Origin: Candidatus Multivorans sp.
GTDB lineage: Bacteria > Acidobacteriota > Thermoanaerobaculia > Multivoradales > Multivoraceae
DNA length: 64,000 nucleotides
Assembly (NCBI GenBank): GCA_965247095.1
Contig: OZ251997.1
Coordinates: 2,720,001 to 2,784,000, forward strand
Direction: 5' to 3'
Part shown: piece by piece, positions 1-64,000 of the stretch
How positions within the stretch are numbered: position 1 is the first letter of the stretch
Layout: each line of letters starts with the position of its first letter
The notes under the pieces: model-generated
What the model was told of the DNA's origin: nothing
Seen by the model: only the letters and a program-made list of their open reading frames with translations
Databases searched by the model: none
Position numbers and translations under genes: made by a program

Positions 1-327
1 GGAGAAGCCGAGCCGCTTCTCGACCTCGATCTCCACCGGCAGGCCGTGCGTGTCCCAACCGCCCTTGCGGGGCACGCGCCGCCCGGTCATCGTGCGGAAC
101 CGGGGGTAGAGGTCCTTGACCACGCGGGTAACGACATGGCCGACGTGCGGCACGTTGTTGGCGGTCGGCGGACCCTCGTAGAACGAGAACTCGCGGTCGT
201 CGTCGCCGCCGGCCGCCAGAGAGGCCTCGAAGACCTTTTCGCGCCGCCAGAACTCGAGCGTCTCGCGCTCGAGTTCTGGAAAGGGATAGCCGCCCGGGAC
301 GGACGGGAAGGCGGGATCCCTGGACAC
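1..327 (-). CDS. ileS: isoleucine--tRNA ligase (IleRS type 2), N-terminal part; runs off the window edge
   Basis: Not in the ORF track. Manual translation from GTG 327 gives FSFYEGPPTANNVPHVGHVVTRVVKDLYPRFRTMTG...GWDTHGLPVEIEVEK (HIGH-type HVGH and GWDxHGLP motifs). Confidence 0.95.
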   Translation of the reverse strand, partial: MSRDPAFPSVPGGYPFPELERETLEFWRREKVFEASLAAGGDDDREFSFYEGPPTANNVPHVGHVVTRVVKDLYPRFRTMTGRRVPRKGGWDTHGLPVEIEVEKRLGFS

Positions 328-368
328 GGCGTGCGGACGTTGCAGCAGAGTCGGGGAGGATGCCCCGA

Positions 369-1382
369 TCAGGCGGCGAAACGCTGGCGCTCGATGAACG
401 CCGTAAGCGCCGCCGCGACCTTGGCCGGCCGTTCGACGTGGGGCAGATTGCGGCAGCCGTCGAAGACCTCCAGGTCGGCCTTCGGCAGCTCCTGGAGCCA
501 GAGATCGGCAGTCTCAAGCGGTGGATGGGTGGCCTGACGGCCCCATGCCAGCCACAGCGGCTGCTGGAGTTCGTGGCCGAAACCGGCTTCGAGTTGGTGG
601 CCGAGCCGGCCGCAGAGGCTATCGATCAGGGCGTGGCTGGCGCCGGGCAGGTGGCTGGCGCGGTACATCGCCTCGACCACCGCTTCGCCGAGTCCCTCGG
701 CCCCGAACATGGTCTCGCGACGCAGGTGAGTCTCCAGAGCCCGCTGGCCGGTCACCAGGTTGAGTGCCGAGGTGCCGAGCAGGGGGGCTCGCAGGAGCGT
801 ATGAAGGACAGGGTCGCCGCGGTCCTGGATGACGTCGACGCCCAGGCTCTGAGGTGCGATGAGCGCCAGGGCGGCGACCCGTTGGGGCGCATCCAGGGCC
901 ACCTGGACGGCGTATGCCGCGGCGCGGTGCGGGGCGACGAGAACCGCGGGTTCGCCGATGGCCTTTTCCAGGAAACGGTCGAGCAGTTCGATGTAGAGCT
1001 CGGCCGTGTAACGCTGAGCCTTGCGCTCCGAGTCGCCCCAGCCGAGCCAGTCGGGGACGAAGCAGTCGTGGCCGCCAGCGAGGCGCTCTGCCGCTTCGCG
1101 CCAGAGCAGTCCGGTGTGGCCGGGTCCGAAGGTGTGAAGCAGGACCATCGGCGGCGCGGCGCCCTGGCCGGCCCGGGGCAGGTGGACGAAGGCGATCCGC
1201 TGACCGTCGATCTCGATGTGCCGGGTGGCGCCCCACGCGGGTCGGGGCAACCGCGCGGCCCGGCGCGCGACCACCGTGTTGATGACGGCGGGCGCCCCGA
1301 GCGCCACCCCGCCCAGAATCAGGCCGCGGGTCACGCGACGCCTGCGAAGACGCTTCAGTTCCTGGTCGGCGGACCGTGCCAT
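369..1382 (-). CDS. alpha/beta-hydrolase fold protein with N-terminal membrane anchor; nucleophile elbow degenerate
   Basis: Motifs PMVLLH, PDWLGWGDS, LAWG and LPHVERP. The GxSxG position reads APHRA. Start placed at ATG 1382, preceded by TGtTATTGT. Confidence 0.8.
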   Translation of the reverse strand: MARSADQELKRLRRRRVTRGLILGGVALGAPAVINTVVARRAARLPRPAWGATRHIEIDGQRIAFVHLPRAGQGAAPPMVLLHTFGPGHTGLLWREAAERLAGGHDCFVPDWLGWGDSERKAQRYTAELYIELLDRFLEKAIGEPAVLVAPHRAAAYAVQVALDAPQRVAALALIAPQSLGVDVIQDRGDPVLHTLLRAPLLGTSALNLVTGQRALETHLRRETMFGAEGLGEAVVEAMYRASHLPGASHALIDSLCGRLGHQLEAGFGHELQQPLWLAWGRQATHPPLETADLWLQELPKADLEVFDGCRNLPHVERPAKVAAALTAFIERQRFAA

Positions 1383-1424
1383 GACGCGGACAATAACAGT
1401 GCAAGCGGCGTGCATAATCTGCTC

Positions 1425-1898
1425 GTGGCGTTCGAGATCGTCGTGGTGTGGGTTGGTCGTCGGCGTGAGCCTTGGGAGTCCCTCTGCGGCGACTACCGCC
1501 GGCGGATCCGGAGGTTCGTTCCGGTGCGGGAGCAGGTGGTGCGTCCGGCGCGCGGGGACGACCGGACTCGTCTTCGGCTCGAGGGGAACGCCATCCGCGC
1601 CGTCCTGCCCCCGGAGGTCTGGACGGTGTGCCTCGACCGGAAGGGCCGGAACCTGAGTTCAAGCGCCCTCGCGGCGGAGGTCGGGCGGCTGCGCACCGAG
1701 TGGCGCCGGCCGGTCGCGTGGATCGTCGGGTCCGATCTGGGACTCGATCGCAAGTTGTTGGAATCGTCGCGTTCCCGGCTTTCTCTGGGGTCTTTGACCC
1801 TCCCTCACGAACTCGCCCGGTTGACCGTTCTCGAGCAGATCTACCGCTCTTTCACCATCCTTGCGGGAATCAACTATCATCGGCGACCGTTTCACTGA
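1425..1898 (+). CDS. rlmH: 23S rRNA (pseudouridine1915-N3)-methyltransferase
   Basis: C-terminal part of ORF 360..1898: LDRKGRNLSS, IVGSDLGL, LSLGSLTLPHELARLTVLEQIYR, NYHR (SPOUT RlmH signature). GTG start at 1425. Confidence 0.92.
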   Translation: MAFEIVVVWVGRRREPWESLCGDYRRRIRRFVPVREQVVRPARGDDRTRLRLEGNAIRAVLPPEVWTVCLDRKGRNLSSSALAAEVGRLRTEWRRPVAWIVGSDLGLDRKLLESSRSRLSLGSLTLPHELARLTVLEQIYRSFTILAGINYHRRPFH

Positions 1899-1918
1899 GC
1901 CGCGTGAGGAAAAAAGAA

Positions 1919-3649
1919 GTGGCAAGCGCTGACGAAAGCGCCCGGAGCGGCGGAACAGACAACAGGAAGGATCAGGCTGCCGCCAAGGCTCGCTCGGTCG
2001 AAACCGAACAGGCCGCGGCGAAGAAGGCTGCGGCCGAGGCGGCGCGCAAGGTGGCTGCAGCCGAGCGCGCGGCGAAGTCCGCTGTCCAGAAGAAGGCCGT
2101 GGCTCAACAGGCCGCTCGGGAGGCGAAGTCGTTGTCGGCCGCCGCCGCCAGAGCGAAGAAGGTCGCCGAAACCAAGAAGGCGGCTGCCGCGGCTGCCGTC
2201 AAGGCGGCGACCGAACGCCGCGTTGCCGCGAGGAAGGCGGAGAGAGCGGCTGCAGCGGGCAACACGGCCGCGGAGAAGGCAGTCGGGATCGCCGCCGCGC
2301 GTCAGTCGGCAGCGCAGCAGGCTGCGAAGGACAAGAAGACCAGGGCCGCGCTGGCTCAGACGGCTGAGCGGGAGGCCGAGGCGCGCAAGGCGGCGCATGA
2401 CGAGGCGGTCAAGAAGGCCGCCGAGTTGTCGCGTCTGGCGAGGGAGGCGGCCGGGCGCCTAAGTACCGCGGAAGCGACGGCGAAGCGAGCGGATCGCGAA
2501 GCGGCTGCCAAGGCTGCGGCCGCGGAGAAGGCCGCTCTGGAGGCTGCGGAGAGCAGAGCGGCGCTCGAGGAAGCCCGGAGCACCGAAGCTGCGGAGCGTG
2601 AAGCCGCCGAAACCGCCATGGCGGTTGAGGGGGACGAGAAGGAGGCGGCGAAGCTTGCGACTCGTGACGCCACTGCCCGTAGGTCTGCGGCGGTGCAAGC
2701 AGAACGCAAGGCCGGCAGCACCTCCGATCTCGCGGCCAAGGGACAGAAGGAGGCGACCGCCAGGAAGAAGGCAGCCGCGCAGTCGGCGAGGCTTGCCGCG
2801 ACGGCAGGCGCCGCCGCCGAAAAGGCGGCGAAGCTGGCGTCGGAACGCAAGACGGTAGCCCAGGCGGCGGCCAAGGATGCCGCTCTAAAGGGGGTGGCGG
2901 CGCGGAAGGCCGCGCGCACGGCAGCGTCCCGGTCAGCGGCGTTCGAGAAGGCTGCCAAGGCTGCGGCCGAGGCGAAGGCCGCGGCGAAGGCCGCGGCCAG
3001 GGCGGCTGAGCGGGCTGCTGCCGCCGCGGAGAAGCGGGTAGCCAAGGCCCTGGCGGCGGAGGAAGCCGAGGCGAAGAGGCCTGAGGTGGAGGCAGCAGCC
3101 GCAGCGGAAACCGCCGCGAGGGAGGCCTCCGAACGGGAAGCCGCAAAGCGACTTGCGGCCAAGCAGCAGTTGGCCAGGAAGAAGGCAGCCCAGAAGAAGG
3201 CGCCTCCGCGGACAGCGCCGACGCTGCTCCTCAGGCCACAGCGCACGGGCGACGGCCAGGGGAATAACGCTGGTCTAAAGATCTCCGACGTCGACATGGA
3301 ATTGGTGCGGGAGCGGCTGGAGAAGAAGCGGCGGGAGCTGTTCGGTCGCTACAGCCGTGACCTCCATGCCGGCCTGAAGGCGTCGTCGGGCGAAGGGTCG
3401 GAGGATCTCGTCGACCGGGCGAACCACGCCTACAGCCGGGAGTTGAACTTCTCGCTGTCCGACAGCGACGGAACTCTGCTGGAGCGGATCGACGAGGCGA
3501 CGACCCGTCTCGACGACGGCACCTTCGGCGTCTGCGTCCACTGCCACGCTGAGCTCGGCCCTGCCCGCCTCGAAGCGGTGCCCTGGGCCTCCTATTGCTT
3601 CAACTGCCAGGAACTCGAGGAGAAGGGTCGGCTTCCGAGAGAAGAGTGA
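1919..3649 (+). CDS. dksA: DksA/TraR C4 zinc-finger protein with a very long Ala/Lys/Glu-rich N-terminal extension
   Basis: C-terminal EDLVDRA (DxxDxA) and FGVCVHC...RLEAVPWASYCFNCQE. About 450 aa of low-complexity helix precede it. GAGGA RBS before GTG 1919 (alternative GTG 1904). Confidence 0.8.
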   Translation: MASADESARSGGTDNRKDQAAAKARSVETEQAAAKKAAAEAARKVAAAERAAKSAVQKKAVAQQAAREAKSLSAAAARAKKVAETKKAAAAAAVKAATERRVAARKAERAAAAGNTAAEKAVGIAAARQSAAQQAAKDKKTRAALAQTAEREAEARKAAHDEAVKKAAELSRLAREAAGRLSTAEATAKRADREAAAKAAAAEKAALEAAESRAALEEARSTEAAEREAAETAMAVEGDEKEAAKLATRDATARRSAAVQAERKAGSTSDLAAKGQKEATARKKAAAQSARLAATAGAAAEKAAKLASERKTVAQAAAKDAALKGVAARKAARTAASRSAAFEKAAKAAAEAKAAAKAAARAAERAAAAAEKRVAKALAAEEAEAKRPEVEAAAAAETAAREASEREAAKRLAAKQQLARKKAAQKKAPPRTAPTLLLRPQRTGDGQGNNAGLKISDVDMELVRERLEKKRRELFGRYSRDLHAGLKASSGEGSEDLVDRANHAYSRELNFSLSDSDGTLLERIDEATTRLDDGTFGVCVHCHAELGPARLEAVPWASYCFNCQELEEKGRLPREE

Positions 3650-5151
3650 AGACGGCTGCTGCAATCGACGCGGCGGTCGCGCGCATCGAAGGCGGTGACC
3701 GCCAGCCGCTGTACCTCGTGATCGGCGAGCAGGTGGTGGCGATGAAGGCGGCGACCCGGATTGCGGGCGCCCTGGCAGCAGGCAGCGGCTGTGAGGTGGT
3801 CGTCCACAAACGGCCGGCCGAGCTGCGTCCGATCCTGGCCGATCTGTTGACCTTTTCCCTCTTCGATCCGGCCAAGGTCACCCTGGTCAGCGACAGCGCG
3901 ATCTTTGCCGACAAGACCGCCGCCGCCGACCTGATCGACGACGCGGAGGCGGCGCTGCCGGTCTCGGCGGGGGCCGCGCTCTCGTCCGCGGGGAAGGAAG
4001 CGGCCGGCCGGCTCCTGCAGGCGCTGCGGCTGTTCAGTATTCCCGCGGACGCAGGTGCTCCCGATGAGGTGGTCTCGTCGCTGCCCGCTTCGGCCCTGGA
4101 CGGAGGCGTGAAGCACCGCAGGCGCAGCAGGCGCCGGCGAACGAAGAAACAGAAGGCGGAACTCGCCGGGGACCTGGCCGGATTGCTCGAGGCCGCGAGA
4201 GCCGAGGATCTCATGGGGTGGTCGGACAGCGATCTGGCCGAGCTTGGCCGCATGGTCGACGGCGTTCTGCCGGAGGGGCATGCCCTCGTGTTTGCCGAAC
4301 GGCGCGCCGACCGCGCCCACCCTCTCGTTCAGCGGCTGTCCGAGAGGAAGGCGACCTTCGAGGTCGGTGCGCTCGAGTTCGACCGCCGTGGCGGAGTTGG
4401 GGGACTCGACTCCGTCGTCGCCGAGCTGGCGGATGAGACCGGCGTCGGCATCGATCGCGGCGCGGTGGAGGAATTGGCGCGCCGTACCCTGCGCAAGAGC
4501 GAGGGCTGGGGCGAGACCGAGGTCGACGCCGACTCCGCCGCCCGTTTCGCCGCCGAGTACCGCAAGATCGCCGGCGCGGTCCGCGATCGGGCGGGCCGGA
4601 TCGACCGGAGCGCGGTGGAGGAGATGGTGGCCGACCGCGGCGACCAGGATGTTTTCCAACTGCTCGACGCGATCGCCCAGCAGCGTCCCGCCCAGGCGCT
4701 CGCACTCTTCAGGCGCCGGCTGGACAGTTCCGCCGACCGGAACGCCGCTCGACTCTCCTTCTTCGCCCTGCTGGCCAACTTCTGCCAGCAGTTGGCGGTT
4801 GCCCATGGCATTGCGGTGTCCCTCGACCTTCCGGCAGAGCGCAACTTCAACCGCTTCAAGACACGTGTCCTGCCGAAGCTGACCGCCGAACTGCCGGGCG
4901 GCGCCGCCAACCCGCTGACGCGGATCCACCCGTTTCGCCTCTTCCGCATCTACGAGGCGGCTTCAGCGCGGCGCGATGCCCGCGCCTCGCGGGCAATCGC
5001 CGGTCTGCCCTGGCGGGTGCTCCAGACGGAAGTGCGGCTCAAGGGCGGCAGCGCCGACGGCGATACCGCGCTGGAGGCGCTGGTCGCGGCGGTAGCGGGC
5101 ATGAGCCGGACCGGTCGCGACGGCGGCGCCCGCGGCCGCCGCTCGTCCTGA
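3646..5151 (+). CDS. holA: DNA polymerase III subunit delta-like protein (long form)
   Basis: N-terminal PLYLVIGE, TFSLF, DVFQLLDAI and C-terminal LKGG...ALEALV. GTG start overlaps the upstream stop (GTGA). Confidence 0.7.
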   Translation: MKTAAAIDAAVARIEGGDRQPLYLVIGEQVVAMKAATRIAGALAAGSGCEVVVHKRPAELRPILADLLTFSLFDPAKVTLVSDSAIFADKTAAADLIDDAEAALPVSAGAALSSAGKEAAGRLLQALRLFSIPADAGAPDEVVSSLPASALDGGVKHRRRSRRRRTKKQKAELAGDLAGLLEAARAEDLMGWSDSDLAELGRMVDGVLPEGHALVFAERRADRAHPLVQRLSERKATFEVGALEFDRRGGVGGLDSVVAELADETGVGIDRGAVEELARRTLRKSEGWGETEVDADSAARFAAEYRKIAGAVRDRAGRIDRSAVEEMVADRGDQDVFQLLDAIAQQRPAQALALFRRRLDSSADRNAARLSFFALLANFCQQLAVAHGIAVSLDLPAERNFNRFKTRVLPKLTAELPGGAANPLTRIHPFRLFRIYEAASARRDARASRAIAGLPWRVLQTEVRLKGGSADGDTALEALVAAVAGMSRTGRDGGARGRRSS

Positions 5152-5153
5152 CG

Positions 5154-5978
5154 ATGCCGGAGCTGCCGGAGGTCGAGGTTCTGCGCCGGAGCCTGGAGCG
5201 GCCACTCGTGGGCGACCGCTTCGAGGCGGTGCGCGTCCACTTCCCGACCCTGCGCGAACCGCTCTGCGCGCCGGCGCTCCGCCGCCTCGAAGGGCGGACG
5301 GTCCGCCGCCTGCGCCGGCGGGCGAAGTACCTGTGGATCGACGCCTCCGGCGGACTGACCCTGGTGGTGCACCTGGGGATGAGCGGCCGCTTGACGCTGG
5401 TCGACCGGGGGACACCGCTCGTGGCGCACGAACACCTCGGCTTCGATCTGGCGTCGGGCCGCCGGCTGCGGTTTTGCGATCCGCGGCGTTTCGGCGTCGC
5501 CTTCGTAGCGGCAACCGAAGACCTCGACGGCGACCGGCACTTTCGCCACCTCGGCGTCGAACCCCTGACGCCGGAGTTCGACGGGGCCTGTCTTGCGGCG
5601 CTGGCCCGTGGCCGCCGCGCCCCGGTCAAGAGCTTCCTGATGGACGCCTCCCTGGTCGTGGGCGTCGGCAACATCTACGCTTCGGAGGCGCTGTACCGCG
5701 CGGGCATCCACCCCCGCCGCTCCGTGGCGCGGATTGCCCGCCGGCGGTTCGACCGCCTCGGCGCGGCGGTTCGCGCCGTGCTCGGCGAGGCGATCGAGCA
5801 GGGCGGGACGACGCTCAACGACTTTGCCGACGGCGCGGGCAACTCCGGCTACTTCCAGGTCTCGCTCGACGTCTACGGCCGCGAGGGCGAGCCGTGTCCG
5901 GCCGGTTGCGGTTCAGGCATCCGCCGTTTCAACATCTCGAACCGCAGTACGTACTACTGCCCGCGCTGCCAGCGGTAG
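5154..5978 (+). CDS. mutM: formamidopyrimidine-DNA glycosylase
   Basis: MPELPEVE, HLGMSG, DPRRFG, GVGNIYASE and a C-terminal zinc finger ending CPRCQ. Confidence 0.97.
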   Translation: MPELPEVEVLRRSLERPLVGDRFEAVRVHFPTLREPLCAPALRRLEGRTVRRLRRRAKYLWIDASGGLTLVVHLGMSGRLTLVDRGTPLVAHEHLGFDLASGRRLRFCDPRRFGVAFVAATEDLDGDRHFRHLGVEPLTPEFDGACLAALARGRRAPVKSFLMDASLVVGVGNIYASEALYRAGIHPRRSVARIARRRFDRLGAAVRAVLGEAIEQGGTTLNDFADGAGNSGYFQVSLDVYGREGEPCPAGCGSGIRRFNISNRSTYYCPRCQR

Positions 5979-6045
5979 GCGGGCCGGGCGCTCCACCCGT
6001 CTTGACGAACCGGAACCGCAGTCCGGTCGCGTGTACGATTCGGGC

Positions 6046-6441
6046 ATGCGCCCCAAGTCGCAGGACGACCAGCTTCAAGCAGCAGCCGCTGCATCTCGGG
6101 CGGCCGATGGGCTTGACCTGCTCATCCTGTACGGATCCCGTGCGCGCGGCGATGCCCGTCGGAATGCGGACTGGGACTTCGGCTACCTCGGCGACGACCC
6201 GATGGACGTGGCGGGCCTTCTGGCTGCACTCGTCGAGGCTCTCGGGGACGACAACGTCGATCTTGTGGATCTGGACCGGACGACCGGTCTGCTGCGCTTC
6301 AGGGCCGCCTGCGACGGCTTGCTCGTGTACGAGTCGGAGTTTGGCGTGTTTGACCGCTATCGGCTCGACGCCGCGAGCTTCTGGTGCGAGAACGTCTCGA
6401 TCTTCGAGCGAGGCTACGAAGAGACTCTGGAGGCCCTGTAG
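6046..6441 (+). CDS. minimal nucleotidyltransferase (MNT) antitoxin, MntA-like
   Basis: LYGSRARGDARRNADWD (GS-x10-DxD) and VDLVDL. Lies directly upstream of a HEPN gene. Confidence 0.85.
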   Translation: MRPKSQDDQLQAAAAASRAADGLDLLILYGSRARGDARRNADWDFGYLGDDPMDVAGLLAALVEALGDDNVDLVDLDRTTGLLRFRAACDGLLVYESEFGVFDRYRLDAASFWCENVSIFERGYEETLEAL

Positions 6442-6443
6442 CC

Positions 6444-6869
6444 GTGCGGGTGCTCGACCGAGCCGTTCTTGCGGAGCGCGTGATGGTCGTCGAGCGTCAT
6501 CTCGAGCGGGTGGCGGATCGGCTGCCCGCCTCGCTGGCAGGCTTTCGGCCCGCGACGGATACAGCCGACGCCGTCCTGCTTCATCTCTGGCAGGCGACGC
6601 AGATCGTGATCGACACCGCCATGGGCGCTTGCCTGAATCTCTCCCTGGGAACTCCCTGCAGCTACGCGGATGCGTTTCGACGCCTTGAGAACGGAGGGAT
6701 CATCAGCACCGTCCTCGCCGATCGGCTGGTCCGCGCCGCCGGATTCCGCAATCTCGTAGCTCACGCCTACGAGTCGTTGGACATGGCGCGCGTCCATGAG
6801 GCCGCAAGGACCGGTCCCGCTGACCTGCGCCGGTTTCTTGCCTGCCTGAGCAAGCACGCGGAAGAGTAG
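6444..6869 (+). CDS. HEPN (DUF86/HepT-like) RNase toxin
   Basis: GFRNLVAHAY (R-x4-H-x-Y) motif; paired with the MNT gene. Confidence 0.87.
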   Translation: MRVLDRAVLAERVMVVERHLERVADRLPASLAGFRPATDTADAVLLHLWQATQIVIDTAMGACLNLSLGTPCSYADAFRRLENGGIISTVLADRLVRAAGFRNLVAHAYESLDMARVHEAARTGPADLRRFLACLSKHAEE

Positions 6870-6907
6870 AGCGAAGTACTTCGCGCGGCGAGAAGAGCCC
6901 GGTGCCG

Positions 6908-8683
6908 CTACGTCAGCGGCCAGAACCTCGGGATCAGCAGCACGGAGATCACGAAAAACATGATCTTGAGCGGGGCGCCGAACTTCACGTAGTCCATGAA
7001 GCGGTAGCCGCCGGGACCGAAGACCATCGCGTTCGTCTGGTATCCCATCGGGGTCAGGAAGCTGGCGGAGGCGGCGAACGCGACGGTGATCATGAACGGC
7101 TTGGGGTCGAGCCCCATGGAGGTCGCGGCGGTGCCGGCGATCGGCACCATGAGCACCGCGGTCGAGTTGTTCGACACGATCTCCGAGAGCAGGGCGGTCG
7201 CCAGGTAGATCAGCGCGATCACCGCCCAAGCCCCGTAGTCGGCGCCGGCGTTCGCGATCGTCTCGCCGATCATCGCCGCCAGCCCCGTCTTCTCCATCGC
7301 GATTCCCATCGGCAGGATGCCGACGAGCAGGAAGATGACGGTCCAGTTGATCGCTTCGTAGGCCTGCTGCACGGAGATTCCGCCAAAGACGATGAGAGCC
7401 ACAGCGCCCAGAATCGAGGCCTTGAGGATCGATGTCACGCCGGTGGCTGCGAGGAGGACGACGAGCGGGATGATCGCCACGCTGAGCCACCACCTGCGGG
7501 GGACCACGAGCCGCAGCTTGACTTCCTGCAGCGGCACGAAGTCCTCCGTCTCGTAGAGGGCTTCGATCCGGGAACGGGGGCCGAACACGAGCAGGGTGTC
7601 CCAGTTGTGGAGGACGATGTGAGCCAGCTTCTCGCGGATCGATTCGCCGTAGCGGTTGAGCGCCAGCACGAAGCAGCCGAAGCGGCGGCGGAAGTCCAGA
7701 TCCCGGATCGTCGAGCCGGTAAGCCGGGAGACCGGTGAGAGCTGGATCTCGGCCATGATGTTGTTCTGGTCCGAGAGTTCGCGATCGTCGACCTTGACGT
7801 CGGTCAGGAGACGCAGGCCGTGGTGGTCCCGGAAGTTGACGATGTCCTCCATGCGCCCTTCGACGATCAGGAGATCTCCCCCCTGAATCGGCCGCGCGCG
7901 CAGTTCGACCGCGATCCGCTCGCCGCCGCGCAGGATCTCCAGCACGGTCAGGCGGAATCGTTCGTTGATGCGGGCTTCGACCACGTTGCTGCCGATGAGC
8001 TGGCTCCCCTCGGGCACCTGGACCTCGGTCAGAAACGACGACAGTTGGTACTTGGCGGTCAGGTCGGAGGTGGCGGCGCGGGGCTTCAGAAAGCGCATCG
8101 GCACCAGGACGATGTACGTGAAACCAACGGCCAGCAGGATGAGTCCGAGACCTAGAAACTCGAACATGCTGAAGGCGCCGTAGCCGCTCTCTTCCGACCT
8201 CGAGCTGACCAGCAGGTTGGTCGAGGTGCCGATCAGGGTGCAGGTGCCGCCGATGATGGAGAGGTAGGACAGCGGCAGCAGAATCCGGGACGGCGACACG
8301 TCGTAGTGCTTGGCGATCTGGATGCCGACCGGCATCAGGATCGCCATCGCGGCGGTGTTGTTGACGAAGGCCGAAAGCACGCCGCAGACGAGAATCAGGG
8401 CGATGGCGCCAAGCCAGTGCGTGGCGCCGGACATCTGCGAGAGTTTCTGGCCGAAGCGGTCGATCAGGCCGGTGTGAGCCAGTCCGTAGCTGAGGATGAA
8501 CATCATCATCACCGTGATCACGGCGTCGTTGCTGAAGCCCCGGATCGCTTCCTGGGGCGTCACCAGACCGAACAGCAGCAGCAGCCCCAGGCTGGAGAGA
8601 GCGACCGCGTCGATCGGCAGCCACTCGAAGCTGAAGGCCAGGAACGTGAAGGCGATGATCGCTACGAGGATCCAGATATCCAT
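6908..8683 (-). CDS. SLC13/CitMHS-type permease with two TrkA-C (RCK_C) domains
   Basis: Multi-TM protein with SAFVNNT, TLIGTSTNL, SNNSTAVL and TPMGYQTN, plus a central soluble repeat region. Confidence 0.9.
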   Translation of the reverse strand: MDIWILVAIIAFTFLAFSFEWLPIDAVALSSLGLLLLFGLVTPQEAIRGFSNDAVITVMMMFILSYGLAHTGLIDRFGQKLSQMSGATHWLGAIALILVCGVLSAFVNNTAAMAILMPVGIQIAKHYDVSPSRILLPLSYLSIIGGTCTLIGTSTNLLVSSRSEESGYGAFSMFEFLGLGLILLAVGFTYIVLVPMRFLKPRAATSDLTAKYQLSSFLTEVQVPEGSQLIGSNVVEARINERFRLTVLEILRGGERIAVELRARPIQGGDLLIVEGRMEDIVNFRDHHGLRLLTDVKVDDRELSDQNNIMAEIQLSPVSRLTGSTIRDLDFRRRFGCFVLALNRYGESIREKLAHIVLHNWDTLLVFGPRSRIEALYETEDFVPLQEVKLRLVVPRRWWLSVAIIPLVVLLAATGVTSILKASILGAVALIVFGGISVQQAYEAINWTVIFLLVGILPMGIAMEKTGLAAMIGETIANAGADYGAWAVIALIYLATALLSEIVSNNSTAVLMVPIAGTAATSMGLDPKPFMITVAFAASASFLTPMGYQTNAMVFGPGGYRFMDYVKFGAPLKIMFFVISVLLIPRFWPLT

Positions 8684-8702
8684 GGGCAGCCGCCTCTAGC
8701 AG

Positions 8703-9539
8703 CTAGCCGATCGGCAGGCGGCGGTGGGAGGCGACGGGCATCGAGCGCCGCACCTCGGCAACACGCCGCCGGTCGATCTCGGCGACCGCGATCCCCGGCG
8801 CGTCACCCGCGTCTGCCAGGACGTGACCCCAGGGGTCGATGATCACCGAGTGCCCGTAGCTGTGACGAAGCCCGCGGTCGTCGTGTTTGCCGGTCTGCGC
8901 CGCGGCCAACACGTAGCACTGGGTCTCGATCGCGCGGGCGCGCAGCAGCGGGCGCCAGTGGTCTTTCCCCGTCATCAGGGTGAAGGCGGAGGGCACGGTC
9001 AGGATCTCCGCGCCGTCACGGGCCAACCGCAGGTAGAGCTCGGGGAACCGGAGGTCGTAGCAGATCGTGAGGCCGAGGCGGCCGAGTGGCGTGTCGACGG
9101 TGACCGTGTCCGCACCGGGTACGGCGGTCTTCGACTCCAGGAACCGCACGGCGTCGGAGACATCCACGTCGAAGAGGTGAATCTTGCGGTAGGTGGCCGC
9201 AATCTGCCCTTGGGGATCGAACAGGACGCTGGTGTTGTAGCAGCGGCTGCCGTCCTCCTCGGGCGAGAGTTCGTTGTAGGAGCCGAGGAGGAGGTAGATG
9301 CCCCGGTCCCGGGCCAGCGCCGCGAAGCGGCCGCAGGTTGCGCCCGAGGTCGGCTCCGCGAGCTTCACCTTTTCCTTGTGCGGTCCGAGATAGTTCGTGT
9401 TCTCCGGCGTGGTCACGAACTTCGCGCCGCGGTCCGCCGCGGTCTCGATCCAGTGGCGGGCCGTCTCCCAGTTCGCCTGCTCGTCGGACGTGGCGCCCAT
9501 CTGGACGACGGCGGCGAGATAGGTCGATGTGTCGTTCAT
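8703..9539 (-). CDS. carbon-nitrogen hydrolase (Nit1/deaminated glutathione amidase-like)
   Basis: E-K-C triad motifs TPEN, YRKIHLFDV and ICYDLRFPE; also RARAIETQ. Confidence 0.9.
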   Translation of the reverse strand: MNDTSTYLAAVVQMGATSDEQANWETARHWIETAADRGAKFVTTPENTNYLGPHKEKVKLAEPTSGATCGRFAALARDRGIYLLLGSYNELSPEEDGSRCYNTSVLFDPQGQIAATYRKIHLFDVDVSDAVRFLESKTAVPGADTVTVDTPLGRLGLTICYDLRFPELYLRLARDGAEILTVPSAFTLMTGKDHWRPLLRARAIETQCYVLAAAQTGKHDDRGLRHSYGHSVIIDPWGHVLADAGDAPGIAVAEIDRRRVAEVRRSMPVASHRRLPIG

Positions 9540-9608
9540 TCCGGTCGCATCCCTTCGCCGGGAGCTTACCGCCGCCCGGCCACGATCCGGGCTAAGCTTC
9601 GGGCACCC

Positions 9609-12600
9609 ATGTGCGGGATCGTCGGCATCCTGATGCGCTCCCACCCCGGGCCGGCGACCTGTTCGCGGGAACTGCTGGAGGGGCTCGTCGCGAGCGGTCG
9701 CTGCGTAGAGGCGGCGGTCGGTGGTCTGGATGGCGCCGATGCGGAGGTGCTCGCGTCGGCTCTGACCGATGCCGCCTCGGGGATCGCGAGCTGGAATCGG
9801 CGGCTGCGCGCCCGTCCCGCGGTGCGCTCCCTGGTGCGGGACCCGGCGCTGTGCGCTGCGGTTGCCGACGCGCTCGAGCCAAGCTTCAAGGCACTCAAGA
9901 GACTGGAGTCGAACCTGGACGCCGGCGCCGCGGCGTTCGGCGACGCGGGCCTGGAGGTGCTCAACCGGGCGGCGGGCGCCCTGGCGGACGCCGAGTGGGC
10001 GATCCGCTGCGACCGGTTGCGGACCGCGGCCGAGGTCCGGGCTCTGGCGCCGGCCGGCGTCAGCGACGCGGGGCTCGACGTGCTGATCGGGGTCCACCAG
10101 GCCTTCTCGTCCCTCGACCGGCTGGAGATCCGCGGTCGCGACTCCGCCGGCCTGTTCCTGCTGCTCTCGGGACACGGCCTCGACGCGGGCGATCCGGCGA
10201 TCCGGGCGGAGCTCGACCGGCGGAGGGGGGATTCTCTGTTCGGCCATCGCGCGATCGCCCGACGCGGCGGTCGCCTGAGCCTGATCTACAAGTGCGCCGA
10301 AGAGATCGGTGAGCTGGGCGACAACGTGCGCTTCCTGCGCGCGGCGGTGGCAGGCGACCCGGTCCTGGCGGCGGCGCTCGAGAGTCCGGACGTCGAAGCG
10401 GCCATCCTCGGGCACACGCGTTGGGCCAGCGTCGGCCGGGTCAACGAGGCGAACGCACATCCCTTGAACGAGGCGGAGGCGAGTGCCGGCGAAGCAGGCT
10501 CGGAGCACGCGCCGCAGGTCGTGGCGGCGATCAACGGCGACATCGACAACCACGCCGACCTGCGGGTGCTGGAGAAGCTGGACATCGACCCGCGCATCAC
10601 GACCGACACGAAGGTCATGCCGGTGCTCATGTCGCGCCGGCTGGCCCACGGCGACGAACCGCTCGAGGCGTTCCGCGGCACGGTTTCGGGGTTCGAGGGT
10701 TCGCTCGCCGTCGGCACGCTCTGCGGCGACGATCCGAACCGGCTCTACCTGGCGATCCAGGGCAGTGGCCAGGGGCTCTATGTGGGACTCGCGGACCACG
10801 CCTTCGTGGTGGCCAGCGAGCCGTACGGCCTGGTGGAGGAGACCTCCACGTATCTGCGTCTGGACGGTGAGGCGACGGTCGGCCCCGACCGGCCAAGCGT
10901 CGCCACGGGCCAGATCGCGGTGCTCGACGCGCGGCGCGCCGGCGACCTGGGGGGTATCGAGCGTTGTGGATTGGACGGCTCGCCGCTGCCGCTGGACAGG
11001 GAGGAGTTGGAGCGGGCGGAGATCACGACCCGCGACATCGACCGGGGCGAGTTTCCTCATTTCCTGCTCAAGGAGATCAGCGAAGCACCGCGATCGGTGC
11101 TGAAGACGCTACGCGGGAAGTTGTTCGAGGATGCTGCCGGACGCCTCAGGGTGACGTTGGGCCGGCAGACGATCCCGGACGCCGTGGCGCGCGACCTGGG
11201 AAGCGGCGCGATCACCAGAATCGTGATCACCGGCCAGGGCACGGCCGCCGTCGCCGGTCAGGGCATCGCCGCCGCGACCCTTGGCCGGCTGCGCGAGCGC
11301 GGTCTCACCGGGCTTCGAGTCGAGGCGATGCCGGCGACGGAACTTTCGGGCTTCCACCTGCAGCCCGACATGACGGACACCCTGGTCGTGGCGGTCAGTC
11401 AGTCGGGCACGACGACGGACACGCTGCGCACCCTCAACCTGACGCAGCGCCGCGGGGCCCGCGCCATCGCCATCGTCAACCGCCGCGACTCCGATCTGGC
11501 GGACCGGGCGGACGGCGTGCTCTACACTTCGGACGGCCGGGACGTGGAGATGAGCGTCGCCTCGACCAAGGCCTTCTATTCCCAGATCGCGGCCGGGATG
11601 CTGCTGGCCGTGTCGGTCGCCGACCTGGTCGCGGGCGGGGCCGACGAGCGGCCCGCCGCCGACCGGCTGCTGCGGGAGCTGCGGGCATTGCCGGAGGCGA
11701 TGGAACGCACCCTCGCGTTGCGGGAGGGAATCGCCGCGGCGGCGCGGCGGTACGCGCCGAGGCTGCGGGACTGGTCGGTGGTCGGCAACGGCCTCGACCG
11801 CATCGCGGCGGAGGAGATCCGAATCAAGCTTGCGGAACTCTGCTACAAGGCGATCGCCTGCGACGCGACGGAGGACAAGAAGCACATCGACCTGTCGTCC
11901 GAACCGCTGATCCTGGTGTGCGCGACGGGAGTCCACGGTTCGACCGCGGCCGATACGAGGAAGGAGATCGACGTCTACCGGGCGCACCGCGCCACGCCGA
12001 TCGTCATCGCCTCGGAGGGCGCCGGGTTCCAGGCGGCGCCGGTGGTGATCGAAGTGCCCGAGGCCGCGCCCGAGTTGTCCTTCGTGCTGGCGACGGTCGT
12101 CGGTCACCTGTTCGGCTACCACGCGGCGCTTGCCATCGACGATCTCGCCAAGCCGCTGCGCGCAATCCGCGCCGCGCTCGGCTCGATCGCGGGCGCCGCG
12201 ACGCCCTCCCGGCCGGTCGCCCGGTTGCGTGAACTGGCGGCCGCCGAGATCGACGCCGTTCGTGAGGGCCTGGCCGACGGAAGCTACGACGGCAACCTGC
12301 ACACCGGCAGGGCGGTGCGGCTGGCCGTCGCACTCGACCGCCTGAGCGCCGGCGAGTCCGCAGACGGCGGGGAGACCGACACGGCGGCGCTGCTCGAGGC
12401 TCTGCGGAGCTCCCTGACTCCGGCCATCGACGATCTGACCCGGCACATCGACACGATCAAGCACCAGGCGAAGACGGTGACCGTGGGCATCTCCCGCCAC
12501 GACCAGACCCTGGGGCGGATGTCCCTGGCGACCGCCCTGCTCGAGGCCGGCGCGCCGGAAGAGTCGATCTCGTCCGAGGACCGGCGGACGATGAGCGCGC

Positions 12601-13166
12601 TCGATCCCTTCGTCGACCAGGTGCTCGGCTACGTCCGCTACCAGCTCTGGTGTGGAGGCGACGGTCCCGCGCCGGGCGACGCCGCCACCATCCGCGTGTT
12701 GCGCGCCGGCGGCCTGTGCCGCGATCTCCAGTCGCGGACGGTGCGGCAGCCGTTGCTCCAGGGCACCAAGTACGCGGTCGCGGTCGAGGGCCGGTTGATG
12801 GCGGCGCGGGGCCGGACGGATGGCCGGGTGTTCATCGGCGTGCCCGAATTCGAGAGCGGCGAGGTCACGGCTCTCAGCCTGATCCACGTGCGCTTCCGCG
12901 AGCGCGCCCCGGCGCCCGAGCTTCGCCGGTTGCTCTCCGGCTACCGCGAGCGCTACTCGGGCCTGCGCGACCAGGTGCTGAAGAAGGCGCCGGAGTTCGA
13001 CGACCGGCTACTGGCCGAACTTCCGGTCGAGGACCTTCTGATCGACCCCGTGTCCCAGCTCGCGGAGCGTTGGCAGAGTCCTGGGAACGCGGGCGTCTCG
13101 CCCGCATCCGGCGGCGGCAGCGCGCGGGGGCACGGCGCGAGCCTGCTCGAGGCGCCACAGCCATGA
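9609..13166 (+). CDS. glmS: glutamine--fructose-6-phosphate transaminase-like protein, extended (~1185 aa)
   Basis: MCGIVG start (Ntn Cys), RGRDSAG, GHTRWA, NAHP, NGDIDN, SQSGTT, VASTKAF and AKTVTV. Has a large insertion and a C-terminal extension. Confidence 0.8.
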   Translation: MCGIVGILMRSHPGPATCSRELLEGLVASGRCVEAAVGGLDGADAEVLASALTDAASGIASWNRRLRARPAVRSLVRDPALCAAVADALEPSFKALKRLESNLDAGAAAFGDAGLEVLNRAAGALADAEWAIRCDRLRTAAEVRALAPAGVSDAGLDVLIGVHQAFSSLDRLEIRGRDSAGLFLLLSGHGLDAGDPAIRAELDRRRGDSLFGHRAIARRGGRLSLIYKCAEEIGELGDNVRFLRAAVAGDPVLAAALESPDVEAAILGHTRWASVGRVNEANAHPLNEAEASAGEAGSEHAPQVVAAINGDIDNHADLRVLEKLDIDPRITTDTKVMPVLMSRRLAHGDEPLEAFRGTVSGFEGSLAVGTLCGDDPNRLYLAIQGSGQGLYVGLADHAFVVASEPYGLVEETSTYLRLDGEATVGPDRPSVATGQIAVLDARRAGDLGGIERCGLDGSPLPLDREELERAEITTRDIDRGEFPHFLLKEISEAPRSVLKTLRGKLFEDAAGRLRVTLGRQTIPDAVARDLGSGAITRIVITGQGTAAVAGQGIAAATLGRLRERGLTGLRVEAMPATELSGFHLQPDMTDTLVVAVSQSGTTTDTLRTLNLTQRRGARAIAIVNRRDSDLADRADGVLYTSDGRDVEMSVASTKAFYSQIAAGMLLAVSVADLVAGGADERPAADRLLRELRALPEAMERTLALREGIAAAARRYAPRLRDWSVVGNGLDRIAAEEIRIKLAELCYKAIACDATEDKKHIDLSSEPLILVCATGVHGSTAADTRKEIDVYRAHRATPIVIASEGAGFQAAPVVIEVPEAAPELSFVLATVVGHLFGYHAALAIDDLAKPLRAIRAALGSIAGAATPSRPVARLRELAAAEIDAVREGLADGSYDGNLHTGRAVRLAVALDRLSAGESADGGETDTAALLEALRSSLTPAIDDLTRHIDTIKHQAKTVTVGISRHDQTLGRMSLATALLEAGAPEESISSEDRRTMSALDPFVDQVLGYVRYQLWCGGDGPAPGDAATIRVLRAGGLCRDLQSRTVRQPLLQGTKYAVAVEGRLMAARGRTDGRVFIGVPEFESGEVTALSLIHVRFRERAPAPELRRLLSGYRERYSGLRDQVLKKAPEFDDRLLAELPVEDLLIDPVSQLAERWQSPGNAGVSPASGGGSARGHGASLLEAPQP
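13083..13109 (+). repeat. REP-like palindrome (family A) inside the 3' end of glmS
   Basis: GGGAACGCGGGCGTCTCGCCCGCATCC; its exact reverse complement is at 44928-44954. Confidence 0.8.
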
Positions 13167-14134
13167 GGATCCTGCTCACCGGCAGCGCCGGGTTCATCGG
13201 CTTTCACGTTGCCAGGGCTTTGCTCGGCCGCGGCGACGAGGTGATCGGGTACGACAGCTTCAATCGGTACTACGACCCCGAGCTCAAGGAGGCCCGCAAC
13301 GCGATCCTCGAAGAGCGCCCCAACTTTCGTCTGGTCCGCGCCGACATCGGGGATAGGCCCGCCCTTCAGGCCGCCTTCGACGAGCTCGTCGATGGCGCTG
13401 CCGGCGGCGAGACGCGGGTCTGCCACCTCGCGGCCCAGGCCGGAGTACGCCATTCGATCGCCCATCCGAACGCGTTCGTTCGCGACAACGTGCAGGCCTT
13501 CACGCACGTGCTGGAGCTGTGCCGCGACCGGGAGGTCGGCGGCCTGATCTACGCCTCGAGCAGCTCGGTGTACGGCGACAGCACGCGGGAGCGGCTCAGC
13601 GAGGACGACGGCACTTCCGCTCAGTGCTCCCTCTACGGCGCGACGAAGAAGATGAACGAGCTGATGGCCTCGGTCTACAACCACCTCTACGGCCTGCGGG
13701 CGACCGGCCTGCGCTTCTTCACCGTCTACGGCCCCTGGGGCAGACCCGACATGGCCCTGTTCCTGTTCACCGGCGCCGTGCTGCGCGGGGAGCGCATGGA
13801 GGTCTTCGGGCACGGCCGGATGCACCGGGACTTCACCTACATCGACGACATCGTCGCCGGCGTCGTGTCGGCGATCGACTGCAACCACGAACTTCTGGTG
13901 TGCAATCTCGCCGCCGGCCGCACCGAGGAGCTGATGGAGTTCATCCGCCAGATCGAGTCGAGCTGCGGCCGCGAGGGCGAGAAGGAGTTCCTGCCCATGC
14001 AGCCGGGCGATGTCGTCCGCACCTCGGCCGACCTCACCCAGGCCAGGAAGTACCTCGGCTACGAGCCGACGACCGCGATCGATGTCGGGATCCCCCGCTT
14101 CGTCGACTGGTATCGCAGCCACTACGGCCTGTAG
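13163..14134 (+). CDS. NAD-dependent nucleotide-sugar epimerase (UDP-glucuronate 4-epimerase-like)
   Basis: GSAGFIG, HLAAQAGVR, ASSSSVYG, YGATKK, LRFFTVYGPWGRPDMA and PMQPGDV. ATGA overlap with glmS. Confidence 0.92.
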   Translation: MRILLTGSAGFIGFHVARALLGRGDEVIGYDSFNRYYDPELKEARNAILEERPNFRLVRADIGDRPALQAAFDELVDGAAGGETRVCHLAAQAGVRHSIAHPNAFVRDNVQAFTHVLELCRDREVGGLIYASSSSVYGDSTRERLSEDDGTSAQCSLYGATKKMNELMASVYNHLYGLRATGLRFFTVYGPWGRPDMALFLFTGAVLRGERMEVFGHGRMHRDFTYIDDIVAGVVSAIDCNHELLVCNLAAGRTEELMEFIRQIESSCGREGEKEFLPMQPGDVVRTSADLTQARKYLGYEPTTAIDVGIPRFVDWYRSHYGL

Positions 14135-14192
14135 GGGTGGCCGGCGCCGGTCCGGTTATCGTTGCCGCCCGAACAACCTCAGGAGTCACAGC

Positions 14193-15833
14193 GTGAAGGT
14201 AGCCCAAGGAGTCGCCGAGTACCTCAAGCGGGAGGGTGTGGAGTTCATCCTCGCCTATCCCGTCAACCCGATCGTCGAGGCGGCGGCGGTGGCCGACATC
14301 CGTACGGTGATCGTCCGCCAGGAGCGGATCGGCCTGCACATGGCCGATGCGGTCAGCCGGCTCAGTTCCGGCCGGCAGCTCGGCGTCTTCGTGATGCAGA
14401 GCGGCCCCGGCACCGAGAACGCCTTCGGCGGCGTGGCCCAGGCCTTCGGCGAGTCGGCGCCGATCCTGGTGATGCCCATGGGCTACAGCCGGCGCGCCGC
14501 CCACGTGACGCCGAACTTCAACGCGGTGATGAACTTCCAGCATGTGACGAAGTGGTGCGAGCCGCTGACCATGGGCAAGGCGCTGCCGGAGGTGATGCGG
14601 CGCGCGTTCGCCCAACTGCGCTCCGGCCGTCCCGGCCCGGTGCTGATCGAGGTGCCTCAGGACGTCTTCGGCGAGGACGTGCCCGAGGACTTGCAACACC
14701 GCCCGAGCCAGCCGGTACGTGTCGGCCCCGATCCGGAGCTGATTCGGAAGGCCGCGGAGATGCTGGCGTCGGCGGAGCGGCCGGTGATTTATGCCGGCCA
14801 GGGCGTTCACTACGCCGAGGCCTGGGACGAGCTGCGGCGCGTGGCGGAACTCCTGAACGCGCCGGTGACCACCAGTCTCGGCGGCAAGAGTTCCTTCAAC
14901 GAGGATCATCCCCTGTCGCTCGGGTCCGGCGGAAGGGCCGTGCCGGAGACGGTCCACGAGTTCCTGAGCGCGGCCGACGTGATCTTCGGCATCGGCTGCA
15001 GCTTCACCACCACCGCCTTCGGGCTGTACATGAGGAAGTACGCGCAGGCGAAGATCCTGCACGCGACGCTGGACCCGGTCGACCTGAACAAGGAGATCGC
15101 GGCGGATTGCGCGGTCGCGGGCGACGCGAAGCTGACCCTGGCCGCCCTGATCGAGGAGCTGGAAGGGCAGTCGCTGCTGCAGGCGGCGGCGCGGGCTGAA
15201 ACCGTGCCGGCTGAGATCCACTCGATCCGGGCCGGCTGGCTCGACGAGTGGATGCCGAAGCTGACCTCCGACTCGGCGCCCCTGTCGCCGTACCGCGTGC
15301 TCTGGGATCTGATGCACACCGTCGACCGCGACAACGTGATCATCACCCACGACGCCGGGTCGCCGCGCGATCAGCTTTCGCCCTTCTGGCGCAGCACGAC
15401 GCCGCTTTCCTACATCGGCTGGGGCAAGACGACCCAGCTCGGCTACGGCCTCGGCCTGGCAATGGGCGCGAAGCTCGCCCAGCCGGACAAGCTCTGCATC
15501 AACGTCTGGGGCGACGCCGCGATCGGCTTCACGGGCATGGACTTCGAGACCGCGGTGCGGGAACGCCTGCCGATCCTGTCCATCCTGATGAACAACTTCT
15601 CGATGGCGATCGAACTGCCGATCATGAAGGTGGCGACCGAGAAGTACCGGAGCACCGACATCTCCGGCCACTACGCGGACATGGCCAAGGCCTTCGGCGG
15701 CTACGGCGAGCGGGTGACCGAGCCTTCGGAGATCGTGCCGGCGATTCGCCGCGGCATCGAAGCGACCGAGTCCGGCACCCCGGCGCTGCTCGAGTTCATC
15801 ACCGAGAAAGAGATCGGCATCTCCAGCTATTGA
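14193..15833 (+). CDS. thiamine diphosphate-dependent enzyme (acetolactate synthase-like family)
   Basis: VRQERIG, SGPGTEN, GRPGPV and the ThDP motif GDAAIGF...MNN. AGGAG RBS before GTG 14193. Confidence 0.9.
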   Translation: MKVAQGVAEYLKREGVEFILAYPVNPIVEAAAVADIRTVIVRQERIGLHMADAVSRLSSGRQLGVFVMQSGPGTENAFGGVAQAFGESAPILVMPMGYSRRAAHVTPNFNAVMNFQHVTKWCEPLTMGKALPEVMRRAFAQLRSGRPGPVLIEVPQDVFGEDVPEDLQHRPSQPVRVGPDPELIRKAAEMLASAERPVIYAGQGVHYAEAWDELRRVAELLNAPVTTSLGGKSSFNEDHPLSLGSGGRAVPETVHEFLSAADVIFGIGCSFTTTAFGLYMRKYAQAKILHATLDPVDLNKEIAADCAVAGDAKLTLAALIEELEGQSLLQAAARAETVPAEIHSIRAGWLDEWMPKLTSDSAPLSPYRVLWDLMHTVDRDNVIITHDAGSPRDQLSPFWRSTTPLSYIGWGKTTQLGYGLGLAMGAKLAQPDKLCINVWGDAAIGFTGMDFETAVRERLPILSILMNNFSMAIELPIMKVATEKYRSTDISGHYADMAKAFGGYGERVTEPSEIVPAIRRGIEATESGTPALLEFITEKEIGISSY

Positions 15834-15873
15834 TGGAGCTGGTGAGCCGACCCGCAGATCGATGCTAGGGAGG

Positions 15874-16947
15874 ATGAACGTGCCTCCACACCAACCTATT
15901 CAACGCAAGTGGGTTCACAGGTTGCTTGACTGGGAGCTCCTGGAAGGCCGATGCGTGAGGTTTCCGACGATAGGTCGGACATTTCCATTGACGCTTCTGA
16001 GGAAGTACGAAGAGCGTGAGCCGTACTTTTCTCACTACATGTCTTGGCGGCTCGGCACCTTTCAGAATGAGGCTCCCTTCGAAAGACTGGACGATCTGCT
16101 GCGGCTTGCCGAGTCACTGCCCAACTGGAAGCAGGAGAGGAAGTCTCTGGTCGGATCGGCTGATTACTCGGAGTTCTGGTCGCTGGTCTGGCAACTGCAG
16201 GTGGCCGAGCATCTCAGCAGCGTGGGTTCAGAGGTGGCCTGGGCGAGCCCAAAGGCCGCGAGTCCGGATCTGTCGGCATTGGTCGACGGCCAGCGTTGCT
16301 TCGTAGAGTGCTACGCGCCGCGCAAGTCATTTGGTCTGTTGAGCTTCATCGAACACCTCGTCTCGCTTGTCGACCGCAACATTCGTGTCTCGTACGACCG
16401 TTGCCTGCCCTTCCGCCTCGCAGGGAACTCTAGCGAGACAGCTTTCGTCGACCAAGTTCTGAAACGGTGTCTGGCCTCGGATCGTCTCGCCCAGGCCAGG
16501 CGGGAGGCAGAGACGCAGTATCCGGTGGTGCTCTTCAAGGATGAGGACAGCTCCCTCTACGTCTACCTGGAAGGCGAGAATGCCGATGCCTATATGCCAG
16601 GGATTGTGCCGAATCAGACGGGATCTCCAGAGCATTACTTGGAACTCGTGCTGAGGGAGGCGCTAGAGGCGAAGCGGTGCGCGAACGGTCTGAAGGAACA
16701 CCGGCCGAATCTCTTGGCCGTGAACTACCTCCTCAGCACCGACTTTCAGCTCGCGGAAGCACTGAGAGGCTTGCCGGCGGCGCAGATCGACGCCGAAGTC
16801 GGCGCGAGTATCGATGCTCTTGCGGTATCGACAGTCGGAATCGACGACCGCCTGAGCAAGGAGGGGCTGAAGGTAGTCAGCGACTCAAGGGCAGTGAATG
16901 TCGCAGTGAAACGAATCGCAACGCGAGTGTCGGGAAAAGGCGCATGA
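15874..16947 (+). CDS. hypothetical protein with a possible degenerate PD-(D/E)xK nuclease fold
   Basis: Long ORF with atypical AT-richer codons, SPDL-x9-VECY motif and GGAGG RBS. Confidence 0.55.
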   Translation: MNVPPHQPIQRKWVHRLLDWELLEGRCVRFPTIGRTFPLTLLRKYEEREPYFSHYMSWRLGTFQNEAPFERLDDLLRLAESLPNWKQERKSLVGSADYSEFWSLVWQLQVAEHLSSVGSEVAWASPKAASPDLSALVDGQRCFVECYAPRKSFGLLSFIEHLVSLVDRNIRVSYDRCLPFRLAGNSSETAFVDQVLKRCLASDRLAQARREAETQYPVVLFKDEDSSLYVYLEGENADAYMPGIVPNQTGSPEHYLELVLREALEAKRCANGLKEHRPNLLAVNYLLSTDFQLAEALRGLPAAQIDAEVGASIDALAVSTVGIDDRLSKEGLKVVSDSRAVNVAVKRIATRVSGKGA

Positions 16948-16992
16948 CACCAGCGCCACATCGAGAAGGTACGGTTCCGGTGCGATCGGTCG

Positions 16993-18033
16993 TCATCCTC
17001 GACGTAGAGTCGAGTACTCACGCAGGCGCGTGTGAGCCACCAGTTGGCGCATGTTCTGGAGCGTGAAGACCTTTCCCCGCGCGGCGATGATGAGCTTCTT
17101 CATGTCTTCTCGCCGAATGCCGAAGCCGCGGCCCGCGATACAGGCGACGACCTGAAACTTGGGGTTGTCGGCAGGCCGGTCCCGCAGACTCAGTTCGCTC
17201 AGGTGTTGGACTCGGGTGATCTTGTCTCGGGCGGTTCCGTCGTCCTCGCTGAGCTTGGCCTCGATGACGACCTGGGGGTTCAGCTCGCTCGGAACGATGA
17301 AGTCCGGCGCTTGGTCGAAGCCGGGGATTCTCTCGGCCCGACCGGTTTTCCGAAAGGTGATGTCGGCCCGCGCCAGTGCTGCCTCGATCGCGTTCTCGAC
17401 GAGGTTACCGACGATCTCGCTCACAGAGTCGCGGTGGGCCGCGAACGGTCTTCCAAGAAACCGCTCGCAGAGGAGCACGGAGTAGGGCGCTCCCAGGCTC
17501 GCGATCGTGCGGAGGCTGTCCAGGCCGGCGGTCGTGTCGGCTTTGTCGAGCCGATGAAGTCGGTCGGCGGGCACGTTCGGCGCTCCTCGAGCCAGGTGTT
17601 CGCACGCGACGGTGACCAGCGCTCTTACCCGTTGTTCGGTAACGCCGCCGTTCCGTGGCAACGGCCGTTCAGGATCGGTCCTGATTCCGCGGTCCAAGGC
17701 CCTCGCGGCTCCTTGTGGAACCTCGATGCCCGTGTAGCGCGTGGCGAGGTACGCCCATTCCGGCGGCGTGAAGCCCAACATGCAGCGAAGGACGATCAAG
17801 GAGATCGGTTCGTCGAGGACCGCCTCTGCTACCTCCACCGGCCTGAAGGCCCGAAAGCCCGAAGTGACCCGCTTGAGCCGCTCGTAGGCGGCGTCGAACG
17901 TCGGGAAGTCAACGAAGCCCTCTCCTCGGGGCATCACGAGGAACTCCGACTCGAGAGCCCCGAACACGGCGTCAACGAAGCGGTCGAGGTTCGTCTCGAC
18001 CTCGTGGAAGGCGACTTCAAAAGGGAATGGCAA
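16993..18033 (-). CDS. putative restriction endonuclease (C-terminal PD-(D/E)xK domain)
   Basis: APDFIVP-x7-VIEAK-x3-DDGTARDK. Overlaps the end of the methyltransferase gene; GAGGA RBS before the TTG start. Confidence 0.7.
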   Translation of the reverse strand: MPFPFEVAFHEVETNLDRFVDAVFGALESEFLVMPRGEGFVDFPTFDAAYERLKRVTSGFRAFRPVEVAEAVLDEPISLIVLRCMLGFTPPEWAYLATRYTGIEVPQGAARALDRGIRTDPERPLPRNGGVTEQRVRALVTVACEHLARGAPNVPADRLHRLDKADTTAGLDSLRTIASLGAPYSVLLCERFLGRPFAAHRDSVSEIVGNLVENAIEAALARADITFRKTGRAERIPGFDQAPDFIVPSELNPQVVIEAKLSEDDGTARDKITRVQHLSELSLRDRPADNPKFQVVACIAGRGFGIRREDMKKLIIAARGKVFTLQNMRQLVAHTRLREYSTLRRG

Positions 18034-20206
18034 CTTGTTTTTCCTCAGAGGCAGCCTTGCCGGGAGGCTGGCTCGCCGGCTGCTTCGGTAAGGGTGCTTC
18101 CGCGAGGCGTCGAGCCAAGTCGTCCGGGCTACCGAACCGGGTGAGTGCCTCGTTGAGCAGCCCTAGGCGTTGCTCCGTCGGCAGCGACTTGTCCCACCGG
18201 GCGTGCAGCTCGTTGACCGCGAGGCGGGTCAGGTGGCCGAGGAGCATGCATCGGATGTCGCCGTAGGTAGCCTTCCAGCCAGCCGCCCGAAGCTGGGACC
18301 GGTCCTTGGCGACAAGGGCCGATGGCTCTTCCTGCGAGTCGGGGAACTCATGCGAAAGCTCGGCGTCGGGAGACCTGCAAACAAACACAGTGTCGACGAT
18401 GGATGACGCCGTGCCGTGAATGTGTATCGAGCCGCTCATTTCCGCTGGGCACGGAAGCGCCGTGGTGCAAAGGAAGCCAGCGTCGAGAACCGCGACGCCT
18501 ACGGCACAGTAGGCCTCGACTCGATTGTGGTGGAACGTGAAAGCCAGGGGTGCGCCTGGCTTCAGCGCATCGGCTGCTCGGGTCCAGGCGGCAGACAGAC
18601 CTTCCGCGAAATGGGACAGCCCCCTGGCCTCGGTCGCATTGCCCGTCAGCTCTCGGCTCGAGCGTGTGGAGGTGCGGTTGAAGCCCTGGTGGTCAGTGGC
18701 GGCAAGGCGCTGTAACCAGGCGAAGCAGTAGTCCATGAGTTCTGCGTACTGCACGTTGCCGAAGTACGGTGGGTCCGTCAGCACCGCGTCCAGAGTGTCG
18801 GGCTCGAAATGGGTGGAGGTGGCGTCCGCGCGGCGCAATCGCACGACCCGGCGGCGGCCGTTGGCTTCCGCGCCGATGCGCTCGCCCTGGATGGGAACGC
18901 GACGCCGACGCGACCCAACCTGTTTCACCTCGAAAGGCGCCTCGCAGAATCGCTTCGCCTCCAGATACTTGCTGGTGATGTTCGACCAGCCTCCGGAGCC
19001 CACGTTTCCGCCGTTCGATCTCGGAATCCCGAGAAGGTTCGGCTCGCACTGCACCAGCCCCACCGGAAATCCATGGACCGAGAAGACATCCAGCGCCTTC
19101 AGGCTCTTGGAGTCGTAGCGACAGAGCATGTTCTGGTAGCGCAGGAGGTCGGACAAGTTGGTTGCGAGGGCTTGCCGGATCCGAGAATCCGGCACATCGG
19201 CAATCAGTCTGCAGCTCAACTCCAATCCGAGCAGTTGCCGCGAATTCGACATCTCTCGGTAGCGGCCGTAGCCCCAGCGTCGTAGCCGGTTGCTCTCGTC
19301 GCCGGCGGGAATCTCGGCATCCGGTACGTAGCGCGGTGTCAGTCCGCGCCAGTCTTCGGATGCAGCACGAACATGCTCCAGATCCTCGGCGTCGGGTTTC
19401 TTGAAGAACCGCCCCTTGTGGTGGGGCCGGTGCCTTGGATTGTGGTACTCGATCGCGAACAGCCGGTGAGCCGGTGGCCCCGAGGGCCTGTCCGGATAGG
19501 TGTTCGAGTGGCCACACCTCGGGCAATCGCAGCGGCCACGGCCTGCCGGTCCCGCGACACGGAGTTCCGCGGAGCAGGACGTACAGTCGCCGGGCCTCGC
19601 CAAGTCGGCGGCGTCGTTGAGGTCGCCGCACTCGGGACAGATCAGAACGTTGGTCGGGTGACGACTGTCCCTGGCCAGAACGAAGCCGGGAAACAGATCG
19701 ATCGAGTGGTCGCAGCCCCGACACGTCAGCGTCTTCACCCAGAGGAAGCTCTTGACCGGAACCTCTGAGTCTCCGTAGAGAGGACATCCGGTGCGGTAGT
19801 ACTTACCGATGCGTGCGTCGAGGGTGCTCCTCAGCGTGTGGGCAGCCTGTTGGTAGGCCATGAGATCGATGGAGGCGATCTCCTCCCGGACAATCCACGC
19901 CGCCATCGGATTGATGTCAAGTCCCTCGATGTCGCAGCCGATGCGATTGGCTTCGATGAGGGGAATGCCGCCGCCCATGAACGGGTCAGCGACACGGAGT
20001 CCCGGAAGATCGTGAGAACGATAGAAGGACTCGCGCAAAGGTCCGTCAACAAACTCGGAGAGCAGGAGGCCTCGGAAGAGGGTGCCGGGCCGGCGAGCGA
20101 ACCACTTGTGTACGGCGATGATCGGCCGATAGACCTGCTGGATCTGCTTCTCACGCAGAGCCATTTCGGCGACCAGAGGCACATCGAATTGGCGCTCGAT
20201 ACTCAT
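18017..20206 (-). CDS. DUF1156-type amino (N6-adenine) DNA methyltransferase with Cys-rich insert
   Basis: HKWFARRP near the N-terminus, motif I DPFMGGG, motif IV TDPPY, and CxxC pairs CRGC, CPEC, CTSC, CPRC. Confidence 0.88.
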   Translation of the reverse strand: MSIERQFDVPLVAEMALREKQIQQVYRPIIAVHKWFARRPGTLFRGLLLSEFVDGPLRESFYRSHDLPGLRVADPFMGGGIPLIEANRIGCDIEGLDINPMAAWIVREEIASIDLMAYQQAAHTLRSTLDARIGKYYRTGCPLYGDSEVPVKSFLWVKTLTCRGCDHSIDLFPGFVLARDSRHPTNVLICPECGDLNDAADLARPGDCTSCSAELRVAGPAGRGRCDCPRCGHSNTYPDRPSGPPAHRLFAIEYHNPRHRPHHKGRFFKKPDAEDLEHVRAASEDWRGLTPRYVPDAEIPAGDESNRLRRWGYGRYREMSNSRQLLGLELSCRLIADVPDSRIRQALATNLSDLLRYQNMLCRYDSKSLKALDVFSVHGFPVGLVQCEPNLLGIPRSNGGNVGSGGWSNITSKYLEAKRFCEAPFEVKQVGSRRRRVPIQGERIGAEANGRRRVVRLRRADATSTHFEPDTLDAVLTDPPYFGNVQYAELMDYCFAWLQRLAATDHQGFNRTSTRSSRELTGNATEARGLSHFAEGLSAAWTRAADALKPGAPLAFTFHHNRVEAYCAVGVAVLDAGFLCTTALPCPAEMSGSIHIHGTASSIVDTVFVCRSPDAELSHEFPDSQEEPSALVAKDRSQLRAAGWKATYGDIRCMLLGHLTRLAVNELHARWDKSLPTEQRLGLLNEALTRFGSPDDLARRLAEAPLPKQPASQPPGKAASEEKQVAIPF

Positions 20207-21624
20207 GGTCTACACGGCGACGGCGGCGACAGCAGCGACGGCATGGCCGGCCCCTTGCGGGCCACTGCCGAGTCGATTGCCTTCGGCAGCACCGTGACGA
20301 TCTTCTCGATCTCCTCGTCGCCCAGGATGAAGGGCGGGCCGAGACAGATGACGTCGCGCGCCGGATCGTTGCCGCCGGGATAGAAGAAGACGTCCATCGA
20401 CAGCCCGGCCGCCATCACGGCGTTGACCATCGCGACTTCGGCCGGGAACGGCTCGAGGGTCTCGCGGTCCCGGACCAGTTCGATGCCGTAGAGCAGGCCG
20501 CGACCGCGGATCTCCGCGACGTGCGGATGCTCGCCGAGGGCCTCGTGCAGCCGCTCGCCGAGGACCGCGCCGACGGTCGCGGCGCGCTCGACGAGCTCCT
20601 CCTCCTCCAGGATGCGGAGCACCTCGTTCGCCGCGGCGCAGGCCGGCGAGTGGGCGCCGTAGGTGAAGAACATGACGGAGTCGCCCGCGTCCGCGATCGG
20701 CGCTGTGACCTCTTCCCGTGCGGCGATGGCGACCAGGGGTGCGTAGCCGCCGGTCAGCCCCTTGCCGCCGACCAGGATGTCCGGAACCAGGTCCCAGTGG
20801 TCGACGCCGAACTTCCGGCCGGTGCGGCCGAAGCCGGTCATCACCTCGTCGGCGATCAGGAGAATGCCGTGCCGCCGGCAGATCTGCGCGATCCGGTCGA
20901 GATAGCCGTCCGGCGGAACCAGCGCGCCGGCATTCGATCCCACGATCGGCTCGATGACGAAGGCCGCGATCTCTTCCGGGCCGATCTGTTCGAACACCCG
21001 CTCGACTTCGTCGGCGCAGGCGATCTCGCACGAGGGGAACGTCTTGCCCATGGGACAGCGCAGGCAGTAGTGCGCGGGCGGCCGTGGCTGGTTGGTCTGC
21101 TCGTCGATCAGCCAGGGTTCGAAACCGGCCCGGCGCGCCCTGTGGCCGCCCACCGCCAGCGAGGCCATCGTGGCGCCGTGGTACGAGAGTTCACGTCCCA
21201 GTACCCGCCAGCGCTCGGGGCGTCCCGCCGACAGGTGATGCTGACGGGCGAAGCGGATCGCCAGGTCCATCGCCTCGGAACCGCCGCTGGCGAACAGGAC
21301 CCGCTTGATGTCGCCGGGCAGCCAGCGGGTCCGCAGGCGGTGGACCAGCTCGGCGCGCGCCGGGGTCACGAACGGAGGCACGACGTAGTCCGTCTGCGCG
21401 GCGGCGCGGGCGTAGGCCTCCGCGACTTCGCGCCGTCCGTGCCCGATGTTCGAGACGATCGCGCCGCCGGCCGCGTCGAGAATGCGGCGGCCACAGGAAG
21501 TGATCAGGTAGCAGCCCTCCGTCGCCGCCACCTCCAGCGGCGCCTTGCCCTGAGCCAGGAATGGATAGTCGTTGGCGTGCGGCAGCGGCGCCCCTTCGCC
21601 GGAGCGTAGATCGACCGTGTTCAT
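20203..21624 (-). CDS. class III PLP-dependent aminotransferase
   Basis: SGGSEA, SYHG, LIADEVMTGFGRTG and GKGLTGGY. Confidence 0.93.
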   Translation of the reverse strand: MNTVDLRSGEGAPLPHANDYPFLAQGKAPLEVAATEGCYLITSCGRRILDAAGGAIVSNIGHGRREVAEAYARAAAQTDYVVPPFVTPARAELVHRLRTRWLPGDIKRVLFASGGSEAMDLAIRFARQHHLSAGRPERWRVLGRELSYHGATMASLAVGGHRARRAGFEPWLIDEQTNQPRPPAHYCLRCPMGKTFPSCEIACADEVERVFEQIGPEEIAAFVIEPIVGSNAGALVPPDGYLDRIAQICRRHGILLIADEVMTGFGRTGRKFGVDHWDLVPDILVGGKGLTGGYAPLVAIAAREEVTAPIADAGDSVMFFTYGAHSPACAAANEVLRILEEEELVERAATVGAVLGERLHEALGEHPHVAEIRGRGLLYGIELVRDRETLEPFPAEVAMVNAVMAAGLSMDVFFYPGGNDPARDVICLGPPFILGDEEIEKIVTVLPKAIDSAVARKGPAMPSLLSPPSPCRP

Positions 21625-21788
21625 GTCCTGAGACTAGCGCCTCCAAACGCCTCGCAGGCTCGGAGTTTGGTCCCAGCCCCCACCTCACAAGGACGCTGCG
21701 TCAGCAGAACTTACTTCGTTGCGTTCTGCGACGCAGCCTCCTTGTAGACTGCCGGCCGTTGCCGGGACTTCTTCGGCAGCCGCAAGCC

Positions 21789-22382
21789 ATGAATGGGATC
21801 CACGACATGGGCGGGATGCACGGCTTCGGCGCCGTGGATCGCCGCCCGGACGAGGCTCTGTTCCCCGAGGCCTGGCAGGGCCGGGTCTGCGCGCTGGCGG
21901 GTTACGCGACGAGCGCCGGACTCGCGAACATCGACGCGTTCCGCCATGCGATCGAGCGGATGCCGGCGGACCGCTACCTCTCCGACGGGTACTACGGGCG
22001 CTGGCTCTACGCGCTGGAAACCCTGGCTCACGAGCGCCTGGCCGATGGCCGGCAGCCGGCGCCGCCCGAGCACGAAGGTTCGGTGGTGAGGGAGGTCGAC
22101 CACGAGCCGATCTACGCGGTCGGCGATGCCGTTCGCACCTGGAACCGGCACCCCGAGGGCCATACGCGCTTGCCGGGCTACGCGCGGAACCGTCGCGGCG
22201 TGGTCGCCGACGTGCATCCGGCGTGTGTCTATCCCGACACGAACGCCGACGGGCGCGGCGAGTCGCCGCAGCACCTCTACACCGTCGGCTTCTCCGGCCC
22301 CGAACTCTGGGGCGAGGAGGCGGAAGCCGGCGCCACGGTCTACATCGACCTGTTCGAGCCGTACCTGGAGGCGATGCCGTGA
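21789..22382 (+). CDS. nthB: nitrile hydratase subunit beta
   Basis: MNGIHDMGGMHGFG, FRHAIERM, YYGRW, HTRLPGYAR and IDLFEPYLE. Confidence 0.92.
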   Translation: MNGIHDMGGMHGFGAVDRRPDEALFPEAWQGRVCALAGYATSAGLANIDAFRHAIERMPADRYLSDGYYGRWLYALETLAHERLADGRQPAPPEHEGSVVREVDHEPIYAVGDAVRTWNRHPEGHTRLPGYARNRRGVVADVHPACVYPDTNADGRGESPQHLYTVGFSGPELWGEEAEAGATVYIDLFEPYLEAMP

Positions 22383-23032
22383 CGACCGAAACCGCGAGTC
22401 CCAAACCCGGTTGGCGCGCTCCCGCGCCAACCGCGACCCAGTCCGCGCCCCCGTCATCGGGGGCGCGGATGGCACTCCGCACCGAGGCGCTAGAGGCTCT
22501 GCTGGTGGAGAAGGGCCTGGTCGAATCCGCCGCGGTCGACGCCGTGGTCGAGCGCTACGAGCAGGACATCGGGCCGCTGCGCGGCGCCCAGGCCGTGGCG
22601 CGCGCCTGGACCGACCCGGCCTTCAAGGAGCGCTTGCTCGATGACGGTATGCCGGCGGTCCGCGAGTTGGGCTTCGGCGACAAGATGGACGGTCACGTCG
22701 CCCGCCTCGTGGTCAAGGAGAACACGGAGTCCGTCCACAACCTGGTCGTCTGCACGTTGTGTTCCTGCTACCCGTGGGCGGTGCTCGGGCTGCCGCCGGC
22801 CTGGTACAAGTCGCCGGCGTACCGTTCGCGGGCGGTGCGCGAACCCCGCCGGCTGCTCTCGGAGCTGGGCCTCGATCTGCCGCCCGAGGTCGAGCTGCGG
22901 GTCTGGGACTCGAGCGCGGAGGTGCGCTACCTGGTCCTGCCGCAGCGGCCGCCGGCGAGCGACGGCCTCAAGCCGGACGAGCTGGCCGCCCTGGTCACCC
23001 GCGACGCGATGATCGGCGTCGAGCGTCTGTGA
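22379..23032 (+). CDS. nthA: nitrile hydratase subunit alpha, cobalt type
   Basis: Metal motif VCTLCSCYP (Thr/Tyr variant indicates Co-type), VARAWTDP and WYKS...YRSR. GGAGG RBS before GTG 22379, which overlaps the nthB stop. Confidence 0.95.
   Translation: MTTETASPKPGWRAPAPTATQSAPPSSGARMALRTEALEALLVEKGLVESAAVDAVVERYEQDIGPLRGAQAVARAWTDPAFKERLLDDGMPAVRELGFGDKMDGHVARLVVKENTESVHNLVVCTLCSCYPWAVLGLPPAWYKSPAYRSRAVREPRRLLSELGLDLPPEVELRVWDSSAEVRYLVLPQRPPASDGLKPDELAALVTRDAMIGVERL
22403..22472 (+). repeat. double-hairpin palindromic repeat (family B), in frame within the nthA N-terminus
   Basis: GGTTGGCGCG-ctcc-CGCGCCAACC followed by TCCGCGCCCCCG-tcat-CGGGGGCGCGGA; homologous to 47155-47225. Confidence 0.8.
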
Positions 23033-23460
23033 ACCTCTCGGTCCGGCTGGACGAGGACGGCGCTGCCGCGCCGCCACGCGAGAACGGAGAGCTGGCCTTC
23101 AGCGCGCCCTGGGAAAGCCGGTTGTTCGGCCTGACGATGACCCTCGTCGAAGCCGGCCGCCTCGACTGGGAGGCGTTCCGCCAGCGTCTGATCGCGCGGA
23201 TAGCCGCGTGGGAGAAGCAGGCAGCCGGGGAGTCCTGGAACTACTGGCAGCGATGGCGGGAGGCCTTCGAGGACTCCCTCGAAGCCGCGGGACTCGTCGC
23301 CGCGCCGGAGATCGACGGCCTGACCCGCCGGCTCGCGGCGCGGCCGCACGGTCACGATCATCACCACGACCACCACGACCACCACGACCACTTGCACGAA
23401 CACGGCGGCCACGGGCGTCCCGGGGATTCCCCGCCCGCCGCCACGGAGATCGACCGATGA
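23029..23460 (+). CDS. nitrile hydratase accessory/activator protein (NHase beta-like) with His-rich tail
   Basis: PPRENGELAFSAPWESRLFG, WEAFRQRLI and YWQRW; tail HGHDHHHDHHDHHDHLHEH. Confidence 0.88.
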   Translation: MNLSVRLDEDGAAAPPRENGELAFSAPWESRLFGLTMTLVEAGRLDWEAFRQRLIARIAAWEKQAAGESWNYWQRWREAFEDSLEAAGLVAAPEIDGLTRRLAARPHGHDHHHDHHDHHDHLHEHGGHGRPGDSPPAATEIDR

Positions 23461-24314
23461 CAGCTCAATTGCTTGCGGGCCAACCCGTCGCCGAGGCGGT
23501 CCTCGCCGAGGTCGCGGAGCGGGTCGACGAACTCCGCGCGGCCGGCATACGTCCCGGTCTGGGGACGATCCTGGTCGGCGACGACGCGGCGTCCAGCGGC
23601 TACGTCCGGAAGAAGCACGAGACCTGCGAGGAGGTCGGGATCGCCTCGTTCCACGCACAGGTACCGGCGGATGCCGGCCAGGCCGAACTGCTTGCCGCCG
23701 TCGACCGCTTCAACGCGGACCCGGAAGTCGACGCGTACATCATCCAGCACCCGGTGCCCGCCGGTTTCGACTTCAACGAGGCCCTGGCGCGCATGGACGC
23801 GCGCAAGGACGCCGACGGCCTGCACCCGGTCAACCTGGGCAAGCTGGTGCTCCAGGAGCGGGGGCCTGTCCCCTGCACGCCCGCCGGCATCCAGGCCATG
23901 CTCGTCCACTACGGAATCGACATCGGCGGCCGCGAGGTCGTGGTGCTGGGCCGCGGCCCGACCCTCGGACGCCCGCTGTCCCTGCTGCTGACCCTGAAGC
24001 AGCCCGGCGCGAACGCCATCGTCACCGTCGTCCACACCGGCGCCCGGGACACAGCGCCCTTCACCCGCCGCGCCGACATCGTGGTCGCGGCTCTGGGCGT
24101 GCCGCGCTTCGTTCAGCCGGAGATGATCAAGCCCGGCGCGGTCGTGGTCAGCGGCGGCATCAGTTGGGAGGGCAGGAAGCTCCTGCCCGACGTCGACGAG
24201 TCGGTCGGCGACGTGGCGAGCTGGATCACCCCGCGGCTCGGGGGCGTGGGGCCGACCACGGTGGCGATGCTGCTGCGGAACACGGTGCTGGCGGCGGCGG
24301 AAAGGATGGGTTGA
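23457..24314 (+). CDS. folD: bifunctional methylene-THF dehydrogenase/cyclohydrolase
   Basis: LVGDDAAS, YVRKK, KDADGLHPVNLG, PCTPAG and TPRLGGVGPTTVAMLLRN. Confidence 0.95.
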   Translation: MTAQLLAGQPVAEAVLAEVAERVDELRAAGIRPGLGTILVGDDAASSGYVRKKHETCEEVGIASFHAQVPADAGQAELLAAVDRFNADPEVDAYIIQHPVPAGFDFNEALARMDARKDADGLHPVNLGKLVLQERGPVPCTPAGIQAMLVHYGIDIGGREVVVLGRGPTLGRPLSLLLTLKQPGANAIVTVVHTGARDTAPFTRRADIVVAALGVPRFVQPEMIKPGAVVVSGGISWEGRKLLPDVDESVGDVASWITPRLGGVGPTTVAMLLRNTVLAAAERMG

Positions 24315-24315
24315 G

Positions 24316-26553
24316 ATGAGATGGCTGGCCCTGGCCTTGACCGTCGCCGCTGCGCCGGCCGGCGCCCAGGAACTGATCGGCTTCCACCCCGACCGGGTCG
24401 CCGCGCAGCGGGAGATGGAGGAACGGGGCGACGGCTGGATCGCGCCCGAGGATCTCCTGGAATGGAGCCGCGGGATGACGCCGCGGCCGCATCATGCCGG
24501 TTCGCCCCAGGCCGAGGCGAACGCGCGCTGGATGGTGGAGCGCTTCAGGGAGTGGGGGTTCGAGGCCGAGATCGAGACCTACCACGTCCTGTTCCCGACG
24601 CCCCGGCGGCGCTCACTGACCCTGCTCGAGCCGACCCGGTTCGAGGCCTCCCTGATCGAAGAGCCGGCGGCGGGAGACGGCACGGCAGAGGTCGCGGTCG
24701 CGGAGGGACTGCCCCCCTTCAACGCCTACTCGGCCGACGGCGACGTGACCGCGGAACTGGTCTACGTGAACCGCGGGGTTCCCGAGGACTACGAAGTGCT
24801 CGAACGCCTGGGGATCGAGGTCCGCGGGCGCATCGTGATCGCCCGCTACGGCGGCTCGTGGCGCGGCATCAAGCCGAAGGTCGCCTTCGAACGCGGAGCG
24901 GTCGGCTGCCTGATCTTCAACGATCCCGGGGACGACGGCTACAGCCAGGGCGCGGCGTACCCGGACGGTTCGTTCAAGCACCCGAGCGCGGTCCAGCGCG
25001 GTTCGGTCCTGGACCTGCCGCTTCGTCCCGGCGATCCGTTGACGCCGATGCGCGGCGCCACGGAGGACGCAAGCCGGCTCGACCGGAGTGACGCCGAGAC
25101 GCTGATGCAGATCCCCGTTCTGCCCATCTCGTGGCGGGACGCGCAGCCGCTGCTCGAGGCTTTGGGCGGCGAGACGGCGCCGGCCGATTGGCGGGGCGGT
25201 CTGCCGATCACCTACCGGATCGGCCCCGGACCGGCCCGCGTGCGGCTGCGGCTCGAGTTCGACTGGGACCTCGCGCCGGCGCACAACGTGATCGCCAGGC
25301 TGCCGGGCAGTGAGCGGCCGGACCAGTGGATCCTGCGCGGCAATCACCACGATGCCTGGGTGATCGGCGCCCGGGATCCGATCAGCGGCCTGGTCGGTCT
25401 GCTGGCGGAAGCGCAGGCCGTCGGCTGGTTGGCCAGAGAGGGGCACCGGCCCCGTCGCACGATCGTGTACGCGGCCTGGGATGCCGAGGAGCCGGGTCTG
25501 CTCGGCTCCACCGAGTGGGTGGAGCACCACGCCGACGAACTGCGCGAGCACGCGGCGGTCTACATCAACTCGGACTCGAACAGCCGCGGCTTCCTGCGCG
25601 CCGGTGGGTCGCATGCCCTGGAGACCCTGGTCAACCAGGTCGCGAAGGACGTCGAGGACCCGCAGACCGGGGTCAGCGTCGGCGAACGGCTACGCGCTTC
25701 GCGGCGCGCCCGCGGCACTCCCGCCGTCTACCAGCGGCTTCAGGCCTCGGACCGGCTGCGGATCTCCGCTCTGGGCTCCGGCTCCGACTACTCGCCGTTC
25801 CTCCAGCACCTCGGTGTGTCGTCCCTGAACGTCGGTTACGGCGGCGAGTCGTCCGGCGGCGAGTACCACACCGCCTTCGACTCCTTCGACTTCTACCGCC
25901 GGTTCGTCGACCCGGGCGCCGTCTACGGCGCCGCGCTGGCCCGCACGGGCCTGCGCCTTGTGCTGCGGCTGGCCAATGCCGACGTGCTGCCGTTCGAGTT
26001 CGGCGCCACCGCAGCCACCGTCGGCCGCTACGTCGACGAGGTCGTCCAGCTTGCCGCGAACGAGCGCACGCGGCTGGAACGGGAGGGTGAACTGGTGCGG
26101 AGCGGCGCCTTCCGGTTGGCGGCTGATCCGACCCGGCCCTTCGTGGAACCGGAAGCGCAAGCGACGGCCCCGTACCTGAACTTCGCGCCGCTCAGGAACG
26201 CGCACGATCGGCTCGTGCGCGCTGCGAAGTCTGCCGACGAGTCGCTGGCATCGGCGGCTCAGAACGGCGACGAGGACGCCCAGGAGCAGCTCGACGAACT
26301 CATCGTGGGCAGCGAACGGCTGTTGACGCGGGCCCACGGTCTGCCGGGCCGTCCCTGGTTCCGGCACCACCTGTATTCGCCCGGTCTCTACACCGGCTAC
26401 GGCGTGAAGACGCTGCCGGGAGTTCGGGAGGCGATCGAGAAGAGCGAGTGGGACGAAGCCCAGAGGCAGATCGACATCGCCGCTGAGGTGCTCGGCGAGT
26501 ACGCCGAGCAGTTGAAGCGGATGGCGCGGGCTACGGAGTCCAGGGAACCGTAG
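24316..26553 (+). CDS. M28 glutamate carboxypeptidase II (NAALADase/folate hydrolase)-like peptidase, secreted
   Basis: Signal peptide, PA domain, GNHHDAW, WDAEEPGLLGSTEW, GSGSDY and a C-terminal TfR-dimer-like region (PWFRHHLY). Confidence 0.92.
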   Translation: MRWLALALTVAAAPAGAQELIGFHPDRVAAQREMEERGDGWIAPEDLLEWSRGMTPRPHHAGSPQAEANARWMVERFREWGFEAEIETYHVLFPTPRRRSLTLLEPTRFEASLIEEPAAGDGTAEVAVAEGLPPFNAYSADGDVTAELVYVNRGVPEDYEVLERLGIEVRGRIVIARYGGSWRGIKPKVAFERGAVGCLIFNDPGDDGYSQGAAYPDGSFKHPSAVQRGSVLDLPLRPGDPLTPMRGATEDASRLDRSDAETLMQIPVLPISWRDAQPLLEALGGETAPADWRGGLPITYRIGPGPARVRLRLEFDWDLAPAHNVIARLPGSERPDQWILRGNHHDAWVIGARDPISGLVGLLAEAQAVGWLAREGHRPRRTIVYAAWDAEEPGLLGSTEWVEHHADELREHAAVYINSDSNSRGFLRAGGSHALETLVNQVAKDVEDPQTGVSVGERLRASRRARGTPAVYQRLQASDRLRISALGSGSDYSPFLQHLGVSSLNVGYGGESSGGEYHTAFDSFDFYRRFVDPGAVYGAALARTGLRLVLRLANADVLPFEFGATAATVGRYVDEVVQLAANERTRLEREGELVRSGAFRLAADPTRPFVEPEAQATAPYLNFAPLRNAHDRLVRAAKSADESLASAAQNGDEDAQEQLDELIVGSERLLTRAHGLPGRPWFRHHLYSPGLYTGYGVKTLPGVREAIEKSEWDEAQRQIDIAAEVLGEYAEQLKRMARATESREP

Positions 26554-26588
26554 CCCGCGACCACCCGGACGACGGCCGCGGGTCGACT

Positions 26589-27692
<1,104 letters not shown>

Positions 27693-27974
27693 GTCGGTTC
27701 TCCCTCTTGAAGCTGTCGGCCCCCTATCGGGGTACTCGACCGGCGGAATCGCGGCGAATGAGCGTTGGCTTTTCCACTACGAAAGAATAAGCTAGCGGAC
27801 GGTAGCATGAGTTGACCCTCCTTTAGCAGTTTTTCTTTTCGAACCGTGCCTGAATTGATGGAAGGTTCATGAATTTCTGAAGGTTCCGCGAACTGTGTTG
27901 CTGGGCGCCCTGGAAAGCGGGGCGGCAACGCCGCCAACAAGAGGCGCCGGCCGCCTCGAGGTTGCCCGGGGGCC

Positions 27975-28892
27975 TCAGCGCGGGCTGAGGGCGCAGCGGA
28001 AGCCGGTGTTGTCGAGACCTGAATCGGGCGCCGAGTGGTTGCGGTTCGCGTTCCGGTAGCCCTCGCAGTAGCTCGCGGCGCACAGCCAGGAGCCGCCCTT
28101 CAGGACCTTCTCGCCGCCGGCGCCGCCGGGCAGGTACCAGTCGTCGCACCACTCCCAGACGTTGCCGCCGAGGTCGAAGACGCCGAGGTCGTTCGGTGGA
28201 TACGAGCCGACCGGCGCCAGATAGGTGTGCCCGTCGGCCGCCTCGTCCGTGCCGGGAAAGTCGCCCTGCCAGACGTTTCCGACCCATTCGCCGTCGGGGG
28301 CGGGATCGTCGCCCCAGGGGTAGCGGGCGTGGCCGGCGCCGTCGTTGCCGGCGGCGGCGGCGAGGTCCCATTCAGCCTCGGTCGGGAGCCGCCTACCGCG
28401 CCAGGCGCAGAAGGCGTCGGCGTCGGCCCAACTGACGTGGACGACGGGGAGTTCGGGTTGGGCTTCGGCGCCGGGGCCGCGGGGACGCCGCCAGTCGGCG
28501 CCGTCGACCCTCAGCCACCAGGGCGTTCCCGGCACCCGCTGTTCCTGGGCAGGGTTCGCGGTCGCTTCCGGGTGGAAGACCAGGGACCAGTCCCAGCGCT
28601 CGGCCTCGGTGACGAATCCGGTCGCGTCGACGAAGGCGGCGAAGTCCCGGTTCGTGACCTCGTAGACGTCCAGGTCGAAGGCAGCGACTTCGAGTTCCCC
28701 TCCGGAGCGGGGCACGGCGCCGGCGGGTACGCGCACCATGCCTTCCGGCGCCGGTTCGGGCGCGGTCGAACCGGCCGGCTCTGAAGTCACGGCCCGCGTC
28801 GACTCCTCCGGCGGACCGGCGCAACCGAGGACGGCGGCGATGCCGATCGAAGCGAGGAGCGCCGGCGGGCGTGGGCGGCGCCGCGGGGTCAC
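27975..28892 (-). CDS. formylglycine-generating enzyme (SUMF1/FGE-sulfatase) family lipoprotein
   Basis: EVTN, PVVHVSW, RLPTEAEW, GNVWEW, KGGSWLCAASYC (CxxxxC) and GFRC; lipobox-like VLGC. Confidence 0.88.
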   Translation of the reverse strand: MTPRRRPRPPALLASIGIAAVLGCAGPPEESTRAVTSEPAGSTAPEPAPEGMVRVPAGAVPRSGGELEVAAFDLDVYEVTNRDFAAFVDATGFVTEAERWDWSLVFHPEATANPAQEQRVPGTPWWLRVDGADWRRPRGPGAEAQPELPVVHVSWADADAFCAWRGRRLPTEAEWDLAAAAGNDGAGHARYPWGDDPAPDGEWVGNVWQGDFPGTDEAADGHTYLAPVGSYPPNDLGVFDLGGNVWEWCDDWYLPGGAGGEKVLKGGSWLCAASYCEGYRNANRNHSAPDSGLDNTGFRCALSPR

Positions 28893-28997
28893 GGCGCCCA
28901 CCCGAAACGGTTCAGATCGATGCGGCCGCGCCGGTCAATGCCTGCCGTCATGGCGCCCACCCGAAACGGTCCAGATCAATTCGGCCGCAGCGATCAA
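28889..28997. repeat. imperfect direct repeat (59-bp period) duplicating the 3' end of the ATL gene
   Basis: TCACGGCGCCCACCCGAAACGGTTCAGATCGATGCGGCCGC at 28889 versus TCATGGCGCCCACCCGAAACGGTCCAGATCAATTCGGCCGC at 28948. Confidence 0.85.
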
Positions 28998-29283
28998 ACA
29001 CGATGCCCTCGTCTTCGAGCAGAAAGCGCTGCCGGTCCACGCTCTCCAGCAGATCGAGACCGCGCTCGCTGACCTCGCCGCGGGCGTTGACCACCCGGTG
29101 CCAGGGCACGCCGTCGTCGCCCAGCCGGGCAAGGGCATAGCCGACCTGCCGGGCGTTGCGGGGACGCTCGGCGAGAGCGGCGATCTGGCCGTAGGTGGCG
29201 ACACGGCCCTCGGGGATGCACTGCACGATGCGGTGGAAGGTCTTGTGAAGGCCGTTCGTGGCCTGATGTTCGGGTGCGGTCAC
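28948..29283 (-). CDS. alkyltransferase-like protein (MGMT family, ATL/YbaZ type)
   Basis: IPEGRVATYGQIA, ARQVG and PWHRVVN; Trp replaces the catalytic Cys of PCHR. Confidence 0.9.
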   Translation of the reverse strand: MTAPEHQATNGLHKTFHRIVQCIPEGRVATYGQIAALAERPRNARQVGYALARLGDDGVPWHRVVNARGEVSERGLDLLESVDRQRFLLEDEGIVFDRCGRIDLDRFGWAP

Positions 29284-29354
29284 GATCGGGGAACCTTACT
29301 AGGAGACCGCGCCGCCTCTCCGAACCCCATTCTGCTACCTTCGGCGATCCAAGC

Positions 29355-30617
29355 ATGTCCTCCGACGATCGAGGTCACAGCCGCCTCGACCGGCGGCGCA
29401 ACTACGCCGCCCTGCTCGCCCATGGCCTGCTCGGCATGACCGGGTTCCGCCTGCTCCAGGCGCCGACCTTCCTGCCGACCTACATCCACCTGCTGACCGG
29501 CGCCAGTCTGGCGGTGGGCGCGGCTTCGGCCTGCCAGAGCCTGGGAATGTTCGTGTCGCCAGTGCTCAGCGCCGCGCTGGCCGAGCACCGCAGCCACGTG
29601 AAGTGGGCCACCGTGCTGTTCGGCGGTCTGATGCGGCTGCAGATCCTGGTCCTCGCCCTGCTGGCCCTGTTCGCGCCGGTCGATGTCGCGGTGTTCCTGA
29701 TCTGGCCGGTGCTGGTGATGTGGGGCCTGTCGAGTGGCATGCAGATGGTCGTGTTCAACCTGCTGTTGGCGAAAGCGGTGCCCGTCACTCGGAGAGGACG
29801 GCTGCAGGGGACACGCAACCTGAGTGCCGGTGTCTCGGTGATCCTGATGTCGGTCGTCGCCGGATGGGTGCTGGACCGCTACGGGTTTCCGCGGGGCTAC
29901 GGTCTGACCTTCCTGGGCGCCGCGGTGATGGCCTCGGCAGGGCTTGCTTTCATGGGCCTCATTCGGGAACCCGCCGCCCTCGATGTGCACGCGACGGGAC
30001 TCAGCCTGCGAGTCCGGCTTGGCAAACTGCCGGATCTCTTCCGCTCCGACCGCGACTTTGCGGGCTTCCTGGAGGCGCGACTGCTGAGCAGTGCCGCTCG
30101 AGGCGCCTTGCCGTTCTACATCGTGCTGGTCAGCGAGCGGTTCGGCGTCAGCGGAGCCCGCCTCGCCGGTTTGACCATCGTCTTCGTGGCGGCGCAGTCG
30201 GTCTGCGCCCTGATGTGGGGCCTGCTGGGTGACCGGTCGGGCTTTCGCGTCGTGTTCGTGCTGGCGCTCGGCACCTGGATCATGGGCAGCCTCATCGTCC
30301 TCTGGGCGCCGGTCTTCCCGGTCGCGTATGTGGTCTTCCTGCTGGTTGGCGCGGGCCTCAGCGGCGTGCTGCTCGCGTCGCAGAACCTGGTGCTCGAGTT
30401 CGGACGGGAGCGCGACCGCCCGATGCGCATCGCCGCCACCCACTCACTCTCCGAGGCGGCGGGCGTGGCGGCGTTCCTGGGTGCGGGATTGATCAGCCAG
30501 GTGGCGCCGATCGAGAGCGTGTTTCTGATCTCCATCGTTCTCCATCTGTTGGCGCTACGGAGGTTGATCCGCACCGTGGACCCGCGGCGCACGGCGCAGA
30601 AGGCCGCGGCGGACTAG
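29355..30617 (+). CDS. MFS transporter
   Basis: About 12 hydrophobic segments and an MFS loop motif WGLLGDRSG. Confidence 0.85.
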   Translation: MSSDDRGHSRLDRRRNYAALLAHGLLGMTGFRLLQAPTFLPTYIHLLTGASLAVGAASACQSLGMFVSPVLSAALAEHRSHVKWATVLFGGLMRLQILVLALLALFAPVDVAVFLIWPVLVMWGLSSGMQMVVFNLLLAKAVPVTRRGRLQGTRNLSAGVSVILMSVVAGWVLDRYGFPRGYGLTFLGAAVMASAGLAFMGLIREPAALDVHATGLSLRVRLGKLPDLFRSDRDFAGFLEARLLSSAARGALPFYIVLVSERFGVSGARLAGLTIVFVAAQSVCALMWGLLGDRSGFRVVFVLALGTWIMGSLIVLWAPVFPVAYVVFLLVGAGLSGVLLASQNLVLEFGRERDRPMRIAATHSLSEAAGVAAFLGAGLISQVAPIESVFLISIVLHLLALRRLIRTVDPRRTAQKAAAD

Positions 30618-30986
30618 GCCTGGCCGTCCTGGCATGGGGATTGCTTGATCCCTGTGTGTCGGGACTGCAAGCGTCGTCCCGAGAGATGTGGAACACACCC
30701 GGAGGAGGTCCCTCACCAACTCTCCTGCCTAGTAACCCAAGAGCGGACCGGCGGCGCGGCCGCGTGCTAACGACGCTTGTTCTAGCTATTCGCCTGCGCC
30801 ACTACTTGCCGGTTCAGCCTCCTGCTCGGATCTTCCAACTCGCTCCGTTATCTCTGGGCGAGCCTTCCAGATTCCTTCCAACGGACCTCCTCCGCTCCGC
30901 TTCCACCTATACCCAAGAGCCGCCGCCCCGGACACGACAACGTGGACCGGTCGCGGCGCCCGGCCGCGCCAGGATGGCGCGGTCGG

Positions 30987-32504
30987 CTAGGGACGGTCGT
31001 GCAGGTACCGTGACACGGCGTCCAGAGCGATTCGCTCCTGGGCGCCGGTGTCGCGGTCGCGCACGGTGACCGTTTGATCGTCGAGGGTCTGGCCGTCGAC
31101 GGTGAAGCAACAGGGCGTGCCGGCCTCGTCCATTCGCGCGTAGCGTTTGCCGATCGACTGCTTCGCGTCGTACTGGATGCGGTAGTACCGGCGGAGTTCG
31201 AGGTAGAGCGCCTCCGCGATCTCGGGCATTCCGCCCTTGTTCACCAAGGGGAAGACGCCCGCGTGAATCGGCGCCAGCCGGTGCGGGAAGCGCATGAGTT
31301 CGGACGATGGCCGGCTCTCGTCGACGGTGTACGCCTCGCAGAGCAGCGCCAGCACACCCCGGGTCAGGCCGGCGGCGGGTTCGATCACGTGGGGCACGAA
31401 GCGCTCGCGCGTCTGCTGATCGAAGGTCTCCAGCTTGACGCCGCTCCACTGCTGGTGCTGCTCCAGGTCGAAGCTGCCGCGGTGGGCCACTCCCTCGAGC
31501 TCGCCGAAACCCGGCTCGGTGAACGGGTACTGGTACTCGACGTCGAAGGTGCCCTCGCCGGTCTGGGCGTAGTGGGCCAGTTCGGACGCCTCGTGGCGGC
31601 GCAGGCGCAGCCGGTCGCCGGCCAGACCCAGGCCGCTCCACCAGTCCATCCGCGCCTGGGTCCAGAACTCGAACCAGATCTTGGCCTCGGACGGGTGGCA
31701 GAACCACTCCATCTCCATCTGCTCGAACTCACGGGTGCGAAAGATGTAGTTCCTCGGCGTGACCTCGTTCCGAAAGGCCTTGCCGATCTGTGCGATGCCG
31801 AACGGCAGCCGCACCCTCGAGGTGTCCAGCACGCCCTTGTAGTTCAGGAAGATGCCCTGGGCCGTTTCGGGCCGCAGGTAGGCGATGTTGTCCTCACCGG
31901 AGGCGGCGCCGACGAAGGTCTTGAACATCAGGTTGAAGTCGCGGGCCTCGGTCAGCGTCCCCGGCCCCGAGGCGCCGGGCGCCCAGACATGGTCCCGCTC
32001 CGCCGCGTCGAGCTCGGCTAGCGGCACCGACTCGAAGTCCTCCAGCGTGGGCCGGCCGTGGATCGCCTTGCGCGCCGTCCTGAGCGCGGGTTCCGGTTCG
32101 CCCTCGAGGTAGGCGAAGAAGGCTGGCGGGTCCAGATCGCGCTTCGGCCGCAGCACCTGCAGGTGGTCCGCCCGGAAGCGGGCCTTCGTCTGCCGGCAGT
32201 CGACCATCGGGTCGGAGAAGCCGCCGACGTGGCCGCTCGCCTCCCAGGCCCGGGGGTTCTGGATGATAGACGAGTCGATGCCGACGATGGACAGCGGAGC
32301 GCCGTCCGGGCCGATCGGGGGGCACTCGACCATGTCGTGCCACCAGGCGTCGCGCAGGTTGTTCTTGAGCTGGACGCCGAGTGGGCCGTAGTCCCAGAAC
32401 CCGTTGATGCCGCCGTAGATGTCGGACGCCGGGAACACGAAGCCGCGGCGCTTGGCGAGCGCCACGATGCGTTCCATCCGTTCGCTGCCTGTGGGTTGGG
32501 ACAT
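30987..32504 (-). CDS. glyQS: glycine--tRNA ligase (alpha2 type)
   Basis: KRRGF...YGG...DYGPLG, YLRPETAQGIF, GKAFRNEVTPR, REFEQME, PHVIEP and IGKRYARMDEAGTP. Confidence 0.97.
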   Translation of the reverse strand: MSQPTGSERMERIVALAKRRGFVFPASDIYGGINGFWDYGPLGVQLKNNLRDAWWHDMVECPPIGPDGAPLSIVGIDSSIIQNPRAWEASGHVGGFSDPMVDCRQTKARFRADHLQVLRPKRDLDPPAFFAYLEGEPEPALRTARKAIHGRPTLEDFESVPLAELDAAERDHVWAPGASGPGTLTEARDFNLMFKTFVGAASGEDNIAYLRPETAQGIFLNYKGVLDTSRVRLPFGIAQIGKAFRNEVTPRNYIFRTREFEQMEMEWFCHPSEAKIWFEFWTQARMDWWSGLGLAGDRLRLRRHEASELAHYAQTGEGTFDVEYQYPFTEPGFGELEGVAHRGSFDLEQHQQWSGVKLETFDQQTRERFVPHVIEPAAGLTRGVLALLCEAYTVDESRPSSELMRFPHRLAPIHAGVFPLVNKGGMPEIAEALYLELRRYYRIQYDAKQSIGKRYARMDEAGTPCCFTVDGQTLDDQTVTVRDRDTGAQERIALDAVSRYLHDRP

Positions 32505-32641
32505 CCGCTGCTCCTTCCGCCGGGCCGGCGAGGAAGCGGAACGGTAGCACTGCCGCGCCTGCTCGACGTGCCGAACCCGGACGGCGGCTTGCTACGATCC
32601 GCCCTTCCTCCCGCCAGCCCGCCCTGGCGCGCGGCCTGCCG

Positions 32642-32743
32642 ATCTGGATCTCGCCGCCCCTTTCCATCAACTCCGACGAGGTCGATGAGATGATGCGGAG
32701 GCTGCTGGCGATGCTCTCCGAGTGGGAGAGCCTGGTCCTGTAG
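32642..32743 (+). pseudogene. orphan C-terminal fragment of a class III aminotransferase
   Basis: Translates as IWISPPLSINSDEVDEMMRRLLAMLSEWESLVL*, matching the typical PPLxIxxxEVD aminotransferase end. No upstream body is present. Confidence 0.5.
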
Positions 32744-32764
32744 CGGCGCTGCCGACGGTCCCTG

Positions 32765-33712
32765 TCAGTTGTTGTCGGCGAGGCCTCTCTCTTCCAGCAT
32801 TCGTTCTAGGTCTGCCAGACGCTCCTTCAGGCTCTCCAGGCGTTCCTCGAGGGCCTTCATGTCGGGGCGCCGCTCTTGGAGGAAACGTTGCACGTGTTCG
32901 TGGCGCTCCTTCCACTCGTCGCCGTTGAAGTACTCCTGGATCTTCTCGTGCACGTCCTCGGGTCCTACGAACACGTCGACCTCGCCGTCGCCGTCAAGAT
33001 CCTCCCGGCCACGCAGGAAGAAGGAAAAGGAACCGGGCTTCAGGTCCTGACGCGGCCGTTCGTCCAGGGTCGTACTGAGGATCTCGACCTTGCCGTCCCG
33101 CCAGATCTCGAGATCGGCCGGATCTCCGGCTTCGGCGCGCCGAACCATGGAGGTCAGCCGCCGAGAACTGGGCACGTCCTCGCCTTCGAACCGAGTGAGG
33201 ATGTCGCCCACCTGAATGCCGGCGCGGGCCGCCGGGCTGTTCTCGGCAACGTTCGAGACCAGGACTCCGCTGTCCTCGGGCACCCCGAAGTGGGCGCGTA
33301 GCGGCTCGTTGAGATTGACGAGTTCAACGCCGAGATAGGCGCCGCCGAACAAGCCCACGGAATGTCCGCTCTCCATGGTGTTCCGAAGTGCCTCCTCCAG
33401 GGTCGCCCCGGCGCCCCTCGCGCTGATGCGGGCATTTGCCAGATCCTCAGCAGCGGGAATCTTGTCTCCTAGCACGAACACGAACGAGGGCTCGTCTCGA
33501 CCAAGCGCGCGGGCCAGACTCGCGGCTTCCTCCCCAGAGAGGACCTTGGCTCCGGACTCGCTGAGAACCCTGATCTCGGGCGGAATCTCTGGTGTCTCCT
33601 GGGCGAAGGCGCCCGGCGCCCAAGCCAGGGCCAGCGCTGCTGTCAAGGTGAGGACAAGGGGGCGGAAGCGATTGCCGGTTGCATTGCGAGCGGGAAGGCT
33701 GTTCGTGGTCAT
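32765..33712 (-). CDS. secreted PDZ-domain protein
   Basis: Signal peptide ending AFA-Q; YLGV...GVLVSNVAENSPAARAGIQVGDIL; no protease domain visible; C-terminal coiled coil. Confidence 0.82.
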   Translation of the reverse strand: MTTNSLPARNATGNRFRPLVLTLTAALALAWAPGAFAQETPEIPPEIRVLSESGAKVLSGEEAASLARALGRDEPSFVFVLGDKIPAAEDLANARISARGAGATLEEALRNTMESGHSVGLFGGAYLGVELVNLNEPLRAHFGVPEDSGVLVSNVAENSPAARAGIQVGDILTRFEGEDVPSSRRLTSMVRRAEAGDPADLEIWRDGKVEILSTTLDERPRQDLKPGSFSFFLRGREDLDGDGEVDVFVGPEDVHEKIQEYFNGDEWKERHEHVQRFLQERRPDMKALEERLESLKERLADLERMLEERGLADNN

Positions 33713-33724
33713 TGCGTGAATCTC

Positions 33725-34156
33725 CTATTGAATCCTGCGGCCGGCAACGGCGGTGTACCGCACCGGTAGTGGTTCGATGTCCCGCAGATCGAAGAGGACT
33801 TCGGTCTGGGGGTCGATGGACACCGGTACGAAGGGCTGGGAGTCCAAGGCCAGTCGGCGCAGCGACTCCAACTCCTCAATGAGTTCCCGGTGTTCGGATT
33901 TCAGTTGCTCGATGCTCTCCGCCGTCATCGGCGCCGGTTCGGGCGCCGACTGCCGGGCCCACCAGGCACCGGCGGCGGCCGAGGCGATGACTACAGCGAC
34001 GCAGGCCGCGGCGAAACGCAGTCGTGCGACTGGCGGGCGGGCCTCATCGGCCCGGACGCGCCGGAGAACGTCGGCCGTGAAGTCCGCCGAGGCTTCGACG
34101 CGGGGCAGGCGCTTCAGATCCGGGAGCGCGCGAGGGGTTCCGTCAGAGTCCTTCAT
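33725..34156 (-). CDS. putative single-pass anti-sigma factor
   Basis: ASADFTADVL followed by one TM segment; ATGA overlap with the ECF sigma gene. Confidence 0.6.
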   Translation of the reverse strand: MKDSDGTPRALPDLKRLPRVEASADFTADVLRRVRADEARPPVARLRFAAACVAVVIASAAAGAWWARQSAPEPAPMTAESIEQLKSEHRELIEELESLRRLALDSQPFVPVSIDPQTEVLFDLRDIEPLPVRYTAVAGRRIQ

Positions 34157-34818
34157 CTTTGTCCTCCGTTCCAGTACTCGCTCAGGTCGTCGCGAAGCAG
34201 ATTCTTGCCGCGGTGGACCCTCGACTTGACCGTTCCTTCGCTGTACCCGAGCGTCTTGGCGATACGCGCGTAGGGCCAGCCTTCGATCTCCCTCAGCACG
34301 ACGGGTGCACGGTAGTGAAGTGGCAGGCGGCTCAGGGCTCTGGTGACGGCGTCTGCCGCCTCGGCGCCCAGGGCGGTTCTCTGCGGCGAGGGGACCGGCG
34401 CACGCTGCCGGTGCTCCGCGGTCAATGACGGCAGCAGTCCGCGCCAGCGGGCGGCCTTGCGTTCCTCGCTGCGAAGCTGGTTCGTGGCGATGCGGAACAG
34501 GTACGCTTGGAACTGGCCTCGTTCCCGGTAGCGGCTCGCCGAACGGTAGACGCGCACGAACGCGTCCTGAGTCAGATCTTCGGCGCGTTCGCGGTTGCGG
34601 GTCATTTGGGTCAAGTAGTTCACTAGGGGGTTCTTGTAGCGCTCCACGAGCTCGGCGAAGGCCTGCTCGTCGCCCTGATTGACGCGCGCCATGAGCCGTC
34701 CGTCGTCCGCGGCGCGGGCCACGTGGGCCGCGTCCGCAGGGGCGGTCATCTGCGCCGCGGTGCTTCGGAGCTTCGTCGGCACCGCCAGCGGGTCGGGCCT
34801 GAGCGCGGCCACGGGCAT
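34153..34818 (-). CDS. ECF RNA polymerase sigma-70 factor
   Basis: GDEQAFAELV, AEDLTQDAF, YLFRIATN and LREIEG...GTVKSRVHRG. Start placed at ATG 34818 because the longer ORF extends only through DNA repeats. Confidence 0.9.
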   Translation of the reverse strand: MPVAALRPDPLAVPTKLRSTAAQMTAPADAAHVARAADDGRLMARVNQGDEQAFAELVERYKNPLVNYLTQMTRNRERAEDLTQDAFVRVYRSASRYRERGQFQAYLFRIATNQLRSEERKAARWRGLLPSLTAEHRQRAPVPSPQRTALGAEAADAVTRALSRLPLHYRAPVVLREIEGWPYARIAKTLGYSEGTVKSRVHRGKNLLRDDLSEYWNGGQR

Positions 34819-34829
34819 TTCACTCTTAC

Positions 34830-34854
34830 AACGCGCGAGCGCGTGAAGTGTTCC
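34830..34854 (-). promoter_or_regulatory. putative ECF-sigma autoregulatory promoter
   Basis: Minus strand GGAAC-N16-CGTT just upstream of ATG 34818. Confidence 0.55.
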
Positions 34855-34988
34855 AGCAGAGCGCCCGATGACGGGCGTTCTGCTGGTTCGCGTGTGGCGC
34901 GGAACGCGCCACCCGGGTTCCATCCGTGCGCCCGATGACGGGCGTTCTGCTGGTTCGCGTGTGGCGCGGAACGCGCCACTCGGGTTCC
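34852..34988 (-). repeat. two tandem copies (68-bp period) of family B repeat
   Basis: GCGCCCGATGACGGGCGTTCTGCTGGTTCGCGTGTGGCGCGGAACGCGCCACYCGGGTTCC occurs at about 34861 and 34929. Confidence 0.9.
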
Positions 34989-35034
34989 CGGTAGACTCCG
35001 CTTTTCCCGGCAATCAAGAACAGGAGAAGCGCGA

Positions 35035-35922
35035 ATGACCGTAGCCGAGATGAAGAGCACCCCCGAACCCGGAACCCGGGCGGCGCGTTCCGCGCCGCAC
35101 GCGAACCAGTCCGCGGGCGAGTCAACGAGCCCGCGGATGGAGTTGCGGGTCGATGTCCAGGACCGCGTCGCCCTGCTGACGTTCAACCGTCCCAAGAAGC
35201 TGAACGCCCTTTCCGCCGAGATCACCAGCGGCCTCCAGGAAGAGCTGCCGCGGCTGGCCGCCGACCCCGATGTCGGCGTGATCGTTCTCACCGGCGAAGG
35301 TCGCGCCTTCTGCGCCGGCGGCGACGTCTCGGGCATGGGCAAGTCGGGCGGCGCTCCGGCGACGCTCGAGCAGCGGATCGACAGTCTGCGGCGCGGCCAG
35401 GAGGCGGCGTGGCTCGTTCATTCCGTTCCCAAGGTCACGATCGCCCTGGTCAACGGCTTCGCCATGGGCGCCGGCCTCGGCCTGGCGGCAAGCTGCGATC
35501 TGCGGCTGGCCTCGAGCGCGGCGAAGTTCGGCACCGCGTACTCCAAGGTCGGCTACGGCGGCGACTGGGGCACGACCTGGCAACTGACCCGGCTGGTCGG
35601 TCCGGCGGTGGCCAAGGAGCTGTTCTTCACGGCCGACATCATCGATGCGGAGGAGGCGCGGCGCATCGGCCTCGTGAACCGCATCTACGACGCGGAGAGC
35701 TTCCACGCGGAGGGGATGGAGTTCGCGTCGCGGCTCGCCCACGGGCCGCTGGTGAGCTATCGCTGGATGAAGGAGAACGTGAACCTGGCGGTGACGCAGG
35801 ACTTCCGGACCATCCTCGACCGGGAAGCGATCTCGCACATCCGTTGCGGCGAGACCGACGATCACCGCGAGGGCGTCGCGGCCTTCATGGAGAAGCGGGC
35901 GCCGCAGTTCACTGGGCGCTGA
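35035..35922 (+). CDS. enoyl-CoA hydratase/isomerase family protein
   Basis: NRPKKLNAL, AFCAGGDV, GAGLGLAASCD and AFMEKRAPQF; AGGAG RBS. Confidence 0.93.
   Translation: MTVAEMKSTPEPGTRAARSAPHANQSAGESTSPRMELRVDVQDRVALLTFNRPKKLNALSAEITSGLQEELPRLAADPDVGVIVLTGEGRAFCAGGDVSGMGKSGGAPATLEQRIDSLRRGQEAAWLVHSVPKVTIALVNGFAMGAGLGLAASCDLRLASSAAKFGTAYSKVGYGGDWGTTWQLTRLVGPAVAKELFFTADIIDAEEARRIGLVNRIYDAESFHAEGMEFASRLAHGPLVSYRWMKENVNLAVTQDFRTILDREAISHIRCGETDDHREGVAAFMEKRAPQFTGR
35071..35140 (+). repeat. family B repeat in frame within the enoyl-CoA hydratase N-terminus
   Basis: GGAACCCGG GCGGCGCG-ttc-CGCGCCGC ACGCGAACCAG TCCGCGGGC...GCCCGCGGA TGG. Confidence 0.8.
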
Positions 35923-35960
35923 GCAGACGACGTCGCCGGTATGGCGGCGCCGGGGCAGGC

Positions 35961-35997
35961 AAGAGCGCCCGAAGCTCCTTCGAGCCTCGGGCGCTTT
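35961..35997. terminator. probable bidirectional intrinsic terminator
   Basis: AGCGCCCGA-aGCTC-cttc-GAGCc-TCGGGCGCT-TT hairpin between convergent genes. Confidence 0.6.
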
Positions 35998-36044
35998 GGC
36001 TGTGTGTTGGAACGGCCGACTGTGCCGTTTCGTGGTGAGCGCGT

Positions 36045-36737
36045 CTAGAACGAGAAGCCGATGCCGGCCAGGAAGTCGACGGGCTGTTCCGGCAGGGCGT
36101 CGCTGTCCAGGGCGTCGATGTAGCTGACGAACGCCGCCCAGGCGCCGCCGGAAAGGCCGAAGGTGACGTTGCCGTCGTACATGCCGCCGGCGAGGCCGTC
36201 ATAGGCGGCGGCGAAGTCGTCGCCGGCGTAGCCGGCCGAGATCGAGACGCTCCAGGCCAGCGCGCCGCTGGCGTCGCCGCCGAACGAGACGCCGAAGTTG
36301 GCGTAGAAGTCCTTGACCTCGTCGATGTCGTAGTACAGGGAGAAGCTGGGGGCGGCGACGATGTCCCAGCCGACCGTGGCGTAGATCTCGCGGGTGCCGT
36401 CGAAGGGCGTGTTCGGGAACAGGTACTCGATGAAGCCGACCTCGGCAGAGACCGCGTCCGTGCCGAAGCCGTAGGAGGCCGTGAGATCGATCTCGTTGAA
36501 CTCGCCGCTCATGTCGTTCGCGTCGTCGATGTCGAGGCTGCCCCAGACGTTGATGGCGAAGCCGCTGTCGTTCGAGGCGGTGACGGAGGGCTGGAACACC
36601 GCGCCGTCGGTGAAGGTGATGCCCCGCCAGACGTAGGCCGACGCGAAGTCGAGGGCGTATTCAGCGTCGGCCGACGCCGGAGCGGCGGCCAGGCTGAGCA
36701 GAGCGAGTACAACGAAGGTTGCTGATTTCCGGATCAT
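36045..36737 (-). CDS. TorF/Gcw_chp-like putative outer-membrane porin
   Basis: Signal peptide, SAYVWRG, QPS, EIDL, Y-x-FP, TREIY and a terminal Phe (GFSF). Confidence 0.75.
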   Translation of the reverse strand: MIRKSATFVVLALLSLAAAPASADAEYALDFASAYVWRGITFTDGAVFQPSVTASNDSGFAINVWGSLDIDDANDMSGEFNEIDLTASYGFGTDAVSAEVGFIEYLFPNTPFDGTREIYATVGWDIVAAPSFSLYYDIDEVKDFYANFGVSFGGDASGALAWSVSISAGYAGDDFAAAYDGLAGGMYDGNVTFGLSGGAWAAFVSYIDALDSDALPEQPVDFLAGIGFSF

Positions 36738-36781
36738 TGGTGACCTCCCTTAGGGCATGGTTGCCGGTAGCGCGTGGAGTT

Positions 36782-36797
36782 AGCAACACGGGTGCCA
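36782..36797 (-). promoter_or_regulatory. sigma-54 (-24/-12) promoter for the porin gene
   Basis: Minus strand TGGCAC-CCGTG-TTGCT matches the TGGCAC-N5-TTGCW consensus. Confidence 0.85.
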
Positions 36798-36954
36798 ACC
36801 GCGGCCGGCGCCGGCTGTTCCGGTGTCAAACCGTTGCGAGTCAAGGGCTTCGACCCTATGGTGTTGCGGCCGGTCTTGGTCGCGAATCCCAACCCGTTCG
36901 TACAATTTTGTTGCAGGCCGCATGAAGGGCAGACAAACGTGGGCGCACCCGGCG

Positions 36955-38478
36955 CTAGCCGGCGTAGCGGTTCGGGTCGATGCCGTACTTCTGGATCTTG
37001 TAGCCGGTGATCCGCGGCGTGGTGTGCAGCTTGCGCGACGCGGCCGCGATGTTCCCGCGGGCGCTCTTCAGGGCGTCGCGCAGGAGGTCGCGCTCGTAGT
37101 TCTCGACCAGGTAACGGAAGCTGCCCGGCGGCTCGGTGCCGGAACTCTCCGCGGTCTGAAGGGTCGGCGGCAGGTGGTGGGGGTGGATCACGTCGTTCCT
37201 TGCCACCAGGACCGCGCGTTCGATGCAGCTCTCGAGCTCCCGCACGTTGCCGGGCCAGTGATAGCTCATCAACATGTCGATCGCGGCGCTTGAGAGCCGG
37301 CGCACATTGGCGCCGTTGGCGCGCACGTAACGCTCCAGGAAGAAGTCGGCCAGTTGGACGATGTCCGACTTGCGCTTGCGCAGCGGCGGGACGTGGATGG
37401 GGAACACGTTCAGGCGGTAGAACAGGTCCTCCCGGAACTCGCCGTGCGCGGTCATGTCGGACAGGTTCTTGTTGGTGGCGGCGATGATCCGCACATCCGC
37501 CTTCAGGGTGCGGCTGCCGCCGACTCGTTCGAACTCCCGCTCCTGCAGCACCCGCAGCATCTTGATCTGGATCAGCAGGGGCACGTCGCCGACTTCGTCG
37601 AGGAAGATGGTGCCGGTGTGGGCCAGCTCGAAACGGCCCTTGCGTTGATTGATCGCACCGGTGAATGCGCCGCGCTCGTGGCCGAAAAGCTCGCTCTCGA
37701 TCACGCTCTCGGGAAGCGCCGCGCAGTGGACCTTGACGAAGGGCCGGGTGGCGCGGGCGCTGCTGTAGTGGATCGCCTGCGCCACGAGTTCCTTGCCGGT
37801 GCCCGTCTCGCCGGTGATCAGAACGCTCGTGTTGCTGCCTGAGACGATGGCGATCTGGTCGTACACCTCCTGCATCTCGTGCGAGTTGCCGACGATGTTG
37901 GCGGGTCGGAAGCGGTCGCGGAGTTGGACGCGCAGGCGCTCGTTCTCCTCCTCGAGCTGCTCCTTCTCCTCCTCGGCAGTGCGGCGCAGCTTGACCGCCT
38001 GGGCGATCAGGGCGCCGGCGATCAGGAGCACGCGGACGTCACCCTTCAGATCGTGGTCCGGGTCGTAGGACCGATCGACGCTGAGCGCGCCGTAGGTCTC
38101 GTTGCCCGTGCGAATGGGCACGCAAACGAAGGAGACCTCCGCGTTCGTGCCGCGACGGGTGCGGTCGAGGAAGATCTCGGACTCACTCGTCTTCGGGATC
38201 ACTTGGGGCTCGCCGGTCTCGATCACCTTGCCGGTGACGCCCTCGCCCAGGCGATAGCGGACCTGGGAGGTCTGCTGGCCGCTCAGTCCGTGGGCGACCT
38301 CGATGTGGATCTCGCCGGTCTTCCGGTTGAGCAGCGTGATCGTGCCGTGCTTCAGATTCAGGTGCTCGGCCAGCGTTGCGAGCGCGGGGTGGGTCACGTC
38401 ACGCAGCTCGAGGCTCCCGCCGAGCGTCTGGCTCAGGCGGTAGAGGAGTTCCAGTTCCCTGGGTTCGCGCGAGTTCAC
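36955..38478 (-). CDS. NifA-like sigma-54-dependent activator (GAF-AAA+-HTH)
   Basis: GAF region (GEGVTGKV), GETGTGKE, GAFTGA, FLDEVG, WPGNVREL and a Fis-type HTH. Start is GTG 38478 or ATG 38517. Confidence 0.93.
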   Translation of the reverse strand: MNSREPRELELLYRLSQTLGGSLELRDVTHPALATLAEHLNLKHGTITLLNRKTGEIHIEVAHGLSGQQTSQVRYRLGEGVTGKVIETGEPQVIPKTSESEIFLDRTRRGTNAEVSFVCVPIRTGNETYGALSVDRSYDPDHDLKGDVRVLLIAGALIAQAVKLRRTAEEEKEQLEEENERLRVQLRDRFRPANIVGNSHEMQEVYDQIAIVSGSNTSVLITGETGTGKELVAQAIHYSSARATRPFVKVHCAALPESVIESELFGHERGAFTGAINQRKGRFELAHTGTIFLDEVGDVPLLIQIKMLRVLQEREFERVGGSRTLKADVRIIAATNKNLSDMTAHGEFREDLFYRLNVFPIHVPPLRKRKSDIVQLADFFLERYVRANGANVRRLSSAAIDMLMSYHWPGNVRELESCIERAVLVARNDVIHPHHLPPTLQTAESSGTEPPGSFRYLVENYERDLLRDALKSARGNIAAASRKLHTTPRITGYKIQKYGIDPNRYAG

Positions 38479-38479
38479 A

Positions 38480-38515
38480 ACTGTCCAGCCCACTGTCCAG
38501 CCCACTGTCCAGCCC
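38480..38515. repeat. 12-bp perfect tandem repeat x3
   Basis: (ACTGTCCAGCCC)3. Confidence 0.95.
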
Positions 38516-38693
38516 ATCGCCGCTGCAGTCGGGACGCAACTCGCCTATGCCGGAAACGGGATCCGAGATGGTAGGGCGCCAACCTCGGAATCGCGGCCGA
38601 CGTCTCCCTCCTTCGGCGGCGAACCTTCGTTGCCTTCGGCGCGAATCCTGTCACAGCCTGAGTGCGGGCCGCGATAGTTTCGGATCGAGCTTC

Positions 38694-39809
38694 ATGAGTA
38701 ATCGACCCTCCCATCCTGCCGGCAGCGTGCGCCGCCCGACCGAGTTCGCCGACGGGCAGGGACTGGAACCCCTCGAACCGCTCGATCTCGGCGCCGTCGG
38801 GTCCTTCTCGGATCTGCTCGCGGCAATGAAGTCGACTTCCTTCGGAGGCCGTCAGCTTGGCGAGGCGGCGGACGTGCTCCATGACATGGCGGCGGACCCG
38901 GACTGCCTGGTGGTCGGCACCTTCACCGGCGCGATGACCGCGGCCAAGCAGGGGCTCGTCCTCTGCGACATGATCGACCACGGGCTGCTCGACGCGATCG
39001 TCTGTACCGGGGCCCTGATGGTCCATGGCTTCGTCGAATCCGCCGGGATGATCCACTTCAAGGTTCCGGCGGGCGATGGCGCCCTCGATGACCGCTCCGC
39101 GTACTACGCCGGTTTCGACCGCATCTACGACACGCTGGAGCTGGAGAGCAACCTGGACCGCGTGGAGCTCATCGTCCACGCGATCCTGGAGCAGTGGCTT
39201 GAAGGCGAGGTCGCCTGTTCGCGCACCCTGAATAGGGCGTTCGGGCGGTGGCTGAGCGAGGGCGAGGGTTCGCCGGCAAAGGCAGAGCCGGGGGAGAGCC
39301 GGCCGGTGCGCGGTGTGCTGTCCTCAGCCTGGCGCCGCGGCGTCCCGGTCTACGTGCCCGCGTTCACCGACTCGGAGATCGGTCTCGACTTCGCGCTCTT
39401 CAACCGCGTGCGCCGCCGGCGCGGGCGGGCGCCGGTCCAGTTCGATCCGTTCCTGGACCTGGAGCACTACACGGAGCTCGTCGCGGGTGCGAAGCGGCTC
39501 GGCATCTTCACGATCGGTGGCGGCGTGCCGCGGAACTGGGCGCAGCAGGTGGCGCCGTACCTCGAGGCCGCGGCGCGCCGGGACGGCGAAGAAGCCGAGC
39601 CCCAGCGTTTCCGCTACGGCGTCCGCATCTGCCCGGAACCGGAGCACTGGGGCGGCCTTTCCGGCTGCGGCTACAGCGAGGGCGTGTCCTGGGGCAAGTT
39701 CGTGCCCGTCTCCGAGGGCGGCCGCTTCGCGGAAGTGCCCGCCGACGCCACCCTGGTGTGGCCGCTCCTCGTCGCCGGGGTGCTAGAGCGCCTGGGCGTG
39801 CGCAGCTAG
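38694..39809 (+). CDS. deoxyhypusine synthase-like protein (possible homospermidine synthase)
   Basis: TSFGGRQLGEA, PAFTDSEIG, GGGVPRNW, GGLSG and SEGVSWGK (catalytic Lys). Confidence 0.9.
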   Translation: MSNRPSHPAGSVRRPTEFADGQGLEPLEPLDLGAVGSFSDLLAAMKSTSFGGRQLGEAADVLHDMAADPDCLVVGTFTGAMTAAKQGLVLCDMIDHGLLDAIVCTGALMVHGFVESAGMIHFKVPAGDGALDDRSAYYAGFDRIYDTLELESNLDRVELIVHAILEQWLEGEVACSRTLNRAFGRWLSEGEGSPAKAEPGESRPVRGVLSSAWRRGVPVYVPAFTDSEIGLDFALFNRVRRRRGRAPVQFDPFLDLEHYTELVAGAKRLGIFTIGGGVPRNWAQQVAPYLEAAARRDGEEAEPQRFRYGVRICPEPEHWGGLSGCGYSEGVSWGKFVPVSEGGRFAEVPADATLVWPLLVAGVLERLGVRS

Positions 39810-39894
39810 CGCAGTTTCGTTGCGCGCCCTAGTCGAGCTTGACGGCGGTGCCGATCGCCGGAGTCCGCCATCGTCTTCTCCCTTGTTGCCGCTC

Positions 39895-40560
39895 TCAGAC
39901 CGCCTGGCTCGCCGGTAGCTCGTGTCCCGTCTGACAGGTCACGCCGGTACCGCCGAGGCCGCAGTATCCGCCGGGGTTCTTCGCCAGGTACTGCTGGTGG
40001 TAGTCCTCGGCGAAGTAGAAATCGGGCGCCTTGAGGATCTCGGTCGTGATCCGGCCGAAGCGGGCGGCGGAGAGCCGCTCCTGGTAGGCCCCGAGGGACG
40101 CCTCCGCGGCCCGCCGCTGGTCCGCAGAGTAGACATAGACGCCGGAGCGGTACTGGGTGCCGATGTCGTTCCCCTGGCGCATGCCCTCGGTTGGGTCGTG
40201 GCTCTCCCAGAAGATGCGGAGCAGCTCCTCGTACGAGGTCCGTTCGGGGTCGAACACCACGCGGACGACCTCGTTGTGACCGGTCATGCCGCTGCAGACC
40301 TCGCGGTAGGTGGGGTTCGGCGTCGCCCCGGCGGCGTAGCCGACCGCGGTCGTCATCACGCCGGGAGCCTCCCAGAACTTGCGCTCGGCGCCCCAGAAGC
40401 AGCCGAGGCCGAACATCGCCAGCTCGCTGCCTTCCGGGTACGGGGGCCGCAGTGGCGCGTCGAGCACCCAGTGGCGTGGGGGGACGGGCACGGTCTCGGC
40501 GCGGCCCGGAAGCGCCTCGCCCCGCTTGGGTATGCGGGTCTTGTCGAAGAACCAACTCAT
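39895..40560 (-). CDS. msrA: peptide methionine sulfoxide reductase A
   Basis: [35 protein letters not shown] and AEDYHQQYL. Confidence 0.96.
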
Positions 40561-40598
40561 GGGAGGGGATTGTAGCCCCCGCGGCTCAGGCTGGCGCG

Positions 40599-41309
40599 CT
40601 ACTCGCCGGCCGGCGACGTCTTCCCGAACAGGTGCTTGCGGGCCTCCTCGTCGGGCCCCTTGCCGGCGCCGCTGCCGAGACCGCGAGTGTCGCGGCCGAC
40701 CTCGAAACCTCGGCGGAGCGCCGGCCGCCCCTTGAGCGCGTCGTACCAGCGGCGCAGGTGACGGTACTGATCCAGGTCGATCCCCTGGCTCTTGTAGGTC
40801 AACACCCAGGGCCAGCTCATCATGTCGGCGATCGAGTACTCGCCGCAGATGTGTTCGCGGCCGTCCAGTTGGCCGTCCAGCACGGCGAAAAGGCGTAGCA
40901 CTTCGTTCCGGTAGCGCTCGATCGCGTAGTCGAGCTTTTCCGGTGCGTAGCGTATGAAGTGATTGTGCTGGCCCAGCATCGGGCCGAGATTGCCCGTCTG
41001 CCACATCACCCACTGCGTCACGTCGTAGCGCTCGCGGGCGCCCCGGGGCAGGAACCGGCCGCTCTTCTCCGCCAGGTAGAGGAGGATGGCGCCGGACTCG
41101 AACATCGCCAGCGGCTCGCCGCCGCCCAGAGGTTCGTGGTCGATGATCGCCGGCATCCGGTTGTTCGGGCTGATGCGCAGGAACTCCGGTTTGAACTGGT
41201 CCCCGCGACCGATGTTGACGGGCACGACGCGGTAGGGCAGTTCCATCTCCTCGAGCGCTATCGAGGCCTTCCAGCCGTTCGGAGTGGGCCAGTAGTAGAG
41301 GTCGATCAT
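40599..41309 (-). CDS. glutathione S-transferase family disulfide-bond oxidoreductase (YfcG/YghU-like)
   Basis: [30 protein letters not shown] and YSIADM. Confidence 0.92.
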
Positions 41310-41408
41310 GCGGCGCAAGATAGCAGCGGCGGCGCGCTCTCCGGCGGAGCGCCCGCCTCCACTAAGGGGAGTGGTACCGTCTGATGCTGCCTTGGAGGTA
41401 ACCAAGTA

Positions 41409-43172
41409 GTGACAGAGCCGCCAGCACCACTCGACGAACGGGTGCTGGCTCTTGAAGCCCGCGTGCTCGAACTGCAGCGCGAGGTGGCGGCCCTGCGGAG
41501 CGCCGGCGAAGAGGGGCCGTCGCAATCGGCGCCGGCGGCGTCGGACATTCCCGACTCGGCTGCCGCGCGGCCATGGGGCACCTCGAAACCCAAGCCCGCT
41601 GCAAGGCGCAACGTCGACCTGGAGGCTCTCATCGGCGGCCGCTGGCTGAACCGTCTCGGCATCCTCACGCTCCTCCTCGCCGCCGCCTTCTTCCTCCGCT
41701 ACGCGTTCGAGAACGAGTGGATCGGGCCGACGGGAAGAGTCCTGATCGGCCTGGTCAGCGGCATCGCTTTTGCCGGCTACGGAGAGTGGCTCGCGGCGCG
41801 GGGCATGCGCTACTTTTCCGAGGGGATGACGGCCCTCGGCGCCGGTGTCGTCTACCTCTCCGGCTACGCCGCCTGGGAGTTCTATGCCCTGGTGCCGCAG
41901 CCGGTGGCGTTCGCCTTCCTCGCCCTGGTCACGGCGGGCGTCATTGCGCTGTCGGTGCGCCGCGACTCCCAGCGCCTGGCGGCCCTCGCGCTTGCCGCCG
42001 GCTACCTGACGCCGGCCCTGCTGAGCACCGGCGAGGACGCGCAGGTCGTGCTCTTCAGTTACCTCGCGCTCCTCAGCGCCAGCCTGCTGACCCTGGCTCT
42101 CGTGCGCGGCTTCCACGCCTTGGCGCCGGCCGCTCTGACCGCGACCGTCGTCTACTTCGTTGCCTGGTCGCTGCAGTTCTACGACCCCGATCGGCTGGTC
42201 TCGACCGCTCTCTTCGGGACGCTGTTCTACGCCATCTACACCGCGCTCCCGCTTGCCCGAGCCCGGCTGGCCCGCCGCCTGCGCCCGAGCGAAATCGGTG
42301 TGCTGGCGGCGACGCTCGGCTTCTACGTGCTGCTGCTCCAGCAGCTTCTGTACGACGAGCACCGCTGGCTGCTGACCGGCGCCGTTCTGCTCCTGGCGGC
42401 GCTCCATCTGGCGATCCCTCGCGCGCTCGGAAGCTGGAACGCGGCCGAAGGGCGCCGTGCCCTTCACCTGCAGCAGCTCTTCGGCGTCCTGGCCGCGCTC
42501 CTGGCCACGATCGCCTTCCCGATCCGGCTTGAAGGCGACTGGATCACGATCGCGTGGACCGCCGAAGCCGTCGCGCTGGCAATCGCCGGGGCGCGCCTGC
42601 CGTCGCTGTGGATGCGCGCGTTCTCGGTTGTGCTCTTCGCCGTCGTCCTGTTGATGACGCCGCAGGCCCTCCTCGGTTCGGCCGATCGGGACCTGCTCGT
42701 CAACCTCCGCTTCCTCACCCTGGCCGGCGCGGCGACCGGGCTCGCCGTTGCCGCGCTCTACGTGCGCCGCCGCCTGAAGGTCAAGGTACGGATGGAGGGT
42801 GGGCTATGGGCTGGCGCTCTGGTCATCGCCAATCTGCTCGCGCTGGTCGGCGTGTCGCTCGAGGCTTGGGACTTCGTCCAGGGACTCAGCCTCGATCTCG
42901 ACCTGGACCTCGCCGCCCAGGTCGTCCTGTCGGCGCTGTGGCTGCTGTGGGCGGCCGCGCTGATCGCCGCCGGCATCCGTCGCAGCGCCCCCGGCCTGCG
43001 CTGGCAGGGTCTGGCGCTCCTTCTGGTCGTCGTCGCCAAGACCTTTCTCGTCGACCTGTCCTTCCTGGACCAGGGCTACCGGATCCTCTCCTTCCTGATC
43101 GTCGGCGCGCTGCTGGTGGCCGTTTCCTTCCTCTACCAGCGCATCCGGCGGGGGGATCCCTCGATAGAATGA
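41409..43172 (+). CDS. DUF2339-like polytopic membrane protein
   Basis: LEALIGGRWLNRLG...FFLRYAFENEWIGP, many TM segments, and C-terminal KTFLVDL...RILSF. Confidence 0.8.
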   Translation: MTEPPAPLDERVLALEARVLELQREVAALRSAGEEGPSQSAPAASDIPDSAAARPWGTSKPKPAARRNVDLEALIGGRWLNRLGILTLLLAAAFFLRYAFENEWIGPTGRVLIGLVSGIAFAGYGEWLAARGMRYFSEGMTALGAGVVYLSGYAAWEFYALVPQPVAFAFLALVTAGVIALSVRRDSQRLAALALAAGYLTPALLSTGEDAQVVLFSYLALLSASLLTLALVRGFHALAPAALTATVVYFVAWSLQFYDPDRLVSTALFGTLFYAIYTALPLARARLARRLRPSEIGVLAATLGFYVLLLQQLLYDEHRWLLTGAVLLLAALHLAIPRALGSWNAAEGRRALHLQQLFGVLAALLATIAFPIRLEGDWITIAWTAEAVALAIAGARLPSLWMRAFSVVLFAVVLLMTPQALLGSADRDLLVNLRFLTLAGAATGLAVAALYVRRRLKVKVRMEGGLWAGALVIANLLALVGVSLEAWDFVQGLSLDLDLDLAAQVVLSALWLLWAAALIAAGIRRSAPGLRWQGLALLLVVVAKTFLVDLSFLDQGYRILSFLIVGALLVAVSFLYQRIRRGDPSIE

Positions 43173-43241
43173 GCCCGTGCGCTTCCCTGCAGCGGTCGAG
43201 CGGCTAGGCACGGAAGCGCGAAGCCGCGTGGAGGCTGCGCG

Positions 43242-44666
43242 TCACGACCTCACGTTGCGTGCGGCCTCGAGGACGCCGAATTCGGTCCCGAGCACGCGAT
43301 CCGCGAGGCGGAAGGCACGGGCTGCTTCCGGGGCCGAGGGTAGCCCGGGCTCGTTTCGATCCTGATCCAACGTGAAACTCACGAAGCCGCCGATGGGGCC
43401 GGGTCCGAACAGGATCGAGGCGTCCGCTTGTTCGCCGCGGGCGGCCTTGCGGTAGTCGTCGCCGTCTCTTCTGAGGTCGATCGTGCCGGTCTCCGTGAGC
43501 CTCCTGCGGATCGCCCTGCCGCCGCCGCATACGCGGTGGGCGTCGGTGGCCTCGACCACCGAGCGTTCGAGGAGTTCCGGCCGGTAGTCGAGCGGTTCGC
43601 CTTCGGCGATGGCCAGGCAGAGCGGCGTGAGCGGGAAGTCGCCGAGCGCGCCGGCCAGGGTGCTGATCCCGGCGCCGAGCCGTGGGTTGAGTTCCGTCGG
43701 AAGGAACCCCTCTTCGGCCAGGACGCCGTCGATGCTGAACGATCCGCGGAAGCCGACCCGGTCGCGCAACGCGGCGCCAACGCGGCGGGCGAGTTGGCGC
43801 ATGGTCTCGCGGTCTTCGGGGCTCGGGTCGAACCAAGTGGAGCAGCCGGCGTAGAGCAGGCGGTCGCCTGCCGCCGGACGGAGCACCAGCATCTCCACGG
43901 GGCGAAAGGTCGCCACTGCTTCCGGGAACACGATGCCGTGGATACTCGCTGAAATCCCCTCCAGGAAGGGCATGACGCGCACGCGGTCCGCAATCCGCGA
44001 CAGAGACGCCGCTGCCTCCCGTCCGTCGTCGCCGGGTCGGACCCAACGTAGCCCGATGGCGCCGGCGTGCGTGCCGTCCCGGGCGTCCGCTGCCCACACC
44101 GTGCCGTTGCCGCGATCCAGGGCGGCCGCCGCGGCTCGGAGCGCCTCGTACTCGGCGGGGACGATCCGCAACGGCGCGCGCGGCACCCCGACCGTGTCCC
44201 AGAAGGCGTCGATCGCCACCTTGTCTTCGAGTGCCCTCCATGCCTGTGGGCGGGGTGCGTAGGCACTTCGCCCGGCCACCGGCTGAGGGTCGGCGAGCGG
44301 GTCCGTGTGCAGGGTCCGGGCCGTGCCGTCCGGGTCCCAGGCGTCGACGGCGCGCTGGACTTCGGGCGGGAGGTCTGCCAGCGCGCGGTCCAGTCTTCGC
44401 TGGTGATCGACGGGATCCTCGCCGGTGACTTCGAGCACCCGCAGTTCCGCTTCTTCTCTCGGCGGCACGGCGCCTGTTCCTCTGCTGCCCGCGATCAGAA
44501 ACGGTCGTGCCACGCCGAGCGGTCCGAGTTGACGGGCCACGTTGCCGAGGAGGACTGCGATGATCCCCGGTAGGACGAACTTGTGGCCGGCGAAGACCGG
44601 CCGGAGCAGTTGCTCGTAGTACGCCCTCGCCTCGTCAAGGAGGGGCGGATTCTGCGTGTCGCTCAC
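43242..44666 (-). CDS. hypothetical protein, probable ATP-grasp fold
   Basis: LEDK, VMPFLEG and FSIDG...TELNPR. AAGGAG RBS before GTG 44666. Confidence 0.6.
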   Translation of the reverse strand: MSDTQNPPLLDEARAYYEQLLRPVFAGHKFVLPGIIAVLLGNVARQLGPLGVARPFLIAGSRGTGAVPPREEAELRVLEVTGEDPVDHQRRLDRALADLPPEVQRAVDAWDPDGTARTLHTDPLADPQPVAGRSAYAPRPQAWRALEDKVAIDAFWDTVGVPRAPLRIVPAEYEALRAAAAALDRGNGTVWAADARDGTHAGAIGLRWVRPGDDGREAAASLSRIADRVRVMPFLEGISASIHGIVFPEAVATFRPVEMLVLRPAAGDRLLYAGCSTWFDPSPEDRETMRQLARRVGAALRDRVGFRGSFSIDGVLAEEGFLPTELNPRLGAGISTLAGALGDFPLTPLCLAIAEGEPLDYRPELLERSVVEATDAHRVCGGGRAIRRRLTETGTIDLRRDGDDYRKAARGEQADASILFGPGPIGGFVSFTLDQDRNEPGLPSAPEAARAFRLADRVLGTEFGVLEAARNVRS

Positions 44667-44927
44667 GATCAAGCTCCTTCGGTGCCGGACGATCAAGAAC
44701 CGGAGGACTCATCGACAGGACGGCCACTCCGGCAGCGGAGAGGTCCGTCGGTGGATGTTCAGGATGTCGGACGGTGGCCGACGGGACGGACCTCTTCCCT
44801 GGCGCCGCACATCTGCATGGCGCCGGAAGTCAGGTTCTGCGTCGCGTGGGCCCTATCCATGGGCGGCGGACGTTAGCACGCGTGAGGCTCGATGGCGCGA
44901 GGATTCGCCGGAGCGTCGCTCCGCATC

Positions 44928-44954
44928 GGATGCGGGCGAGACGCCCGCGTTCCC
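44928..44954 (-). repeat. REP-like palindrome (family A)
   Basis: GGATGCGGGCGAGACGCCCGCGTTCCC, the reverse complement of 13083-13109. Confidence 0.8.
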
Positions 44955-45068
44955 TGAGCCGGAGGCGCCTACTCCGGCACCACGCCGACGTCTGCCGCGC
45001 ATCAATCCCGTGACGACGTTGCTGAACCCGATCGTATACTCGGCGCTCATGGCACATTGCTGACCAGC

Positions 45069-45761
45069 GTGCGCGAACAGACCCTCTACCCGCCGGTCAA
45101 GGCGTTCCTCGAGGCACAGGGCTATGCCGTCAAGGGAGAGGTCAACGGTTGCGACCTCGTCGCGATCCGGGGCGAGGAACCGGCGTTGGTTGTCGAACTG
45201 AAAACGAGTTTCTCCTTGCCGCTGGTGTTCCAGGGGATCGCGCGACAGGGCCTCTCCGACAACGTCTACCTCGCCGTTCCACCGTTCTCCGGCCGCACGA
45301 CCCGCCGCAAGGATGCACTGGCGCTGTGCCGCCGGCTCGGGCTCGGGCTGCTGACGGTCCGGCTTGAGCCCTCGCCGTTCGTGGAGGCGCTGCTCGACCC
45401 GGCGCCTTACCGGCCGCGCCGGCGCAAACGCAGCATCGAACGGTTGCTGCGGGAGTTCCAGCGCCGGGTGGGCGACGCGAACCAGGGTGGCTCGACCCGC
45501 CGTCCGATCATGACTGCCTACCGGCAGGACGCCCTGCGCTGCGCCGCCCATCTTCGCCTCAACGGTCCGACCAAGGCTGCCGTCGTCGCCAAGGCGGTCG
45601 GAGTCGCCCGGGCCAGGGCGATCATGTACGCCGATCACTACGGCTGGTTCGAACGCCCCGCCGATTCGCCTCGCGGTGTCTACGGCTTGACGCCGATGGG
45701 CCATGCGGCACTTGAGCGGTACGCCGATACCGTGGCGGCGCTGGAGCACGGCGACGAGTAG
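45069..45761 (+). CDS. DUF2161 family putative PD-(D/E)xK phosphodiesterase
   Basis: LYPPVKAFLEAQGYAVKGEV, CDLVA, VVELK, LCRRLGLG, MTAYRQDAL and YGWFER. Confidence 0.82.
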   Translation: MREQTLYPPVKAFLEAQGYAVKGEVNGCDLVAIRGEEPALVVELKTSFSLPLVFQGIARQGLSDNVYLAVPPFSGRTTRRKDALALCRRLGLGLLTVRLEPSPFVEALLDPAPYRPRRRKRSIERLLREFQRRVGDANQGGSTRRPIMTAYRQDALRCAAHLRLNGPTKAAVVAKAVGVARARAIMYADHYGWFERPADSPRGVYGLTPMGHAALERYADTVAALEHGDE

Positions 45762-45764
45762 CCT

Positions 45765-47117
45765 ATGAAGGTGACCAGCAAGCCCAGGAGCGGCCGGCTG
45801 TTCGAGGATGCCGGGGCATCGGGGACCGGGTCTGCCGCGCCGCTCGCCGACCGAATGCGGCCGGCCGCGTTCGACGAGTTCGTGGGCCAGCAGCACATCC
45901 TCGCCGAGGACAAGGTGCTGCGGCGATCGATCGAGGCGGACCGGGTGCCGTCGCTTCTGTTCTGGGGGCCGCCCGGCTCTGGCAAGACGACGTTGGCGCG
46001 GCTGATCGCCACCGTGACGAGCGCCCACTTCGAGCCGGTGAGCGCGGTATCGGCCGGCGTGGCGGACTTGCGCCGGGCCGTCGCCGGCGCACGGGAACTC
46101 CGGTCGCTCTACCAGCGCCCGACGATCCTGTTCGTCGACGAGATCCATCGCTTCAACAAAGCGCAGCAGGACGTGATCCTGCCCCACGTCGAGGACGGCA
46201 CGATCACCTTCATCGGGGCGACGACGGAGAACCCGTCCTTCGAGGTCAACGCGCCGCTCCTGTCCCGCTGCCGCGTGTTCACTCTGCACGCGCTGCACGC
46301 CGACGCGATGACCAGCATCGTTCAGCGTGCACTGAGTGACGAGAAGCGCGGGCTGGGACTACTGGCCCCGGAGTTGGACGCGGACGCCCTGTCGCACCTG
46401 GTGAACATCGCGAACGGAGACGCCCGCGTCGCCCTGAACGCCCTCGAGATGGCGGTCGTCGCGGCCGAGCCGGACTCCGACGGCGTGCGCCGGATCGGCG
46501 TCGAGGCCATATCGGACGCCCTGCAGCGACGGACCCCGCAGTACGACAAGGCCGGCGACAGCCACTACGACACGATCTCGGCCTTCATCAAGTCGGTGCG
46601 CGGCTCCTCGCCAGACGGCGCGCTCTACTGGCTGGCCAGGATGCTGGAGGCGGGCGAGGACCCTCTGTTCATCGCGCGGCGCCTGGTCATCCTGGCCGCC
46701 GAGGACATCGGGCTCGCGAACCCGGGAGCGCTGCCGGTCGCGGTCGCCGCCCAGCAGGCGGTTCATTTCATCGGGCTGCCCGAGGGCCGCATTCCCCTGG
46801 CCGAGGCGACTGTGTACCTGGCGACCTCGCCCAAGAGCAACGCCGCCTACGTGGCCCTCGGGCGCGCAACGGAGGACGTGCGGAACGCCCCGAACGAACC
46901 GGTGCCGCTGCACCTGCGCAACGCGCCCACGGGGCTGATGCGCAACATGGGCTACGGCGCGGGATACAAATACGGCCATGATGCCGAAGGGCACTTCGAG
47001 GCGCAGGAGTACCTGCCGCCCGGCCTGTCAGACCGCCGCTACTACGAGCCGTCGGACCAGGGTTCCGAGGCCGCCATTGCCGAGCGCCTGCGCCGCTGGT
47101 GGGGCGACGACGAGTAG
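45765..47117 (+). CDS. rarA: replication-associated recombination protein A
   Basis: [48 protein letters not shown] and [10 protein letters not shown]. Confidence 0.96.
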
Positions 47118-47118
47118 C

Positions 47119-47243
47119 GGATGCGGGCGAGACGTGTCGGTCGTATGCACCCCTGGGAACCCGTGTGGCGCGACCCGCGCCACACGCGAACCACTCCGTG
47201 CGCCCGTCATCGGGCGCACGGATGGCACGCGGGCGTCTCGCCC
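47119..47243. repeat. composite repeat: family A half-sites flanking a complete family B double hairpin
   Basis: GGATGCGGGCGAGACG (47119), then GGGAACCC-GTGTGGCGCG-acc-CGCGCCACAC...TCCGTGCGCCCG-tcat-CGGGCGCACGGA-TGG, then CACGCGGGCGTCTCGCCC (ends 47243). Confidence 0.85.
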
Positions 47244-47572
47244 AGGGCGTCCCTGAGGGCCGTGAAGTCCGTGTGGGAGATGCCGTCGGCCAAGGGGTTC
47301 TGCCGCGCGAAGTTGACGGCGATGCGCTGGGGATCCCGCTCGGCCACGAAAGCGCCGATCACGGGCTGCCAGCCCGGATCGCCTTCGATCACGATCCACA
47401 TGTCGATGTCGTTACGGCGCATGGCGCCCGGCAGGACGTAGTCGAACTTGTCGTGCCGGATCATGCACGAGGTTCCCATCTCGAGCGCACATCGTCGGTG
47501 ACGGCGGTCTGAGCCGGCGCGTTGACGGCAACGGAGGGCTGCGGTGAGAACGATCGGCAGCGGTGAGTGCAT
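47244..47572 (-). pseudogene. frameshifted, internally deleted N-terminal remnant of a secreted M24 (Xaa-Pro)-type peptidase
   Basis: AGGAG RBS and a signal-like start; blocks IRHDKFDYVLPGAMRRNDIDMWI and FVAERDPQRIAVN...ADGISHTDF. It ends at the repeat element. Confidence 0.5.
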
Positions 47573-47738
47573 CTTCTTCTCCTGGAACTGGATCGGGCCA
47601 CTACAGCCACCGGCCCCGGCCCTTGGTCTCGCCGGCTGCCGGGACCGCTTGCCGCTCGCGGGTCGGACGCACAGCCGATAGCGTCGGGCGCCGTTCCGAA
47701 GCCGAGCCCTTCACCGCACCGCTCCAGGGAGACACTGC

Positions 47739-49766
47739 ATGAGAATCGAGTCGTACCGCGTCTTGCCGCTACCGCTGTTGCTACTGCTCTCCGGGGCTGC
47801 CTGCGGTGGCCCGCCGGCGGAGCAGGCGGCCCCGGACGCGGCCACCCTTGGCGCCACCGTCTCCCGCACCGAGGAGCGGCCCGCCTGCCGGGACGCCACG
47901 CCGCTCCGCCAGGCGCTCTTCGGCGACCTGCACGTCCACACCAGTTTCTCGTTCGACGCGGCGGCCAACAGCACCGGCGCCACGCCCGCGGACGCCTACC
48001 GCTTCGCCAGGGGCGAGGCGATCCCGTTCTTCCCGATCGGCGCCGGCGGCGAGCCCGAGGGCAGCATCTCCATCGATCGTCCGCTCGACTTCGTCGCCGT
48101 CACCGACCACGGCGAGTTCCTGGGCGAGCGACGCCTGTGCCGGGATCCGGAGTCGCCCCGCTACGACACGGAGTTCTGTCGCGAAGCGCGCACGAGCGAG
48201 CGCCGGGGCATGCAGATGCTCGGAGCGGTGATCACGACCGAGACGCCGCGCCGGATCGCCGAGGTGTGCGGCGAATCGGGCGAGTTGTGCCTCGAGTGGG
48301 CGAAGAGCCCGTGGCAGAGGATCATCGAGGCAGCCGAAGACGCGTACGACCGCACCGAGGAATGCAGCTTCACCAGCTTCGTCGGCTACGAGTACACGGG
48401 CACCCCCGGGATCTCCAACTACCACCGCAACGTCATCTTCCGGGGCTCGGAGGTGCCGGACCTGCCGGTGTCGTACATCGACGCGCCGACCGACAGTCAG
48501 CTCTGGCAGGGGCTGGACGCGGTCTGCGGCGAGGGCAGCGCAGACCCAAACTGCGACTACCTGACCATTCCTCACAACAGCAACCTGGCGAACGGCCGGA
48601 TGGGCCCGTACCGCGGCCTGGAGGCGACACTCGAGAACCGCCGCGCCTACTCGCGCAAGCGCCTGGAGCGCGAGCCGATCATCGAGATCTTCCAGCACAA
48701 GGGCGGCTCGGAGTGCATCAACGGCCTGTCATCAGTCTTCGGCGAGCCCGACGAGCTCTGCGACGTCGAGGCGGTGCGGGTCATGGGACGCGAGGAGGTC
48801 TTCAACACCCTGGACCAGACGGAGCAGCGCATGGTGACCACGGAATGCGCCCCCGGTGAGAACGGGAGCGCCGGCATGGTCGGCGCCGGCTGCGTCGCCC
48901 GGTCGGACTACGTGCGTTCCGCTCTGCTCGAGGGCCTGGAAGAGGAGATGGCGACCGGCCTCAACCCGGCCAAGCTCGGAATCGTCGCCTCGACGGATAC
49001 GCACACCGCGACTCCCGGCGCCGTCTCGGAACGGGACTGGGAGGGCCACGTCTCCGTCGAGTCGACGCCGGAGGAGCGCCTCCAGCCGGGGCTGCTGACC
49101 AGCGGCATCGACGGCAACCCCGGCGGTCTGGCCGGCGTGTGGGCGGTCGAGAACTCCCGCGACGCGATCTTCGACGCCATGGAGCGCCGCGAGGTGTTCG
49201 GCACCTCGGGGCCGCGGATCAAGCCCCGCTTCTTCGGCGGCTGGGACTACCCGGCGAACCTCTGCGACCAGACCGACCTGCTCGAGCGGGCGTACGGCGG
49301 CGGCGTTTCGATGGGCGGCGATCTGCCGGGGACGGGACCCAGGGAGGCGCCGACCTTCCTCGCGTTCGCCGCCCGCGACCCGGCGGACGGCGCCGGGCTT
49401 CTCCAGCAACTCCAGCTCATCAAGGGCTGGATCGCCGCCGATGGAACCGGGCGTTACGAGGTGATCCCGATCGCCGGGTCGCCCAACAACGGAGCGAGCG
49501 TCGACCCGGTGAGCGGCGAACGCTCCGGCGACGGCCACGACAGCCTCTGCACCGTCTACCGCGACGAGGAGTTCGATCCTGGCCTGCACGCCTACTACTA
49601 TCTTCGGGTGGTCGAAAACCCCAGCCTGCGGTGGAGCGTCCACGATTGCCTGCGCCTGGCGCCGGAAGCCCGTCCGGCGGTGTGCACCGACGGTTCCTAT
49701 CCCGAGGCGATCCAGGAGATGGCCTGGACATCGCCGATCTGGTACCGGCCGGGGGACACAGAGTGA
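47739..49766 (+). CDS. DUF3604 domain lipoprotein (PHP-like metal-binding)
   Basis: FGDLHVHTSFSFDA, LDFVAVTDH, HRNVIF, IPHNSN, STDTH and AWTSPIWY; N-terminal lipoprotein-like signal. Confidence 0.85.
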   Translation: MRIESYRVLPLPLLLLLSGAACGGPPAEQAAPDAATLGATVSRTEERPACRDATPLRQALFGDLHVHTSFSFDAAANSTGATPADAYRFARGEAIPFFPIGAGGEPEGSISIDRPLDFVAVTDHGEFLGERRLCRDPESPRYDTEFCREARTSERRGMQMLGAVITTETPRRIAEVCGESGELCLEWAKSPWQRIIEAAEDAYDRTEECSFTSFVGYEYTGTPGISNYHRNVIFRGSEVPDLPVSYIDAPTDSQLWQGLDAVCGEGSADPNCDYLTIPHNSNLANGRMGPYRGLEATLENRRAYSRKRLEREPIIEIFQHKGGSECINGLSSVFGEPDELCDVEAVRVMGREEVFNTLDQTEQRMVTTECAPGENGSAGMVGAGCVARSDYVRSALLEGLEEEMATGLNPAKLGIVASTDTHTATPGAVSERDWEGHVSVESTPEERLQPGLLTSGIDGNPGGLAGVWAVENSRDAIFDAMERREVFGTSGPRIKPRFFGGWDYPANLCDQTDLLERAYGGGVSMGGDLPGTGPREAPTFLAFAARDPADGAGLLQQLQLIKGWIAADGTGRYEVIPIAGSPNNGASVDPVSGERSGDGHDSLCTVYRDEEFDPGLHAYYYLRVVENPSLRWSVHDCLRLAPEARPAVCTDGSYPEAIQEMAWTSPIWYRPGDTE

Positions 49767-51316
49767 TGCGGTTCGGCAACCAGGCCGCCCAGCGGATCGC
49801 TCTCGCTGCCGCTCTCCTCGCCGGCTGCGTCGATGCCGGCGTGAACCACACCGCGGCCGCCGGCGAGGAGTTGACGCTGGGCGAGAGCCTGGTGGCGCGT
49901 GGCCAGGAACTCGAGCTCGACACGGTCCGGACGCCGCCGCCGGGTGACTTCATCGAGCACGAGGCGGCCGGGTTCGCCAAGGTTCTGTGCTCCGCGGTCT
50001 TCCTGACCGGGCTCGACTTCGAGGACGCCCAGCGCCAGATCGGCGGGTTCACGTCCCGCCACCGGTACCGGGACCGGCTGCCGGGACGCCGGCTCGACCG
50101 GGAGAACCGGCGGGTTCACATCACCACGGACACGGGAGTGACCCGGACCGCGGTGCTGCACGGTGACCAGGGCTGCGTCGCGCTCCCCCAGGGCGAGGAC
50201 GCCCCCTTCTACGAGACGGTTCCGGTCACGACCGCGCTGCGCGAGGATGCCCCCTGGCCGATGGGCGACCGCTTGCCCGACGAGCCCCTGCCCGAGGACG
50301 TGGACGCGGCGAAGCTGCAGGCGGCGGTGGACGCTGCCTTCGAGCCGGAGGCGATGACGCTCGCCTTCGTCGTGCTCCACCGCGGCCGCCTGATCGCCGA
50401 GCGATACCGCGAGGGCATCGACAAGGACACTCCCCTCGAGAGCTGGTCGATGAACAAGAGCCTGTCGGCGACGCTGATGGGGGTGCTCATCCAGCAGGGC
50501 GCGTACACGCTCGACCAGTTGGCCCCGGTCGACTCCTGGCACGAGGACCCCGACGACGTGCGCGGCACGATCCGCATCCAGGACATCCTCCGGATGTCGA
50601 GCGGCCTACGCTGCGTCAACGCAGGCGACCCGGAGTACGACGAGGAGGAGATGGGCTATCCGGACCACCTCTACCTCTACACCGGCACGGTCGACTCCCA
50701 CATCTGGGCCAGCCAACGCCCGCCGCAGTGGCCGCCGAACACGGTCGGCCGCTACCGGAACTGCGATCCGATCCTGATCAACCACCTGGTGCGACTGGCG
50801 GTCGAGGGTCGCGGCGAGAACTACCACCAGTTCCCGCAGCGGAACCTCTTCGACCGCATCGGCGTCCGGCGCTTCGTGGCGGAGACGGACCCCTACGGCA
50901 ACTTCCTGCTGAACGGCTACGGCTTCGGGGCCGGCCGCACCTGGGCACGTCTCGGCCGGCTCTACCTCGACGACGGCGTGTCGCCGACCGGAGAGCGGGT
51001 GCTGCCGGAGGGCTACACGGACTTCGTGAGCACCCCGGCGCCTTCGTGGGTCGCGGATGGCCGGCCGATCTACGGCGGCTTCTTCTGGGTCAACCAGCCG
51101 CCTCGGGGCGGCGGGAGACGCTACCCCTCACTGCCTGAGAGCGCCTTCAGCATGCAGGGCGCGGGCGGCCAGAGCACGATCATCGTGCCGTCCCACGAGA
51201 TGGTGGTCGTCCGCCTCGGTCTGTACGAGGGGTCTTTCGGCGGCTATGCCGACGAGGCGCTGCAGAACGCGCTGGCCCTGCTGGTGGAGGCGATTCCGGA
51301 AGCCGTCGACGACTGA
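49766..51316 (+). CDS. beta-lactamase-family serine hydrolase (lipoprotein)
   Basis: SMNK (SxxK), LRMSSGL, YRN, ARLGRLYL and GAGGQ; lipobox LAGC. Confidence 0.87.
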   Translation: MRFGNQAAQRIALAAALLAGCVDAGVNHTAAAGEELTLGESLVARGQELELDTVRTPPPGDFIEHEAAGFAKVLCSAVFLTGLDFEDAQRQIGGFTSRHRYRDRLPGRRLDRENRRVHITTDTGVTRTAVLHGDQGCVALPQGEDAPFYETVPVTTALREDAPWPMGDRLPDEPLPEDVDAAKLQAAVDAAFEPEAMTLAFVVLHRGRLIAERYREGIDKDTPLESWSMNKSLSATLMGVLIQQGAYTLDQLAPVDSWHEDPDDVRGTIRIQDILRMSSGLRCVNAGDPEYDEEEMGYPDHLYLYTGTVDSHIWASQRPPQWPPNTVGRYRNCDPILINHLVRLAVEGRGENYHQFPQRNLFDRIGVRRFVAETDPYGNFLLNGYGFGAGRTWARLGRLYLDDGVSPTGERVLPEGYTDFVSTPAPSWVADGRPIYGGFFWVNQPPRGGGRRYPSLPESAFSMQGAGGQSTIIVPSHEMVVVRLGLYEGSFGGYADEALQNALALLVEAIPEAVDD

Positions 51317-51389
51317 AGCACCGGGAACTCCTCGTCCTCGCACTCAGCAGCAGCTTCAACTGCCGCAACTGTTTCCCTTTCAGGATTTG

Positions 51390-51406
51390 TTATACGGGAG
51401 TATAAT
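51390..51406 (+). promoter_or_regulatory. -10 box with overlapping palindromic operator of the TA operon
   Basis: TTATAC-ggga-GTATAA inverted repeat overlapping TATAAT (51401-51406), which lies 7 nt before the ATG. Confidence 0.7.
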
Positions 51407-51413
51407 CTCGCGC

Positions 51414-51671
51414 ATGCACACCACCAATCTGCGCAAGGTCGGCGGCTCGGTCATGCTCGCGGTGCCCCCGGTGCTTCTCGATCTCCTGAAACTCGGCGCT
51501 GGCGCCAGAGTGGATATCGGCATCGAGGGCGACCGCCTGATCGTTGCGCCCAGAACCCGTCCAAGCTACTCGCTCGACGAGCTGCTGGCGCAGTGCGACG
51601 AGACCGCCCCGGCCGACGACGAAGATCGGGCATGGCTCGATGGCCGGCCTGTCGGCAACGAACTGTTGTAG
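51414..51671 (+). CDS. pemI: PemI/MazE (AbrB-fold) antitoxin
   Basis: MHTTNLRKVGGSVMLAVPP...YSLDELLAQCD...GNELL. Confidence 0.92.
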   Translation: MHTTNLRKVGGSVMLAVPPVLLDLLKLGAGARVDIGIEGDRLIVAPRTRPSYSLDELLAQCDETAPADDEDRAWLDGRPVGNELL

Positions 51672-52003
51672 TGCGCCGCGGCGAGATCTGGCTCGTCAGC
51701 CTCGATCCCACCGCTGGCCATGAACAACGGGGGACACGGCCGGTCGTAATCGTGTCCCCCGCACGCTTCAACGAGCTGACCAGGACGCCGGTCGTCCTTC
51801 CGATCACTACAGGTGGAAACTTCGCGCGTCAGCGCGGCTTCACGGTCTCGCTCGACGACGTGGGTACCCGAACGGTCGGCGTGATCCGTTGCGACCAGCC
51901 GCGCACCCTGGATCTCGCCGCCCGGAACGGGAAACGTCTCGAATCCGTCTCCGAGCAGATCATGCACGAGGTGCTGGCTCGCCTCGCCGCAATCCTGACG
52001 TAG
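51671..52003 (+). CDS. pemK: PemK/MazF endoribonuclease toxin
   Basis: RGEIWLVSLDPTAGHEQRGTRPVVIVS and CDQPRTLD. Confidence 0.93.
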   Translation: MRRGEIWLVSLDPTAGHEQRGTRPVVIVSPARFNELTRTPVVLPITTGGNFARQRGFTVSLDDVGTRTVGVIRCDQPRTLDLAARNGKRLESVSEQIMHEVLARLAAILT

Positions 52004-52066
52004 ACGGAGCCTCATCGGGATGTAAAGGGCGCCGGTGTCCGCTTGTGACACCTATACTTGGCCCCG

Positions 52067-52402
52067 ATGGATCGTCGCGTTCTGCTGGACAACGTTCGCC
52101 GCACCAGACTGCCGCCGGGCGGCCGGGACAGAGCGAAGAGCGACGCGCGACGAATCGCCGCGTTCCTCAAACGCCACGGCGCCCGCCGTGTCGTCGGCAT
52201 CGGTTCCGCATTCGTACCGGGACGCCGCTTCACCTGGCGTTCCGACATCGACCTTGCCGTGGCCGGTCTCCGGGCGGACCGCTTCTTCGAACTCTCCGCC
52301 CGGGCCGCGGAGTTGACCGAGCTGCCGCTCGACATCATCCCGATCGAGTCGGCTACGGAACCGATGCGGAAGGCGATCCTCGAAGAAGGGGTCGACCTGT
52401 GA
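52067..52402 (+). CDS. minimal nucleotidyltransferase antitoxin
   Basis: IGSAF-x8-SDIDLAV; GTGA-coupled to a HEPN gene. Confidence 0.82.
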   Translation: MDRRVLLDNVRRTRLPPGGRDRAKSDARRIAAFLKRHGARRVVGIGSAFVPGRRFTWRSDIDLAVAGLRADRFFELSARAAELTELPLDIIPIESATEPMRKAILEEGVDL

Positions 52403-52911
52403 AGCTGGATGAGGCGTTCGCCCGCCGGCTCGCCGCCGAGATCCGCGGTGAGTTCGTCAGTCTCGGACTTCTTGAGGAACAGAGCGCTGCGGCGCCGCAG
52501 GAGAACGACACCTTCTCGCTGCGAGCCCGCGGGTCGATTCTCCACGACTTCTACAACGGCATTGAGCGTGTCTTCGTTCGCATCGCGGAGGAACTCAACG
52601 GAGGGGTTCCCAAGGGCGACCAGTGGCATCGTCAACTCGTCAAGGACATGAGCCTGGAGATTCCCGGTGTCCGCCCAGCGGTGATCGACGAGGATCTGGC
52701 GCGGTCTCTCGGGGACTTCCTGCGGTTTCGCCACGTCTTCCGTAACGTCTACGGCTTCGCCCTGGAGGAGCAGCGGATGCGGCCGCTGGAAGACCGGCTG
52801 CCGGCGGTTCTCCGCGCCTTTCGCCGACAGGTGGGCGAGTTTCTTGCCTGTATGGTGGGCGACGTTGGCGTCGGTCTCGACCCGGCGTCGGGGGAAGAGC
52901 CTGAGGCATGA
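52399..52911 (+). CDS. HepT-like HEPN toxin
   Basis: LHDFYNGIERVF, WHRQL and FRHVFRNVYG. Confidence 0.82.
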   Translation: MKLDEAFARRLAAEIRGEFVSLGLLEEQSAAAPQENDTFSLRARGSILHDFYNGIERVFVRIAEELNGGVPKGDQWHRQLVKDMSLEIPGVRPAVIDEDLARSLGDFLRFRHVFRNVYGFALEEQRMRPLEDRLPAVLRAFRRQVGEFLACMVGDVGVGLDPASGEEPEA

Positions 52912-53040
52912 TGGGAGCGTTCGCGGTCGTGATCACGGCTGCGTAGTCGTCACTAGCGCATAGAGGAGTTCCTCCGGTAGTTCTACTAGAGGGGCACCGG
53001 AGTATCAGCGAAACGGTCAAGTCAGTACTGAGAATCGCCA

Positions 53041-53230
53041 ATGCCTGCGAGGAAGCATCACTACGTTCCGCAGTGGTATCTGCGACGATCTCGCCAAGCG
53101 GGACTTCTATGCGGCCCCTACTTTGACCGTTGACGACATCGCTTGGCTTTCGAGGTTTGTCATGAGCCAGAACGCAACGGCACGACCCATGTCGGAATCC
53201 ATCCTGGAAAGAGCGTTGTTCCAGTCCACG
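53041..53230 (+). pseudogene. degraded DUF4238-like gene remnant
   Basis: MPARKHHYVPQWYLRR start motif, then RDFY and LSRFVMSQ blocks in a shifted frame; early stop at 53133. Confidence 0.55.
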
Positions 53231-53282
53231 ATGAGGACTCAGGTGATGCATTCGCCGTCAGCCGGACATCGGCCAGGCCGAG

Positions 53283-53933
53283 TTGATTCGTTGGCTGAGC
53301 GAACTCGTGAATCACCTGACCGTCACCCGCGGGATGCGTATCGCCGCCTTGATGCAGTGCAAGTTCATCCTGGCCCGAAAGGTGCGCCAGAAGATTGCAG
53401 GCATTCGCCAGATGGAGCGGAAGCGGGTTCACCGGCGATACCTGTTCGATCCCGGTGCCAGAGTCGAGGTTTCTTTCGAGCACCGATTCGCCTTTCGGGA
53501 TGGCATGTACCACGGCCAACGCCTCTATCGCGGCCGGTGGAAGCCGAATCGGCATTTCCTCGGACCCGACCAGGTTCCGGCTTTCGACGGCGCGTCAGAC
53601 GGCGAGGAGTTCCAGTGCGCCCAGGCAATCGACAACCTGCCCGGTGTGCGCTTCTGGGTCCGCAACGCTGCGAACCACCCGGAGTCTTTCTGGCTGCCCA
53701 CTGCGACGGGCAGGTTCTACCCCGACTTCGTGGTCCAGTTGGAGGATGGCCGGCTCCTTGTCGTCGAGTACAAGGGCGCCCACCTTGCCGAGGGCTCAGA
53801 TACGGCCGAGAAGAGAGCCATCGGTGAACTCTGGGAGCGCTGGAGCGACGGCAGGGGGTTGTTCCTCATTGCCGAGAGATCGCGCCAAGGCAGGGACGTG
53901 ACGTCCCAGCTTCAGGAGAAGATAGGGCGGTGA
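53283..53933 (+). pseudogene. C-terminal nuclease fragment of a type III-like restriction (Res) subunit
   Basis: WVRN...FWLP...FYPDFV-x9-VVEYKG...GELW. Helicase domains and a credible RBS are missing. Confidence 0.7.
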
Positions 53934-53985
53934 GGGCGGACCGCAGTCGGCCCGAGACCCCGCGGCCCGCTTCCGGCCTGGTTGG

Positions 53986-56100
53986 CTACGCGTCAGGCTT
54001 GGCGGTGATCAGCACGTTGCCGAGAGACTCGGCATCGACTCCGAGTTCCTCGTCGCCCGCGGGGAACTCGTTCGCCTGCATGATGTAGGTGACGATGTTC
54101 AAGTAGGTCTGCCGCGGCAGACTTCCCGGGTCGTCGGTCGGCATGGTGGTGCGGATCGCCTCGAACAGCTCGTGGACCGTCTTGTTCCCCCACAGGAACT
54201 GGAAGCTCACGCCGACCAGGCTCGCAGAGTTGCTGCCCCCGCCCAGGTCCTCGGCGTGGCAGGAGGCGCAGGTCTCGCGGTAGGCCGCGGCGCCCAGTTG
54301 CGCCTGCTCCGCCGTGTAGACGCCGTCCCAGACCGTCGCGCCGACCTCGGTCGCCGGCGCGACCTGGTCTGCTACGGCGGTGCGCGCCCGCGCCGTAGCC
54401 GCCGGCAGGTCAGCCGGTAGCGCAAAGACGTGGATCGAGTTGCCGTTGTTCGGGCGGCGGATGTGGGGGATGAGATCCCGCGGCAACATCGTCGCCCAAC
54501 TGGCGCCGCCGGTTCCCACCGGGATCGCGATGAACTGGCGGCCGCCCGCGAGGTAGGACACCGGGAAGCCCTGGGCGGAGGTGGGCAACCGCGTCTGCCA
54601 GAGGATCTCTCCGCTTCGCGCGTTGTAGGCGTAGACGTTGCGGTCGTAGTCGCCCGCGAAGGTCACGCCGCCGGCCGTCGACATCGCGGCGGTGTTGATC
54701 GGTGATGCCGTCCGGTGGCGCCACATGATGTCGCCCTCGACCACGTCGATCACGAGCAGCTCGCCGAGGTTGCCGTCCGAGTACGGGTGCAGGGTGTTGA
54801 CGCGCTTGACCGGACCCACGCCGCCGCCGCCGAGGACGCGTTCGACGGGGCCGAAGGTCGCCAGCTCGCAGTTCATCGTCATCGGGATGTAGAGGGCCCG
54901 GGTGTTCGGGTCGTACGACATCGCCCGCCAGCTCTTGAACCCCGACGTGCTCGGGCACATGTTGATCTCGACGCCGATCTCGGGGACCATCCCCTCGCGG
55001 TACGTCACTTCGCCGGTCTCGCGGTCGACGTCGACGATGTTCTGATAGCCGACGTCGGTGGCGCCGAGGAACTCGCCGGTTTCCCGGTCGAGCTGCCAGA
55101 GGATGCCGAGCTTGCCCATCTTGAAGAGCCGCTTCCTGCCGTCCACATCGATGAGGAGCGACTCGAACACCTCATCCATGTCGTGGGTTTCGCCAGGCAG
55201 GTACTGGTAGTACCAGAGCAGTTCGCCGGTGTCGGGATCGAGCGCGAGGCTCGAGTTCGTGTACAGCGCGTCGCCGTCGGTGCCGCGCACAGCTCGGGCC
55301 CACGGCTTGGCCTGGGCGGTGGCCCAGTAGACGATGTTCAGTTCCGGGTCGTAGCTGCCGGCGATCCAGGCGTCGCTGCCGGCCCGGAAGCGCAGGGGCA
55401 GATCGCCCCAGGTGTCCCCGCCCGGATCTTCCGGGCGCGCGATCGTCGAGGTGCGCCAGATCTCTTCGCCGGTCGCCGGATCGTGGCCGGTGATGAAGCA
55501 GACGTCGTCCTTGTAGCGGTCGCAGCCGGTGATGCCGGTGACCAGTTTGCCGTTGGCGATGATGGGGCCGGCGGAGTAGCGGTAGCCGAGGGCCGGGTCG
55601 GCGGTCCGGGTCTCCCAGACCAGTTTCCCGTTGCGCGCGTCGAGCGCCAGGATCGTCGCCCGGCTGGTGGCGGCGAAGATGCGGTCGCCGAAGATCGCGA
55701 TGTTCTTCTGCACCCCGCTGCCGAACGAGCCCTGCTGCTCGGCCTCGAGGTCGGGCCGGTACTCCCAGATCAGGTCGCCGTTGGCGGCGTCGAGCGCCTG
55801 GACCACGCCGCCGGGATGCGGCAGGTACATGACCCCGTCGTGGATCAGCGGCGCCGCCTCCTGGGGGCCGGTGTCGTCCATCGCCCACGCCCACACCAGT
55901 TGGAGCTGGCCGACGTTCTCGGTCGTGATCTGGTCGAGCGGGCTGTAGCCCCAGGCGTCCTGCGTCCCACGCCAGTGGAGCCACTGCCCCGGTTCCGGGT
56001 TGCGCAGCATCTCCTGGGTGACCGGCTCGAAACCGGTTTCCTGGGCCGCGACGCCGGTCGCTGCGAGCAGCACCGCGACAAGACAGTTCAAGCACCTCAT
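53986..56100 (-). CDS. PQQ-binding beta-propeller dehydrogenase with C-terminal cytochrome c
   Basis: Signal peptide, YSPLDQIT, Trp-docking repeats, SYDPELN and the heme motif CASCH. Confidence 0.9.
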   Translation of the reverse strand: MRCLNCLVAVLLAATGVAAQETGFEPVTQEMLRNPEPGQWLHWRGTQDAWGYSPLDQITTENVGQLQLVWAWAMDDTGPQEAAPLIHDGVMYLPHPGGVVQALDAANGDLIWEYRPDLEAEQQGSFGSGVQKNIAIFGDRIFAATSRATILALDARNGKLVWETRTADPALGYRYSAGPIIANGKLVTGITGCDRYKDDVCFITGHDPATGEEIWRTSTIARPEDPGGDTWGDLPLRFRAGSDAWIAGSYDPELNIVYWATAQAKPWARAVRGTDGDALYTNSSLALDPDTGELLWYYQYLPGETHDMDEVFESLLIDVDGRKRLFKMGKLGILWQLDRETGEFLGATDVGYQNIVDVDRETGEVTYREGMVPEIGVEINMCPSTSGFKSWRAMSYDPNTRALYIPMTMNCELATFGPVERVLGGGGVGPVKRVNTLHPYSDGNLGELLVIDVVEGDIMWRHRTASPINTAAMSTAGGVTFAGDYDRNVYAYNARSGEILWQTRLPTSAQGFPVSYLAGGRQFIAIPVGTGGASWATMLPRDLIPHIRRPNNGNSIHVFALPADLPAATARARTAVADQVAPATEVGATVWDGVYTAEQAQLGAAAYRETCASCHAEDLGGGSNSASLVGVSFQFLWGNKTVHELFEAIRTTMPTDDPGSLPRQTYLNIVTYIMQANEFPAGDEELGVDAESLGNVLITAKPDA

Positions 56101-56146
56101 TCGGAAGGCGCGAATGCTACTTCACGGCCGGAGGCGGTGTTGGAAC

Positions 56147-57457
56147 TCACCGCGGGAGCCGGTGGTCGAGGACCATCTCCTCGGTGAGCGCGGTGCCGAA
56201 GCCCGGTTCCTCGGGCGCCAGGAAGTGACCGTCGTCGAACGGCGCCTGCATCGCGTCGAGGATGGCGGAACCGGTGGCGAAGCTCTCGGCCATGGTGCAG
56301 CTTGGGGCCGTCAGCGAAATCGGCAGCCCCCACAGGCTGCCGCCGCGGTGGGGCACCAGTTCGAGACCGGCCGCTTCGACCTGCGCCGCGATGCGTCGTG
56401 CAGCGGTGAGCCCGCCGCACCACGTGATGTCGGGCTGCAGGACTTCGGCGGAACCGAGACGCACCAGCACCTCGAAGCCGTACTCCGTGTACTCGTGCTC
56501 GCCGCAGGCGACCTTGGTCCAGCCGGGGCCGCCGCCGCCGATCTTCTCGACCAGTTCGGCGTACCCGAACACGTTGTCCGGGGAGAGCAGCTCCTCCATG
56601 AAGTAGAGGTTCGCCGGTCGCAGGCGATCCGCGATGCCGACCGCCCAGTCGACGGTGCCGTTGCGCGAGACGCAGTCGGTCATCAGGTTGCCTTCCGGTC
56701 CCATTGCCTCGCGGGCGGCCAGCACGTCCTCGATGCCCCGGTCGGTGTCGGCCTTCGTGCTGTGCGGACCGATCGGCAGGATGCGCTTGAAGTGGCGGAT
56801 GCCCTGGCTCTTGCCTGCGGCGATGTCGCCGCCGGTCTGGTAGACGGCGATCCGGTCGTCCGGCTTGCCACCGAGCAGGGCGTGAACCGGCTTGCCGGCG
56901 TGCTTGCCCGCGATGTCCCAGAGCGCGTTGTCGATGGCGCTGAGCGCCATGGCGAACACGCCGCGCCGCCCGTAGAGCAGGGCCGAGCTGTACATCTGGT
57001 CCCAGAGTTGTTCGACGTTGAGCGGATTGGCGCCGACCAGAAGGTGCCGCAGATGGCCGTCGATGATCTCGACCGCCGCGCTGCCGCCGGCGCCCATACC
57101 GAAGCCTGTGACGCCGGCGTCCGTCTTGACGATCGCGATGATCGCCGACGGGAGCTGCTCGAAGGGTCCGCCGTAGCGCCAGCGTCGCGGATCGTCGTCG
57201 CCGGAGAAGGCGGGCGGGTCGAGCAGGCCCTCCGAGCGTTGGTTGATGTAGACGGTGTAGGCGTCGACCGAGCTGATCCGGATCCGGCTTGGGTCGTCGT
57301 TTTCCTGCCGTGTTGTGCGGGCACGCGCGACCCCCGCTGCCGGAGTGGACGGGCCGGCGAACCCTGCGGATGCCGCAACCGCGGCCAGACCGGCGCCGCG
57401 GCCGAGGAAGTCTCGGCGACTCGATTGTCCAGGCCCGGCGGGGTAGTGCTGACTCAT
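56147..57457 (-). CDS. mandelate racemase/enolase-superfamily enzyme (sugar-acid dehydratase-like) with Tat signal
   Basis: SRRDFLG Tat motif, SAIDNALWDIAGK, metal ligands D/E/E (MTDC, MEE, CGEH), QPD and PH. Confidence 0.87.
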   Translation of the reverse strand: MSQHYPAGPGQSSRRDFLGRGAGLAAVAASAGFAGPSTPAAGVARARTTRQENDDPSRIRISSVDAYTVYINQRSEGLLDPPAFSGDDDPRRWRYGGPFEQLPSAIIAIVKTDAGVTGFGMGAGGSAAVEIIDGHLRHLLVGANPLNVEQLWDQMYSSALLYGRRGVFAMALSAIDNALWDIAGKHAGKPVHALLGGKPDDRIAVYQTGGDIAAGKSQGIRHFKRILPIGPHSTKADTDRGIEDVLAAREAMGPEGNLMTDCVSRNGTVDWAVGIADRLRPANLYFMEELLSPDNVFGYAELVEKIGGGGPGWTKVACGEHEYTEYGFEVLVRLGSAEVLQPDITWCGGLTAARRIAAQVEAAGLELVPHRGGSLWGLPISLTAPSCTMAESFATGSAILDAMQAPFDDGHFLAPEEPGFGTALTEEMVLDHRLPR

Positions 57458-57644
57458 GACGGATGCTCCGATGTGTTGGCTGTGACGAAGTCCGTGAAGA
57501 TCTCGGTGGCGAGGTCGGATTGGTCGATGATGTCACTTGGAAGGCCGGTGCGGGCGACAGGTCCGAGCTTCCGGAGTCGGCCCCGTTGCGGCTGCTACAG
57601 TCCCCGCCTTGTCCTGAAGACGGCGAGGAAACGGAGGCGCTGGA

Positions 57645-59438
57645 GTGAAGAGTACTGGCCGGCTCGAACGCGGGTTGGTGGTTGTGACCCTTACTCTGAG
57701 CGTCGGGTTCGGCGCCGCATTGTCAGCCCAGGGGGCGTCGGGGTCGACGTTCGTGCCCGTGACGGACGAGATGCTCCAGAACCCGCCGGCGTCGGAGTGG
57801 CTGATGTTCCGTCGCACGCTGGACAGTTGGGGTTACAGCCCGCTGGACCAGATCGATCGCGAGAACGTGCAGCGGTTGAGCCTGGTCTGGGCACGCGAAG
57901 TCGGCGTGGGGACATCCGAGATCACACCCCTGGCGTATGACGGCGTGCTCTACATTCCCTCGGTCGACGATGTGATCGAGGCGGTGGACTCGGCGACCGG
58001 GGACTTCATCTGGCGCTACACGCGCGAGCTGCCCAGCGACCTCTACGCGCAGGTGGGCTTCAACGCGAAGAACAACCGCAACATCGCGATCTACGACCGC
58101 CTGATCCTGAACAACAGCGACGACAACTACGCCTTCGCGCTGGACGCCGAGACCGGAGAGATGGTCTGGGAGACGCAGATCCTGGACTGGCAGGTCAATC
58201 CCGCCACGCACAGTTCGGGTCCGATCGTCGCCGGTGGACGGGTGGTTTCCGGAAGAAGTTGCCGGCCGTGGGGCGGCCCGGAATCCTGCATCATGATCGC
58301 GCTCGACGCGCTCACCGGGAAGGAACTCTGGCGGCGGCGGACGATGCCCGCGCCCGGCGAGCCCGGCGACGAGACCTGGGGCGACGTGCCCTTCGAGAAG
58401 CGGCGCCACGTCGGCACCTGGATGGTGCCCAGCTACGACCCGGAGCTCGAACTCATCTACTTCGGCACTGCCGTCACCTCGCCGGCGCCGAAGTTCATGC
58501 TCGGCGGCGTGGACTTGACCCACCTGTACCACAACTCGACCCTGGCGCTTGAGGCCGACACCGGCGAGATCCGGTGGTACTTCCAGCACCTGAACGACCA
58601 CTGGGATCTGGATCATCCCTTCGAGCGGATCCTGGTCGACCTCCCGGTGTCGCCCGATCCGGAGGCGGTGCGCTGGATCCGGTCGGACCTCGAGCCCGGA
58701 GAGACGCGCAAAGTGATGACGGGAATCCCCGGCAAGACCGGCCTCGTCTACACGCTGGACCGCGAAACGGGCGAGTTCCTCTGGGCCAGGCCGACGGTGC
58801 CGCAGAACGTGGTGGTCGACATCGACGAGACCACGGGGCGCGCGGTGGAGAACACCGAGATCATCTTCACCGAGCTGGAGCAGGAGATGCTCGTGTGCCC
58901 GACCTGGATCGGCGGCAAGGACTGGGAGGCCGGCGCCTACAGCCCCCTGACCCAGACGATGTATTACCCGCTGCGCAACCAGTGCGCGAGGATGCTGGTG
59001 ACCGGGGATGTGGAGAGCCCGCGAGCCCAGGCGATGCAGCAGCAGGTCGCGATCTACAACCTGGCCGCGGATCACATCCAGGCGCCCGGCGAGGAGTACC
59101 TCGGCACGGTCTACGCGATCTCGGCCATAACAGGCGAAACGAAGTGGCTGTTCGAGACCGAGGCCTCGACCTACTCGGTGGTCGCCACCGGCGGCGGCCT
59201 GATCTTCGGCGGCGACGCGAGTGGACGCTTCCGCGCCTTCGACCACGAGACCGGCGAGGTGCTGTGGGAGGTGAACCTCGGGGCCCCCGCCATGGGCTAC
59301 CCGATCTCCTACGCCGTCGACGGTCGCCAATACGTGGCCATCTCGACCGGGCCCGGAAGTCTCAGGAACACTCCCGCCGGCGCCGCGCGCGCCCGCGGCG
59401 GCAACCTGTACGTCTTCGCTCTGCCCCAGCGCCGCTGA
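57645..59438 (+). CDS. PQQ-binding beta-propeller dehydrogenase
   Basis: Signal peptide, YSPLDQID, SYDPEL, DHWDLD and PISYAVDGRQYV. Confidence 0.9.
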   Translation: MKSTGRLERGLVVVTLTLSVGFGAALSAQGASGSTFVPVTDEMLQNPPASEWLMFRRTLDSWGYSPLDQIDRENVQRLSLVWAREVGVGTSEITPLAYDGVLYIPSVDDVIEAVDSATGDFIWRYTRELPSDLYAQVGFNAKNNRNIAIYDRLILNNSDDNYAFALDAETGEMVWETQILDWQVNPATHSSGPIVAGGRVVSGRSCRPWGGPESCIMIALDALTGKELWRRRTMPAPGEPGDETWGDVPFEKRRHVGTWMVPSYDPELELIYFGTAVTSPAPKFMLGGVDLTHLYHNSTLALEADTGEIRWYFQHLNDHWDLDHPFERILVDLPVSPDPEAVRWIRSDLEPGETRKVMTGIPGKTGLVYTLDRETGEFLWARPTVPQNVVVDIDETTGRAVENTEIIFTELEQEMLVCPTWIGGKDWEAGAYSPLTQTMYYPLRNQCARMLVTGDVESPRAQAMQQQVAIYNLAADHIQAPGEEYLGTVYAISAITGETKWLFETEASTYSVVATGGGLIFGGDASGRFRAFDHETGEVLWEVNLGAPAMGYPISYAVDGRQYVAISTGPGSLRNTPAGAARARGGNLYVFALPQRR

Positions 59439-59497
59439 GGCGCCGGATTTCTTAAGAAGCGTTAGGATTCGGCCCTTGAAATCACCGGTGCCGTCGA

Positions 59498-61234
59498 ATG
59501 TCCTCGCTTCCTGACCGCCGCTCCTACGGCTTCGGCCCGTACCTGCTCGATGTGGGTCAGCGCCGGCTGCTCCGGGACGGGCGCCCGATAGGGATGCGCC
59601 CGAAGATCTTCGACACCCTGCGGGCGCTGGTCGAGAACAACGACCGCCTCCTCCACAAGGAGGAGTTGATGGCGATGGTGTGGCCCGGTACCACGGTCGA
59701 GGAGAGCAACCTCACGCACAACCTTTCCGTGCTGCGGAAGATCCTGGGGCAGAGCAAGGAGACCCAGTACGTCGTCACGGTTCCCGGCCGGGGCTACCGA
59801 TTCACGGCCCCGGTCGAGGTCTCTCTTGAAGGGTCGATCGCGGTCCGGCCCTTCGCCAACATGAGCCCCGACCCGGATCAGGCCTTCTTCTGCGATGGGG
59901 TGGCGGAAGAACTGATCGACACGTTGGCCGCGGTCGAGGGCCTGAGGGTTGTGGGCCGAACATCTTCCTTTGACCGCCGACTGAGGAAACTCAGCGCTTC
60001 CTCGGTTGGCGAGAAACTGGGGGTATCGGCGATTCTCGAGGGTAGCCTGCGGAAGGCGGGGGACCGGCTGCGGGTCTCGGCACAGTTGATCCGGACGTCG
60101 GATAGCACTCAGCTCTGGTCCGAGCGCTACGATCGGGAACTGGGAGACGTCTTCGAGATCCAGGAGGACATCGCGCGCGCGATCGTGGATCGCGTGCGCA
60201 CGAAGCTGCTGGATCCGCACCCGGGTCCGGTGGTGGCGCGTCACACGCAAAACCCGGACGTCTATCGCCTCTACCTGGAGGCGCGGTATTGCGTCAATCA
60301 ACAGACCGAGAGCCGTATCCAACAGGCGATCGGGTTTCTGGATCGGGCGCTCGAGATGCAACCGGAGTTCGCCCGCGGCCACGCACTACTCGGGGTGTGC
60401 TACGCGAACCTCGTGGCCTACGGCTTCCTGCCGGTGGACGAGACGGTGGTCAAGGCGAGGGAAGCAGTGCAGCGGGCGCTGGAACTCAACGACTCGAGTG
60501 TGCTCGCGTACCGGGCCTTGGGTCTTGTGAGCACGTTCCAATGGGACTGGTCAACAGCGCAACGGGCTTTCCTGCGGGCTCTGCAGCTCGATCCAGATAA
60601 CTCGACCGCCCACTACTCGTACGGAAACCATTTCCTGTCGCCGGTCGGCCGTGTCGAGGAAGCGGAACGCCAGATCAGAGCTGCCGTAGAGTTGGATCCT
60701 CTGGCGCCCCTGTTCAGCCAGGGTCTATGCCAGATCCTCTACTACACGCGCCGCTACGAAGAGGCCATCGACCAGGCTCGTCACACACTCGCCCTGGAAG
60801 GGGACTATCCAATAGTGCGCTCGCTGCTGGCGGCCTGCTACAGCGCCATGGGTCGCACGGACGAGGCGATCCATGAGCGCCAGGTGCACCTGCGGAATAC
60901 CGGCGGCGAAGAGGAAGCGGAGGCAATCGGGAGGATCTACGCGCAGAAGGGCGAGCCGGGAGTGCTTCGCTGGATGGTCGATCAGCGATTGGAGCAGGTG
61001 AATGCCAGGAATGTCCGTTCTGCCTCCCTGGCGATCCTCTACGGCTGGCTCGACGAAAAGGAACCTGCTCTGTTCTGGTTGGAAGACGCCGTGAAGGCGA
61101 GGCTTGGCGCCGTTCTATGGACCAAGGTGCATCCAGCGTTCGACTGCCTGCGCAACGAGCCGCGGTTCAACGAGTTGGTGGACAGTATGGGCGTGAACGA
61201 TCCCCGCGTGGCGATGCCCGGCGCGGTCGCCTAG
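59498..61234 (+). CDS. CadC-type winged-helix + TolB-like + TPR protein
   Basis: YGFGPYLLD...VEESNL...TVPGRGYRF, SIAVRPFANMS and C-terminal TPRs. Confidence 0.88.
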   Translation: MSSLPDRRSYGFGPYLLDVGQRRLLRDGRPIGMRPKIFDTLRALVENNDRLLHKEELMAMVWPGTTVEESNLTHNLSVLRKILGQSKETQYVVTVPGRGYRFTAPVEVSLEGSIAVRPFANMSPDPDQAFFCDGVAEELIDTLAAVEGLRVVGRTSSFDRRLRKLSASSVGEKLGVSAILEGSLRKAGDRLRVSAQLIRTSDSTQLWSERYDRELGDVFEIQEDIARAIVDRVRTKLLDPHPGPVVARHTQNPDVYRLYLEARYCVNQQTESRIQQAIGFLDRALEMQPEFARGHALLGVCYANLVAYGFLPVDETVVKAREAVQRALELNDSSVLAYRALGLVSTFQWDWSTAQRAFLRALQLDPDNSTAHYSYGNHFLSPVGRVEEAERQIRAAVELDPLAPLFSQGLCQILYYTRRYEEAIDQARHTLALEGDYPIVRSLLAACYSAMGRTDEAIHERQVHLRNTGGEEEAEAIGRIYAQKGEPGVLRWMVDQRLEQVNARNVRSASLAILYGWLDEKEPALFWLEDAVKARLGAVLWTKVHPAFDCLRNEPRFNELVDSMGVNDPRVAMPGAVA

Positions 61235-61314
61235 CCCGCTAGCAGCTACGCTACGAGTAAGGGACCACGACCCGCAGGCGTCGCGCGTGGCGCTGAGAGG
61301 AACGTCTGGACGCG

Positions 61315-62121
61315 ATGACCACTCGACTTTCGCAACGCTACGGCGGCGCCGCCCTGATTACAGGCGCCTCCAGCGGTATCGGGGAGGCCTACGCGCGGCG
61401 GCTTGCCGATGAGGGCATGGAACTGGTGTTGGTCGCACGGCGCACCGACCGGCTCGAGAAGCTGGCGCGGGAACTGCGCTCGGCCTCGGGTGTGACGGTC
61501 CATGTCGTTCCCCAGGACCTTGGGGAGCGCGCCGGCCCGCGGCTCGTCTTCGAGGCCGTCGACGATCTCGGGATCGAGGTCGGCATGCTGGTGTCGAACG
61601 CCGGCTTCGGCACTTACGGCCCCTTCGTCGAGCAGGATCCCGAGCTTCAACTGCAGATCGTCGAGGTCAACAACCGGGCGGCCGTGGGGCTGGCGACGAT
61701 TCTCGCTCCGCGGCTCGTTGAGCGCGGTCGCGGCGCGCTGATCTTCCTGTCGAGCACGGCGGCCTACCAGCCGGTGGCGTTCGAGGCGGTCTACGGTGCG
61801 TCGAAGGCGTTCAACCTGATGTTCGGCGAAGCGCTCTGGGCGGAGCTCTCGGAGCACGGAATCGACGTCATCGTGCTGTCGCCGGGATTCACGCCCACCG
61901 AGTACCAGAAGAAGGCCGGCATGGGCGAGCCCGAGCCGGTGACCGGTTGGACGAGCCCCGAGCAGGTGGTGGACGCCAGCCTGCGTCGGCTCGGCCGCGC
62001 CTCCTCGGTCGTACCGGGCTGGCGCAACCGCGTCGTCATCTTCCTGATGCGCATCCTGACGCGGCGCGCGGCGGCGCGCCTAACCTACCGGGTCAACAAC
62101 CCGGCCGGCCGATCAGGGTAG
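61315..62121 (+). CDS. short-chain dehydrogenase/reductase
   Basis: TGASSGIG, SNAGFG and YGASK. Confidence 0.93.
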   Translation: MTTRLSQRYGGAALITGASSGIGEAYARRLADEGMELVLVARRTDRLEKLARELRSASGVTVHVVPQDLGERAGPRLVFEAVDDLGIEVGMLVSNAGFGTYGPFVEQDPELQLQIVEVNNRAAVGLATILAPRLVERGRGALIFLSSTAAYQPVAFEAVYGASKAFNLMFGEALWAELSEHGIDVIVLSPGFTPTEYQKKAGMGEPEPVTGWTSPEQVVDASLRRLGRASSVVPGWRNRVVIFLMRILTRRAAARLTYRVNNPAGRSG

Positions 62122-62141
62122 AGCAGTGACGGCGCAAGCCC

Positions 62142-62825
62142 CTAGCTCGCGGTGGCTTCGCTCCCCTCGCGCAGCCCGGCGTAGTTGTCCTCAAGGAACT
62201 CCTCGAGTTCGTCGGTATCGAAGTTGAACGGTCCCATCCCGCCCTTGTAGGCGATGATGCCGCCCCTGTCGATCACGTAGATGCGCTCCGGCCAGCCGGC
62301 GTAGCAGGCATTGGCGGTGTTGGCGATGTCGTCCACCAGGGTTCGCGTCTTGACATCCATCGCTTCGACGAACTCCTTGGCGAGGTCCATGCGGTCAACC
62401 ATCGTCTTCGGCTGATTGAAGATCAGTTCGTTGGTCACGTTCTTGGGCGCTTGCCACTCGTCGTCGGGGTGGGCTTCCTTGATGTAGATGTAGCTGAACT
62501 CGACCGCCGGGCTCCACTCTTCTCGCACCTCTTCGAGCCGGGCCACACGGGCCCGGAAGGGCGGTCACGTGTAGCTGCCGAAGACGAGCACGAGGGGCTT
62601 GGCAGCCCACAGGGCGGAGAGGCGCATCGGATCGCCGCCGACCAGGTCCAAGGGCAGGTCGGGGGCGAAGTCGCCGACCTGGAGGATGCCCTCCGTGCGA
62701 ATGTCGTACTCGTTGAGCCGGATGAGTCCGCGCTCCGCCAGGAAGCGGTAGGTCTTGAAGCCACCCCATCCGAGGACACCGAGGATGACCAGACTGACAA
62801 CGACTATCGTGACCCAGCGGTTCAT
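62142..62825 (-). CDS. iodothyronine deiodinase-like selenoprotein (Sec at UGA 62565-62567)
   Basis: ORFs 62565..63188 and 62142..62546 are in frame across the TGA, giving PLVLVFGSYT-U-PPF...YIYIKEAHPDDEW...YAGWPERIYVI...YKGGMGP. AGGAG RBS before ATG 62825. Confidence 0.9.
62531..62564 (-). promoter_or_regulatory. putative bacterial SECIS element
   Basis: Just 3' of the UGA: CCGGGCC-CGUGU-GGCCCGG perfect hairpin (62538-62556) with GU in the apical loop; an alternative register adds a CUUC/GAAG lower stem. Confidence 0.75.
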
Positions 62826-62872
62826 GGCGGACTCTCCTCGTGGTATGGGGCGGAAACTATAGCGGAACCGCG

Positions 62873-64000
62873 CTAGGCGGCCTTTCCGACCACGGAGACG
62901 CAGCTCACGCAGTTGCCGGGAAGTCCTCCGAGGTTGTGGGTCAGTCCGATGCGCGGGTCGGCGACCTGCCGTTCGCCGGCCTCGCCGCGCAGTTGTAGCC
63001 AGATCTCGTACATCATGCGCAGGCCGCTGGCGCCGATCGGGTGGCCGAAGCTCTTGAGTCCGCCGTCGGAATTGATCGGCTGGCGACCGTCGAGTTGGAA
63101 GCGGCCGTCCAGGCAGTCTTTCCAGGCCTTGCCGCGCTCGGAGAATCCGAGGTCCTCCATCAGCACCAGCTCGGTCGGAGTAAAGCAATCGTGGACCTCC
63201 GCCAGACTGATTTCCTCGCGCGGGTTGGTGATGCCGGCCTGCCGGTACGCGTCCTCGGCGCTCGCGACGACTTCGGGGAAGGTGGTGAAGTCATAGTCCG
63301 GTTTCTTGACTCCTTCGGCCGGCCCGACGACGAATCCGACGCCCTTCAAGAGAAGCGGGTCGTCGCAGTAGCGGTGGGCGTCCTCGGCCCGGCAGAGGAC
63401 CGCGGCGGCAGCGCCGTCGCTTACTCCCGAGCAGTCGAAGAGCCCGAGCTTGCCGGCGATCGCAGGAGAGGACTTGATCCGTTCCAGCGGTACCTCGCGC
63501 CGGAACTGGGCCTTGGGGTTCTTGGCCCCATTGGCGTGGTTCTTGTACGCGATCCGGGACAGCACGTCCTTCAGCGTGTCTTCGCTGACGCCGTACTTCT
63601 CGGCGTAGGCCGGCACGATCATGGAGAACGCCGCCGGCGGCGTCATCTCGAGTTCGGTGCCGTCTGTCGTCGGATTCAGATCGAAGAGCCCGGAGTAGCC
63701 CGAGTCCTTCAGCTTCTCGACACCGAGGGCCATGACGATGTCGTAAGCGCCGCTGGCGACCGCATAGGCCGCGTTGCGCAGAGCTTCGCTACCGGTGGCG
63801 CAGAAGTTCTCCACGTGGGTGACCGGCTTGTAGCGAATCTTCAACGGCTCGGCGAGGAGCAGACCCGAGGCGAGGGTGCCGGCGCTGCCGAGCCAGAAGG
63901 CGTCGATCTCGGCGAGATCGAGCCCCGCCGAAACGAGTGCCTCTTGCGACGCCGTCAGGGAAAGATCGCCGATGCTCTGATCCCAGTGCTCTCCGAAGGA
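62873..64000 (-). CDS. thiolase family (SCP-x/acetyl-CoA acetyltransferase-like) protein; start lies beyond the window
   Basis: FGEHWD, ENFCATG, SDGAAA, EVHDCF, GHPIGASG and HNLGG; frame open to position 64000. Confidence 0.92.
   Translation of the reverse strand, partial: SFGEHWDQSIGDLSLTASQEALVSAGLDLAEIDAFWLGSAGTLASGLLLAEPLKIRYKPVTHVENFCATGSEALRNAAYAVASGAYDIVMALGVEKLKDSGYSGLFDLNPTTDGTELEMTPPAAFSMIVPAYAEKYGVSEDTLKDVLSRIAYKNHANGAKNPKAQFRREVPLERIKSSPAIAGKLGLFDCSGVSDGAAAAVLCRAEDAHRYCDDPLLLKGVGFVVGPAEGVKKPDYDFTTFPEVVASAEDAYRQAGITNPREEISLAEVHDCFTPTELVLMEDLGFSERGKAWKDCLDGRFQLDGRQPINSDGGLKSFGHPIGASGLRMMYEIWLQLRGEAGERQVADPRIGLTHNLGGLPGNCVSCVSVVGKAA

Follow-up and report, generated by a model that had tools for sequence, protein, structure and literature searches.

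A single in-frame TGA interrupts a deiodinase-like coding sequence on the minus strand of the window (the 64-kb stretch of DNA analysed here as a whole). The question raised by this locus is whether the TGA is a stop codon that leaves a broken gene, or a selenocysteine (Sec) codon at the catalytic position of an intact enzyme, and in the latter case which chemistry such an enzyme might perform. We consider it highly probable that the locus is one intact gene of 227 residues, encoding a genuine Sec-decoded enzyme of the deiodinase family. The features of the locus are collected in Table 1. Papers are cited by accession, and statements drawn from them refer to the portions of their text that were available.

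Table 1. Features of the deiodinase-like locus, in positions of the window
Feature	Positions	Strand	Remarks
Complete deiodinase-like gene, very probably a selenoprotein gene	62142..62825	minus	227 codons and TAG stop; Sec would be codon 87
Shine-Dalgarno-like GAGGAG	62839..62834	minus	8 nt before the ATG; read directly off the sequence
N-terminal hydrophobic helix, residues 5-23, putative single membrane anchor	62757..62813	minus	hydropathy and structure model
Predicted Trx-fold deiodinase catalytic domain, residues 50-216, including the Dio-specific insertion (EAHPDDEW ... QP)	62178..62678	minus	profile and structure model
UGA codon 87, very probably read as Sec, catalytic residue of FGSYT-U-PPF	62565..62567	minus	column conservation and alignment with Dio
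Putative bacterial SECIS-type hairpin, 7-bp stem and CGUGU loop	62538..62556	minus	starts 8 nt after the UGA
134-aa GTG ORF, publicly called in place of the whole gene	62142..62546	minus	ORF list and exact-sequence look-up

A reading frame that continues across the TGA

A reading made from the sequence alone (below, the sequence-only reading) had proposed that two ORFs join in frame across one TGA at FGSYT-U-PPF, and this arrangement is found at the coordinates it gave, on the minus strand. One frame of 227 codons runs from an ATG (62825..62823) to a TAG (62144..62142), and codon 87 is its single in-frame TGA. The downstream motifs expected to be intact, YIxEAHxxDxW and PERxYVI...YKGGxGP, are all present in the read-through translation, which carries FGSYT-U-PPF, YIKEAHPDDEW, PERIYVI and YKGGMGP. 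Coding-type substitution in one frame is seen on both sides of the TGA, with variation concentrated at third codon positions (variable sites at codon positions 1/2/3 number 16/14/35 for codons 24-86 and 19/26/69 for codons 88-226).

Translation table 11 breaks this frame in two, leaving an upstream ORF that ends in ...FGSYT and a downstream ORF of 134 aa that begins with GTG. By exact-sequence look-up, the 134-aa fragment is a called protein on a contig of 4,617,209 bp, with NCBI and ENA as sources. Downstream-only fragments of 124-156 aa also make up 117 of the 120 database homologs listed. The prediction that standard pipelines would mis-annotate the gene is therefore borne out by the homologs and by the genome's own call, and the locus documents a systematic annotation gap in which deiodinase-like relatives are recorded only 3' of the UGA.

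Conservation of the UGA codon

The catalytic column was compared across 19 related loci, a set that leaves out L036 and L040, for which tblastn returned nothing; it holds TGA in 16 and Cys in 3. Cys also occupies this column in the database homologs P0031 and P0111, so the Cys/TGA alternation that the sequence-only reading had put forward as a check is present. Orthologs from the same genus occur in 7 of 36 genomes, at 77-97% identity, and have exactly one TGA each, as do the orthologs at 41-45% identity that five genomes of other families in the order carry. Matches at E <= 1e-10 were obtained in 18 of the 151 genomes of a phylum sample, and a TGA lies inside all 18, a count of TGA presence anywhere within the match that includes two unpublished genomes (G083 and G108). 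Codon 87 aligns with the Sec-to-Cys position of the structures of mouse Dio3 (4tr3) and Dio2 (9h48).

A peptide-pattern scan of genome contigs identified 29 Cys-form loci; because the pattern required Cys, it finds Cys forms only and is uninformative on how frequent the Sec form is. C-P-P-F is the commonest form of the motif, with 29 matches among 150 representatives (from a crude regular expression, counted per match and not per protein). The Cys-form relatives belong to records labelled Terriglobia, Acidobacteriota, Opitutales (two with Baikal isolate names), Planctomycetota and others.

The TGA is unchanged in contigs assembled from runs X1, X5, X9 and X15, which come from three studies. 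The X1 contig, which may be the source of the sequence, has 0 differences and no listed change at 62565-62567. The X5 contig has 8 differences over 62108-63000 and the X9 contig 14 over the whole stretch, none of them listed at those positions. X15 is an RNA-library run, and its 301-nt contig spans 62437-62737 with the TGA included, which is no proof of transcription because DNA carry-over is possible. TGA otherwise serves as a terminator in this organism, ending 17 of the 32 long high-GC3 ORFs of the window.

A SECIS-type hairpin after the UGA

The perfect 7-bp hairpin with a GU-containing loop that the sequence-only reading had described 8 nt after the UGA is confirmed. Its stem pairs CCGGGCC (62556..62550) with GGCCCGG (62544..62538) around the loop CGUGU (62549..62545), at -14.1 kcal/mol. 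Perfect 7-bp hairpins with loops of 3-8 nt start at 212 of 128,000 window positions (both strands), and the chance of one such hairpin within a 13-nt placement span is about 2%. The 61-nt stretch after the UGA has a folding z-score of -1.37, and 21 of 200 shuffles fold equally well or better. Folding energy by itself is not convincing, as it does not place the hairpin beyond chance. What carries weight is the conservation of the TGA column, together with compensatory changes within the stem and synonymous-site conservation.

Across the orthologs, 35 of 35 cells are paired, compared with 11-54% in slid controls. Compensatory changes affect two of the seven stem pairs (GC to AU in genome G024 and GC to UA in G010). 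At columns where the amino acid is invariant within the genus, codons are invariant at 7 of 8 hairpin positions and 64 of 135 elsewhere (one-sided Fisher p = 0.03); the corresponding figures in the other families are 7 of 9 and 18 of 70 (p = 0.004), and both p-values are generous because kin are not independent. The five orthologs from other families carry a different hairpin in the same place, GGCGCUC-GGUC-GAGCGCC, with the loop GGUC. A small apical loop that contains a G, located directly after the UGA, is described as a bacterial SECIS feature in the available text of PMC1088965, and is present here. No SECIS family was reported by an Rfam scan of 62100-62900 at E <= 10, of which the sole match was a chance, snoRNA-like one.

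Selenocysteine machinery and decoding

The search for selA, selB, selD and selC that the sequence-only reading had called for was positive throughout. Profile scores of 439.5 bits for selA, 339.3 bits for selB and 260 bits for selD all exceed the curated cut-offs. The genome also encodes a tRNA-Sec (74.1 bits, above cut-off), which ARAGORN reports as tRNA-SeC with anticodon TCA. A second Rfam tRNA-Sec match, of 52.9 bits, is a tRNA-Ser(UGA) by ARAGORN. Among the relatives sampled, selA was detected in 61 of 61 genomes and scored over its cut-off in 60.

From the Sec machinery and from the conservation of both TGA and hairpin, all of which the data show, we infer that selenium is inserted at this codon. 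UGA codon 87 would be decoded as selenocysteine, with the hairpin 8 nt 3' of it acting as a bacterial SECIS element. The hairpin would recruit SelB together with Sec-tRNA(Sec), the latter made by the SelD and SelA of the genome.

If the TGA were instead a true stop, the locus would be a pseudogene or a split gene that yields at most the product of the 134-aa downstream ORF. Public gene calls treat the locus in this way, and table 11 breaks the frame. We nonetheless find this explanation very unlikely, given that orthologs down to 41% identity retain the TGA at the catalytic column, that a TGA recurs inside every match of the phylum sample, and that both halves show coding-type substitution in one frame. 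In addition, the GTG at 62546 is not kept as a start, since the sister families have GTC there, and the downstream fragment would be without the active site. An error of sequencing or assembly at the TGA, or a reassignment of TGA to a standard amino acid, seems to us scarcely credible. Thirteen close and sister orthologs, whose genomes were assembled separately, share this TGA, as do the contigs of the three studies, which speaks against the assembly error that the sequence-only reading had considered. As for reassignment, the database entry for homolog P0012 has W in this column, presumably as a product of its caller's TGA=Trp table; against it stand the frequent use of TGA as a terminator in the window and the existence of a dedicated tRNA-Sec and SelB.

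Membrane anchor, fold and active site of the predicted protein

The N-terminal transmembrane helix that had been likened to that of animal deiodinases is recovered as a prediction: residues 5-23 form a hydrophobic 19-mer with a mean Kyte-Doolittle value of 2.34, and the structure model has a helix at residues 3-31. One K or R lies on the N side of this helix and four on the C side, with 1-2 and 3-4, respectively, across the genus. These charges favour a cytoplasmic catalytic domain in the genus; in the sister families the two sides are balanced. Lipoprotein-type signal sequences, as judged by eye, occur in the distant Cys-form relatives L037 and L042 and, with less clarity, in L038.

The profile and fold searches place the protein in the iodothyronine deiodinase family PF00837. 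The Pfam model matches over its positions 101-236 (of 237), with 112.5 bits (cut-off 27) and E = 2.5e-32. A profile built from an alignment of 19 sequences (A1; query residues 50-216, across the insertion) finds Dio3 (4tr3) at 5.1e-39 and Dio2 (9h48) at 3.2e-38, with the next-best chain at 3e-14. The structure model has a mean pLDDT of 86.2, and Foldseek ranks 9h48 first (TM 0.83 on target) and 4tr3 second (0.76). AhpC-TSA (PF00578) scores 25.8 bits, just below its cut-off of 26.

The residues of the Dio proton relay, as listed in the available text of PMC11592359, were mapped onto the protein by the profile alignment to Dio. Five of the six are kept, namely Ser84, Thr86, Tyr114, Glu117 and His119 (in Dio2, Ser127, Thr129, Tyr157, Glu160 and His162). 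Tyr114, Glu117 and His119 do not vary among the 19 A1 sequences, and Ser84 hardly varies. The sixth residue, Dio2 His182 or Dio3 His219, is replaced by Pro139, a nearly invariant Pro in A1. Also lost is the basic residue that clamps the carboxylate of the substrate (Dio3 Arg275, Dio2 Lys241), with Met197 in its place and M, P, T, L or Q in the orthologs. Given the loss of the relay His and of the clamp Arg/Lys, thyronines are unlikely substrates. No resolving Cys is conserved throughout alignment A1; Cys174 occurs in the genus only, and the Cys of the sister families lies at another site (VCY). The protein lacks a CxxC or UxxC motif, its active site being U-P-P-F.

Candidate functions

By homology, the Sec87 selenolate would lie in a Dio-type pocket, surrounded by a hydrogen-bond relay of Ser84, Thr86, Tyr114, Glu117 and His119 and by Trp124. 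It may take an electrophilic atom off the substrate to give an Se-X or Se-OH intermediate. This intermediate could then be re-reduced by thiols, either by the single, genus-specific Cys174 or by an external reductant of the thioredoxin type. We favour a selenolate-based, thiol-recycled reductase as the function predicted from homology.

Two substrate classes were weighed for such a reductase. The protein may be a membrane-bound peroxiredoxin-like or thiol-disulfide-type enzyme, in which a hydroperoxide, sulfenate or disulfide is reduced at Sec87 and a partner of the thioredoxin type regenerates this residue; we rate this slightly below an even chance. It has a Trx fold, its next matches after the deiodinases, in sequence and in structure, are ResA/TlpA-type oxidoreductases and Bcp/1-Cys peroxiredoxins, and the AhpC-TSA score is just short of the cut-off. 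The N-termini of relatives are membrane-anchored or lipoprotein-like, and presumably resemble those of ResA/TlpA-type proteins. Against a redox enzyme of this kind, the protein is without CxxC or UxxC and without a conserved resolving Cys, the deiodinase match is 24 orders of magnitude better than that to any thiol oxidoreductase, and the conserved Glu-Ala-His...Trp of the Dio insertion probably has no role in known peroxiredoxins. Most prokaryotic selenoproteins with a Trx fold are regarded as redox enzymes, and those who discovered this family proposed such a role for it (PMC1088965, PMC13188914, as far as their available text goes), a view that also counts against a dehalogenase.

A tentative alternative, to which we give a smaller though substantial chance, is a Sec-dependent, cobalamin-independent reductive dehalogenase that takes Br or I off halogenated phenolics, such as compounds derived from halotyrosine, through Se-X, as in the deiodinase half-reaction. 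The protein retains the Dio-specific insertion and five of the six relay residues, and a 301-nt contig of 98% identity comes from a library whose label is sponge metagenome. Organobromines are abundant in sponges. The Dio3 His219 and Arg275 equivalents are lost, though, and the range of records with Cys-form relatives, from Terriglobia and Acidobacteriota to Opitutales, Planctomycetota and others, indicates that the family is not tied to sponges. Reductive deiodination is the sole biochemical activity known within PF00837, and it extends to non-thyroxine substrates in invertebrate homologs (PMC8143656). The active site of the protein is of the animal UPPF type, not of the UxxC type given for bacteria in the reviews (PMC9312934, PMC13188914, available portions). 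That the substrate belongs to neither the redox-type nor the halogenated phenolic class, and is something else, appears unlikely.

Gene context offers no hint of the substrate, as no neighbour is conserved across families when the same-genus loci are compared with five sister-family loci; for a dehalogenase, the lack of any halogen-related or aromatic-degradation gene among neighbours kept across families is a point against. Within the genus, 6 of 7 orthologs retain the thiolase-like gene immediately upstream, which is part of a series of ChsH2-like OB-fold, DUF3604 and SDR genes. At the five sister-family loci the neighbours are unrelated (Branch-type glycosyltransferase, WYL regulator, TPR, methyltransferase, YfhO, DUF6923 and Band 7).

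More broadly, the UPPF-type, membrane-anchored bacterial clade might constitute a selenium-dependent, cobalamin-independent dehalogenase of bromo- and iodo-phenolics in marine holobionts, with Se-X chemistry like that of the thyroid deiodinases. We consider this improbable as a whole; if true, deiodinase chemistry would be an ancient bacterial invention that animals recruited later.

Comparison with known families

The sequence-only reading had noted that metagenomes had yielded bacterial deiodinase-like selenoproteins before and that these had no established substrate, which agrees with what is available of PMC1088965 and PMC13188914. The deiodinase-like protein was first reported as a prokaryotic selenoprotein family by Zhang, Fomenko and Gladyshev in 2005, from the Sargasso Sea (PMC1088965). 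It reappears in the GOS survey (PMC2398784), with 22 Sec and 21 Cys sequences, and in reviews of 2022 and 2026 (PMC9312934, PMC13188914). Since the family has been listed since 2005, the gene described here adds a member to a known family, and its existence is in itself no surprise to a specialist. What it provides is a well-supported bacterial deiodinase-family selenoprotein in a complete genome, with a defined SECIS element, a predicted membrane anchor and an animal-type UPPF site. In the literature searched (subscription papers and supplements were outside the search) we found no experimentally characterised bacterial PF00837 protein. With the features named above, the gene is a well-defined candidate on which to test, for the first time, what bacterial deiodinase-like proteins do, a question that has stood since 2005.

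Like the bacterial family as described in the accessible text of PMC1088965, the protein belongs, by its profile match, to PF00837, has Sec or Cys at the catalytic position, and is encoded with a SECIS-type hairpin whose apical loop contains a G directly after the UGA. The family motif given in the available parts of the two reviews is UxxC (PMC9312934, PMC13188914), and the GOS table, in the text at hand, assigns no CxxC-type motif to the family (PMC2398784). Unlike the UxxC of the reviews, the protein and its 12 closest orthologs have U-P-P-F; the distant relative L039 has U-P-Y-C.

Among curated families, NCBIfam NF038285 (deiodinase_rel) matches the C-terminal domain at 1e-47 (profile positions 177-338 of 347) with 163.3 bits against a cut-off of 250. 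This model does not cover the protein because the N-terminal part of that family, of about 170 residues, is missing here. ResA/TlpA/DsbE and Bcp/1-Cys Prx proteins share the Trx fold and are second-tier matches, with TM 0.7-0.8 on target and 13-20% identity. Unlike them, the protein has the Dio insertion and is without CxxC, and their sequence matches are at 3e-14 and worse.

The animal deiodinases Dio1-3 are the closest parallel in architecture, with a single N-terminal membrane helix (predicted here) followed by a Trx-fold catalytic domain that includes the Dio insertion. The FGSxT-U-PPF motif is shared, and identity to 4tr3 and 9h48 is 29-30%. Thyroid hormone is not expected in bacteria, according to the available text of PMC1088965. 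The animal SECIS element lies in the 3'-UTR, unlike the bacterial, in-frame element proposed here. In the active site, Phe258 of Dio3 corresponds to Pro179 and the proximal Cys168 to Tyr85. The distal Cys of Dio3, which we take to be Cys239 in agreement with the count on the profile alignment, corresponds to Thr160. The equivalents of Dio3 Ser167, Thr169, Sec170, Tyr197, Glu200, His202, Trp207, Glu259 and Arg260 are all kept.

The gene and its reading frame

We identified a deiodinase-like gene on the reverse strand whose frame is interrupted by one TGA. A sequence-only reading of this DNA had proposed a hidden, membrane-anchored selenoprotein formed by two ORFs joined across that codon, with deiodinase motifs, a hairpin and an N-terminal helix; every one of these elements was found in place, and we conclude that the feature is real and was read correctly. 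Besides the motif at the TGA, the read-through product carries YIKEAHPDDEW and PERIYVI...YKGGMGP.

Features of the deiodinase-like gene and its surroundings
Feature	Position	Strand	Remarks
Deiodinase-like selenoprotein ORF	62825..62142	-	ATG start, 227 codons, one in-frame TGA
GAGGAG	8 nt upstream of ATG at 62825	-	read from sequence
Hydrophobic N-terminus	residues 5-23	-	read-through product
In-frame TGA	62567..62565	-	single, in FGSYT-U-PPF
Hairpin CCGGGCC-CGUGU-GGCCCGG	62556..62538	-	perfect 7-bp stem, starts 8 nt past UGA, -14.1 kcal/mol
Stop codon TAG	62144..62142	-	ends 227-codon frame
Four-gene run: thiolase-like, ChsH2-like OB-fold/zinc-ribbon, DUF3604, SDR	62873-64000 and beyond the window (L043:8873-14936)	-	directly upstream, 47 nt from ATG
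578-aa protein, winged-helix Trans_reg_C DNA-binding domain then TPR repeats	59498-61234	+	two genes downstream of selenoprotein gene

Translation with table 11 breaks the frame in two, leaving an upstream ORF and, at 62546..62142, a 134-aa ORF whose opening GTG is GTC in other families of the order (sister families). The distribution of variable sites over the three codon positions, 16/14/35 in codons 24-86 and 19/26/69 in codons 88-226, indicates a coding pattern on both sides of the TGA. The two closest orthologs (G026 and G035; L023:1444-2181 and L024:1444-2181) lack the TAG stop and extend 19 residues further (246 aa), toward the convergent SDR gene.

The expectation that standard pipelines would misannotate the gene was borne out: 117 of the 120 database homologs listed are 124-156-aa proteins comprising the post-UGA part alone, and the 134-aa fragment itself appears among the proteins called on the 4,617,209-bp contig (NCBI and ENA sources). 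Fragment forms of 134 aa and 153 aa both occur in the database cluster.

An assembly error at the TGA is contradicted by contigs from sequencing runs of three studies, in which 62565-62567 is unchanged. The X1 contig is identical across this region and may be the source; those of X5 and X9 show 8 differences over 62108-63000 and 14 over 1001 nt, respectively. A 301-nt contig from a metatranscriptome library labelled sponge metagenome spans 62437-62737, including the TGA, with 5 differences, and is not proof of transcription. In all four runs compared, several other contigs match just ~40 nt around the UGA (window 62549-62593) with 3-5 differences before becoming unlike, which suggests that these communities contain other organisms whose related genes are almost identical in nucleotide sequence at the active site and at the start of the SECIS.

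Selenocysteine machinery

The genome, a single contig of 4.62 Mb, encodes the full set of selenocysteine (Sec) components sought: selA (439.5 bits), selB (339.3 bits) and selD (260 bits), each above its curated cut-off, and a tRNA-Sec (74.1 bits, anticodon TCA). A second match above the Rfam tRNA-Sec threshold was rejected as tRNA-Ser(UGA). Elsewhere TGA serves as an ordinary stop: among 32 long ORFs with high GC3 in the window, 17 end in it. The selD gene (L010:94-2532; about 1848607-1851045 of the contig) encodes an 812-aa fusion in which an N-terminal pyridine nucleotide-disulphide oxidoreductase domain (Pyr_redox_2, 95.9 bits) precedes AIRS and AIRS_C, with Cys rather than Sec in the glycine-rich active-site loop. 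SelD fusions of this type have been described previously.

The SECIS hairpin

Chance would place a perfect 7-bp hairpin with a 3-8-nt loop in the right 13-nt span in ~2% of cases, given that such hairpins begin at 212 of the window's 128,000 positions (68% G+C). By folding energy the 61-nt stretch does not stand out (z = -1.37; 21/200 shuffles equal or better), and no Rfam family matched the hairpin region. The case for a SECIS element thus rests on comparative evidence.

Among eight genus sequences, five of them distinct, all 35 of 35 stem cells are paired, and variation in the stem is confined to four positions, which make up two compensatory pairs. One relative (G024) has A-U in place of G-C through two synonymous changes, and another (G010) has U-A in place of G-C through Ala-to-Ser and Ala-to-Asp. 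Slid partners gave 11-54% pairing and zero compensatory pairs, and the observed covariation was reached in 10/500 shuffles. At columns with an invariant, degenerate amino acid, codons at +1 to +10 were identical in 7/8 columns vs 64/135 elsewhere within the genus (one-sided Fisher p = 0.03) and in 7/9 vs 18/70 among five sister-family orthologs with only 53-63% mutual identity (p = 0.004), both p values being generous as kin are not independent. The sister-family hairpin occupies the same place with a different sequence (GGCGCUC-GGUC-GAGCGCC, up to about 10 bp in some). Both loops carry a G near the 5' side, a feature emphasised for bacterial SECIS elements in the available text of PMC1088965. 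These sequence comparisons argue that the hairpin is constrained as RNA.

The catalytic codon in relatives

A deiodinase-like match was detected in 19 of 61 genomes (60 relatives and the organism's own). Orthologs with one TGA apiece occur in 7 of 36 same-genus genomes (77-97% identity) and in five sister-family genomes (41-45%). The gene is therefore patchy in the genus, yet selA is present in 61/61 genomes, in 60 above the cut-off. The alternation of Cys and TGA foreseen for a selenoprotein was observed at the catalytic column of the 19 loci recovered by tblastn and translated (a set that excludes L036 and L040, which the search did not return): 16 have TGA, within GS[YF]T-U-PPF (13), U-PVF, U-PYC and GCLT-U-PPF (one each), and three have Cys, within GSHS-C-PVY. 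Two full-length database homologs (P0031 and P0111) also have Cys; a Trp recorded in a third (P0012) is taken to be the product of a TGA=Trp gene call. A Cys-only pattern scan returned 29 Cys-form loci (25-43% identity), with record labels including Terriglobia/Acidobacteriota, Opitutales, Planctomycetota and others. In a phylum sample (150 genomes plus own), 18/151 matched at E <= 1e-10; a TGA lies inside all 18 matches, the catalytic column being unchecked, and three also cross TAA or TAG. G083 and G108 of this sample are unpublished genomes.

Gene neighbourhood and topology

The gene context gave no clue to the substrate, and neighbours in sister families are unrelated. The upstream thiolase-like gene is kept in 6/7 same-genus orthologs, within the genus only; at 94-99% identity in six genus relatives, it is more conserved than the deiodinase-like gene (83-97%). 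A PQQ-dependent dehydrogenase gene (L043:3645-5438) precedes the Trans_reg_C/TPR gene. Lys and Arg residues flanking the helix number 1-2 on the N side vs 3-4 on the C side in this genus, which would favour a cytoplasmic catalytic domain, and are balanced in sister families. Read by eye, the distant Cys forms look like lipoproteins.

Proposed function and comparison with known deiodinases

The protein matches Pfam T4_deiodinase at 112.5 bits (cut-off 27), with AhpC-TSA slightly under its threshold; NCBIfam deiodinase_rel reached 163 of the 250 bits needed, its C-terminal half alone matching. A 19-sequence profile aligned residues 50-216 with mouse Dio3 (4tr3, 5.1e-39) and Dio2 (9h48, 3.2e-38), the next chain following at 3e-14. 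The AlphaFold model (mean pLDDT 86.2) gave 9h48 and 4tr3 as best Foldseek matches, then ResA/TlpA-type oxidoreductases and peroxiredoxins.

Recoding components, conservation of the UGA and the SECIS, and a Dio fold with its active-site network are established, and we propose that Sec is inserted at UGA codon 87 in a SelB-dependent manner. Sec87 may then act as the nucleophile, taking an electrophilic atom off the substrate to give Se-X or Se-OH, which could be recycled by thiols, either Cys174 or an external reductant. Cys174, the sole Cys, is genus-specific; sister families carry a Cys in VCY instead.

Thyronine is an unlikely substrate, because the residues that bind it are replaced. A peroxide or disulfide-type redox role is plausible, at slightly under an even chance; reductive dehalogenation of halophenolics is a more tentative possibility, and something else altogether is improbable. 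A redox function unlike hormone deiodination was also proposed by the authors of the Sargasso Sea selenoproteome, whose available text describes deiodinase-like proteins with Sec (4 sequences) or Cys and a bacterial SECIS (PMC1088965). The GOS data, as presented in PMC2398784, list 22 Sec and 21 Cys sequences. In their available text, reviews from 2022 and 2026 list the family as PF00837 with the motif UxxC and regard the functions of such selenoproteins as largely unknown (PMC9312934, PMC13188914). Our full-text literature search, covering main text outside subscription papers, found no experimental work on any bacterial member.

As the bacterial family is already described, the gene is a further member of a family known for two decades. 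When residues were mapped by profile alignment, using roles from the available text of PMC11592359, those shared with Dio3 were Ser167 (here Ser84), Thr169 (Thr86), Sec170 (Sec87), Tyr197 (Tyr114), Glu200 (Glu117), His202 (His119), Trp207 (Trp124), Glu259 (Glu180) and Arg260 (Arg181). By contrast, His219 is replaced by Pro139, Phe258 by Pro179 and the distal Cys by Thr160, and Met197 stands in place of Dio3 Arg275 and Dio2 Lys241. Compared with the UxxC form cited in the reviews, the UPPF motif and membrane anchor place this gene nearer the animal enzymes.
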